Source of the DNA: Ptychomitrium polyphyllum
Lineage: Eukaryota
Reading direction: 5' to 3'
Assembly: GCA_973851085.1 (NCBI GenBank)
Contig: OZ316775.1
Span: forward strand, 15,190,001 to 15,254,000
Length of the DNA stretch: 64,000 nucleotides
Shown here: positions 1 to 64,000 of the stretch, piece after piece
Layout: every line of letters starts with the position of its first letter
Numbering within the stretch: the stretch's first letter is position 1
Notes under the pieces: model-generated
What the model saw: only the letters and a program-made list of their open reading frames with translations
Told to the model about the DNA's origin: nothing
Databases searched by the model: none
Position numbers and translations under genes: made by a program

Positions 1-3000
1 TAAGTTTTTCTTACAAAGTACTTGTTGTTGTAAAATGTATTTATAAAGCCAGCTTTAAAATATGAATTCTTCTATATTATACATGAATTATTTTTAATTG
101 ATGATTGGTTGAAATTTTATGTACAAACCATTTATTCTTAAGTTGACTTACAAAACTATCTTAAAGAACAAAAAAGTACATGTACTATGCATGTATTGAT
201 GTCTAAGCAATTAGAACTCAAAGTACTTTGCAATCTAGGACCTTCTGTACATATCAATTATATGTAGATATGTTTATAAGATTCACTTCAAGTCAAGAAT
301 GTACTTTCAAACAATTGTATTCATTATGTATTAAAAATTTAGAAGTTAAGGTGGTTGGCATTTGAAACTTGTTTATATATCAATTATATTGAAATGCACT
401 TATAAAAATGACTTTAAGACAAGAATATACTAATCTTATATATTACACAATAATTTATAAATCATTAGTAGTTAAAGTATCTCTATTTAAGATTTAGTAA
501 ATGTACATAGTATTTTAGATGTACATATAAGGCTAATCATATTAAAAAAAATCTAGCTGCATTTGCATGCTATTATAGATGCTATTATAATAAGTGCTTT
601 GATTTAAACAATTAGAAACTAAGCAGGTTTATGAAATTTTATACATATTTTTATTACAAAAAGAAAATTTTGCTATATTATTTACACTTTAAATTGTAAT
701 TAATCAAAATTTAGTTAATTGAAGAATTATGCGCATATAATATAGCTAGTTATTTTAATAATGTAACTTTATGCATTATGTTATACACATGCAAAAAAGC
801 AAATCTACTTATTTCAACAATTAATATGTATAAATTATTGGATTATAATTTATCACTTTGGAATATACATCATAATTAATATAAATTTGTACACATGTTT
901 TATATTTTTTTAATTCAAAAATTAAAATCTATACTAATTATATGATGATACACAAATAAAATATAAATTTTTAGGTTTAAAATTGAAATAGTTTTTATAA
1001 GATAAATAAGATATGCTTAAATTTTATTTTTTTTAAGAATCTAATTATGCTATTGTGACTTTACAATTTTATAAATTTTTTGACTTGTTTTGAGAAAGTT
1101 TGATATAATTAAGTTTTTAGTAGATTAATAAATAATAATAATGTAAAGATTTTTTGTTTTATAAAACTTGTCATTTTCATAAATAATCCTTCTTCCAAAT
1201 ACATAAAATTTGTCAACTTCTTTTTATGGATTTAAAATAATCTCTAAAATAAAAATATATTAAATAACCATTAAAAAGGTTTAATTTAAAATTTAAAATA
1301 TTTTTTAAAGAAGTATTTACTAAAAGCCAAAATTAATATGAAATTAGCCCATTATTTGCCAAAACAACAAGTACTTACCTTTTGAAAATAACAACCAGCA
1401 CCTTTGATTCACTAAGCCTTAACCACCAATGCTAAAATTTTGATGAATAATAGTAATATACATGATAATTTATAGTTTTTTTCAATGATGTTCATGGATC
1501 ATTAATAATAATAACAAATTTTTTGCCTTAAATGGTAAAAAATGAAGTTGTAACCATTTAGAGCCTTTTTTTGCTAAATAATTTAATTAAAAATTACTCT
1601 TTTATATTAGTTGCATCCATACAAACTCAAATCAATAAGAAAATTGTCTATAGAAGTGGTTTGTATATCAATAGCTACAGACATTTTACATATTTGTATA
1701 TAGTATTTCAATGGATTAGACACTATTGTCACAAAATTTGGTCTTTAAGGATGTTTTATAACAAAATTGACAACCTTATGTTGATTGAGCCTTGAAGGAG
1801 AATAAATCATTGGATATGTGAATGTCTATGTATTTTGTATTGTGCAATCCAAAGAAACTTAAACGAAGTCAATACCATGATACATTGAATGCAGCATTTT
1901 CCTATCACTTTTATCACCAAATAGGTGATGTATTTCCAGCTCCATGTTGCATGCTGGAAGAAGTGAATTTCAACAAGCAACATAAATGCTGTTGTATTTG
2001 ATTTAAATTATGTATTCTAGTGCATGCAAAATCTAGAGTTCATTGTAATACCTTGAATTCAAGTGAGCCATTCTAATTTCAATAAGATAGACAACAACAT
2101 CTATACTGTCTCGTGTCATTTCACATGAGATATGGTATCTAATTAAATATGTGTCATTTACCACATTAGTTTGTATCATAATGACAACAAAATCACATCA
2201 AATTGATCTAGATTAATATGTATTCAAATCATATTTTATGTGACCTTGATGTGATTTTGAAAACCAGTTTGATATCATTTTGATTTATGTTATTTTGGTA
2301 TCATTCTAGTTGTTTGAAGACATTTTAATGGGAGTTTGGCATTAATTTAATTTGTCTTATTTTAGCATCATTTTGATGTATCTTGTTTTGGCATCATTTA
2401 TGGCATTAAGTGTCAAGAAGTTGTCTATTACTGATTTCAATTATTGTCTTCAAGTTTACCAATGCGTGCAGTTGGAAAAGGTACCACTTACTGGAGGCAT
2501 TATTGAGACATCCTGCCAACCATGAAAAATACGGCAGAAATATCTCCAACCAGTCACACTTGTATCAATCGTAACAACCACTTCTTTATTTTATTGCAGA
2601 ATACAGCTCTATATAAGATATTGGATTTACCATTCACAAACCTTCAAGAAGTCATTGTTTGAGAAGAAACATTACTGAGCGTCCAGAGGAGAAAACCTTT
2701 GAGACTGGGCCTTTCCCTTCTTTGTACTTTTCTACTGTAATAATGTACAGTACATCTCACAAGGTCAGTGCATACCTGTGTAAACCCCATGATACCCAGT
2801 GTGATACCCTGCGCTGCACTACCTCTATATTCCTCCGACTGAGCACTACTGTGTAGTTTGCATTGACGTCTACATATTCTAATCCTTGGATGTGCGTGTG
2901 TTGTTCTCAGGCTTTCGTTGATTTGCTTTTCCAAAATTCAGCTGATGCATGCTAATGGTTCAAGCATCTAGGATATTTAACTGCACCGATAGACTTTTTA

Positions 3001-3719
3001 AAGCCTTTCCTCGAGTCCACCGGGTTAAATGTTCAGGCTAATTTCACAAGTTGAACACCAGCCAATCTACATGAGAACCTGGCCAGCTGATCATGGGGAG
3101 TTGAAACCCAAACCGACAGCAGGGATACTGAACTGTTGACCACGAGGTTTTAAATCTATCAAGTCAGACTTGATGCCCGCAGGAAGCTCCAACGAAAAAG
3201 GCCTGTCGAGGAATTCAATCCAATAATTAGCTTATGAAATAGCTAGGAAGCTAGCATACCGCTCAGAGAAAAATCCTACAAGTAGCTGAAAGTACACAGT
3301 GGATCACCATATGTAAATTCTTCGGCCCAGGTAGCATGAAACGATTTCATGCTGTGGGCACCTCAGTAGGTCGTGGCATTGTAGTAAAACAACAACTCAA
3401 CTGTGCTGTAATACTTCAGGTGAACCGAGGATGAATTTGAAGAGGAATACTTAGAACCAAAAAGAAATTGCATCAACTTTACAGTCTAATCTTTACATCA
3501 CCAAACGTTCACCCACCTCATATCTATCGTGAAGGCCTCTCTCAGAGATACTCTCAAAGCTATCATTGCTGAATTGCAATATATAAACCATCAATATCGT
3601 TCTCCTCGATGTCCATATATATACCACCTCATTTTCACACTGCAACTGCAGGCACCGGTTTGTCTTATTCAATAAACCATTTGACGTCCAATGGCTATCG
3701 CTTCGCAGTGGCAGAAGGA

Positions 3720-4304
3720 TTAAGTGTTGGCAATAATATTGGTAAGTTCCGGGGCCAACGACTGCACCCCTGTAGATAGAGGCCCCGCCCTCATGGCGCT
3801 GCTTGCGAAGCCGATGAGTGCCTCCTTGACAGGACACTTCTGGAAGCCGAAGTAGCCAAGGAGCGACAGCGTTCTGAGGCACAGGTCCCCCATCTGACCA
3901 CCACTGCAAATAGATCCAGCTAGGCACGACTTATAACACTTCAGCTCCAACACAAACAGAAGTCTTGGTGCATTCACGAGCTTCCGAGCGATTGGCACGG
4001 TGTACACCGCATTCAGTGCCCGATTGAGTGGCTCGCCGGTCACAACCAGCTGAACGGTGGTGGGTTTGGCGCGGGATACTGGGACGCTGCGGATACCTCC
4101 AGGGGGCACGTAGACGCCGTTCGTGACGGCCGCTGTCTGGTCCGGCAAGAGATTTTCGCATCTGGCAGTCGCTTCATCCTCGAGTTTGTGAGGCCGTGCC
4201 GAGGCAGGCAAGGACATCCATGCCACCAAGGTGAAAACTGCCAAAATGATCTGCACCGGAAACTTGATGTGCACCCCTGCACTTTCTTTGCAAGTGGGCG
4301 CCAT
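3720..4304 (-). CDS. Single-exon putative secreted protein of unknown function (194 aa)
   Basis: Open ATG-to-TAA ORF, more GC-rich than its flanks. Hydrophobic N-terminal stretch (VQIILAVFTLVAWMSLPASA|RP) with an A-x-A cleavage-like site. Six Cys in the predicted mature part. No family recognised. Confidence 0.55.
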   Translation of the reverse strand: MAPTCKESAGVHIKFPVQIILAVFTLVAWMSLPASARPHKLEDEATARCENLLPDQTAAVTNGVYVPPGGIRSVPVSRAKPTTVQLVVTGEPLNRALNAVYTVPIARKLVNAPRLLFVLELKCYKSCLAGSICSGGQMGDLCLRTLSLLGYFGFQKCPVKEALIGFASSAMRAGPLSTGVQSLAPELTNIIANT

Positions 4305-5083
4305 TGAAAATAGAACTCGAACTAGCCTGAGAACCAGAAAACCTGAGAGTGAAGGTTAGTCTTCAAGTTTATATAGTTCGAGTCCCTGCAAGCTGCCTTG
4401 GGGCTTCATTTAGTTCCACCCTTAATTGTGAATTTGATCACGTGGAGATCGTACCACGAACAAACCTTATAAAAGTGCCTCAACAAAAAAAATACCGTCT
4501 ACACAAGGATAAGGTACTAAGCACATGTTTCAAGTTCTTGCATCATGTACAATGTCCAGATGCTTCAGATCAGCCACCTTTACTTCTGTTTTGTTGCTGA
4601 TTCTCAAAACGGAGATTTCCGTACTGTCGTTGTTCGCAACAGATTGGGCTAACAGACAAACCTTTGTCTCGCACACTCCGGAAATGGAAGTTGTACTTCT
4701 GAAAATGATCAACGTTCACCTCATGCGTTGAACTCCACTACTAGATTGTCACTGTGGTGGAATTCTGGTTTATGGTGGGCAACTAATTTCCAGAATCACG
4801 CGCTTTGCGCTTGGTCAGGACTTCAGTGTCTCATGAAGGGTAGAGAAAGATTCAAGTGAGAAGGGCTCACTCTAATGTAATATGCATGAACAGAGTAGCC
4901 GTTTCAAAAACTAAATGCAGAAAAAGCAGTAGTTCTGTTCAAGGGTATTTTTAGGTGAAATTGATTACCATCTCAGAAACACTAGATTGAGATGCTAAAG
5001 TGATCCCGATATACACCTATTGGTCTGAAGATCCTTAAACACTCCCTGAATATTGTTGATGTAGGTTGTCTGCTGGCCTTCAG

Positions 5084-5450
5084 TGCAGGAATTGTCACAT
5101 TATCTGCTCACAGTGCTGTGTGAAGTTTAGTGCCAAAGGATTATCTTCGTGTTCAGGGAGACATGGGCAATTCGGATGCTTAGCAATGGAAAACACTTTT
5201 AAGTCTGTGCAAGTAAGCTGCAATTATTCTCTCCATGGATGAAAACGATGCCCAAGCACTCTCAGAGAGTAGGCCAGAAGGAGCTGTGTGTGTATGGCTC
5301 AACATTTCATTTCCCAGCACAATATTGCAGACATGAAGCTCCCATTGCTAAAACACCTGAGCACATAATGAAGATGCACGTCTCCATGATGGCAGTGAAA
5401 CTAGACTTGACGACTCGAGTCGTGAAATTTTCAATGAACTTGTTTCCGAT
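5084..5450 (+). pseudogene. SINA/SIAH-like RING E3 ubiquitin ligase pseudogene, copy 1
   Basis: Hand translation gives (Q)CRNCHIICSQCCVKFSAKGLSSCSGRHGQFGCLAMENTFKSVQVSCNYSLHG*, matching the plant SINA-like pattern QCxNGHxxCxxCCxKL..CPxC..IGxIRCxAMEKVxxSVxVxCxxxxxGC. The conserved Cys codon is TGA at 5240-5242 and the downstream zinc-finger part is frameshifted. Confidence 0.7.
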
Positions 5451-6424
5451 GAGTACAATCATACGGCGTCTCTGATGGTACAAGTCGACGAGGCCTTACA
5501 ATCAGTGCCTCCTCGTATGTCAGCAAACCTTCTCCTGTATTTCTATAAGTCCATGAGCCATACACACTCAAAATGAAGCTCTAGCGCGGGAAAGCGTCCT
5601 ACCCCAGGTCCTACATCATCAGAGATCCAACCTTCTTCCTTCAGAGGACACCTCAGTGGCATTGCAAGGGACAACTTCTTGTTTCAATTCCTGAACATCC
5701 TTGTGGTTTTCGTTGTAATGTACGGTTAGACATAGAACTAAATCTTCCTTGGAGATCGCCTACTCAGAGGGAATGGAGTTGATCTCAGCAATAAACAGAC
5801 ATTTGGCAGGTTTGAGATTAGATTTGCGCACTTCAGATTACAATTTACATGCTAGCAATGTCCATCCTGTGCCATATTCTGCACCTAGCCCTGCTTTGCA
5901 ACACACTCCTTATTGGGAATGACTAAATTTAGTCATAATGCAATATTTCTTTGAAATCAACTAGATTTAAGGTTCTTTTGCAATTTTGCTTTTAAATTTT
6001 CTTTTAATGAATATGTTGTGAGTCCCACATCAATTGCTGCTTTAAACAAGAAGTTGTACTCTTGTCGACCTGGACATACTTGATTGTCCGATTGGCAGGT
6101 GTTCCAGGTAAACACACCCGCATCATACTACCAATTGTGAAACAGTGCACTTGCATGCTGAGGCATGTAAGCACGAAATTTCTTTTAGATATTGTGATGT
6201 AGATTTGAGCCTCAGAAATAAAAACGACCATTAATTCAATATGAGATATAGTAGTTCCTTATAAGTTACAACATTTGTAAAACTTCACAACCTTAATTGA
6301 ACGGATGCTGGTTCTTGTGTCGTTTTTTATTTAAGCTTACACGGTAGGAAAGGACCATTAGTTTTAGCTCCTATTGAATGATACTTTCACTAGGATTCCT
6401 AATATATTCTGTGGAGGTCTTCAG

Positions 6425-6775
6425 ATCATTAATGGTCGTAGTGCCTGCTAAGAATGCTGTGCGAAGCTGATAAAAAAAACGCCCCTGGTGTTCACAATCC
6501 ATTTGGCCATATCCGCTTTTTAGCAATGTAGAAGGTTTGAGGGTCAGTGCAAGTAAGCCTGCAACAATTTTATCTGGAGATGTACCGAGCTGCTTAAGTG
6601 TCTCAAGAGAGAAGTACGAGAAGCTGTGTACGTAAGGCCCAACTTAAAATTGCCCAGCACGAGATTGCAAGCACCAAGCGCAAATTGGCTGACATCCGTT
6701 AACAATTTGTCAAGGCGCACCCCGAATGGGAGACTGTGAATCTCGACCTAAAGACGCGCAGCTTGAATACTGTAT
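6425..6775 (+). pseudogene. SINA/SIAH-like RING E3 ligase pseudogene, copy 2
   Basis: Nucleotide similarity to copy 1 (shared tagcaatg, gtgcaagtaagc, agctgtgt, cccagcac blocks). Translates to NGRSAC*ECCAKL..PWCSQSI/GHIRFLAM*KV*GSVQVS, with several stops and frameshifts. Confidence 0.65.
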
Positions 6776-7217
6776 GACCATTTATGCATAAAATTTCAGT
6801 TTGTGGTGGTAAATGCGGAAGAGGGATAACTTAAATAACATTGCACACATTCCCGCTGTCAGCGCATTAAAACTTTGTCCCTTCATGACCTAAGTAAACA
6901 CACATATAGGAGAATGTTAACCTCCACCCGATGAACTCGACATAAACAACACCTAACTTAGACTTTTACTCAGAGTATCTAAAGATTACGCCGGAAGATC
7001 TAAGATCCTACTGCAAACTCACCCAATCTCTCCACTCCACATACTCTTACATTCAAAACTGAAGGGCCTTGAATTCAAAGACCCTTGGCTACAACGAACT
7101 ACAGCCAATCAACAAAATCACTCCAGAAAGTCTCTCCTCAAATCCTTTCAAAAACCGGACTACTTCATCCACAAAATCTACCAATACATCTAGCAATACA
7201 ACTACTAGACACAGATC

Positions 7218-8449
7218 TTACAACAACGGAAACCGCTTCAACTTCTTGGCAGGCTGGGTCCCTGCAATAGCATAGCTCTCCACCTTCCTATCAATGCAAT
7301 AAATCTCAGTGAACGGCATGGAAACCTTATGGTCAATTCGATGAATGGCGCTAGCAGGGATAGACATCCAGTTATGTAACAGCACACGATCTTCAAGCTC
7401 CAGGCTCTCAAAGTGGTTCTTGTTATACTTGCACTCGTTCACAAAGTAGCGACCGAAGTAATTGGAGAGCTGGATGGCCAAGTCGTTGCGCTCGATCCGC
7501 CACTCCGGGTTCCACTCCCACGGCGCCTTCTCGGGGTGCCACTGGGTGGCGTACAGGGGCCATGACTTTCCCTCCACAGTAGAAACGAAGGCCTTGCCAT
7601 TGCGGTCGAGGTCAACGGACAACACGGAGAAATGCTGGTTTAGCTCGGTGTTGTTCAGGAATGCGTCGGGGTGGATGCCCAGACCATGGTTGTTGAATGC
7701 GAGTCGTCCCAACGGCGATGCGACTTCGAGGAAAAGCTCTTCGCTCATGGATCGGAACAAGCGGCTGTGCCAGGCGGGGTCTGTGAAGCCTAAGTTGATG
7801 GGGTAATTCTCGGCGTCGAATTCTTCCACAATCGTTGCCTCATCATCTTGGGCTATCAGCTGCAGCAAGCGCTCGAAACCCAAGCAGGTGCCCCAGAGCG
7901 GGTAGAAATTCCCGCGGCTATTCTCCTTTATGACATGCTTCAAGATATACTCTGTAGTGCGTCTGCAGAACCAAATCTTAAGAGAAACTCAGAATGCGTT
8001 TCTCTTAATAAGAGAACATAGCCACGAGTAGGGGCAAAATGATGCAAGAGGGAGGGGAATCGAGAGGCTTACAAGTACATGGAACCGCTGTCACATTCGG
8101 TGTGCGGGTTGAAGCTGACGGCACCTCCGGTCCAGAACACGCCGTTCACTCGATTCAAGATGAAATCCAGCTCCTCCAGGGTGGAGTCGTAGAAAATGGG
8201 CACCACGCGCGCGCCGCCGCCTTGCAACCAGCGCGCGTTGGAAGTGGCGATAACCTGGTTGCCGTAGTGCAAGCAACCTGGCTCCGGCAAGGTTAGAACT
8301 CCGATCACGGGGCGATCAGTATGGGTGTTGACACTCTTAGGCCGTTGATACACCGCACTTACCTGCACTGCTACCAACTCATGGTACAAGACTAGTGTCA
8401 GCAACGAAATCAACTTCGTCACCATTGATGAGCTACGCAACGCCTCCAT
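7218..8449 (-). CDS. GGH: Gamma-glutamyl hydrolase (peptidase C26, folylpolyglutamate hydrolase); 2 exons: 8449-8073 and 7962-7218
   Basis: Signal-peptide-like N-terminus, RPVIGVLT and GARVVPI motifs, catalytic Cys in WGTCLGFE, catalytic His/Glu in QWHPEK. A GT-AG phase-2 intron (8072-7963) joins the frames cleanly (..MYL-RTTEYILK..). Confidence 0.92.
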
Positions 8450-10847
8450 AGCTGCAGAGAGAGTTGAAGCCAGCCGTGGATTTGAATGCAAGGTGCAACG
8501 TATTCTTGGAGAGACTAGTAGGTCTATCAGATTGATGTAACTCACAATGAGTCTGTTCCATGAAGCTGCTGCTGGCTTCATGAAGCGAGCAACTGCAGCG
8601 ATACTTGCAGCGTTCTGGGCATATGAAGCAACGATGGTGCAGAAAAGTGCCTGGAATGTTCGGTTCTCGCGGCTCGGTTTCTCCGCCTCCCGTCCGCGGG
8701 ATCTAAAAACAGCTTCCACTTTCTGACTCGGTAACTGTTGGTTAAATGTTTTAACCAAATGGACATTTATTCCATTTGAGGAACAATAATACATAAGTTG
8801 AAACTAGGAAGAAACTTCCGGGCGAAGAGTTTTTATGTTTTATGAAGAGCTAACTTGCCAGGAGCCCTTTGGAAAGGACACAGTTAGTTTGGACCATTTC
8901 TACTCTGCGACAATGGTGATCCTGGGTGATTGAAAAAATTGTGTTCTTATTACAATGCTTCTAATAACGCAAGGAGGCTGAGGCAGTTCGGTTTATCGAG
9001 TACACTTTTCGAGTCATGTTTGTCTGATACTTAGGTGACATTGATGTAATGGCTGTTGATATTTCTAGGTGTTATCGTACTTAGGAGAAGTATCTTGAGA
9101 AGTGGACAAAATTACGACGTGAGAATCTGACTGCGCCGGTAATTTCAAGCTCCACTGAAGCACTTATATATTTCGGAGAGGAAAAACTCAAAAAAAATTG
9201 CCAGCTTTGTGCTTGGTTGTATTTTCCGCAGTAATTCAATTATTACATGTGTCAAAAAAAATGAAAAAATATACAACAGAAATAAATCTCGGTGAGCTGC
9301 AATACAAATTGCTAGTCATATACCAATATGAAAGTTAGCACTGTATTTTCAGTGGATTGAGCATCATGCGCTTCACTTACTATTCTGGCATTTTGAAGGG
9401 GATTCAGAGCCGTTCAACTGGCAGGAAACCATTGATATAGGCATCGTAACCGGGGTAGTGAATAATCCAAAGCAGGCCAAGTTGTAAATTGATGTCGTGT
9501 TGTTGTGGAACAGTGTTGGAATGGAGAAGTTATTCACTCGTAATTTCCCATCTGAATTGAATTGCTATATTGACCAGAAAAATTGCTGGTCTTACACTCA
9601 CACTAGTTGTTGAAAATCAGAGGAGGTGATGAATGATCAAGCTGATTGAGGTGACGGTGTAACCGGGATGATGTATTATGAGACCTAGTACTACTACAGA
9701 GTCTACTTGTCATTAGCTTCGACTAACTTCCAGAATTTGAGTTATTCTAAGGTTCAGCATGGCCGCATGTACCACCGTTCCAGCACAAGGCCCAATGCCT
9801 GCAGGAGAAGCCAATTTACTGGGACCCAACGTTAGAATTTTGGGTTGGAGATTAGAATTCGAACTACTGTGGTAGCCACCGCTAAATGAAAGCAGCGATC
9901 TCCTCTTAAACTCTGCCACCTTGAACCAGAGCAATGTACAGTGCACCGTTGCTGCACTCAGCTGATTTGGATGATCCAACTCGGATCCTATCCACTCCAG
10001 TTCGATATTCCACAGTAATATTCCTTTCTTCAGTAAAAATTATGTGTTCGTATCAGAAGGCTCTGGAAAACAGGTCCAACAATAAACAGCTTTGCACTGG
10101 CCATGAATTTGAATGTCCTTCAACAATGCTTCAATCTGCAGTATTACGGACAAGAGAATGATGTTCTCTGAAGTTTGAAAGAGCCTGGAAAAGTGAAGAT
10201 ACTTCTGATGAATATGGACGGCTGGGTCGACTAGGTGCATTCACAGGTGCATTGTACTATTCTGAGAGCTCTTCCATTGATATAGACTACTGCTCCACAT
10301 TGATTACTGTTAACTTACTAAACGTCTGCTGACACTTGTCACTCTTGAACCGTCTGTTTTATATATTTCAGTCTTGTGACTGAATAAAAGTTGTGATTAA
10401 TCATCCATGATGACCAAAGTCTATTCCAGTTAAGAAATGTTCTCTTGATAGTTGTAAGCACTTTCCTAGTGTCCCAGTTAAATATCGTTCTAAGAAAGCA
10501 ACTTGTCGGATAGAAATGAGCGTGTGGATTTCTAGTATCAGAACACAACAGTTTTACTATCATCAAGGAATGTCTTGTAAAGAACTTTCTTTTAGACATT
10601 TGCCAATTCATTCAGTTGCCTCCCTAGTAAAGATGAATACATAGGTCTTGGCAAACAAAGCCCTGAATAAAGCAGCAGGTGTTTTGATGGGAGGGCTTTC
10701 AAATTCGGCTACTATATTCAGTTAAAAGCTCCAAAAAAACAACTAAGAAGCGCACAGAAAGACACCTAGATAAATATGTGAGCGTGCTATATGGATCCAA
10801 GCCTCTGAAGGTAGAACAGATAGCCAATGAATCGAAAAGAAAGGCTG

Positions 10848-13800
10848 TTAAGTTGTGTATTCAGCATTAATTTTGACGTAGTCATAGCTCAAGTCGCAGC
10901 CCCAGGCTTGACTATGTCCAGGACCATTTCCTACAACCAATTTTACGGATGTGTCAGCCGATGGTAACAAAGGAGCTCATGCACATGAAAGTACGCACAA
11001 GGTAGGAAAAATCTTACCAATGCAGATTTTGATCGAAACGGTTCCATGCACTCTCCCGGCCTCTTTGAGGTAGGCGCTAGCTCCAGATCTGTAAAGGCAA
11101 CCATACGATAAGTCAAGGACAGCCCAATTTTGAAAGTTACATAAGCTTGGATACGACCATCCATGCCACTCCCACCACGGGTAATGACTGAGAGACACAA
11201 AACAAGTGGGAGAATCACCTGTCAAATTCTAGTGGCTGGCCTTTCTCCATCAAATGGAAGTCTCCAAGATAGATTTGAAGTTGCAGAGGGTCAAACGGAA
11301 TTCCAGCGTATCCTGCTGCACAGGCAATGCGGCCCCAGTTGGGGTCTCGCCCATATATCGCAGCCTGAACCCCAAGTCCCACATAGTGCTCATAATAGAA
11401 ACTCTCTCAAGCTTGGAAAGTAGGAAGCATGCATTGGTATAGGCGTACTATTAACGCTATGGACCTGCATCTTAGTAGAGAAAAAAATTAATTAAGAAGC
11501 GAAAGCACATCCTAATGAATATTTCACACCTTATTTAATGAAGAAGCAGCAACAGAACGAGCTACCGTTGCAGCTGCTGCTTCGTCTGATGCACCTGTTA
11601 CAGTCACCTGCAATATTTAAACAATAGACCCCTTATTAAGTGTCACAAGTTCATACTCTTAGTGAAGTCATCACACAACGCCAACAATTATTACAATATC
11701 ACAAAATCGATTGTTTCAGGATAATTTCCATGTGCATAAAAGTCGTACAGTCATATATGGTGGCTGCTACCGCTGTAACAATTCCTTGAAGAGAGTCAAT
11801 GAGCGCTGAGGAAGTCTCACCTCAACCAAGCACGTTGCCCCTTCACCGTCCGATGCAATTGACTTGGCTAGACCTTGCAAGACCTGCATGAAGGGAAAAA
11901 AGTAGTTGCTGTATGAGTCGTGCGTCCGACTCAATAAGAGTCTGATGAAAAGCTATCGCGCTAAAACGGTGACGGTATGAATTTTGAAAACGTTCCAACC
12001 GCTGTTCAATAATCAGTTCTAACACAATAACAATTCCCTGTGAGGTCGCGGCGCTGATTAAGTTCGCTCTCGGATTAGCTGGGCTTACTGCATCAAGAGC
12101 TCCCTGCAGCTGTCGAGCTGCTTCACTATTAATGTTTGATATCCTGGGCCCTCCAGCTGCCCCACTTGCCAAGGCTAATAAGGTGTCATTTGTGCTGCTG
12201 TCACCATCAACCTGCACACAAAGCCTGCTACGTCAGGCCACCTGGGTAGGCACATTTCTGCTCGCTTCCCATGATTTGCGGTGAATATTATACGCAACGA
12301 ATTAAAAGCTAACATTCCAGCACAGTTGAACCCCACAATGCACCCTTTCATGCATACGCATTCTAAATATATTGTACCGTGATCTGGTTGAAGCTTCTAT
12401 TTACCGCTGTAAGTACCATAGGCCTCCATACATCCACCGTCACATCTGCATCACAAGTCACAACCTGATCACAAAGCAATGAATATGAGCTTGAAGTGAT
12501 CTTGAATGGTATGAAAGATGAATAAGTGTTGAAACAATTCAGCTAGTTAAAAAACAGTTTAATAATACAGCATACATTCAAAAGGTGAAGAGTTTACTGG
12601 GATGTACTCCGAGCATGGTAGCCATATTTGGATGAATCATGCCAGAGCCTTTCGCTATGCCGCCTAGTCTCACCGTTGCACCGTCTATCTTTAAAAAATT
12701 AAGGATACAAGCAGCCGTGGGTCAGTTACACCTAAAAAGCTTTAGCGTCCACGAGCTATTTGATTAAGATTAAATCTGAACTAAAATAACTTTTACACCT
12801 TACTTGCAATGCTAGTGCTTCGAATTGTTCACAATACAAAACGAATGACAGCTCGATGCACTGAGCCAACGTCTAATAAATACTACAAATTGCAATGCAT
12901 GAGGCCAAAGTTACAGAAAAAGTGACATTGTGTGTTCAGAGCTTACTTTTGTTTCAATTGCAACGCTCTTGCTGACAAGATCAGTAGTTGTGATGGCTAC
13001 AGCTGCAGCATCAGCTCTGTAAAGATAATCCCACGAATATCCATGTGTCAAATGTGCAAACGCCCAAGTGACTGAAAGATCTGATCAAACTACCGTACAT
13101 GTCTGTGTCCGTCATTACAGGCTTAGAACTTTAATTTTAACTCAGAAAGAACTTCACCTAAGCGATAATCAAGAAACTCTAGTTATTCATATACCAATCC
13201 GCTAGGAGTTACACATCACCAACTGTACACACCCTTTACAGAAGTATATCAGGAACCCATAACCCTCTTGAAATATCAACACGAAAGTAATGTAATCAAC
13301 CAGCAATAACCAATTGGATTCTATTAAACTCACGCTTCAACACTTGAAGATAAAGACTTCACCATCTTTGGAAGTGCCTCAAGCAAAGCGTCCTGTATAA
13401 GGATGAACAGAAAAATTATCAGAACTCGTATATCTTCTGCAGGGTGCTGCCAAACCCACAAGTAAACTCAATTATTGTAGATTCAATTCCCAGAAAGGCA
13501 GCTATGCCCAAAACAATCCACAATTATATGCTCCAATCAAGGCACGTGCATACCTTCTTTATGCGGTGACCTATAACTCCAGTTGATTCAATAAGAACAG
13601 CTTCTTTGGGCACACCATAATGCTTCAATCAAAAAAACATCTGCATGTTAGTGTGGCAGACGGAGCTACATCAACGAAGAAGATGAACAAGTCCAGAACA
13701 ATCCGACCAAGGACTTTGCTGGTATGCTACAATATTGGAGGAGCCGAATTTCTACCTTAGCCACGGCCGCAGCACAGTCTAATGTATCCTGATAACCAGC

Positions 13801-15442
13801 ATCTCCCTGCAATAGTTCCCCAAACATATGTATCAGTCTTTCAAAGTAAAGCGTATTAAAGAATTGGACAGATAGACCAGCACAAATGATAGCATACAGG
13901 AGTAAGAACAACCAAAATAAAACTGGGACTACTATTCCACTTCTTACCGTTGCAGCATTGGCTTGCCCTGCGTTGATCAGAATTGCTCGAGCCTGTAATT
14001 CACGAGACAAACTCCCATTTATTAGGCATCAACTCTGAACAAGGCAAGATGTCTATGAAAGGACAATAAAACAGCAACAATAGAACATTATATTACGGGA
14101 TGGTTCGACACATACCGTAGTAGATTCTGCCAAAGTTTGCTTGCAAAAGATTACAGGCGCCGCAGCCACGACATTTTTAGTGAAAGTCCCTGGGAATAAA
14201 AGCGTCAAAAAAAGTGTGACTGTTCAGAAATTTCCCTTAAATACACTCTGAAGGAACGCATTTGAGAAAAGTAGAAACAATGTTAGATGATGCGCCAACA
14301 GTAACCCAGAAAACAAAAGAGACCGTAAGCAAGCGACTTACCGGCAGAGACAGCATCCGTCTCACAGACGACCAGAGCTAGGTCAGGTTTTTTACCGGCA
14401 GCTCGTAGCCCTGCATACATACCAGCTGCTTGAAAACCCTTTGCAGCGGTAACTCCTCCAGGAATCTGAAAACTCCAACAAGTCCACAAAGATTAACCAA
14501 ACTGTTCTCTGTTTTCTTAATTTCTGAGATGTAAATTCGGCTAAATATAAAACTAGATGTTAGTGTTTTTATTTGATTACCCTTGCAAAACAGTACGCCA
14601 AAGCCAGAAATAAGACAAGAGTGAAAACCATACTCGCTGCCATGGGCCGTCAGGTAGAAGAATAGGTGATGCAGGTATAAATTTGCCCGGTGCCACTGCC
14701 TCTGCATCTACATCCGTGTCTGTCGTAGCGGCAGATAGGACCGCAAGAACGTTGTCGTCCTGGGTCACAAAAATAATTGGTCCCCCAACGCTCGGAGTAT
14801 CCAATGTTGGAAAGAGGAAGCCACGAAGCAGAAAATTCAATCAAAGCAGCAGAATGTTCCAGAGCATGCGTTGTTAGGCGAGAATGCAATCTCATTCACC
14901 ACGGAAGCAAGAGAAATTGATCACACTCGTGATAAGTACCTTCAGCGTCCTGTGTCCATATCGTGTTCGGAAACTCTTCACGTCGCTTGGAAACGCTTGC
15001 AGATGCGTGAACGCTTGCTGCGTCCTTCGAGGAATAACACTGCAGCTGCTTCTGGGTTGAGGAATCACTTGAGCTGCGGATTGCTCAAATGCTAGAAAAT
15101 GCAGACATTTCAATTACATCACATTGCAAGATCCGACGAAGGCATTGTCTCTCTTCTCACATGTAACACCAGAAAGGAAATTGCGCTTAGCAGAAGCCTA
15201 ACATTTGGTCATGAACGCGAATCCATATTCCAAATACGATTCCAGACGAGAAAGACAACCAAAAACTCATTCGATACCCTCGGCTTCAGAACTAAGTGCA
15301 CATTAACCCGCATATAGAAACCATATTTTCAGATATAGCGTCCAATGCTTAAGTCGGTGGCACTGAAGAAAGCCCAATAGGCTGTGCACTTACCTGGATG
15401 CAAGGATTTGGCCCGCAGGCACATATGGGCCGAGGATACCAT
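10848..15442 (-). CDS. argJ: Bifunctional ornithine acetyltransferase/N-acetylglutamate synthase, plastid-targeted, multi-exon
   Basis: Exons encode [68 protein letters not shown] and the C-terminal [18 protein letters not shown] (TAA 10850-10848). Likely start [12 protein letters not shown] at 15442, followed by a transit-peptide-like exon. Confidence 0.95.
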
Positions 15443-16691
15443 CGCGGTAGCCAGTCCAAAGCTCCGCAAAGAAAAGCTCTCTAGAATCTCACAGTCCACT
15501 AAAAACTGGAGCTTGTAGGGTTTTGGGTTTCATAAGTTCATTCCGTAAGAGCCGGTTTAACAGTTGCCCTGAAGACGTGTACATCGATTGCAAACTTTCG
15601 ATCATGAACATTTCCGCCAGGGACGGCCCGAGAGGGAACATGTCTAACAACACTGAACATGTACAGGTTGTGGGAGTGGACGACAGTGGACAGAAAGTGT
15701 GATGCGGTGTTCTGCCATCGAACTCGAATTGTCCTCTCGTAAGGTATCTTTCTTGAGGTCTAGACACTTGGCTCTCTCTCTCTTGGAGCATGAGCCCGTA
15801 AATACATCGGGTGTACCATTTGAGGATACCATCATATTTTATACCATAATCACAAGAAGAAAACCGAGAACATTTCTGTGTACGCATGTATACAGCGGAA
15901 GAGAGTTCTAATACAGGGAATTGGCTTCACGCACCGAGGTGTAGTGACAACCCAGCTGGAATTCGAAATATGGTAAAAAATGTTAGGTGTAGGATTTTCG
16001 GGCAGAGACAACACAGCCTACATATAGAGAAACTTTCATCAAGGTCCATGTGAGATAGGAGAAGTAAGCGTTACGATACCCATGAGCAATTTACATTTTA
16101 TATGCTATAATTTCCGTCTGCAGTAAGGGGCATATCACAAACTTGGTCCACAATGGACTTCTTTACAATCCACGCTTTGGTGAGTGTATAAAACTCTCAT
16201 CTGATGCTGGGCCGAAAACCGATTTCTATATACCAACTGTACATACAAGGAAATATGCGAGAACTTCAACACATGCACTATTCCCTCGCACTGGAAGACT
16301 AGAGTTGCCAAAGACCTAAATTAGTGACAATGCTCTCTTCAGAACTCAATGTTTAATTATTGAAATAACTTCTACTGGCTTATGAACCAGAGCCCTACGA
16401 AAAGTGGGTAAAAATATTTGACCGACCTGCAAGAGGAAAAGACAGGAAGAATTAGACACACAGCAGGAACAAAATCAGCAGTTGAGGTACAGCAACTCAT
16501 CCCACATATTATCTTAGTTTTAAAAAACTGCACATACTATCACAAATCTACATGTCCATATAAGGAAAATTCAGCAGCAAGTCCTAAATTTGAAATCAAA
16601 CTTACAGTAAAAGTTGGAATACTGAGAAATATTTACACGTTCTCGTTTAACTCTGGTCTAGTTTTTTCGGTTACTAATACAACTGAAAACT

Positions 16692-19614
16692 TCATGGAGG
16701 AGGAAACTCTCCAAATTCTCTTTCAAACATCGAGGGCGTCAGCGGCTCAAAAACGGGACTGTTCGTCAGCCCTCCCAGTATGTTCAATGAAGGCATGGAG
16801 TCACTCCCTAACCCACCTATCTCGCAGCTCCTTCTTCCAGCTCCTGGACTCGGTAACGAAAGGCCATCCACCTCACCAATGCCACCATTGCCGGGATAAT
16901 TAGCGCTCCAATATGCTCCACCAGGACCTCGAGGCCTAAACCCACCGATATTTCCAAGCCCTGGAAAACGGTCATAGTCTCCTCCCAAAATACCAGGAAA
17001 GAAGGGTGTTAACGGCGGTGGTCTCATTAAAAGTGAAGGAAAAGCTTCGTTTCTCAGTTGCCTTTCAGCCTCTCTCCTCTCTTCTTCTCGTCTTTTTCTA
17101 CGAGCCAATTCACGAGCAAAAGCAGCTTTCCAACCACGGCCTCCCGGAGCCCGGTTGGCATCAGGCCATCCAAATTGCTCCTTAAAACGAGCTTTCCATA
17201 ACTCCTCACTGGCAGCGAGGAACTTCAGCTCTGAACAGACACAACAGATAGTTGCGAGGGCTGCAGCTGGGAGGTTTTCGAGCACTTTGACTTTTAACTC
17301 CGTGGGCAGTAGCAACAAAGAGGCTGGTGGTTGGAGCCCGGCTTTCTCACACATGCATGTGAGAAGCGGAAGGGACAAGTTGTCTTTCGCCTGCTGCCAT
17401 AGCTCAAATACATTGCAAAATATGTCGGATTTGTTCAGAAGCACTGTCTTCTCTGTGGTCTGACAATCCATGAGTGTTGCGTCCTGTTTCCCACCCTCAC
17501 CAACATTTGCCAATACCTGCGTTTCGAGAGCAATAAACTAATCAAAAAGTGGTGCAACAATTACGACAGTAAAAGCAATACAATTGCAAACAAGACGTTA
17601 TGAACACGAGCAACAGCAACAGCAAGGGAGGAAAGAAATATTGTGCACCTTAAGGGCATCCCCTGCATTTCCATTATCTTCCACAACAAAATCTTTCTGT
17701 AAGTACCGTGACACAGGCAAGCTTAGCCTATAGATTTCAGATCCTTGCCCACCCGTGACAACCCCATACACTACCAGCGCATTGCCAATAACCTGGCACC
17801 GAAGAAGCGCATCCCCAACAGCAGGTGTCTGTGCACCCGCAGATGCAGCCCTGATGATTTCTGGAAGAGTATAAGTCAGGTTAACAAGTCCCCCCTTTCC
17901 ACTCCAATCAGCGGGTAGCCCACATCTATCTGAGGAACCCACCACACCCATCGGCTGTTGCAGAACAAAACCCGTCTCAAGCATCACAGCATGAATGGCG
18001 AGAACCAGAAAAGCCTGCCGTTCCTTCACTTTTTCGTACTCTATTGACAGTACCCGCTGCAAGAGATCTGGGAGGTAAGAATGTGTCTTCTGTGTGCTAA
18101 GAGATTCCAATAGCCCACTCTCATCTTCATCAATCTCCATTTCCACAACCCCACTTCCCGAGGCAATAATATCCATAGCGAAGTCCATCTTACCCTTCCC
18201 TTTTGCACTCTGCAAGATTCGCTCCTCTGCGCGCGAGCAAGATGCAGAATCTCCAGACGTGGATCTAGGATCCTCAGAAAGTGGGCTAGGCGAGACTAGT
18301 GAATCGGGAGAGCTCGCTTCACCCTGCGAAATTGTAGTTCTTTGCAATGCAGCTGCGGCACAGAGCTCCCTGCGCAAGATTACAGGGTCCACACCTTTCT
18401 CTTTGCCATGAATGTTTAATCCTCGCACCCCTCTGGATGATGGAGCAACGTCGCTAGGACTCTCTAGATTAGATACGCCGCTGGCTATGCTCGTCGGAGT
18501 CGAAAGCGGAGTTGGATTCCTGGGGACGGTGAAACTTACAGGAGCAGCAGACTGCGTGCACACGGCGCACAAAATACGCTCTCAGATTATTACAAGCACA
18601 ACAGGAAGGCCAAAGACTAGACCTTGGTAGAACAGAAGGTGCTCTACATGTGTTATGCAATTACATAAATGAGAGTACTCTATCAAACATAGCAATTATC
18701 GCCAATACTCCTTCCTAAGATTATAATACTCTTCAGCATTACAAGAACAGGGATAAAAGCTCCTCGAAAACCAACAATTTCCATGAGAAAGCAATCTGCA
18801 TTAAACCCTAAAAGTGGTGAACAGCACAATATAAGGCTCTCAAAGCAATTCAGGCAACTGCTTCAAGCGATTGTCATATGCAGCATTGCAAAAAGGATCA
18901 TCAGCTATGCCACGAAATATCCACACTGACCGTAAGAAAAAAACGTAAACAAACTTGGAAGGTGTCCAAAACACACAAAAGGTAGGGTAGGTGAATAGGA
19001 AAATAATGTCGTTTCAAGACTACATTCATACATGAAACGGTGAAGGAAAGGATTGAAAGGAAGGGTTGGCTCAACTAGTTTTGAACATGTTTATGGGGTG
19101 TAAGCGGAGCACTTAAATCCTTCGCAATACTGTGAAACTTTTGAAGTCATCGCATCAATTCAAAATTCAATTGGGTGCTATCGACGCCCTTAGGGTCTTG
19201 AGACTGATGCCCAGCAACCCGACTTTCCTCCGAAATTTAACCCAGCATCGATGACCTAACAACGCGAGACTGAACATACAACTGGAGGGAACTCCAACAG
19301 AGCAGCCAAGAAGGATTAGAAGCTAGACGACTTACCGGAGCATCTGCAAGTGGTACAACTGGAACAGAACCTCCTGTACTAGAAATATAAAACAGCAGAT
19401 CCCCATTGATCACACCGAAAGCGGACAGTAGAACATCAGACGGCCCATTGATAGAATCCTTCTTGTTCAGTGAGACATCGAACGACGACACTGGTTGCCC
19501 AATCTGCGACGCGATGGCGTCCTTAAGCGCTTGCAACGTGCAAGGCTGTGGCAATTGTACTCGCAACGTCGGCCCCCCAGTCGCCGCCCGCACTCTCACC
19601 TTCAAAGTCGCCAT
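16692..19614 (-). CDS. F-box protein, SKIP22/FBXO7-like (N-terminal Ubl, PI31/FP domain, F-box, Pro/Gly-rich tail); exons 19614-19336, 18551-17649, 17516-16692
   Basis: Ubl-like start (LKVRVR..TLRVQL..LSAFGVINGDLL), FP-domain motif LVLAIHAVMLETGF, F-box LLLLPTELKVKVLENLP..CCVCSELKFLA, tail motif GGDYDRFPG. Phase-0 GT-AG introns join the exons in frame. Confidence 0.88.
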
Positions 19615-22136
19615 GTCACCTCACCTCCACCACCACCGCCCAACTCCAACTCAGCAAGAAAGAGTGGCGCCCAAGTCGAGCGTAGACCTCAAAAGCAACC
19701 TCCAAACACACAAAAAACTCACCTCTTCTCAACCCATCACTCAACTCACTTCAGGTCTCATCTCAACTTACAGATCGAATGACTCCGAACTCAACCCCAT
19801 GCACACGCTTCCTTCAACCCTAACCCTAAAAGCACCCAACCGTTTCAAAAACTTGGAAAAACCGCGAGGGAAATCGTACTGGAGCTGACATAACGCTCAA
19901 GTATCCGAGTGTTTGCAAACTGCTCTGAAACGATGACCTAAGGGATCATCGTGGACGACAAGAGAGGTAGAACATACGAGATTTGACGGGGCGCTCTTCA
20001 GGGCATGGGGCGCCTCAAGAGACGAAGCGCAGCATGCAGGGCCCGTATTAAGTTTGTGAGGGGGACGGCAACCATGTGAAGCTTGGCATGTGATAGTTGC
20101 GGTGGGGTTCCGGGATTGGGTGGAGATGACCGGATCGGTTGCTTGCCTTTGCAGTGTCCAGAGTGGTGTCCACGCGAGAGGACGACCACGAGGACGCGGT
20201 GAAGGGGTGCTACGGCCGCGTCTATAGGCCTGTAGACCTCATCACCGCCCTCTCTGTCACCGTCGGCTCGGATGTATACCCAAAACTACGTCCAAATCTA
20301 AAGGTGTATCTCTATTATCTATAGAACCTGTAGATAATGCCATCTGCTATCTATGGATGGTGTAGATAGTGACGGTTTTTTGTGGACTTCCCTTACTGAA
20401 GGTGATTGGTAAGATGAAAATACAGGATGAGCACATTGAAATCAGCACAACAAAGGCCTATTTGTAGATGCTGAGAAAAATGCTAGTGGAATCGTAACTT
20501 TCAAAAGGCTTTGCCACCAAGGGATTTATGAATGAAACTAGGTGGGGTCCATGATCAATCACAAACAACCGTTTGTTTGTTATCATATGCTTGCATCAAT
20601 GTACAAAGAAGTCTTGTAGTTATTGTAAATTAATCAACTGTAGTTGCATCAATTTATTGTAGTTGGTAGTTGCTAATTGTAGTTCAAAATTTTTAACTAA
20701 AGAAATAAAACTTGTGATGTTTGAATGGTGTAGAATCACTTCCTTTCACTGAATACTTATATTTAATTATTCCATAGAGTTATCTCTTTTACATATTAGA
20801 GCCTGACCTCAATAATACGACCCTTGATGATACAATAACCTTGATTTTGTGAGACGTTTTTCGAGTAATCAGATCATTCAGTTCAAAACCTCCTATGTAA
20901 TATGACTATCACATGCAGCTTTCATCAAACCAAGGTGAATTTCCTCATTCTTAATGTATAATTGCAAGATTGGTGGCTTGTTTCCTTGTAAACTTTAATG
21001 CATCTCGGGAGATTTATTGCATGACTCTGGTACCATTCAAGAACATTCGCATAAGCATCATTTGATAGCGTAAGCAGACATGCTACAAGTCCACTAGTGA
21101 GTGAGGCAACACACAAGAATGATGAAGTCAAGTCAGGTCTTTGATAATGAAGGACAGAAAGCAATCTAGAGTCAAATGTGAACTTGCAGCTCAACAAAGC
21201 TTGAGTTTGCATCTCTTACTACTTACACAAATTCTTCAGTCACCCAAAAATCCTCTCAAACTCTAGGCTTTGCTTGGAATGCATGCATAACTTAAGATTT
21301 GTTTGCTCATTCAGATATTTGAGAGCTTGAATTGAACTGATTGGATAAGTATCACAAGTATTTATGATACTTGCAAGGTTAATGTTCCGGTTAATGTTCC
21401 AAGGATAATATGCACTATGGTTGCATCTGCAACAATCTGAAGATACAGTATTTTGCAACATTATTGAATGGGAGAATGTACTGTGTTCATGGTTTTGAAT
21501 TAGGTGTTGTAGAAACCCTCCATGACACGAGGATAGATCAACAATATCTAAGTGCTACACCGCTTATCGTCTTTAAGGTGGCTATATCTTTTACACAAGG
21601 TGAATATTGTTAGTACATAAAGTCATTTAATACCGTACAGGTTTTCTTTAACTGCAACAGTACTAAGCAAACAGCTAATCAATGCTTAACAAAAATAAAC
21701 TGAAATCATTCAATGTATTTCTGAGCAATCTGTGCAGCATGCCAGCATATTCCATAGCGTCCATGGAAAGGGTCAGAAACAAATCCATGTGAAGTGAGTA
21801 TTATACAGGCTCTATAGTAACAATAATGAATCCGAAAATTCTAATCTGTCCTTGCTGCCTAGCCAATTAAAACTGTAGTCAGCAGTCATCTGTGCTCTCC
21901 TGATCTCTCTTCCTCATAGCACTCAAGAGGGACGCTGAATGCCGTCATTTCCAAAATATCCCACAACGAGTAGCTTGTAGTGCAATTTAGTGAAGAATAA
22001 ATAAAGCTTTGACATGACCCGATCCAGGGAAGTGCACATCCTCCACACACTCTTGTTACCTTGCACAACAGCATCCCTGATAGTAGATCCGGTCTCTGCT
22101 AGTTTCAATCCTTTCCGCTTGAGGAAATAAAAGTCG

Positions 22137-25100
22137 TTACCTTCTCCTCTGTTTCGCAGGTGCATGGTCGCTTGGTGGAGAAGGTATTTCTTGAGAGCTC
22201 TTTACTTCCAGGCATTTTTTGGACCGTCGTGAGTTGGTTTTCCCTTCACTGCAGCGAGGACAGATATACTCCAAGCCATCGGTCTTTGCATAGTCCTGCA
22301 TAATGGTAAATGAAAAGGGTCAACAACAAAGACTTGCAAAAGCAATGACATGGATTCTGGAAAGATGGGACCAGGAGAACTACTGAAGAAAGTTCTGTAA
22401 ATAAAAACAGACGTACCTTAAAAGCTCCTAGGCCTAGCCGTGTATCACACCCAAAATGGGCCCATTCTCCACAAATTCCACAGTTCACCCAGTCACCCTC
22501 TGACCCGCTGCGACAAAAGCACAAAAAGGTTTGATGTGTAAGAAAACCAACACTGTTAAGTGAAAATCAAGTGCATCGGAAAAAATCCTAACTTACAACC
22601 AGGTTCGTAAACTGTTAAACAAGAGTTGTTCTAATGCAAGACTTCAATTTCTGCTTCTACACTCACCTGTGGCATAGTATGCAGCACTCGCCATCAACAT
22701 CGTCATGAGCCAGCTCGTACTCCAAGAGGTATGTCTCGTAATGCTTTTTGAGTGTGTTTCCAACCCCCTGCACAAACAAGTGTCAGATCAATGGAGAACT
22801 TGAATGGCAGCAGATGCAAAGCACCAGTCATGCTTGAGAGTAAAGATTCCATTTCGTTGATTCACGTGAACTCACAAACTTACCGTCATTTTGTTGACTG
22901 ATGTATGATTATGCATCTTCGCAAAAACTTGACCCTTCCAATTAATGCCATTTCCAACATGGAAGCCTCCTCTTGACACAACCTGCAGTTGCAAAATCGA
23001 TAGTAAATCACTAATTCTGCAAATCAATCTCAAGTAGAAACCTATGTTCAGCTGTGCCTGATGTACCAGAATGACAAACCCAACCAAGAACCAACTCAAT
23101 ACTGTTGAGCGTGCCTGACCCACATAAAGCCAGTATCTAGCTGTGCTGTTAAGACTACCGTCATCATTGTCACAATAACAGGTATGCATAAAAAAATACT
23201 ATCAACATCATAATCTCGATTTCGGACTCTCCACTCATGTTGCAAACATCACGTGCAAAAACCCTGATAGTTGTGCCGAAAGACTAGTAACAAACATAGT
23301 CAACATGTGAAAGGATTTTACAACATGCAGGGACCATCGACAAAACGCTAAAACAAGGAAATGATAGGAATTGCATCAACTAACCTCTTTGTATAGGTTG
23401 TAAAGATCAAGGCGTTTCCCATTCAGAATAACTTCAGGGAAGGCATCAAGACCAGTTGGAGGAACAAGGCGGCTATGACCTCTTGCTTCCAAGAAACTTA
23501 CCAGATCCTGGAGGAACTCCTCCTGAATTTCCAGCAAATAGGCCATCATACTTAGGTGCGATATCAGACAGACCAACATATAATTTAAACAACAACAAAC
23601 ACGCGAACAACTACCCTAAAGCCCATGGAACTAAACATCTGAACCGTTGAGTGAATTCTCCTTGCTTTGCAACAATAAAATCAAGATAATCTTAATTTTA
23701 AAAATATAGAGCAGTTCTATCTACTCCTTTGACTTACTCCAATGAAAGTATAAAAAATTGAAGCTCGCAATTTACCTCTGCACACTCTTCCATAGGTGGT
23801 CGATTGCAACCATGTGGTTTGACATTGGCAGGAGTGATAGACAAGAAAAGGTTCACTCCAGCAGCGTCACGACCGGGTGTTGTCGTACTAGTTTTTGGTC
23901 TCCCTGAGTCTGGCCTTCGTGCCCGTCTACGCTCCACCCTAAAGAAATTGGAGCAGAGAAAGAGATTACAAAGATTGCAAAGAAAATAAATGACACTCAG
24001 TAACAATTTGCACTCGAGATTGAAAACCATCATACAGAAAGTAAAGTACCTGGTTGTCTGGTCCAGCTTCATAGTCCATCCTGCATGCTGGGCAGCCATT
24101 ACAGCATTTGCAAAAGGCATAAACCTCCTCCGATTTGCATGTGGCACTGGTTTCATTGCTGCCAATAGCGATATGTTCCCTTGCTTGCTTGAGGAGGCTG
24201 CTAAGTGTTGAGCAACTGCATTCCAGAAAAAACGTGGCTTGACATCATCAAAGGTAACCTCACAACATGGATACAAACGCATTGTTTGAATTCCTAGACA
24301 CGAGGTTGCCAAGAGCCACTTCAAAGACAGTGCTTCGTTCCACAGAATCTGCTTGAAGAGCTAAGACCAAAACAATATTAATTTATATCTTGAAGAGCTG
24401 ATAGATTAAAAGGTAACTTGCTGTCAAGATCCACTCATAGCACAGAATAACTTCAAAATACAAGACATGGTTCATCTACACACACAAAGTTGAAAAAACA
24501 CCTGTGTGTCCATTAGCTCTAGTTGCTTTCATGTGTTGCTCTGTCAGATTCTCAGCTGAGTTAGAGGGAAACAGCCTCATCCGTTTTCTGCTTGCAGATG
24601 GGGGAGCCAACCAAGAAGGTACAAATGAATCACTCGTAATCTCTCTCTTGGATGGGCTACCCCGAGAACGCTTCAGAGAAACCAAGTGCGCGGAGTCCTC
24701 CTTCAAAAATGCGTTTACAGGGGCTCCCTCCACACCGGCTATTCCCAGAGCCACTAGACTACGGTAAGATGGTTCAGCTGCTAGCTGTCTTAATACCTGC
24801 ATAGCAGATTAATGACGTTGAAAACAAAGCTTAGTATTCTGTACAAGTTGCTCAGAAAAGAGCTGCTCTCCGTTGTGAATATAGAGTTCTACCTCCGGAC
24901 AGTAAACTAAAAATAGATTCTCGGCTGTATTTTATGCTTCTCACTAGTTGGAATGTGAACAAAGTTACACGAGTTCCTTTACCTGCCCAACCCAAGTTGG
25001 AGCCTTGATCTTGAGCTCGACAACTGATGAGCCACTTGCAATAGAAATGGAGCGTCTCAAGTCACAATTCAAGCGACCTTTCTGGTTTTCATTATCCTCA

Positions 25101-28100
25101 ACTAATCGTATCTTTTCGCACCGTTCCAGTAGCTCTTTTCTCACACTATTCTCTAATAGCTGCAAAACAAGTCCATCATTGCATTAGTGAAGGAACAGCA
25201 TTCTCAGGCACGTATCTACGAGCAAAAAGACCCATACGACCTTCAACAAACAAAGTTCTGTAGCAAGTATGAGCCCACCTGATCATCAAAGCACGTTTGA
25301 GCCGCTCCTGAAACAAGAAGAGCTGTACGCGCAAAAGTTGTGGTACAAATATCACACCGCATGGTGACAACTCCACGGAGTAAGGATGATGCTGCCATGG
25401 GCGGTGGAGGAGCGCTGCATGCACAGTGTAACTGATATTTTCAGTCTACAATCTAAGAGGATACTAAGTCTAAAAGGATGTAGAACAAGAAAGAAAGAAA
25501 TGGAAAACGTCAAAGAACCAATCGCAGAAAAGAAGGATGCTGGAAGTTCAAACAAAATAAATGCAGAAAGATCCACACTAAAGCAGGAGAGAGCTACAAA
25601 ACATTGGAAAATCTGCAGCCAGTTAATCAACTGAAAGTCTGTCACAGTATGTTCCCTATGACCTTCATGAACTAGTATTATATTGGAGGGTTGCAGCAAT
25701 ACCAAATCCAGGTTAATGCATCTCATTAGCCCAGACTCATCGAATAGCTTCAATAAGAGGAAACAAACCTGACACGATGCAAGAGTCGGACCCCTTTGGC
25801 CTGCGAGGTCAACAAAGAGCACATGCAACAGTGAATTCTCGGAAACGGACAGTAATCCACCAAAGTCACAATTCTTTGGGGTTTCTGAACACAAGATGAC
25901 ACCCCATTAGCAGGATACGACTACAGCACTGAACGTGAGACAAGTACCTCAATTGTCAAAAGCGCACTCAATCCAGCTTCAAGAGCTCCGAACCAAGCAG
26001 AGGTCTGCATAAAAAGGAGATCAGCCCCAAGCTTTAGACAAAGCTATGACAGCTTATCTAGGAGTTAGTAACATAAATCACACAAAACTCCACAATCGTC
26101 CTCTCACTCCTCCCCCTTAGTCGAACTGACAGAAATAATTTTGAGGTTTATATTCAGGAAGTAACAAAAACACACTAACAACAAACCGAATTGCAGGTAT
26201 TAAGGATCAAACAAACTCTTGCAACCAGTTCTCTAGACTGAACATAATACACAATCAAACGTTAAACAGAATGAGAAAAGGTGTTCCCAGAGACATACGG
26301 GGAACCTGCAACATAAAATGTTCCTTGAAGGCATGAAAGATATACCGGTCTGCTGGCTTCTGAACAAACTAGAAGCCGGATATTGATGTCATCGTCGTAT
26401 ATTTGGACAGGTGCATAGTCAGAAGGTGCTGTTTCTTTTCCATCCTCCTCACCATCAGAGTTGGATGATCCCCCATCCGAAGATTCTGACTCCGGAGGTG
26501 CTAAAAGCACAGGCACCACATTGCTTGCCTTCTCATGGCCATTAACGCTGGCAGTTTTCATCTGCCCACAATGTATCTGAAAAGAAGAATTTGCTATTTG
26601 GAAGGCATCCTTGGCTTCAGTTGCAGAGCTGTTGAAGGAGCACACATTTGTCAGCTCAGGCGCAATCTAGGTCCAAGTTTACAATCAATACAAAGTCTCA
26701 CTAAATGATTACTAATATCTTGATCCAATAGACTCTACCCCGTAAGTCAGCTAGTTTACAGCTGCTGATGCAGCATCGTATGACTATTACATGTAGAGTA
26801 TAGCCACCTCAACCATAACAGAGCTGATTTCTATCAAGAATATTAGAGTAGAGGAATTACCTTCTTAGTGCAGCCAATAGCGCTTGGCGAAAATGAGAGG
26901 CCAAAGAGGAAGTTGGAGCTCCTTTCCAGTATATCACATGAGGTACACCCTGTAGCAGTAAGCAGACATCTCTTACTCAAAAGACATAGTCGCTAAATCC
27001 CTCGAACCCTGAACTCATAATTATCCGACCAATATACTGGTGACAGGTACTAACAGGTACAAGTTGATGTCCGCATATACTATCTGTGATAACTACTGTC
27101 CTGAGCTCCACAATGCTTCTAAGGAACTCCCATGTCTCTAAACAATACGATTAGACTATCCTTTAACTGAAATACAGGCGTTTAAAAGTTATCTCTACTA
27201 TGCGTGACTACTGAACAAATCAATCTCAAATACTTGCGCTCGGTATAAACATAAATGTTAAGGCGTCTGGATCCATAAAGTAGGGATTAGGTCACAAAGG
27301 AACAAGACATACCTGGGAGCGCAGGGCTTCACCAAGCTTGGCCCCAGAAGTCTCCAAATATATCTGGAAGTATAAAACTATTAGCGCTCTGCAGCCCTGA
27401 CTTAGTATATGGCGAGCAATTACATCCCTTCAAAATTTAAACGGATATATCCTAAACTTCTAAACAGCATGGAAGTAGTCATCCCGTGAGCATCACGAAA
27501 TAAGAACAAAAAGAAATTTCTAGTAGTCCGGATATTGTGACATACCAAATTGGGAACCTTAGCACCATACAAGGACGAAATGGTATCAGCTGAGAGCGGT
27601 TTCCCATCTCTGATCACAAGACCGCCAATCTCATCTTTGCCAGGCAAGCACTCCCCATGAAGCAGAAGAAAATCGGGATGTAACTTTTCTAGCTTCCGTC
27701 CTAACTCTTCCTTGGTAGGATCGTCTAAGATGTGAACCTGCCATACAGATTTTGAAAAAAAACCCCATCAGTTCAGGCAGCAGATGGAAATAAGTGTGTC
27801 ACAAGGACAACAGCATTGCAGCATAGATGTCCAAGCACGCCTGTTCCTATTTTGCCACGTATCAATGTCATGGATTCGTCACATCCAGTATTCTCTGCAT
27901 ATCCGCTACTGAAGTGATGCCAGAACATCTCACACTTTCACAAATTCTACGAAACTCATTGCAGAGTTACAAACCTTCAACCTACGCTCTCTAACGCCCT
28001 ACTAGTTGCATTCAGAGAAGAAACCCATGAGACTGAACCAAGAGCTAAACGAAGTACTCCATGGCTATCATATCATACACCACGGTTAAAACATGTCTCA

Positions 28101-28566
28101 TTGAGGTTAAGTACAACCTGATAATTAGCAATTAACCCGTCGACAATACTCCACTTCTACACAACTCGAAATCTACTATAACTTCTGGAATCAAGCATTA
28201 TGGACTGGAATTGCGCATTGCGGCTGTGCGCTTTAATGAAAGGCACCCGAGCAATTTGCACCATCCTCAACCAGAAGCCTACTACGTACACAATGAACAT
28301 GAAGAGAAATCACGAATTGTAGTACAAACCTCTAGGTATCCAGACGTCTCGAGATCCACAAATTCATGTTGAAATTGACCGCTATTGCCTCTGCTTTCAG
28401 AAATACTGCGGCCGTTCGTGTGTCTTTCAGGTTTCCGATCGTTCTCCACACTATGGGCTGAGAAATGATTTTTGGGGGTCCTCTTCCCGCAGATCACTGC
28501 AAGTAATGTGCGAACTGTCTTCACCTTTGCACTTCTTGATAAACCAGCGGTAGTAGCTCGCGACAT
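22137..28566 (-). CDS. AT-rich interactive domain protein, ARID4-like (ARID plus C-terminal PHD-type finger), multi-exon
   Basis: ARID helices (EEFLQDLVSFL..FPEVILNGKRLDLYNLYKEVVSRGGF..GINWKGQVF..GVGNTLKKHYETYLLEYELAHDD) and a PHD-like finger (CCILCH..WVNCGICGEWAHFGCD..YICPRC). Start MSRATTAG at 28566, stop TAA 22139-22137. Confidence 0.9.
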
Positions 28567-30725
28567 GTTGGAGCAATCTCGATTCTCCCAAATCAGCCCA
28601 AAGTACACGCGCGAAGGTATACCAACTGAAGTGCCTATGCTAAAGCCCCAAAACGGAGAATCCCAACACTGAAATTTCCCCACAGAACTAGGGTAATACT
28701 AAACCAGAACGCGGTCTCCAGAAATACTACACACTACTAGGCGACACCTCAAAAACCAACATCACAAACGTCAAAACTAAGTTACTACTAAGATGGTTAA
28801 TCCGAAAGACTCAGCCCCAGGAGGCTGTATGCGTCCAGAGCTCGACCATGCCGTTCATGAACACACGACCCTCCAATGCACCAAACCTAGAATCCAAGCT
28901 CTCCCCGCGCAATAATTCCAGACCCCCGTCGTTAAAACCAGGATGCATCAGTCCGCCAACTACCAAAAGCCCTTCTAACAAAAAGAGAATCAACCGCCGG
29001 GACGCACACAAACTTGATCAACGCAATGCTGGCCAGTTAGCCACCAAATGAAGGCAGCCACTTACGATGCACCGATCGCAATACTAGAAGGAACCTAATT
29101 GCTGCACTTTCGTGAGCGCCCACCTTTAGTCAATAAACCCCCAACCATACGCAAAATTCAACGCACGAAAGCCTCTGATGGCGAAACCTTCAAACAAATA
29201 GCAGAAGAAAACGGAACCACCTCCAAACGTGAGCAAGCGGGAACCAGGCGACGATCGATGATTCACGATGAGCTTTTCCCCTTCCCGGGGCTAGAAATCC
29301 ACAGAAGCGAAACCCTGATGAACCCCAAACGTTCTGGAACTCTCTCACAATTCCTGGCCCACCACAAACGCCTGCAGCACCCAGCGCGAACGATTTCCGG
29401 GCGCTCAACCCACCTCCGGCCTTCAATCCCACCACCGAGGCTCCATAACACACAAACGCCAAAACAGCCGCGACGAAGCGCAACAGCGAAAACCCAAGTC
29501 CCAATCTCCCCCACCACACGAACTCGACGCTCCCCAATGCGGCAGAAGTCGAAACTCGGACGATCACGCGAGCGGCGACGCGGCGAGATGGAGGGCTCCG
29601 GCTAGGGCAATAACAGGAACGGGTGTGCGTGTGAGAGTGCGAGAGAAGCCTCGGCCCACCCATGAGGTCGCTGCATGGATCATGAGAATCCGGTACATAC
29701 ACTGGTGTGAGTGGGAACTCGGAAGCCCTATCTGGCCTCAGATCTGCGCTCACTTCAGGCCTGGCGCCCTCCCGGGGGTGGGGCGCAGTGGGTGGGGATG
29801 ACCGCGCTGACCATTTATAACGCCATGAAAATTATCAGTACTACACCACTGCCTGGATGCGCTTTCAGTGGGATCTCTGACGCACTTGGGCCTGAGTTGC
29901 GTCTTCCCAAGGCCAAGGCTTTTCCTTTCCTTTCCTTTAGAGCCGGACGGATTGGACCCTGAGCGCGAGATTCCTAACCACCACCACCACCACAGCAGCA
30001 GCGCCAGCACCCGCACCCGCACCAGCCCCTGGGAATGCTCTGTTCCAGTGCAGCAATCAAACGGCGAGGAGTTTCGGTTCCACATCTTTCAATGAGTGAC
30101 CTCATAACTCCAATTTGGGGTATTATTATAAACTTAGCATAGCGAGGGGAATAATTTGGTCCCTGCTTCCTTCCGATGATGCCCAGTGCCCGGGCCCAGT
30201 GCTCCCCCTGCGACTCTGCGTGCCACGAGCTCAGCGTCATCCATGCGCTCGCTTCCGTCGGCATCTCTCGTTCACCTCCAAATCCCTTCATCGGCCCCCA
30301 ATCCCGTCCCTCCCATCCACGCTATAAAAGCGTCTCTGCCCCATTAAAAGTTAGTTGATCCATGCACCCCAGCAAATCAACACTCCAGAAAGAAAATCAA
30401 TCCTCTCTCTCTCCACCCCCACCTTATTACTACCACTGTTCACCCCACACCGGATTCCTGGCACCGTCATTCGTACTCACCTCCCGCCAGATCATGATAT
30501 CAATCAATCATCCCCACCCCCCCCCCTCCCCCTCCCTCTCTCTCTCTCCCTCCCAATCACTCTCACCGCCACTCGCATGGCAGCGACTGATTCCCAGTCT
30601 CCCCCCGGGTGGCCGATGTCGCACCCACCCCTCCCGGCGCCGCGCTCGCGTCGCAGGCACGCGTGGATCGAAATGAATCCACCACAGTGCAGGAGAAGAT
30701 CCGGTAGAATTACCCCTGGATCGGA

Positions 30726-30775
30726 ATGGCATGGCATGGTATGGCATGGCATGGCACTGCACTGCACTGCACTGT
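30726..30775. repeat. Compound pentanucleotide microsatellite (ATGGC)6-(ACTGC)4, imperfect
   Basis: Read directly: atggc atggc atggt atggc atggc atggc actgc actgc actgc actgt. Confidence 0.9.
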
Positions 30776-33700
30776 GGCAGGGTGGTAGTTTTCTACCCAG
30801 CGGCGGAGGGATCCATCTTGCAGGCATGGAGCTTCCAAAGCTGCCATAATCCATGATTCACAGTGCCTGCATCGACTGTGCCAGCTGCGCCCTGGCACTG
30901 CCTCTGTCCTACGTCTTGCAAGTCGCTCCTTTCTACGGTTCGGGGCGCTGTTCCCACCGGGAGGGGTGGCGAGGGAGATCATGCGGAATTTTCACACGGG
31001 CGGCGCGTTTCAGGGGCGGGGTTGACTGGTTGGCGGAATCCAGGTCAGCAGGTGGGTGATGGCGACTTCAATTGCCTGTGCCGCCGGTGCGGTGCCGGCT
31101 TGGGCGGTGTGGTGTCGGTCCTCATTACCGCGCGTTTTTTAATCTGTTGCGTTTCTATTTCCGTGGAGCCTCTCGTGTGGGAGCCTCTGGGGAACGTTGG
31201 AACGTGGAACTTTGTGCGGCAGTGTGCAAGGGTTGGGTGTCTCGTTCGGGTTTTCGAGGATTTTATCCCTTACCTCGTAAAGTCCGAGGATTTGAATGGG
31301 GCTGGAATGCAGATAGAGTGAGGATGGAATTGGCGATATGACAAAAACCGTTACAACGTAATACTTTGGAGGAATATTTCATAACTTTTACATTAATCAC
31401 GTCATTTTATTATAAAACTTTAAAAAGTTGAAATTCAATACTTTTTCTAAAATTTGTTTACAAACAAGACATTGACATTCATTGAGCAAAATCAAGTTTC
31501 TAAAAGTCAACAAAACCTTAATCATCTATAAATTTACATATTTAATATTTTCTTTTCTTTTTCTTTTCCTTCTGTAATGTATCAAATAGGAAATTTGTGC
31601 TTTTTCATTAAAATAATGCAATTACAAATTCATTTTTCATCAAAACAATTTAAATAAAAGTAATTGTATTTTAAATGACTAGTTTTATGGCTATAAGCAA
31701 ATATATAATTTTTTTAATTACAATACATTATAGCATCCCTTGCTTTTAATTTATAAAATGAACTTAAAATGTGGGAATCTTCAATGTATGATAATAAGGT
31801 GGTGAATATGACATTCAAAATGAGAAAAATGCAAGGTCTAATAAAGAATAATTTTAAGCAAGCATCACATTGCTCTTAATGAACAAGTAATGGTTACAAA
31901 ATATTTTTTAAATTCATTTCACGCTTCCTTATTACCTAATTATTACTCATTAAGTTTTCGAAAATGGACTCTATAACATTGTCCTTTACAAGAATTCTAT
32001 AGAAACATTCTTTAAGCATCTTTTTAATTCAACAATAAAACTTTTTAATCAACATAATTTAAGAAATTTTTCAAAAAGTGAAAATCCAAAAGTTAAGTAG
32101 ATAAAAATGTCATGTGTTCAAAATCTTAGGCCTAATGTTTTAAATCTTAAGTGTTGCATTAGTTAATTATAATTAAAAGTACATGCTTATTTGACATGTC
32201 TTATAAGCCATATCATTGATGGATTATATTTGAATCTTTCAAGTTCTTTAGATTATTTGACATTAAAGTTGAAAGTGGAGTTTTTCCAAAGTTAAGTATT
32301 GTTCCTATGAATGAATATTAAGAAAAAAATCTTTTTGAATATTTCATTTTATTATTATTTAATTGTGAAATGTTATTACTTAAAATCCACATTCATAATA
32401 ATAGTGAAGGTACTTAGCAATGATGACAAACTTCTACTTCAGTATAAACATTGTTCTTATTTATAATCAACCATTAGCATGATTATTAATTAATTATTGA
32501 ATCAAAACAAAAGAAAATTTATTCAATAATCACTATTTATTTTATCACATTTTTACTAAAACATTGAATTAATATAGGCCAAGAACTTTGAAAGCTATAA
32601 ATGAAAGAATGGAAGTGTCTTTATTATAAATCTTTCATTGGTATAACAAAGTTTTATATCACTATCAATCAAAGATCCAATTCTTGTTATAATACTTTTT
32701 ATGATATTTAAAATTTCAATGTTTGAACTAATATAATCATTTTAGATGTTCAAATTAATGCAAATATTTATAATAAAAAACCTTTGCATTAGCTCAAGCA
32801 TCTTATTATTTTATACCAAGCAAAGTTTTTAATTTATTTGTGAATCAAATCATCTTTAGTGAACAAAGTCTGATGCTAATTATTAATTTTTAATCTTTTT
32901 TCATAATTCTACATTCCATTGTTCATTTATGCATAAATTCCACACCAAAAATCACACAACTTTGAAAATTTTACTTATGTAGAAAACTAATCAATGCAAT
33001 TACATGCCAAATTACATAGCCATATCACTTAGAAATGCCATGATTTAATCTTTGAAATATGAAATCCTTACCTTAGAAGCTTAATAGATTTTTAAAACAT
33101 TTGAATTGCATTTTTTTTTAATCCATAGTCTCTTAAAAGTTTATTTAAAAAAATCATCACTTATCTTTTAATGCTAGCCACATTTAAAGGTAGAAAGGAC
33201 TTGATGCTATTGATTTTACTTGAACCTCTTGCATTTATGGAATTTTTTTAAATTTTTATAGACATTTGATTTATTAAATTACAAAAAACTATTGAAAGAG
33301 AAGCAAATCATTCTTTAAACGTTCTATTATGTTCCACAATAAGCCGTCATATCAACTTAAGTTAATGTTTAGGTGCCTACATTTATACAAAATTATTAAT
33401 TAAAATCCAATCAAATTACAAAAGATCATGTGATTGATAACATTAACTTGTGTTTGATTTCTAAAATTGAATTTTATACAAGAAATGTATTGTTGGCAAA
33501 AGAATGGTGCAATATAAAAATAAATATTTAAAAAAAATTTATATTAATGAAAAATAATCAACAAGTAGAGAATTATCATATGTTATTTTATACATGTACT
33601 CTGTGACTATATTTTTAGGAGTTAAACTATTATAGATCCATTATGCCTATTAGATTATGAAAATAAACGATTTGTATGGCCAAAACTAAATTTGAGTAAA

Positions 33701-35164
33701 TAAAATTTTCTTTAGCAATTTATATGGAGAAACTCATTTCATTTTCATTGCCGATTTTTTTACACTATTGAAGTTACTAAACAATTTTGTGGTAGTTTGA
33801 ATACATTGCATTGATATATAGTAAGAAAATCACTTTTTTTTTCCAAAATGCATATTATTCAAGAAATATTGCAATTAAGAACTTCATTAGATTTTAAAAT
33901 TGCACATGTACTAAAATTAAAAACTATGAATGACGTATATGGATTACAAAATAATTATGTTTATAAAGTTTAAAATGTCTTTAATTCTATAAAAGGGCAA
34001 AAATAATTGTTTGTCTTTTATTGCAATTATTATTTAAAAAGAAATTGACACTCTTTATGTACATATGAAATACAATGGTTTTATAAAAAATATCAACTTT
34101 ACTAATAAGATGAGAGTTTTATTTATTCATTTTACATTTTCTTGACAAAATTTCTTTCTAAAATAAATATTTAGCCATGAATTATCAATATTAAAATAAA
34201 AGAGTGAAATTAGACATTTAAAAAAAATTATAAATTAGTAATAACATTATAAAATATTTGCACTATATTTAGGCCTTCAAGATGTTTTGAATGAAAGTAC
34301 TAGAAAAGGATTGGAAATATTCCAAAAGCATTATAAATGATGTAATGGTTGTAATATATAATTGACATTTAAATTTAATCAAATATTATTACAACAACAT
34401 TTAAAAGAAAAGTAACATATCAATGTTTATGATTATAGAAGTTGTATAAGTATTCTTAATAAACAATTTAACAAAATCCATTAAGATCCCTTACTATGGT
34501 AATATTTTTTTTTTATTACTCCAAAATTACAATCATACATAACTTAGTTTAAAAGTAGAATGATGCAATATTGAAGAAACATCAAAGAAGTTTGTTCCTC
34601 TCTTTCATTTCTCAAATTTATTTTCTTGAAACAAACAAAGAAACCACAAACAACCCTTCTAAACGATAGGCGAAGGAGTTATTTACCCAGTTTTTAAATG
34701 TGAGAGTGAGTTGGACCATTTGACTGCCACGTTGAAGATTGTTGTGGAATTACTAAACAAATTGAGAATTCTGGTCATAAAACTTGCAATTTTCAACTCT
34801 AGTGAGTCTGGTCCCTGTATGTTACCGTACACTTCAACTTGCACACCACTGTCAGGATTGTCCTTCCACCTTTCGACTCCCTTGTCGTCAAGTTTCAGTC
34901 CAGTTTCTAGCAGCCCCCGTACCGCCCTTCAATGGGACCATGAACAGATACGACGCCACAAATTTGATTCCGATGGATGAACAGAATCCCAGAACCAACT
35001 GAACTGTCAATCGAAAACCTCACCTAAATCTTTAACTCCAGAGCGGTTTTCAATACCTCTGTCAGATGAATGGAGTAACCAAGGTTGGTGTGAAGTCTGT
35101 GCCTTGCAACACGAGGAGGCCGACGGCGTGAACTTCATCCAGTACTTTTCAGTAGATTCCTATA

Positions 35165-35720
35165 CGATATTGGTATGATACAAGCTCGATATCATCACGA
35201 TACTGGTAATACTCCCGGCGGGTATAAGTAGAAATGAAATTATCACGTCATTGTAGCCACGCCTTTGTACCGGATAGGCACAAGGAGCCCTCATTCAATC
35301 CAGTCTCTTAAATTGCTACCTGCTGTGATACTGATACGATACTACATTGTACCAATTCAATTCCCGGGCGGGTATGAACAAAATGGAGCATCATACTACT
35401 CTGTCCCGCCTGGCATAGCCTGTGTCCCACCTGGCAAATGCAATCCAACGGCGCTCACTCCATCAAGTCTATTAGTTCATACCTTTACGATACTAGCGTG
35501 ATAATGACATGACTTTACCATGATACCCTTTTCAATCCAAGCTGGTATATTCAAGATGGGACAAGGTTACTTCATTGTCGAGAAGCCCGTGTCTAGCTTG
35601 GCATTAAGAGTCCGATATCATTCACTACGTCGATTGCTTGCGGTAACACCTAGAAAATACCACTGTGATACTTGTTTGATACCGGCTCCATACTTGGTTC
35701 ATAACCAGGCGGGTATCTAG
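35165..35720. repeat. Degenerate ~150-170 bp tandem repeat, 4 units, upstream of EXO84
   Basis: A CC(C/A)GGCGGGTAT-like core ends at 35225, 35375, 35548 and 35716, each preceded by clustered (T/C)GATAC words. Confidence 0.55.
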
Positions 35721-36700
35721 AATAGTAGAAAAGATGAAGCTCGTCGACTCTCTCTGGGAGATTTGCTCTCTTCTTTCTTCTTTCTAGCCAGCTATGGCGA
35801 CCAGCTTTCCACGCTGTTGTTGTTGTTAATCAGATCCGTACCTCCTCACGCTCCTTGCGTCTCTTACGGCTTGCATAGTCCGCTTCTGTCGCTCCTGCTC
35901 GTTTTGTAGATATTCTTTTTTCCAGTTTTGAGAAGGATTTGAGGATACGAGTGGGCCGGGTTTGCGTTCCATTGATTATAAGGAAGCGGCTAGGAGGATC
36001 GTCTGCGTTTCGGTGGAATTTCCGGCGCCGGAGGTGCCCGTGTTCGTGGTTCACGAGAGCGCAGGATTGTGCGACGTTCTAGAGTGGGAAGGGAGTTTGT
36101 GTAGAGTAATCGGCGGTTGGGGGCATTGCTGGCGGGTTGGAGTTCTGGACTGGTTGGACGGATTGGAGCGTTTGTTGAAGGAGTTTTTTTATTCATGAGA
36201 CTGCGTGCGGGATTTCGCGAGGGTTTTAGCGAGTACGGGAGAAGAAAAACGGCCGCAGGAGTGTTGATGTTGAGGGAGATGGCCCGGTTTTGTTGACGTA
36301 GAGCATTTCAGGTTTGTGTAGTCGGGGTTTGTGTGGCGCTTCTGTTGGCTGCTGATTTGTGTTTGCGTTTAGCAGGCATTGTGTGCTGCGTGATGATGCC
36401 AGTTTTTAGCACATTGAGAGCTCAAAGCACTCATTTTGATGCTCTGAGGGATTTGGACCTAGTGATTGGAATTTCTTACTGGACGAGGTGACTCGAGAGT
36501 GCTCTAGGTTAAATGGATCCAGAGTAGAGGTGGAGGGCAGGCAATCGAAGCAATCCAGAGAGTGTAGTATAATATTACAGGATGTAGGGTCTCGGAGCCT
36601 TGCATATCGGTTTTTGTTGTGTGGAGCTCTTATGGTCGCGTTGCGTCTACTTTTGGCAGACAGAACCAGAGAGAACAGTGTGTGATCTTCGTCTGCAGCC

Positions 36701-39700
36701 ATGGGCTCTGTGAAGCCATCCGTTCGGCATCGGGGCGCTGGAGCGCCGTCGAGTGTACCGCAATCAGCTGGGAGCAATGGTGTTCTTAACGGAGCGCCTG
36801 TCAGTAACGGTTATGTCAATCATTTGCGAAATGAGTTATCTGAGTTCGAGAAGGAGGATTTTGATGCTGAGGCTTATGTTCAGTCGAAGTGCCAATCTAT
36901 GAGCGAAAAGGTCTGCTCTCGATCCTGTAACCGTGCATCTAGCTTGTGCTGGGCAGTTCGAACCCTAATATGACTGCCACATAAGCTTCTGTGGTTCCTC
37001 ATATAAATGTTAACGTTGCGGTATTAGAATCAGAGTCCTGTGCTGCTGAAGATTTACAATGAGAGTTGTGCCGTTGTTCGAAAGTACAGTTCTTTGCGAA
37101 TTGCGGCTGTTGAGTCTGTCTTTTCACTATGACTTTTTCTGTGAACAGGGCATACGTAAATTATGCGATGATCTACTAGATTTGAAGAAGTCATCTGCGG
37201 AAGAAATGCGTAAGAGCGTATATGCTAATTATGCAGCCTTTATAAGGTGCAGTATCTCACTTATTCCACTCCCTACTATGAGTATTTAGCAGGTATAACG
37301 AAAAGGTAGACTGCAGCTGTGGAGTTGTGATTGCATATACCGGTTTAGGGTATCCTCTTTTTCTTCGTCGCGACGCCTTCTTATTGTAGCCTCAGTATCC
37401 GAGTATGCTTCTTTTTGCAAATTCCAGTTTATCCAACACATCTTACACCTTATCAAACGAATTAAAATCATTGGTGGTACACTACTACGTCGAGAGTACC
37501 CTCCAAATTTCGTGCTGCCGATAATCTTTTCGCTTCGAATAGCTTTATATAGCACTATTGACTTAGATGGTTGATGTTGTGTTTCTACGATTTATCTTAT
37601 ACCAACTCCAGTCCGAGATTATCGTTCTATGGTCTTCCCTCCTGTCGTCTCATCATATCTTTGGATGTGACAGGACCTCCCGTGAAATATCCGATCTGGA
37701 GGGGGAGCTGGTTGCCATGCGGAATCTTCTAACGTCCCAGGCAACACTTGTTCGAAGCTTGGCAGAAAGTGGTGCTTCTAAAACTGCAAGTGGTACAGCT
37801 GGGGCTGACACAGAGGAAAAGGATCTGCCTCAGCATGAAAAGGAACCTTCCCAGTTGGAAAGAAGAGCTCAGGCTCTTCCAGATATTCTGGATGTTCTGC
37901 TAGCTGAGAAGAAGGTGGAGCAAGCTCTGCTGACTTTAGAAGAAGGTGATAGACTGGTTGCAGAAGGATTCCAGCCAACAGGTCATGAGGGTGGAATGAG
38001 TACTGCTGTAGCTTCAGAATTGCTGGTAGCATTGTCTGAGAGAAGAGCTAGATTAGCCGAGCAGCTTGCTGAAGGTATTCAACAACCTTTTTTTAGAGGC
38101 TCAGAGCTACGATCTGCTATAGCTGCGTTAGATAAATTGGGTGATGGAACACGAGCACACACACTTTTATTGCATTCTCATCACGAGAGACTCCAGCACA
38201 ATATTAGGGGGCTTCGTCCTAGTGGTACATCGTATGGTGGGGCTTATACTGCTGCCCTCTCTCAGCTAGTTTTCTCTGCGATCGCACAGGTATATTTTTC
38301 TTTTCAGATGGGACATTATCTGATGAAGCAGAAGTTATGCATGGAGAACTGTGCAATCAAGTCTGCTGTTGCGTATTGGTAAACCAGTAATCGAATTATG
38401 CTACTCGTGCAATATGCCTGATGTGCTGACTATGAGTTGCATGAAACCGATCTTTTGTATATCTTGATACATTATTTTTCTTTCTGCAGGCTTCAAGAGA
38501 TTCAGTGGCAGTCTTTGGAGAAGAGCCTGCTTATGCTTCGGAACTAGTCTTGTGGGCTCGTTCAGAAACTGAGCTCTTTGCATCTCTAGTAAAACGGCAC
38601 GTCTTGTCCTCCTCGGCTGCTGCTGGAGGTCTACGAGCTGCTGCTGAATGTGTGCAGATTGCTCTCGGTCATTGCCAGCTACTTGAAGATCAAGGACTAG
38701 CTCTTTGTCCAGTTCTCTCGAAGCTCGTAAGGCCAAGTGTGGAGCAAGCCTTGAAAGCAAATTTGACCAGAATTGAAGAAAGCGTGGCTGCTTTAGCAGC
38801 AGCTGATGATTGGGTGCTTAGTCATCCGGGTGCAATGTTACGGGGATCATATGGAATAAGGTCCTCTTACGGTGCTGGACATGGTCCTTACGTGAAGTTG
38901 TCCAGCAGTGCACATCGGTTCAACTTCATGGTGCAGGTTTGTCTTGACCCATGTACTTTGCTTCAACGTTGGAACTAAAACTTTTCTGATCCGTGCCAAT
39001 GCATTGTTAAATAAATGTTAGCACGATGATTTGTAGGATGGTCCATGCTCTTTATTACATGGTCGCATGTAATTCAATTAATGAGAAATACTGTACCGCT
39101 TAAAGGTTTGGTTACCCTTAATCCTGAATTTACAGGTTTGACCGTTTAATTTCTTCAAAATAAATTTATGAAGTTTATGTCATGCAGGACTTTTTGGAGG
39201 ATGTCGCCCCTTTAATAAGCATGCAGCTAGGAGGTCCGACACTAGATGGTCTCTCTATGCTTTTCGATCAGTATGTTGACATGCTGATTAAGGCTGTACC
39301 CAGTCCTGGTGAGGACGAGGAAGGTGGGGCAGAGAACGGGGATGATCGGAAGGTAGGAATATTTATTGCCGATAGTTACCCCGTGCTCGTATGGTTAATT
39401 TTGAAAGAGCTTCACACTTACCCTTGCTTTTTAATTTCAGTGCCTGCTAGTATTTTCTCTAGCAAATGCCATGTGTTAAGCGTCAGATCGGGCAGTTGTT
39501 TGAGATGAGCGTGATTAATTCAGACTTTTTAGAAAGATGTCCCTTGTAGAATATCATATCATAACTATCAAGGAGTGCCTGTAATGAGATTTCCGGGGTG
39601 TTACTACCAGGATTTTGTTTGAGAATTTCTAATATGATTGGCTGTTGCAGGTTCGAGCTGCAGCAACCGAGAGTCAACAACTCACACTTCTTGCAAATGC

Positions 39701-41412
39701 CTCTGCACTTGCTGATGAACTTCTGCCCCGAGCTGCCTCGAAGTTAGTTCCAGGAGGTATGCAGACAGTGATGAGCAGAGATGACTTGCGGTCAGGAACT
39801 CGTAGAGGACGTGATCGGGATCAAGGTAAAAATCAGTTGGCTTCTGTATAGATGTATTTGAATCTTAGACTGATTTTGACTGGGGTAACTTAATTATTTG
39901 TTCCCGTACGTCGATGACGAGATTCACTAGGATCGATGTATTCCCCTGATCACATTTGTGTAAATTGCATTGCAGAAAGAAATCAGTTTGGAACCATAGC
40001 AAATCGCTTACCGGAGCTCAAGGATTGGCGGAGGAGGTTGCAGCGAGGAGTTGATAGACTTAGAGATCATCTTTGTAGACAGCATGTTCTTGAATTGATA
40101 TACTATTCTGATGATCCAGAGTCTCAGCTCAGCCCAGATACATACCTGAATCTTGATAATGATGGTGGAGATCCTAACTGGCTTCAAGAACCAATGCCAT
40201 CTCCTATCTTTCAGGCAAGTTTCTGTCATCTGTGCTGCCTTCGTATGTGACATATTTGTTCTTCTCGCAGTCCTACTCGACAGCGTGAATCCTGTTGGCT
40301 TATTTTTCAGTACTTAACTTGGTCCCGACTGCCTTTTTAAATGTCTTTTTAAAGTGTAGTTACGTTTCTGGTTCTGTTTTCTGAATCTCACAATCGAAAT
40401 GTGTGGACCGGCAGGCATTGTTCCACAAGTTGACTTCAATCCAGCAAACAGCTGCAGAATTGCTTACAGGGAGGGAAAGAGTGGTTGTTGTGTTGCTCAT
40501 GCGACTTACCGAAACCTTAGTAATTTGGCTATCTGAAGATCAGGACTTCTGGGATGCCATTGAAGATGGAGAAAGTAGACTGGGTCCTATTGGTTTGCAA
40601 CAAGTAAGATCCTATGGAACTTATCTTTTCTACCGATCTTTTACAAGATATGATACAGATGAATTGCATTTCTTGTCAGCGAATCTTCTTTCTCTGTTTT
40701 AAGAAATAATATTTGATTTTGGATAATGAAATAAATATAAGATCTTTCATGTCGTCTGGGAAAACTCGTGCCAACCTTATGTGATGTAGCTGGATTTTCA
40801 TACTCAATAGTGATAGCAGAGACTGGAAATTGGGATCCAATTACGCCTGTCCTTAGATTCATAGAATTGTGAAGCTGCTCCATAAGTAACTGCAGTTGGA
40901 TAGTTTGTGCAGCTCTAGTGTCTCTTGTATGGCTATGTCTGTTAAATTAATTTTAATACTTGGTGTTTTGTGCATCCAGTTTGTTTTGGATATGCAGTTT
41001 GTCATTCAGGTTGCAATAAATGGCCGATTTTCGTCAAGACACATGCGTCAAGTGGTAAATGATGTCACAGCACGAGCTGTTACTGCCTTTGCAGCGACAG
41101 GAGGCGACCCCCACAGGTCAGTTTTGATTGTAGGATTTAGTTTGTCTTTTTGACTGGTTTATGTGTACACGAATTTTACAGTTCCTGTTTGATGACGATA
41201 ACTGTTCTCTGTAAGGTGCCTCCTGCTTTGAATTCTTACACAGAAGCATTGCTTGTTTGTGCAGTGTGTTGCAAGAAGACGAATGGTTCTTGAGTGCAGC
41301 TCAGGAAGCGGTACGTAGACTTCTGGAAGGTTGGAATCAACAAGTCACCAGTCCTACAGCATCAATTACTGCGCAATCTGTCTCATCATTCCGTTCACAT
41401 GGAAGTGAATAA
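36701..41412 (+). CDS. EXO84: Exocyst complex component EXO84 (EXO84b-like), multi-exon
   Basis: FDAEAYVQSKCQSMSEKGIRKLC..SAEEMRKSVYANYAAFIRTSREISDLEGEL, GGAYTAALSQLVFS, SAAAGGLRAAAECVQIALGHC, LLMRLTET, and C-terminal SPTASITAQSVSSFRSHGSE* (TAA 41410-41412). Confidence 0.95.
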
Positions 41413-43094
41413 GGTGCATGTCAGCTCTATTGACTGCTTGCGAGTTGGGAGCTTTTCTGGAACTGGCAATGAAAGATTACAATGTCAACTCCGCAAGTCT
41501 CATTATGCTTACATGCAAGACCGAGTATAAGCTCAAGTTAAAAGGCATATGATTCTCTGAGGATGAAGAGGACACTCGGTCATTTGGCAGAATGATTGGC
41601 GTATATCGCCACTATACATGGAGGTGGCCATTCTTGTTAACCAAACGGCTCTTTGCGTTAATTGCTGACGAATTGTGTGGATAATGTGTCATGTTCTGGC
41701 AGCTTGTGCCCATTGGCATTTAGCCTGCGGTGTTGAGACACTTCCTCATATTGGGGTTTTTGGTTTATTCTGATAGTGGCTACTTGAATAATTTGATAGC
41801 AGTAGACGTAGGTTTAAGCCCTTGATATCCAGTGTTGTGTGCCCTGGTTAGCTTTGATGCACATTGGCTGTTGTCAAGCATGGGTGGGCATTGGGCGTTG
41901 GTACATATCAATACAGAGTGACTGGATGTTCTAAGGAGACATGAAGCTGGTACATCTCTTAAATCACTTTGCTTGCACTTTATGTTGTATTAAGAATTTA
42001 GCGTCGTAGTGATCGCTGGATTATATTTCCTATAACTTGAAATGCATGTGATGGGTCCAGAGTGGATATGTGAAGTCTTCAGCTGACTCACTTTGTTGGT
42101 GTGTTTCTTCTTACAGAGTGGGACAGGAGCTGCTGTTCATCTGCGAAAGTTTTTCAGGATGTGGCATTGGTTGTTGCGAACCTTTGTTGCCCTCCTAGAT
42201 GTAGGCGTCTGTTAGTGATGCATCGCTTCAACAACACCCTTACTCGGGAGGCTTTTGCCAGTGTATTTTGTGAAATTTTGCACTACTGGTGCATTATTTA
42301 TTATTATCTCCACCTCAATGGAGTGTGAAGTGATCATTATTTTTAATAAAAAGTGGGGTGTTTCTGAACAGATTATTGTACGCTGATAGGTTTTATTGCA
42401 ACGTCCGCTTCTAAAGGCTGATGAAGCAGTGGCTATCACTTTTTCATTGTCATGCTTATCTCACTTGTAACTTATGGCTCTTACTGTAGTTCTTGGAAAA
42501 TCCCTTAGTGCAGCAGAGTAGGGGTGTCAACCTGTGATACGCAGGGGTAATATGACCTAGTCAGCCACGTGTAGCTAGTGACCTCATTATATTTCGGCAC
42601 CCTAACATTCTGTTTTTGTTTTTATGATACGCATGCGAGAAACGCTCCTGTGATATGCTGTGTGCAAAATGCTTGGGCCTGGGTGCCTGAGGGAGGCATA
42701 ACATTCTTCAGCTGGATACCCTTTGCAATGATCCAATTGAGTAGAGTAGTGCTCCGTTTCTTCTCCAAGTGGAGTAGAGTATGTGGTTTGGATGCTCTAT
42801 CATAAAAGTGGTGGAGGGTTATGTAACTAAAGAATGTTATTAGATGTGGAAAGAATTTATTATGGTCAAATGGGAAGTTAGAAACAATGCACTCTCTAGC
42901 AAGTAGAGAGCCTTCGCTTTTTGAAGATCAATAACAGATGTTGCATAAAGAACTAAATACATTCAATCTGTTAATAAGGATACTTGCAATGATGATAATT
43001 TTCATTCCAACATTATCAAAATTGAATTTATTATTATTATTCCTTGCCATTATTATAAATACCTACTAAATAGAAATAAAAGAGCCTTATTTTT

Positions 43095-43149
43095 AATAGC
43101 ATTGTTGTTTGGTATATATAACTTCAATAGCATTGTTGTTTGGTATATA
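43095..43149. repeat. Short direct duplication (24 bp, two copies 31 bp apart)
   Basis: aatagcattgttgtttggtatata at 43095 and 43126. Confidence 0.85.
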
Positions 43150-43319
43150 ACATATTTTGTATTTCTTGGGCCAATGTTTGGATATATTAAACATATAGTA
43201 TACTTTGTGATTGTGCTCAATAGTGCCTTGGACCTCTTTGTGATGCTATAATTTCATTTCATTCACTTTTATTTGGTAGATTCACCCTTGCATTGGTTCA
43301 CAAATAATAATAAATTATT

Positions 43320-43389
43320 AATGATTTGACAACATTAATTGAAAATAAACAATAAATGATTTGACGACATTAATTGAAAATAAACAATA
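43320..43389. repeat. 35-bp tandem duplication
   Basis: aatgatttgac(a/g)acattaattgaaaataaacaata twice, one mismatch. Confidence 0.85.
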
Positions 43390-44828
43390 GACATTTATTC
43401 TCCATATTTTTTGTAACTGTTGTAGAAAATCCATTTTGCATATATCTGTTTACATATGCTCTAATTTTATACACTTATAACTTTGACTTCATATTTACAA
43501 TACTTCTCATGTACTACTTCAATAGTCCTTGCTCGTATATACAACTCTTTTTACAATGTATGCACTGTATCTATGTCTTTTCACACCATGATAGTTCAAA
43601 CTTCATAAGTTTATAATTTTGTATTTGGAAAAGTTTATAGCATTTTCCCTCGTTGTAAACAAAGTAAGTTTCTCATCTCGTGATGGAAAATTTGGGTGCT
43701 CCTGTTTTACCAATAGGTGGTAGAGATTACAAACCTCATCACTACAGTTTGATAGAAATGCAGAAAACAGCTCATGTCTTCATAATGGATTCAGGTTAAA
43801 CAAAAAACTAAGAGTACGTCCACCTAAGACAGCTGTAGTAGCAGGTCCGAGGAATCCATGAGCGTTGCTCTGCAAAAACAAAACAAAGAGTTATGCATTA
43901 TCCAAAGCATGGTAGAAAAACGTTGGAAAGATGACGTAAAAACCTCAATACACATGATCTTTGGCAAATTGTAATCACTCTAGCAAGTTCTGTAGAACCA
44001 CGGTTGGCAATTCCCATGGGACAAATCATTCTAAGAGCTTTCTACTAATCTCTCCAAGTTCGGCTGCAGGAAGGCTTCAACATCGACCCACTTTCGCTCT
44101 GTACTTTCCTGTCCTTCAGAATTCAGGACCTTATTCACAAGTATGCATGGAACCTCACAGATAGGCAGCTTACATGCGTAAGATAAAAGATTGCCACTTC
44201 ATTTTGTAGCAGTATCGCTTCCTTTGAGACAAGCAGTATACGACGAAAGCATTATCTGCACGAAATGTGAAGTCGTGAAATCAGTCCAAGCTTCCTAAGG
44301 TTGCATGGAGTAGAAAGAAGTGCATCATTCCTACGCTCCATTAAGCCCTGCTTGTAACAAGCTTCAAATGAGAAAGGATATTCAGAGTTAACTTGGAAAA
44401 GCAGTGGAACTGCATGAATATGAAAGGGAGTAGCTCACTTTTCCAGGTAAGCTCATGTCAGAGCCTTCAGGTTGAAGAGCGACTGATATAGAACTCATAA
44501 GCAACTGGGGTAATATGAATCGCAAACATCTGTGTTGAGCCTCGTCAGCGATTAGCTCACTTCCGTAATACGTGGAAGAATTGCTGTCCATGAAGGAAAC
44601 ATCAACTCATATGATACTACTCAACTCAACTTCGATCTAAGGTAAACGAAAATGATGAAATAATAGCATCCTCTGAAAACAAAGATGTGAAAGAATCAGG
44701 GACATTGGCCACAATAACTACAGAATCTCTCTCTTCTCAACTCCTAAAATGACCCAGGGGCCAGGAACGGTTAACCCAAAGAAAACCTGATGCTAACACA
44801 TTAATCTGTTCAGGTGAAATAAAAACAC

Positions 44829-47513
44829 TCAGGTGAAATTCCCCACCGATGCCATCTGCGCCACTACTACACTAACCACCATGAACAAGACGTACCAGCT
44901 GATCAAGCACTTTCCCCAAATGCGTGTCACCTGAAACTTAGAAGAAGAAACAACACAAAGAGTCCCGAGCAAGTTCAGGGTGAGAAACCCAAAAGCAACC
45001 AAGATTCCCGGGTGGTGGTCTAACTGGTAGCCCACTGAGAAATCCTTAGCAGTTCGTAAGCATAAAGCTGACCCCAATCCTACCAGCATGTTGAACATAG
45101 GACCTGCAAAGCAACCGGCTACAGCCATTGTCGGTTGGCCAACCCTAGCTACAGCAACATCGGCCACGAGATCGCCAATGGAGTTCCCCCAAGCAAGCAC
45201 TGTTAATCCCAACAACGCTGGCGAGACCCCAAGAATGATCCCGAGTGTCACCAAACAGCCAAGCAGCTCGCCGGCAATAACAGATATCCAAAATACACTC
45301 ATTATAAAGGCAACTACTACTACTAGAAATTGGCCATGAGCAGGAGGCCGTTTCACAGCCAGGTAGTAAGCGGCCCCCATAAATGCTCCCTGGAGCAATA
45401 TGAGGACCCAAATAGGGAGTCGCAAGGATGGAGCCAGAAAGACAATGTGGCGATTGAGGGACACTAATGAAGTGGACATGTAGAGTATAAGCAGTGGGCA
45501 CAGCACCACGTTGGCCGTTCCATAGTTCCTACTCCATTTTGCTGGTTCGATTTCAGGTACCGTAGACTTCAATAATATTGTTACAGGCAGGTTCAATGCC
45601 CTTATCACCTGCCAAAAACAGAACGACTCTGAGGACCATATTAGCTAAAGCTGGCTATACATTTGTTATTCATATGCATGTCCGTTCATGTTTATGAGTG
45701 CTGTTCGTCAGGGAGTTAAAAGTCACAGCTTTGTCGTCTTTGTAGACATAGAAGTTTGATCAAGTCCTACTCAGGAAAAATTAACTCACATACGAGGTCC
45801 ACTGTAGCAGAGCTGAATACAGCACGCCAGAAATATGAAGTGGATGATAAAGCAAGAAATGAATATAATGAGCGCACCTCTTCTGTATTGAATAGTTCCG
45901 TGAACCCCCTTGCAGGGCTCGGAAACCAATCCCAGCACTTGTCCACTGAAATTACCACGGCTTCTGGTTCAGTCCCCGCTTTCTCAGATTCTCCAAATTT
46001 GAAGGGTGAGATATTCACTGTTACTTCAGCTTCCTCAGGCGTGTCCTCAATATTCAAAACTTTGAGAGAATCCTTCAACTGCTTCGAGCTCGTTTCAATC
46101 TTCTGCACGACTTCGGTATCCATCTCAGTAGTAGCACCTTTGGGAGCTTGACTGTTTGTGGGAATAGAATCCACCTCTTTCTTGTCGGTACAAAGTACGA
46201 CGATGACAAAGACCACGTAGAAAGAAACCATCCCTACTGCTTGCCAGAACACAATTTCTCCTTTCAGATATATAATGAAAAAAAGACACACTGCTCCAAG
46301 GTAGAACAATACGTCTCGAATGAAGGGCATAGGCTGCACAGAGAAGGGCGCGGCTGCCAGAGCCACTGATCCAACCACGAAGGCGGACACAAACGTTCCC
46401 GCACTCAGAATGGCACTGAATCCAATCCTCGAATTATCACCTCCAATTGCAGCCAGAGAGGCAAAAATATCAGGTGCTCCATTCCCAAGAGCAAGCAAGG
46501 TCACTCCACCCATACTTGGTGTCAACCCCAGCATCTCCACCAACCGCCGAACTACAGGAGAGAAGTAATTCTCTGCTGTTTCTGCTAAGATATAGAAGGC
46601 CAGTATGAGCACTGTCACCAACACAGGAACCGAAATCCACTTGGCTCCCCCCATCCCACAGTAATGGAAGACGAGATAGTTCACCATACTTTGCCCACTA
46701 TCATCCGCGCAATGCACACGCGCCATTTGACATCGCACAAGTGCAGGCTCCGCAGCAACACTCTCACATTGCCTACGCATAGCTATCATGTCAGAAAGGT
46801 AATTTATAGAGTTTGCGTCGAAAAACCCCACAATCCAAATTTCCTGCAACCTAACCTCTCAATTTCTAACCTAATTTTGCGTGACGTTGTCGAAAGCAAA
46901 CATTGCTCTTCACTAAAAGCATGCTTCTAAATTAGCCCATAGAGCACTTTAGCATGCAAAAAACTATCAGAACCTCAACATTTTCTCGATGAAAGCGTTA
47001 AAAGCAACAATAGAGTCCCAGATCCATGCAACAGTACATTCTCCCTGACACGACCAACTACAAGATTGAAAATTTCACCACGGAAGCAAAACCCCTTCAG
47101 CTGTAGCCTGATCTCAACAATACTATCACACCCACAATTCGCTCCAACTCAGTCATTCTCCACGACACAACCCTGAACCCCAATATAAAAGCAAGCCCAC
47201 TTCCAAGACGCCTGCACTCCTCCAAGAAACGGGAAATGAAAGGGAAAAACTCCACAACTAGTCTAGAACCCGGCGCACTACCATACCTGCTAGAGTCAAT
47301 TTGAGCTACTTGAACTCCTTCCTGAGGATCCAGAGCTTCCAGCAAACCCCTATGCTGGGTCACAGCCACCCGAGCTCCCTGAACCCACCAAGTATACAGC
47401 GACGCCAGAAGGAAGAACACCAAAATGCCAGCCCCCTTGACCTTGAACCGGAATGCGAGAGACGACGATCTTGTGCTGCCATGGATCCCTCCCATGATGC
47501 TCACGGCCGCCAC
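44829..47513 (-). CDS. CCX: Cation/calcium exchanger (CCX family, CCX5-like); exons 47513-47287, 46772-45878, 45608-44829
   Basis: Alpha-1 repeat GVTLLALGNGAPDIFAS and alpha-2 repeat GLTVLAWGNSIGDLVAD..AGCFAGPMFNML, many hydrophobic segments, in-frame GT-AG junctions. Confidence 0.93.
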
Positions 47514-48956
47514 AGGGGCAGAGGAGCATGGCTACAGACATCCCCCGGAGCACATGTCTGAGGAACACAACAGACTCACAGAGCGCGCAGATTGCATCTT
47601 CACAAGAAAGAGTGCATTAGGTCTTAGAGCAACAATAATTGACATGGCTCTCATCTATAAACGGAATGATGCATCGTATGCTCTACTCTCGTGATGATCT
47701 TCCTACTGCATGCCAGACATCACTTGCATAACTCGCGTCTCCATCTCTGTCCTTCCGCACATCGGTGCTCCATCGTGGACGACCGAGACTCGTCAAAGAA
47801 GTTGATTGACATTATGTGTAGCAGTGAGTCCTGAAAGACGATGATTTCAATATTAAATTTTCTAAAACATTTTCTGAGCAACGCAGACGAGTCGAATATA
47901 GATTTTCCTGGCAACTTCAAGCAAATCTAAAAGATTCGCAGTTGATTTAATAAGAGGTAAAGTTGTGAAATAATGCAGAAATGACCGGGCCTTCGGGGTA
48001 GAGATGTCGTCGTGACTTAGACGTACGTATTTTCATCCGGATACATACAAGCCGCACGTTTTATGTGCATTCTGGAGGAGATAATTGGGATGGAACTCAC
48101 AGTAGGAAAGCATGGGGTATCCTTGGACGCTGGAGAGAGTCCTGCGTTTTGTTGGAACCCTGGGCGTGAGCATTTTGGAAGTTGGGGTTGCAGTTGCTAC
48201 CTTGTGAGCCTCTCTGCTCGCAAATTTGCTGCTGAATTCTCGCCCAACGTTCTTTTGCATGGTTCACGTCGGCCTTTGAAGCGGTTGAAGTGTTCTTTTC
48301 CCTTGTGTATGTCTTGACCTCACTTCGCATGTTGTTGCCAAATAGAGCTGAGGGGCACTCGTTTCTCTCGGACTTATGTTAGTGCGGTTGTTAGGATATT
48401 CTTCTGGTTGTCTTGGATGAGCAAGTCTTGTTCCAGAGCTTGCTGGCGGGAGAGCTCAACAGGGTTGAGGCTTATGTCGGTGAAGTTCGGTGAACATTAG
48501 TGGTGAGCTTGCGGCTGGCCTTTCGTTATGTAATTTTCGAGATAAAGGTCCGATTTCTATTAGTTGTACATGGGCCTGGGTGGATGTACTTACTTTCTCT
48601 TGTGCACTTACACCGAGTGTTCTTCATACCCGACAACTTCACTTATATGCCCATTTCAGTTTAATTTTGATGGCTAGAACAGATAGAGGTAGGACTGCGT
48701 CGCCACCGAATGTTTTGCTTGCTAAAACGTTATTTGCTTGTATGCATGTTGTTTCCTGACTTAGTCAGTTTGAGAAAGATAGTCGGTTGGTCTTCGGATA
48801 TGGATGATCTCGTTGATCCGTTGTGGAGGGATGGTGGATTACCGCTTTTCGTTTCTTTACCTTCAACATCCGAAATAAAGAGTTCCGAGTTTCATTATCT
48901 GGTCCATGAAGCAGGGCTAAGTCTGACTTGCCCTGTGCTTGTGACACGTTCGACAC

Positions 48957-49070
48957 ATGTGCCTACCACCCATATTGAGCATTCAAAATCGGCTACAATT
49001 GCCCAAGGCTCTCATAAATTGAGAGAGAGCAGTAGCCGGTTCCGACTGACCATGGGGATAGTGGGTACGT
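48957..49070 (+). ncRNA. Putative pre-miRNA hairpin 1; candidate mature 5p UUGAGCAUUCAAAAUCGGCUA (48975-48995)
   Basis: 5' arm 48957-48996 pairs imperfectly with 49032-49070 (cggctac/gtagccg; atgtgcctac/gtgggtacgt). About 6 mismatches across the 21-mer, so looser than hairpins 2 and 3. Confidence 0.55.
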
Positions 49071-49123
49071 ACTTCTGGAGAGTGCTGAGCGTCTGCACAC
49101 TGCTCCCGACCTGGTGAATAATT

Positions 49124-49216
49124 GATGCTCATTACCCACGTTGAACATTCAAAATCAGCTACACCAGTTTCAATGGCGCAGTTGGTTTTGAATGTCTGCT
49201 GGGGATGGTGAGTATT
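49124..49216 (+). ncRNA. Putative pre-miRNA hairpin 2; candidate mature 5p UUGAACAUUCAAAAUCAGCUA (49141-49161)
   Basis: 49124-49166 pairs with 49174-49216 around a 7-nt loop. 3 mismatches and 4 G:U pairs across the 21-mer. Confidence 0.72.
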
Positions 49217-49262
49217 TGACCTCGGAAAATGGAGCTTCTTGACCTGATCCGGTTGTTCATTC

Positions 49263-49369
49263 GTACTCACTCCCCACATCGAGCATTCAAAGTCTGCTAC
49301 AATCGTCGGGTCATCCATTAAATGGACGATTGTAGCAGGTTCTGAGTGCCCGATGCGGATCGTAAGTAC
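49263..49369 (+). ncRNA. Putative pre-miRNA hairpin 3; candidate mature 5p UCGAGCAUUCAAAGUCUGCUA (49279-49299)
   Basis: 45-nt arms (49263-49307 and 49325-49369) pair without gaps. 2 mismatches and 3 G:U pairs across the 21-mer. Perfect ctgctacaatcgtc/gacgattgtagcag upper stem. Confidence 0.78.
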
Positions 49370-49434
49370 TGACTTTGGAAGGAGCCTGAGCTTCTGCACC
49401 TAGCCTGATTATTCACTTGTACTTATCACCCACA

Positions 49435-49518
49435 TTGAACATTCAAAATCTACTACGATCGTCTCAAAACATTAATGGCATGAGATGATTGTGGCGGATG
49501 TCCTATCGGGATGTTTGA
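49435..49518 (+). ncRNA. Putative pre-miRNA hairpin 4, possibly degenerate; candidate mature 5p UUGAACAUUCAAAAUCUACUA (49435-49455)
   Basis: atctactacgatcgtctca pairs with tgagatgattgtggcggat using G:U. After an asymmetric bulge, ttgaacattc pairs with ggatgtttga. Confidence 0.5.
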
Positions 49519-49852
49519 GCATTGGCTGTTGAAATTTGCCTGAGCTTCTCCTGTAATTGAAGAATAGATTTAGAAACTTTACTATGGAGTTCGTAAAGAT
49601 GTCTCGCTCCACCTTTGGCATGGCATGGTTCGAGATTAAAACTCTTTAGTGAAAAGCTAGTGACATTATAGAAATGATTGGTTAAAGAAATTTAGCTTTG
49701 TGATTGGATAAAGAAATGATCGGATGATTTGCAGTCGGTCCAGTAGGCCTTAGAGTGATTTGAGATGCCACTTTTGCAACATTTTTATACAATCATAAGT
49801 GACTGCGGCACCAGGCTAGACCAGGTCAAGTAAATCATATTTGTCTAAAAGC

Positions 49853-51867
49853 CTAGTGAGTGCTGATGTAATTTTCTGCCCATACCCAAAGCTTTCTCTG
49901 TAAGTCTACGGCCACAGCTTTGCCTTTCAGAGGGAATTCATTACAATCTACGAAGTATTTCCCAGTTACTCCGTTGAGCTGAGAATTTGTTGCGACGTAC
50001 ACTTGTGATGCAGCGCCCTAACAAACGTCAATTCTCGATGGGTCAATTACAGGTTATCAAACGAACTCAATTGTCTTAAATAAGCAATTCCAGTTGGTGA
50101 TAGTAGTAGGCAGTTGGCTTGACAAAAAGTGTATATAATTAGTGATAATATTTCTCAACATACCTGTTCCAGGTTCTTGAGTATGATCGAGGGTATCATA
50201 TCTGGAGAAGGAAAACGGTGTTAATGTACCCGGATCGCCTCATGTTGACTATGGAATTACCGAAAGGGATGATTGATACACCTGTTAATTTCTTAGGCGG
50301 TCCAGGTTCTGAAAGGAATGAGCTCACAAGGTTTACCTGAGAGGAAGCCCAGAAATCCGTCTAGGTGGACAAGCTTGGTTCTGACGGCGCCTGGGTGAAG
50401 TGTGTTGACGATAACGTGGGCACCTTCTTCCTGTCCAGCGTCCCCGATGTTCCAGTCCATGGGTTAGTAACCCAGCTCTCTCTCAGAAACAAGTTCCTAA
50501 TGAAAATCCTCCATATGATAGAGATCTTGGTTCGTGTACTTTCTCACCTTTAAACGCACAGCGAGCTCTCTGCAATGTAGAATGCTAGCAAGCTTCGATT
50601 GACCATAGCCCGAGAATCCCCAGATCCTGTAGGGACCAATTTACCGCAACATGTCGTCAAAACCTCACTCCTATGGCAGAGAGGTGTGACCTTATTTCAA
50701 GGAAATATTTCGGAGTATGAATCGATGACCCAGTCAGTTAGCCTTACTCATTTGTGCCGATTAGTTTGTCAAATGCTATTCCACCTTTAGGAGTGAAATT
50801 GTAGATTGCACCAGAAACGATTACAATACGTCCTTCAGTACCACTTTCTTTGGCAGTTTCCTTCATGGTGTCGAGCAGCAAGTCCGTCAGCAAGAAGTGA
50901 CCTGCATTTCAGCCAGGAGAACCCATGGGCCACATCATTGGATAAGCTATTTTACAAATTTCTAGAAACTCAAACAGAGTAGTTCTCAAAATGCAATTCT
51001 CTCATCATTACAAGCCTTGTTGCTCATTCCAGTGGTAGTGTCCCCATCGACAGGCACTTACCCAAAAAGTTTGTTGCAAACATGAGCTCCAAGCCATGAC
51101 GTGTATTCTTCGGGCCTTTGCACAAGGCTATCCCTCCATTATTACTGCGATGAGCAAATGATCCAATAAGCAAATCTTCCTCATCGCACACAGGCGGTGT
51201 AAACTATGAAAAGTACCGTTCTGGCAACAATCTAAGGTAACCAATTTGTAACTCGCTATGTTTACGTGAGAAATTGGGGACGGACATGGACTATAGAAGA
51301 TGGAAACGTACACAAGAATATTGAGCGGCAGCTTTGAATCCTTGAATTCGGCAGCAAACTTGCGAACGGACATGAGGTCGCTTAGGTCCAAATGCATCAG
51401 GACAAGGCGTGCACCTGGGTTCTCCTTCAGAAATTCTGACTTCACTGCTTCTCCACGGTTCAAATTCCGGATTGCAAGGATTACTCGGGCTCCTCTCTTT
51501 GTCAGCACCCGTGCTGTCTCCATTCCAATCCCAGCCGTCGCACCTGCCACCCACATGTAAGAGGGCATCTCCTTGGGCAACTTATCCCTTGCTCTCGGTT
51601 GCTACCTAGATGCAGAGCAGTCATCTCTATGGTAGCTACATACAGTCCTCGTCAATTTCAACACTGAAAAGCTGTTGGCGATTTTATTTGAAGCAAGTCA
51701 GCTAGTCACATCGTGGCACAACACTGATTCTATCAAAAAGAGTCTAGATATGTACCTGTAACAATAGCTGTGTAATGTTTAAGGCTGAGACCTTCAGTGA
51801 CATCTTCAGCTGTTGAAGCTGACCCAAATCCGCTTTTCCCCTGAGAACCCCTGGCGTAGCTCCACAT
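49853..51867 (-). CDS. Short-chain dehydrogenase/reductase, Tic32/retinol-dehydrogenase-like, 8 exons
   Basis: Hand splicing gives an intact frame: MWSYARGSQGKSGFGSASTAEDVT..TAIVTGATAGIG, LVNNGGI, FATNFLGHFLLT, YGQSK (YxxxK), NTLHPGAVRT, QGAASQVYVA..GKYFVDCN..KLW..* (TAG 49855-49853). Confidence 0.92.
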
Positions 51868-53068
51868 CCCCCCCATCTTTTCAAAGTTCCTTCACCACTC
51901 AATAAGAAATAAGAACTTCCACAGGCTCCGTGCACTCACTCACATGAAAAGATGGGAAAAGCTTCAATCAATTCAGCCTCAAAACCTTCCAAATCAAGCG
52001 TATTTACAACCTTAGAAATCAAGAGAACAATACAATCAATAACGACATGTTTCTAGTAACCCAAGAATGCATTGTCAGTTTTCGTTGTTGTCTTGATTTG
52101 CTGTAACGTGATCGATCTTTGCAAGAACATAGACCATATAATCTGAACATTCGAGCTGACTTGGATATGCTCCGAACATTCGAGCCCGTCCTTTGACGAA
52201 CCTAGACACTGAATCACCGGGGATCTCTGACCCATGTTAGCAAGCGGTAGAATCTCTTTCCAGTGCACTAAAAGTCACAATGTTCGTGCACGAGCTCGAT
52301 GGACCACGTTCTGTTAAAACGTTAACTCCGAAATTGGAGGCCAAGATATCAAGACTGGAAGATTTCCGGCCTTTTTTGAGGCAGCGTAAATGAACAAGTC
52401 AAGGCCAATATTTGAAAAGCATCTACCTTCGAACGTTCACTCTGCTTAAATTTGGAGTGTGCCTGTAGTGGACATTTGAAACCCAGATGGTTACTCATTG
52501 GCCGATTTTATATTTCTAGTTTAGTTAATGGAGGACTGTGATGCTCTGTGCGCGTATTGACAAGAAACCGATAAAAAATTTGAGCTCGAATATTCACTTG
52601 GGAAACTTGTGTCAACCTCTGATGTGATTGCATTGTAATTCAAGCTGTTGTATCTAACTCGTCATACACAGAAGGTGCTCTATAAGATAACTAGGTATAA
52701 AAGAACAGTCTTGCAGTCGACTAAATGAACACTTCCGCGACAAGAACATCTCGCTATAACAACAGCAGTAGACAGGAGTCACAGAAGTGTAGAGAATTGA
52801 GGGACAGGTCTAGGCGATATTTGAACTTGCGCTACTGGATTCACAGTCCAATGTCCTGATCGCTAAACAACGGGACCAGGTGGCACAGTAACCGCGACTG
52901 ACCTATTTGGAACCCTAAAGCTCAACCAAAAGCAATTTGATAGAAACGACTTTGGATTCTGAGTTTCAATTCTTCTTCAAACCGCATGGGTTTTAGAAGA
53001 GATAATATGCATGTGAACCAGAGGAAAGGGTACAAAATTTGCTGCTATCGAAAGTACAGAACCTATGT

Positions 53069-54152
53069 CTAGTCCATGCGAACCTCGTACCACTGGAGGG
53101 ATCCCTGGCCATCTCCTAGGTCAAGTTCGCAGACAGCATTCACCAAAAATTGGACTGCTTCGTCTACATTCTTAAACTTCGTCATGTCTATAGGAAGCTC
53201 CTGGCCCGGCCATTCTTCCAACCATTTCTGCCATAAGAGTGCACAGAAGAACGGCATCAGAAACATCAGGAAAGGACCGCATGCATCAACACATTCAACA
53301 TTACACTAGAGCACACATCCCAACATGAACATAAACAAATACTGCATGGACATTCTACCTTCAGCTTCTCTTGCAGCTCTTCAGCTGTGACAAACTGCTC
53401 ATCCTCACCAGGTTCCATCAACACGTAATTCTCCGCATCTCCATACAACGTACTCCGACCTGACCGAGCCTGTACCACGATCTGCACACGAGAAAAATTT
53501 GGTATAATGTACTACCGTTCTCCAAAAACACCGTATCTCTTGCATCATATGAGATTCATAGTACTCCTCATTTCAATGTCTACCTGCATAAAAGCATGAA
53601 ACACAAGAATGTGCCGCAAGAAATGCAAACCTACACCTTGAAACAAGGATCTAAATCCCAACAAACCTGTGAGCCCTTTCCGTCACATGCCCCACTACAA
53701 AGAGTTCCATCTACTCGAGAGCTTCCTGAATAATTATGTACGAGTTCCGTCAACGGCAATGTCCAGACATTCTTAACGTCTGCGAAAAGACAGAATTGGG
53801 TTCAGAACAACAGCATATCGCACACTTATCTTCTCGCGACGAACCCACAAGGCCATGATTCAAATTCTCATCGTACCGTCTCCGGAGACAAGACGGAGGA
53901 ACGAAGACCCGTTTCCCTATTCTCACTTCTACACAAGCGTTGAATTACACGTCCATCATCTATAATGCTCACATTATAACAATCTCAAAAGGATCACGTA
54001 GAAGCGAAATTGGAATTGGTGAATACAGTACAACATGGAACGCGAGAAGATTTTCGGAAAGCGCTGGCTGACGTCGCAGACGCGCAAGGGAAGCGAGCAA
54101 GAGTGGAGCTCGGAACGCAGTGTTGGATTGCAGAAGCCATGTCTGTGCTCAT
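53069..54152 (-). CDS. CRR7: CHLORORESPIRATORY REDUCTION 7 (NDH assembly factor), plastid-targeted; 5' exon structure uncertain
   Basis: Conserved exons YVLMEPGEDEQFVTAEELQEKLK|KWLEEWPGQELPIDM..EAVQFLVNAVCELDLGDGQGSLQWYEVRMD*. A Ser/Ala-rich transit-peptide-like exon starts at ATG 54152 or 54140. Confidence 0.88.
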
Positions 54153-56204
54153 TTGCGCTTCCCGCTTGCGTGCTGTCGATGAAGCTCGAAGCTCGCCATA
54201 GCCGAAGCTGAACCCAAATCCTTCCTTCTGCTAGGTCTCATGGATGGATGGCGCCAACGTGTTGGGTGCTTCATCCACAAGTGAAAAGTGTGACCGTCGG
54301 ATATCTCCTTCGTCGTGCATCTTCGAAGTGTCGGAGCGCATCTTCTTCTTAAAGTAAGAACCACGTTCGTCTCGTCGCAGGAATGCGCTTCGGCGTGGGA
54401 CCAGCTGACGTCAATGTCATGACCGACTCTTCAAGTTCCACCATTCGGCATCCGCCAATCTCACCATCTGGGATTCTCATCAACAGGAGAAATTTTGGAT
54501 GGTGTGCGGCTTGTATGATATCGAGAAGGCCAACAAGAAGTGCAAGGGTCACTTCGTCCTAACGTTTTGTGAGGGTGATCGGGCATGCAGCGGAGGAGCT
54601 CCGTGTCCGAGACGATGGAGGAACTTCCTTGAGGAAGTTGCGTAAAAATGATGTAGGTAACAGCACTGGTTACTTCCTTTATCTCTCCAGACCATTGATT
54701 AAACATGTGTGTGTCATTTCAAGCATTGTTTGCCTTGGACGGAGACACTGTCAGAGTATTAGTTTCTGGAGAACCGATGGAAAGTGCTGTTGGAGTTCTG
54801 AGTAGTAAAGGATCGGTTAATGGGAGTTAGTGTTAGTGAAAGTGAGTTGGATTTACTCGTGCTTTCTTGAAATACAGAGCAGAGTGGCGATTCTTCTAGC
54901 TCCGCATGTGACCATGTGCTGTCCCTGATGATGGTTGGTGTCGGTAAGATGCAGTTTGTTTGTTTTTCTGGTCAAACGGTACATATGATGGTAGCAGCTT
55001 CGTTGTCGTGACAAGTTTGGTTTCTCGCAGTAGCAATTTTCTTGCGTGGCGTTGAGAGCACACTATATTGATCGCAATTACTTTTCAGGAATTGTGAACT
55101 TTTCTTCGCGTTTCCTCGTACACACGTGTGTCTGCGTTCACGTTTGTTCTTCCTGAAGCCTTAAACCGCTCTTTTTCACAGTTAACTTCGACGAGGCTCC
55201 ATTTTATCGGTAGTTGTATCTGTGTCGGAAGTTCATGATATGTGGATTCTGCAATGTGCTGTCGAGTTGCCTGAATTTGTTTCTGATATCTGTGGGCTTT
55301 GCATTGCAGTGGAGAGAGTTCAACTCCTACAGGTAGTGGAGTGTGATTTTGGTGTAGCTTTATCACTTTATTTGCCAAATGTTCATGCTGCCCTGGCTAT
55401 ATAGCTTCTCCTGGCCGCGATCCATTATACATCCTCGTTCTTCACGTGCTCGTTGTCAAATTAATGTTCTAGTAGAAGGACGTTAGCAGTTCCATTGATG
55501 CTCTGTGTGGGGTGAAGCAGACTTGGCAGAGAAATCTGGAGCTGAAAGGGCTAGAGGGAGAAGTCTAGCTGGATATTTCTCTGTTCAAAGAATTTAGGTA
55601 TCTAGAGAGAGAGATTTATGGTGCTGCGACCAACATTACAGTAGTTTTCGCTGTTGTGTTTTGCTACGAAGAGTACTAGCCATCTCTCAGGTTTGATGCG
55701 AAGTCTGTCGGTTTCCTTCATTTCGCTACTTTTAGTATTAATAAAGCTCCTACACACGGTCAATTTCTTAAGGCTACAACAAGTTTGGGTTTTTTATGAC
55801 AAAACCTCCATGCATACTGTGAAGATTACACTGACGTTATGGACCGTTATTAACTTTGTCATTTCATGTGCAACCAAGGTACTTATTTATTCAGGAACTG
55901 AAATTGCAGTGAGAAACGCAAGGAGTAGCGACTAATGAACAAATGTACTTTGTGGCCCTCTGAAGGGGTGATGTTACACATGTGATACTACAGAAAGGGG
56001 CATGGGTGCAACCAATGCTGGACCATGAGCGCACATATTACGTCACTATTACCCAGATAGTTCAGGCTATTCCCTAATCAACGTATATCAGTTTGATGTA
56101 GATGCTTTGATGGTGGAATCCAATATTCATCATCCTATAGTTGTTTTAGGTCGTCTCTGTAGCACGGTGAACTCAACCAAACCAACATACCTGGATCAAA
56201 GTCT

Positions 56205-56543
56205 ATGCTCAAGGCTTGCAGACTGCCTCAAATCTACGGAACAGATGTAACAGAAGAGCAGCAGAAGAGAGATTTCGTAGTACAGAAGTATCCGGACATG
56301 TTTCGAGAGCTTTACAAAATCGCGGATCCAGCGCACATACTAGTAGAAACATGCCGCAGCGAGAAATGGTTGCGCATATTGTTTTTGCAAGCTTGCACTA
56401 GCCACAAGGAAGAAGCACTTGCCGTTATTGACGACCTTGAATGGTGCATTGCGGAAATCTGGAGAATCTCCTGCTTGCCCAGACAACCATCTCAAACTCT
56501 TCTCAAATTCAGAAAGCATCTGAAGACCTTACCTTTACTTTAG
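56205..56543 (+). pseudogene. Possible truncated gene fragment with a helical domain reminiscent of N-termini of bryophyte kinase-type proteins
   Basis: FRELYKIADPAHILVETCRSEKWLRILFLQ..EEALAVIDDLEWC reads as amphipathic helices and resembles from memory an ELY..LV..C...WL...Q...DL.WC pattern. It ends abruptly at AT-rich DNA and no kinase domain follows. Confidence 0.35.
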
Positions 56544-58758
56544 CACTCCATTTCGCTTCGTTTCATTTCATTTTAGTTTTTGATTTAAACCACTGAACAC
56601 AAGCGGAAAAACTTGTTCTAAGTTATGAATTATAAATTTTCTTTAATAAAAACACCAATCTTTTACAATGAACCAAAATATTAGAACCAAATTTTCCATT
56701 CTAATAAATTGAAAAATAATGAAAAAAAATGAAAAAAACAATTGTTGTTTTTATTTCTTTTTCTTCTTTCTCAAACTTATCTTAAATAGTGTTTTCTATA
56801 TAGAAGATTTATTTCTTTAATGTCCAACTTGATCCACAAGTTTTTAGCTTGTATTTTATATTAACAAATCTTAACATAATTTAGAATCTACCATCAATCA
56901 TAATAAGACAACACATCCTTGTAATTATCTATGGAATTGACTAACTCCAACATACATTTCATTCATTTGATTACATAGTTTTAACTACCAACCAATATAC
57001 ACCACAAGAACACATGGCATTTACACATGGGAAAATTGGAGGGAAGGTTTATAAAGGTTCCTTTCTTGTATTTTTGTATGCCAAACTCTTTTTTCAAGAT
57101 AATTCATTGTCTTAGTATGTATCATGTATTTTGCTTGGATCTAAAAGAAGGTAGAATTTGATCCATTGTTGTCAGGAAAAGAGAGATTTATTGATTTTTT
57201 TTCACACATTTATTTTTTAATAAGTCTTCAAAGATGAACTTGGAAAAATGTTCCTCCTATATAAGTCTTGAAGTTTTGGAGTATGTGGATTGTGTAGAGG
57301 ATGTTGATCGTGTGCATGAAATCTCAAAAAAATGAATTACCTATTTCACAAATTATATTCCACTGAGTAGTTTTAAAGGTCACAAAAAGAAAGACAATAA
57401 GAGAACAAAAGTCCATAAGAAAAATATCAAATATCCACTACATAATTACATGGTATTTATGAGATACATTAATAATATTATATTTGGTTACTTAAAATCT
57501 TGACGCAAAAATTTGCAATTACAGTGATTTTGGGATTATGTACTTACAAGTTGATATTGAATGCAAACTTGAATATAAGTTCAATGGACTTAAATAATAT
57601 AATGACATATTTACTAATTACTACTTTGTTAGCACTTAGATGGCTCAATAAGTTACCACCAACCCAACTAAGAATATTCACATCCAAAAGTGTTTTTATA
57701 AGAAGCAAAAAGGAAGAGATGGGAATTGTAAAATGGATAAGCAGGAGTTGTTGGAGGTTCATAAAGTAACATTGTATTTGTCTCGGAGAGGACAATGACA
57801 AGGTCCAAAAATTACAGATAGCTGGCATGAAACGAATTTTAATGCACATTGAGTTTGAAAGGGATTTCAATGTTGGATTTTTAAAGAAGAATATGCAAAA
57901 ATGTGTGTAAAATAATTAGGATTTATTGGCCAAGAATGTTACATTCATAATTAAGATGATTTCATATAGAAATAACAAGAACAGAAGTTGATATTTCTAT
58001 TGGCAGCAATTGAGTCTTTGCTTTTACACAAGAGTTATGAAGACTTAAGCAATCCGATAAATTTTTCGCTTTCCTGTTACTTATCTGTCATTTAAAAATC
58101 CATCCCTTCGCTGTCCCATCCAATAAAGTCTTTTAAAAGAAGTGAATCCAAAATCTCCCGTTCAAAATCAGTGTTCTCGTCTTCAACGGGCAGAGTCCGG
58201 TCATTTTCATAGCTACCTCACATTGCTCCTGTTGAAGACGAAATTCATACAAGTTCAACATGTATACTCCTTGCAGACGGTTCACTTACCCATAGTAGAA
58301 GCTTAACCAACTGCAGACCAGAGTCCTACCTGGGATACAACCAACCGTAACATAAGACAGCACATCTATGCACTCTGTATCAACAAACAACTGCAAACTG
58401 ATTCCCTCAAACTTAAGATGAGCAGCTAGTGCATGAATAAGTGTACAAAGTCATCCTTGAACTTCGGAGACCAAATCAATGTCCGAGGTGAGCAGCACAA
58501 CCCACGACATGCTTTGAGCGAGGACTAGCGCTGTTACCTCTTATCTAATCTTATCTACTTTACACAGTGCACATGTCATCAGATTGTAGACTACACCACA
58601 ATGTCCACACAAGTCCACATTCACAAGCTCGAACATGGATTCCTACTTTACAATAATCGCTGGTACTTCTCACGAGTAGCAGGTTGAAAGCCTTAACGTT
58701 GAAGCTGCGAGTGTGAGGGAGTGGACATGATCAACATGACGTTTTTGCAGGTGCTCGA

Positions 58759-61600
58759 TCAAACAGTCAAAATCCTTGGAAATGTTGGCTTCTGAGCTCC
58801 CAAAACGGGGCCACTCGAGTCCGGGAAGAACTCGTGACCGGGAATGCTGGCGATGCTGCCGTCCTCTCCAATAGTGTAAGGGTAGCGCAGCAAATGCCCC
58901 TGCATGTCAACAATGGGCTCCGGCCGCGAGTACTCCTCCCAGTACCGGCTCGCAAGCTCATTCACCCTCTTCATGCACTCTCGCGTCCATGGCCGGTCAA
59001 ACACTTCCTCCTGGTAGCCTAAGTGCTCGAACCAGGTGGACACCCTGAAGCCATGTACTGATCCTCGTGGAACGCCGTCGCCTGAGTGTGCCATGGTGTG
59101 GTGCGGCTGGAACGCTCCCATGGCCATCTCTGTGTCGCGGCCGCCGTCCATCGATCGCTGGTTGATGTTTGCCGAGCCGATTATCAGGTACTCATCGTCC
59201 ACTGCCATATTCACATAAAACCCAACATTCAGTCTTCATTGTAGGATCAAAGTTGTTGTAGGATCGAAGTTGACAGCCCAATTCACACAAAAAGGAACAT
59301 TCAGCCTTAGTTGCAACTAGATGTAGAATTGAAGTTGAGTCAAATTCACATTCAAAAACCAACATTCACTGTTCATTGCCGCTTGTTATAGGGTTGATAT
59401 TGACGAAGCTCCCGGTTATTTGTTGTACACTTACCAACCATCATCTTCGCATGGCAGTAGATCATGAACCTTCGATTCTCTTGCGACTTGTGGTAGTCTG
59501 TATCCGGAGTCGGCCTCTGCGGCGGGACGTACTCGTTAGGTTTCACGGTCTCCCGGTTGCCGAGGCAATAGAAGCTGAGGTAGTCTGTCATGTCCTCGTG
59601 AACTCGGTTCATGTCAATCAAAGCACTGTGAATGATCCGATACATCATCTCCAAGGTTTTCCGATGAAAAAGCATGATATCCTGCCCGGACAAGCTCGTC
59701 GGAGCGCCGTCGGGCCACAGCGGATTCACAATGTAGACGCTGAAATCCTCACCGGCACGAATCTTGCTGGCGACTTTTAGGGCGATCTCCAGAGGGATTA
59801 ACTGCGCTGCCGACTCGTCGCGATAGTCCGGTTCCCACATGTGAGAGCTCCCGAGGAAATACTGATTCTCAATGTACAGAAAGTGCTTCGCTCTTCGAAT
59901 GGCTTCGAGGTACGCATCTTGAATGCTTCTCTCGGTGACATTTCCGGCTGCCTGGCGAACCAGCCCTGCTTTAAAGATTTCGATCTGGTTCTGCGGTAGG
60001 TCTACACCCGAGGTTTCGTCAAGGGAGCGAAACAGCTGCACGTTCCATGATTCTGGGTCATCCTCTGTTGTGGCGGGTGTGGGCGGGCAGAAGACCTCCC
60101 TGTTGGCTATGGACACCAGGAGATGCTCCTTCATCTTCCCGGTCTGCTTCAGCCACCGCTGGCGGAAATTCTCATGGACGTCCCACGCGATCTCGCCTTC
60201 GAGTTTGGAGTAGCAATCGTGCCAGGGCTCCCGAGGGCCGCCGTGTACCAATGCGGCCCCGACAATGCTCCCCTGGTGAAAGTCGTTTTTGAAGAGAGTA
60301 TCGAGGTACTGGAACAGAGGATGTGAAGGAAAGCAGTAGCGCCCGTCGCAGAGGTCTATTCCGCCTTGGAAAGCTAGTACTCTTCGTGGAGCTGGATGGG
60401 AGGATGCCGACGCGGGTGCGTCCATACACACCACCTTCTGGTGATGCGTAAAGATGAAGCCCGCGACCAGCTTGAATTCCTTCGCTTCAGGATTCCGTGG
60501 ACATAGGAAGCAATGGACCTTCGTGTTGCGGAAGAACGCAAATGTGTTCTCGTCGTAGGAGTGCATGATGCCGGTGAGGAGGTGAGTATTGTCGGTTTTG
60601 TCGTCCCACACGAGCATTAGCACCGTGACGCCCTCGTTGGCTTTGCGGACTAGGAGCTCCCCGAGCGTCTCCCCTAAGTTGCCAGGCAGGGGCTTACCCT
60701 CCTTGTCGCGCACCAGGGCGATGGTAGCGTTCACCGACCAACCAGCGACATAGATGAAGTGCTTGGCGTCGTTCATGGCGTGGTAGACGGCTTCCCATCC
60801 CTTCTCAGGCATGTAGTATTGGCCATTATCAAGCATAATCTTAGGGTTGAATGTCTCATCGATGTGGGAGTTCTGGTAAGGGACGACTTTGCAGCCCTTC
60901 CGCATCGGAAAGAGCGCGTGGGAGACACCCTCGAAAGCGCCGCCAGCCACACCCGCGTTCCAGTGCCTGTCCTTTATGGCTTGCGTAAACTGCAGCACGA
61001 TGCGAAACTTTGCAATCCCCTCGTGGTCGCCTGCGAGCTCGTACCACCCGTCAATCTTCTCCCCATCGAGGACGTGCTCCGTGACGGGGATCTTTGCTCG
61101 TCCCAGGAAGACAACACCGGAGTACACGAACACGTCGATGGAAGTCACCGAGTGCCCGCAGAAGATTCGGAACGACTCTTCGAACTTCATCACCTTCTTC
61201 CTCTTGATTGACCGCGTGCGCGCCACTTCCACAAGGGAGAGCTCGACTGTGGCTATCACGCCGCCTAACAGGTCGTCTGCCTTCTGCAAACACCCAAGCG
61301 GCCATAGCCATTGCTGGTATTAGCCTCTAATTATAAGAGAAGGTGAACGGAGACGAAACGGACGTCAGGTGGCGAGAATGAATGTACCCGGAACAACGAA
61401 GGCAGTCCGGATGTGTCGACCTCGTCGAGAGTGATTTCGAGGATTCCGTGAAGCAGCCTCGGCGCTGGAGCTTCCGCTGGCGGTATTCCTGGTGAACCAG
61501 GGAGGCGCTTGTGCTGCTGCTTGACAGGGATGCAGCCACAACACTTGCTCATTGATTTGCCATATTTGCCACCCATCGACTTGCCATGGCCGTTACCCAT
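58759..61600 (-). CDS. PLD: Phospholipase D, C2-type (PLDalpha-like); exons 61600-61388, 61283-59435, 59201-58759
   Basis: Two HKD motifs (THHQKVVCMD and, across intron 2, HAKMMVVDDEY..GSANINQRSMDGGRDTE), plus IYVAGWS, VLMLVWDD, GPREPWHD, YIENQYFLGSS and an N-terminal C2-like region. Confidence 0.95.
59209..59378. repeat. Degenerate ~70-bp tandem repeat (about 2.5 units) inside PLD intron 2
   Basis: attcaca..aacattca motifs near 59209, 59281 and 59344, plus an internal ttgtaggatc(a/g)aagttg doublet. Confidence 0.65.
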
Positions 61601-63497
61601 TGCTACTCACCCAATGTTCAGCTCCGATGCGTGGCAGCTTGACTATAGAACCTGCAACGGTCCATGATCCAGATCAATGATTGGCCAGATATCCTCCAAA
61701 CTCCTCTTGAACCCACTAACCTGGGTGTTCTTCTTCTCAACAGGCATCCAATTCTAGCTCGAGACATAAGCGGTGTTTCATTTCAACTAGACTTTTCGCA
61801 TAGGTACTACACAATTTAAAGAACTGCATTTACGTCTCTAAACGAACCCGGCAAAGATGAAGTCCTTACTAAAGACCTCCAGAAACTGCAAAACGAGAGC
61901 TTCGCTGAAAGCCAGCTTTGCTCAAATCCATTGCGCTTGAAACAGCCACAACAAAACTCACTCCTCTGTCCTCATCCACTGCCGACACCAAGTGTGAAAT
62001 TTTTAACTGGGCGAAAGACCGGGACGAGATGTGCCTACCATACTCAGGCAACCAAAAATCAGGGCTGAAGTACGCACCTGATTCGTAAGCTCCTCAGTAA
62101 TGTGGCCAAACGCGCCTAACTACACAAAGTGCAACTGCAAACCCATTCTAAAAAATCAACAACACAACTAGAACTCTAATCTGTAACACAATCCAAGCCC
62201 TCCACCATTATCCCGACTATTCTAATCCCCAACCAGGTGATCACTTTCTCTAGAAAAGGACTTCGCCATGTACATATATCGATAACCCATTACCAGCCGC
62301 AGCAAGAGACAAAAGAACAGTCAGCTAAAAGAAATGCAGGCGCCTACAATGGCTCCAAGTGTCAGGCGGCCAGAAGCTTACGCGACCTGCAGTCCCTTTA
62401 GGTCGCCATAATGCTCTCCTCCAAAGGAGCTCCGAACTGGCATATTCCGTAGGGCTCCCAGACAATATCCTTCAACGCGACCCAACAATGCGACTGAGGA
62501 AACAAGGAACTTCAAACTGGGAACGACGTGGACTTCACTATTTACACTCCTAAAAAAATTTGCCAAAGAGTTCACTAAATTACTCCAACACGCAGATTCT
62601 GTAATGCATTGTCCACCTGTCAAGGTGCCTCCCGAAGACAAACCGCCTCTTGTCTACATCACGACATTTCCACAAAAAAAATATGCAGGTCCAAAATCTA
62701 CAAGAAGCCCCTAAGACATCCATAGCCGAGAAGACCATCATATTCAATCAAAAACGCGATTCATAACCAGAGAACAAACCGCCAAAAACCATAGAACCCA
62801 AATAATACCCATACCATCCCGTCACAGCAAAGTTGAAACGATGTTCCACACATAAGGACCCCATCCAAAACATAAAACAAAATCATAAAGAAATAATTCG
62901 AAAATAGTATAACAATCTCAACTTGCAAGGCTCAGCACTCGAAAAAATGTCACACAAGTTCCCAAAATGCTCCAACCAAACCCTCCAAACCAGAGAAGTA
63001 ACGACTGGTCAATCAAACATTCCACAATCCATCTCACGACCCAGACAACGTGAAACGCACCATGGCAAACATCTCACGGCACCTGGAGCACACTGCGAAT
63101 GTGGAGAAAAAATCGAAAGCTTTGATGATTAAACAAGAGATTTTGTTACATGAGATGATCCGCAGGAGCTAAGCTCGCACTCCACGCTGGCATGTGCGCT
63201 ACAGGTTAAGCTTCCGGCCAGAAGAATGTACAGAAACGTGCGAGCTCACGAATGGCAGGGTTCGTTCTCCGCTTTGGTCCAACTCCGTCTCGTTCGGAAT
63301 GAGCAACACGGCCCCGAGCCCACCTCTACAGCGTCCTACAACTCTATCCTAAATCTGTAGGGCTCGGGCTTCTGTTCGGGGGAGACCCACGCCGGCCTCG
63401 TCACCACACACCTCCGCGTGTGGTCTAAAAATCATGCTGCACACTCAATTTGAGAGTGAGATGAAAAATAAACAAACAGACGAGCCTCCGACCAGCC

Positions 63498-64000
63498 CTA
63501 TGACGAAGGTCCTGCCGTCGGCTCCGCCGATGGGGGAGCACCCTCCTCCGCTGCAGCTCGCGGGACCGTGCTGTTGGAGGACGCGCCGCCGCTTGCACCT
63601 GGAATGGCACCCCTTGGAGGGGAGGATGCCAGGCTGCCGCTCGGCGATGCATGCTCTCCCTGCGCCTGCCGCCGCTGTACACCCACACAATGCCCCCATG
63701 TCAGCCTCCATGCACTGTGCACGGGTCCTCCCGGTGCGACCTCCTCACACTCGAACACCGCATCTGCACGGCCCCTACCACCGCTCCCCGCCCTTCCTCA
63801 CCCAACCGCGTCTGCTCGTACCTGCCCGGCGCTCGCCGTCGCACCCGCCGTGCCTGCACAGCCTCCTTCGTGAGGCCCGCCTCCCGTCCCGCCCTGTGGG
63901 ACGCCCACCCCGCCTGAGCTCGTCGGGCTTGCGCTCGCTGCAGGCGCCGCGGGGGGCCTCGCCTGGTAGCTTGCCATGTTGCCTGCCCCTGAAGGGACGG
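63498..64000 (-). CDS. Possible last exon(s) of an unidentified GC-rich gene entering from beyond the window
   Basis: Very GC-rich. An open frame ..LTKEAVQARR could splice (CGG|GT..CAG|CGG) to RRQAQGEH..TAGPSS* ending at 63498. No domain recognised. Confidence 0.3.

What the first reader, a model, noticed from the sequence alone, without database searches (positions are those of the whole stretch)
48957..49518. Four-hairpin polycistronic miRNA-like cluster whose mature sequences vary at codon-wobble positions of a kinase-like motif (VADFECS)
Seen in sequence: four ~140-165 bp units each fold back on the + strand. Many departures from perfect complementarity are G:U pairs on + (they would be A.C mismatches on -), which favours + as the folding strand. 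The best-conserved part of each unit is a 5'-U 21-mer in the 5' arm: UUGAGCAUUCAAAAUCGGCUA, UUGAACAUUCAAAAUCAGCUA, UCGAGCAUUCAAAGUCUGCUA and UUGAACAUUCAAAAUCUACUA, each followed by C. They differ at positions 2, 5, 14, 17 and once at 18. Positions 2/5/14/17 are all third codon positions of the antisense frame GTA GCN GAY TTT GAA TGY TCR (V-A-D-F-E-C-S), so the changes are silent apart from one Ala-to-Val. Established knowledge: miR482/2118 shows this three-nucleotide periodic variation because it tracks the P-loop codons of the large NBS-LRR family. Inference: this locus makes a set of miRNA variants that jointly silence an expanded gene family through its conserved xADFE (DFG-loop-like) kinase motif. 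I do not recognise these sequences as a named miRNA family.
Basis: partly seen in the sequence, partly recalled or inferred. Interest (0 to 1): 0.92.

Follow-up and report, generated by a model that had tools for sequence, protein, structure and literature searches.

The report
Moss microRNA cluster born from kinase
A moss carries four tandem hairpin units whose sequence traces back to a piece of a protein-kinase gene, and they likely make small RNAs that would silence a large, little-studied moss kinase family, much as miR482 restrains disease-resistance genes in seed plants.

Summary
The four units, their 21-mers and the wobble-only variation are real. The window is from a moss. It is an expanded moss family with DFE/DYE in place of DFG, and VADFECS is its commonest motif (43 of the 120 best hits). 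The sequenced sample itself holds a member that matches unit 1's 5' arm over 41 nt. New here: each unit is a kinase-gene fossil, an antisense copy of the motif, then a decayed sense copy running on into WRAPEIL in register. The antisense 21-mers kept 42 of 42 first and second codon positions; the sense copies kept 31 of 42. That fits birth by inverted duplication, tandem amplification and selection on the antisense RNA. Caveats: unit 4's partner arm is broken, unit 1 is borderline, the G:U strand argument fails (23 vs 19), no RNA data exist here, and miRBase could not be searched. Verdict: probable lineage-specific polycistronic miRNA, a convergent miR482-like system on a new target family.

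The parts
48050..48950 (+). putative 5' part of the primary transcript, divergent from the CCX5 gene; no protein family found
   Evidence: GC skew +0.165, AT skew -0.27, like the one + strand gene compared and opposite to five - strand genes/regions; ORF 48671-49114 has no Pfam match. Transcription inferred, not shown.
48957..49072 (+). hairpin unit 1 (borderline duplex); 5' arm is an antisense copy of kinase codons I-V-A-D-F-E-C-S-x-x-V-V-G-T
   Evidence: 41-nt match (48959-48999, 7 differences) to another contig of the same sample whose flanks read as kinase; family HMM E=7e-4 among 3228 six-frame segments
48975..48995 (+). candidate mature 21-mer 1 (5' U); predicted star 49035-49055
49070..49100 (+). 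linker 1: decayed sense kinase sequence (x-F-W-R-A-P-E-I-L-Q codons)
   Evidence: anchored test p=0.0027; frame reading
49124..49217 (+). hairpin unit 2 (sound duplex, 17-nt lower stem)
49141..49161 (+). candidate mature 21-mer 2; predicted star about 49181-49200
49217..49246 (+). linker 2: more decayed sense kinase sequence
   Evidence: anchored test p=0.13, not significant alone; shares the linker motif of the other units
49263..49369 (+). hairpin unit 3 (sound duplex, 16-nt lower stem)
49279..49299 (+). candidate mature 21-mer 3; predicted star 49335-49355
49371..49400 (+). linker 3: decayed sense kinase sequence (reads WKEPELLH)
   Evidence: anchored test, 0 of 2980 random anchors score as high
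49419..49524 (+). hairpin unit 4, degenerate: 6-7 nt missing from the star arm; carries the one non-silent change (nt 18)
49435..49455 (+). 21-mer 4 (probably not diced precisely)
49524..49645 (+). linker 4 and downstream kinase fossil, continuing through LKNR to a CYEILT-like segment, with stops
   Evidence: 0 of 2980 for the first 10 codons; 1 of 1485 for the next 31 columns; the same test after units 1-3 gives p=0.45-0.70
44832..47480 (-). left neighbour: cation/calcium exchanger CCX5 gene (not part of the element)
49853..51900 (-). right neighbour: short-chain dehydrogenase gene, 3' end facing the cluster (not part of the element; limits approximate)
   Evidence: Pfam adh_short on 51131-51601; further exon-like frames down to 49853, read by eye

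Best explanation
The locus is four tandem hairpin units built from a fragment of a moss DFE-type protein-kinase gene, and it is likely a polycistronic microRNA gene whose two or three sound hairpins would release 21-nt guides predicted to direct cleavage of many kinase mRNAs at the VADFECS codons. Shown: each unit is an antisense copy of about 14 kinase codons, a loop, and a decayed sense copy that runs on into the WRAPEIL codons; only the last unit continues further into kinase sequence; the antisense 21-mer is the conserved part and varies almost only at wobble positions. Inferred: a short inverted duplication arose in a kinase gene copy and the block was then amplified to four; the + strand is transcribed from the region next to the CCX5 promoter; DCL1 cuts base-to-loop about 16-18 nt above the stem base; the 5'-U guide loads into AGO1; the variants together cover more synonymous versions of the site than one guide could. 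Speculative: the targets are immune or stress kinases kept low for the same reason NLRs are.
For: Target family exists: 11 of 20 metagenome matches are kinases, and 10 of those 11 read V-A before D, a position my pattern left free (several are near-duplicates). 396 proteins at E<=1e-30; among the best 120, VADFECS is in 43 and a [VIL]xD[FY]E[CS][ST] motif in 117; all 25 that name an organism are Ceratodon (23) or Physcomitrium (2). Same sample: one other contig matches 48959-48999 with 7 differences in 41 nt, and its loose ends, translated by hand, read FDPILDKFLV before and RYWRAPEIL after. Fossil: linkers match GFWRAPEILQ in the register set by the hairpin in 3 of 4 units (p=0.0027, 0.13, 0/2980, 0/2980), and the sequence after unit 4 matches the next 31 columns (1/1485). 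Selection on the antisense strand: 42/42 vs 31/42 first and second codon positions in units 1-3 (nominal Fisher p=2e-4; copies share ancestry); mean pairwise identity is 86% for the 21-mer, 65% lower stem, 49% star (65% without unit 4), 34% upper stem and loop. Lower stems of 18, 17 and 16 nt fit the roughly 15-nt stem of base-to-loop precursors (PMC3787264, passages). 6 of 31 consensus pairs show a two-sided change. Upstream skew matches + strand transcription. Against 11 kinase sites from other mosses, no unit scores <=4.5 on more than 6, the four together on 10.
Against: No transcript, small-RNA or cleavage evidence. Unit 4 fails and unit 1 is borderline as a duplex. G:U does not favour + and unit 3 folds better on -. 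No site from another moss scores below 3.5; 4 of 11 mismatch at nt 11 and 6 of 11 at nt 2 with every unit. 43 of 119 parsed motifs are DYE, which would mismatch at nt 12. Only one kinase contig of this sample was seen, and the places of its 7 differences were not listed, so family size and pairing quality in this species are unknown. A blind window-wide scan does not rank the sense fossils at the top; they are significant only in the anchored test. The wobble statistic rests on 5 variable sites.
Confidence: 0.7

Rival explanations
1. Hairpin-siRNA or proto-miRNA locus: the transcript is diced imprecisely into mixed siRNAs that silence the same kinases in bulk.
For: Origin by inverted duplication of the target, the stage that yields siRNAs in the model summarised in PMC5026261 (passages); unit 3 is a long, nearly perfect stem.
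Against: Conservation is focused on one 21-22 nt register with 5' U, 16-18 nt above the stem base; stems are short and mismatched.
Confidence: 0.12
2. Relic: a once-active miRNA cluster or a kinase pseudogene that is now silent or decaying.
For: Unit 4 broken, unit 1 borderline; sense copies carry stops and frameshifts.
Against: Even unit 4's 21-mer is 17-19/21 identical to the others while loops are 34% alike; units 2 and 3 remain sound; neutral decay does not explain the arm asymmetry.
Confidence: 0.1
3. The - strand is the functional one: a decoy RNA bearing target-like sites, or a small protein with repeated activation-loop peptides, so that the silent changes reflect peptide selection.
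For: A 138-codon open frame at 48986-49399 (-) holds two motif copies in frame; unit 3 folds better on -; the SDR gene reads toward the cluster on the - strand.
Against: 34 stop-free frames of 138 codons or more occur in the window; units 1 and 4 lie outside that frame; conservation stops at the 21-22 nt edge while flanking codons change; no Pfam match; upstream skew favours +.
Confidence: 0.05
4. MITE or other transposon-derived repeat.
For: Short inverted repeats in tandem; DFE kinases can sit beside transposon genes (L001).
Against: One contig covers the stretch at flat depth, and only one other contig per run matches any part at 80% or more, a kinase gene (87% of X2 read); no other copy in the window; the arms are explained by kinase codons.
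Confidence: 0.01

Closest known systems
miR482/2118 and other NBS-LRR-targeting miRNAs (PMC5026261, passages read)
   Same: Targets a conserved encoded motif of a highly duplicated family; family members vary at the third codon position; some such precursors keep extended similarity to the target, as expected from inverted duplication.
   Different: Different sequence and target (kinase DFG-position motif, not the P-loop); found in a moss, whereas that paper traces NBS-LRR small-RNA control back to gymnosperms; the variants sit in one 0.6-kb tandem array; 22-nt length and phasiRNA triggering untested.
[quoted passage not shown] 2004 model, as summarised in PMC5026261)
   Same: Arms homologous to the target beyond the mature sequence.
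   Different: Here the sense fossil also extends outside the hairpin (linkers and about 100 nt downstream), and the whole block was amplified fourfold.
Rfam MIR1031 (a moss family, by recall) and MIR7533
   Same: Weak structural hits in the cluster (14.8 and 25.8 bits).
   Different: Far below gathering scores (100 and 230); MIR1031 aligns across two units rather than to one hairpin; treated as chance.
PDB 6lba and 6ka4 (recalled as Arabidopsis MLKL2 and MLKL3; the calls name them only 'Protein kinase family protein' and 'F22L4.1 protein'), as relatives of the target family
   Same: Best sequence matches of the Physcomitrium member P0188 among solved structures (E 6e-24, 6e-23); second and third for the family profile; some longer DFG-type relatives carry MLKL_N or DUF1221.
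   Different: The DFE kinases keep HRDLK (104 of 120); the P0188 model shows no N-terminal four-helix bundle; Foldseek returned generic kinase folds. An immune role is not shown.

Membership tests
plant MIRNA gene (criteria recalled from Axtell and Meyers 2018; paper not held) | single-stranded foldback under about 300 nt | tested here: met
   units of 94-116 nt, z -3.0 to -8.2
plant MIRNA gene | miRNA/miRNA* duplex with at most about 5 mismatches and at most 3 nt in asymmetric bulges | tested here: inconclusive
   met by units 2 and 3 (2 unpaired each); unit 1 borderline (6 unpaired in nt 1-19); unit 4 not met (6-7 nt deletion)
plant MIRNA gene, base-to-loop class | [quoted passage not shown] | tested here: met
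   18, 17, 16 nt in units 1-3; absent in unit 4's best fold; rule from PMC3787264 passages
plant MIRNA gene | precise, replicated 20-24 nt miRNA and star reads with 2-nt 3' overhangs | not testable with these tools
   no RNA holder listed
plant MIRNA gene | target slicing opposite nt 10-11 | not testable with these tools
   no degradome or genome held
any Rfam 15 miRNA family | score at or above the family gathering threshold | tested here: not met
   none in the window; best 25.8 bits vs 230
named miRBase/PmiREN moss family | mature sequence match | not testable with these tools
   no such database; no hit for 14-17 nt cores in paper full text or for shorter cores in four supplements, none of which proved to be a full sequence catalogue
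miR482/2118 superfamily | complementary to the NBS-LRR P-loop codons | tested here: not met
   complement reads VADFECS, the DFG-position motif of a kinase family
miR482/2118 superfamily | variation concentrated at target wobble positions | tested here: met
   4 of 7 vs 1 of 14, p=0.025
miR482/2118 superfamily | 22-nt product that triggers phasiRNAs (recalled) | not testable with these tools
   nt 22 is C in all four units and would pair with the first base of the Val codon; unit 3's duplex is symmetric, unit 2's star is about 1 nt shorter
MITE | many dispersed copies | tested here: not met
plant MLKL (for the target family) | N-terminal HeLo four-helix bundle | tested here: not met
   P0188 model and Pfam scan; one member modelled
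moss kinase-NLR (for the target family) | kinase fused to NB-ARC | tested here: inconclusive
   no NB-ARC among 35 long relatives, a search the tool calls weak evidence

The most novel reading that the evidence does not exclude
Mosses independently evolved a miR482-style brake, a tandem set of wobble-variant miRNAs born from their own target, on a moss-expanded, MLKL/tandem-kinase-related family with DFE in place of DFG. This would mark that uncharacterised family as a costly immune or cell-death repertoire and show that miRNA dampening of such repertoires is not a seed-plant invention. The locus preserves each step of its birth.
Probability: 0.3. Interest if true: 0.82.

Novelty: new variant of a known kind. 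Interest (0 to 1): 0.63.

Why it matters
If expressed, it is an independent repeat of the miR482 logic (conserved motif, duplicated family, wobble-tracking variants) in a bryophyte and on a kinase instead of an NLR, so it tests whether that logic is general. It points to a large moss kinase family with an altered DFG motif, tandem-kinase members and MLKL-like neighbours, for which my searches found no functional study. It is also a rare readable record of miRNA birth: parent-gene fragment, inversion, fourfold amplification and one decaying copy in 0.7 kb. The guides are a ready tool to knock down many members of the family at once in Physcomitrium.

Tried and rejected
No genome is held for this window, so no genome-wide target scan. 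No RNA holder listed: not evidence either way. The letters of this species' own target sites remain unread. G:U strand argument rejected. A by-eye resemblance of 48800-48950 to the kinase segment before the motif was tested and not supported (p=0.29 and 0.74). Blind scans for the sense fossil were not significant (E 0.3-7; ranks 8-11 of the 12 shown). The 9 non-kinase metagenome matches were dropped; 8 distinct ones were folded and none looked like a miRNA hairpin (MFEI -0.09 to -0.69), so no homologous cluster in another moss was found; that scan would only have caught unit-1-like arms. No match of the 21-mer pattern in viral contigs. Rfam hits below threshold rejected. Foldseek gave only generic kinase folds. 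The tree is the quick one, on a subset (every third of the 120 near hits, the 35 long hits, 7 chosen extras; 105 domains), midpoint-rooted, with no MLKL rows: it shows a clade of 65 rows holding 56 of 57 DFE-labelled domains (SH-aLRT 98) but no order of events. Literature: ten full-text searches showed no paper on this miRNA or kinase motif in their listings. Two papers were not held; the main Physcomitrium miRNA catalogues were not seen, and bioRxiv supplements are closed, so a prior name cannot be excluded. Five look-ups of earlier scan findings returned nothing.

Full report
1. Setting. The window is gene-dense plant DNA. An exon at 44832-45644 (-) is cation/calcium exchanger 5, 90% identical to the Physcomitrium patens protein and 75-76% to Sphagnum proteins, so the organism is a moss, probably a true moss (inference). 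The cluster lies in a gap between CCX5 (- strand, start near 47480) and the 3' end of a short-chain dehydrogenase gene (- strand). No genome is held. Two runs of one sample hold the stretch; neither is on record as RNA.

2. The observation. Four units are spaced 166, 138 and 156 nt apart. The 21-mers are as quoted and each is followed by C. They vary at 2, 5, 14, 17 and 18, which is 4 of 7 third-codon positions against 1 of 14 others (p=0.025). The pattern occurs 4 times in the window, 0.09 expected. Folding is far better than shuffles. Two details fail. G:U pairs on + (23) barely outnumber A.C (19; p=0.32), and unit 3 folds better on the - strand. Unit 4 lacks 6-7 nt in its 3' arm opposite the 21-mer, and unit 1 has 6 unpaired bases in nt 1-19; units 2 and 3 have 2 each.

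3. The target family exists. Unit 1's antisense frame runs on past the 21-mer as S-I-W-V-V-G-T. A codon pattern for D-F-E-C-S-x-x-[VI]-[VI]-G-T found 20 metagenome loci; 11 are kinase frames continuing into G/R/A-F-W-R/Q, and 10 of the 11 have V-A before D, which the pattern left free (the six I scanned match Pfam kinase models; several are near-duplicates). A protein search from one of them gave 396 proteins at E<=1e-30. Of the best 120, 43 contain VADFECS and 117 a [VIL]xD[FY]E[CS][ST] motif; 104 keep HRDLK or HQDLK. All 25 that name an organism are Ceratodon (23, two assemblies) or Physcomitrium (2). In 89 aligned members D and E are invariant, F/Y split 56/33. Longer relatives include tandem and multi-kinase proteins, kinase-AAA fusions, and DFG-type proteins with MLKL_N or DUF1221; none of 35 lists NB-ARC. 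DFE-type domains mostly form one clade in a quick tree. The nearest solved sequences to a Physcomitrium member are 6lba and 6ka4 (second and third for the profile), which I recall as Arabidopsis MLKLs. The model of that member has no four-helix bundle and Foldseek shows only generic kinases. So the family is MLKL-related by sequence but does not pass as MLKL, and its function is unknown.

4. The same sample has a member. Laying the two runs on 48600-49800 at 80% likeness gave the locus itself at flat depth with no variants, and one other contig per run, matching 48959-48999 with 7 differences in 41 nt. Its loose ends, translated by hand in the antisense frame, read FDPILDKFLV before and RYWRAPEIL after. 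That is a DFE kinase gene, found without my pattern. The match extends 16 nt below and 4 nt above the 21-mer. It also rules out a high-copy repeat. Where the 7 differences fall was not listed, so the pairing with this gene is not known.

5. The locus is a kinase fossil. The family profile's three best hits among 3228 six-frame segments of the window are the antisense arms (E 7e-4, 2e-3, 0.04). The lower stems keep first and second codon positions of the kinase: 10 of 11 in unit 1, 8 in units 3 and 4, 6 in unit 2, against L017 (background 3e-5, 1e-3, 0.03; partly circular for unit 1, since the pattern came from it). On the + strand the 3' arms and linkers read as decayed sense sequence, for example AVGFECLLGMVSI*PRKMELLD in unit 2 and WKEPELLH after unit 3. 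Blind scans do not rank these pieces at the top. With the start fixed by the hairpin's own pairing register, the ten codons after each arm match GFWRAPEILQ in units 1, 3 and 4 (p=0.0027; 0 and 0 of 2980 random anchors) but not unit 2 (p=0.13). The next 31 columns match after unit 4 only (1 of 1485; p=0.45-0.70 after units 1-3). A resemblance I saw upstream was not supported. Reading: a short inverted copy arose beside a sense kinase fragment, the block of hairpin plus WRAPEIL codons was amplified to four, and the last copy keeps the original downstream sequence.

6. Selection acted on the antisense 21-mer. In units 1-3 the antisense copies keep 42 of 42 first and second codon positions of VADFECS, the sense copies 31 of 42, with a stop and amino-acid changes (nominal p=2e-4, copies not independent). 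Mean pairwise identity is 86% for the 21-mer, 65% for the lower stem, 49% for the star (65% without unit 4), 34% for upper stem and loop. Pairing is kept through two-sided changes at 6 of 31 consensus pairs (four sequences, weak). Lower stems are 18, 17 and 16 nt, near the roughly 15 nt described for base-to-loop precursors in Arabidopsis (PMC3787264, passages). The 900 nt upstream have the skew of a + strand gene (one + gene for comparison), and + is also the fossil's sense strand.

7. Likely mechanism. Shown: anatomy, origin by homology, conservation pattern, existence of the family. Inferred from established miRNA biology (recalled): Pol II transcription, DCL1 dicing, AGO1 loading of 5'-U guides, slicing inside the Phe-Glu codons. 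Against 11 kinase sites from other mosses, each unit scores <=4.5 on 6, the four together on 10, but none below 3.5; 4 sites mismatch at nt 11 and 6 at nt 2. DYE members (43 of 119 parsed motifs) would mismatch at nt 12. The guides would therefore hit a subset of the family. Confidence 0.70; rivals are an imprecise siRNA hairpin (0.12), a silent relic (0.10), a - strand decoy or peptide (0.05) and a MITE (0.01).

8. Comparison. It works like miR482/2118: PMC5026261 (passages) describes wobble-position diversity, birth from inverted duplication of duplicated NBS-LRR genes, and traces that control to gymnosperms. It is not a member, since the target motif differs. No Rfam family is met. miRBase could not be searched; full-text and supplement searches found no matching sequence, but none of the supplements was a full moss catalogue. 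For context I read passages of PMC11218826 (large NLR sets and kinase-NLRs in mosses), PMC9950082 (plant MLKLs in TNL immunity, described across seed plants), PMC1838911 and PMC5054160; none describes this locus in the passages seen. Other papers were seen as search listings only.

9. Verdict. A real, single-copy, probably functional polycistronic miRNA locus with two sound hairpins, one borderline and one broken, aimed at a real moss kinase family and carrying its own birth record. The principle is known; the lineage, target and tandem layout appear new. Expression is the missing proof. Novelty: new variant of a known kind. Interest 0.63.

Noticed in passing
window 52806-52877 (-): Rfam tRNA match at 34 bits (gathering 29) that ARAGORN does not call; possibly a tRNA-derived relic.
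   Followed up: no
window 48213-48239 and 51344-51370: 27-nt inverted pair, 85% complementary, between the cluster's upstream region and an exon of the SDR gene; may be chance.
   Followed up: no
window 48986-49399 (-): 138-codon open frame holding two VADFECS copies in frame, because two spacings are multiples of 3; no Pfam match.
   Followed up: yes
window 49178-49300: Weak Rfam MIR1031 hit (14.8 bits, gathering 100) spanning two units.
   Followed up: partly
L001:149-4344; L013:132-1121: A DFE kinase lies next to an hAT-like transposase frame in L001 and near retroelement-like frames in L013 (read by eye); the family may spread with transposons.
   Followed up: no
P0133-P0144, P0261-P0279: Moss tandem and multi-kinase proteins (up to four domains), mixing DFE/DYE and DFG domains; P0277 and P0278 fuse a DFES kinase to DUF7025 and an AAA domain.
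   Followed up: partly
alignment A2: Glu replaces the DFG glycine in 89 of 89 members while the catalytic-loop D, K and N are invariant; whether these are active kinases is open.
   Followed up: no
window 59376-61319 (-): 648-codon frame with no Pfam match beside a phospholipase D C-terminal exon; probably part of that gene.
   Followed up: no
window 1-2000 and 32001-34000: Very AT-rich stretches (GC 0.22-0.23) between gene blocks.
   Followed up: no
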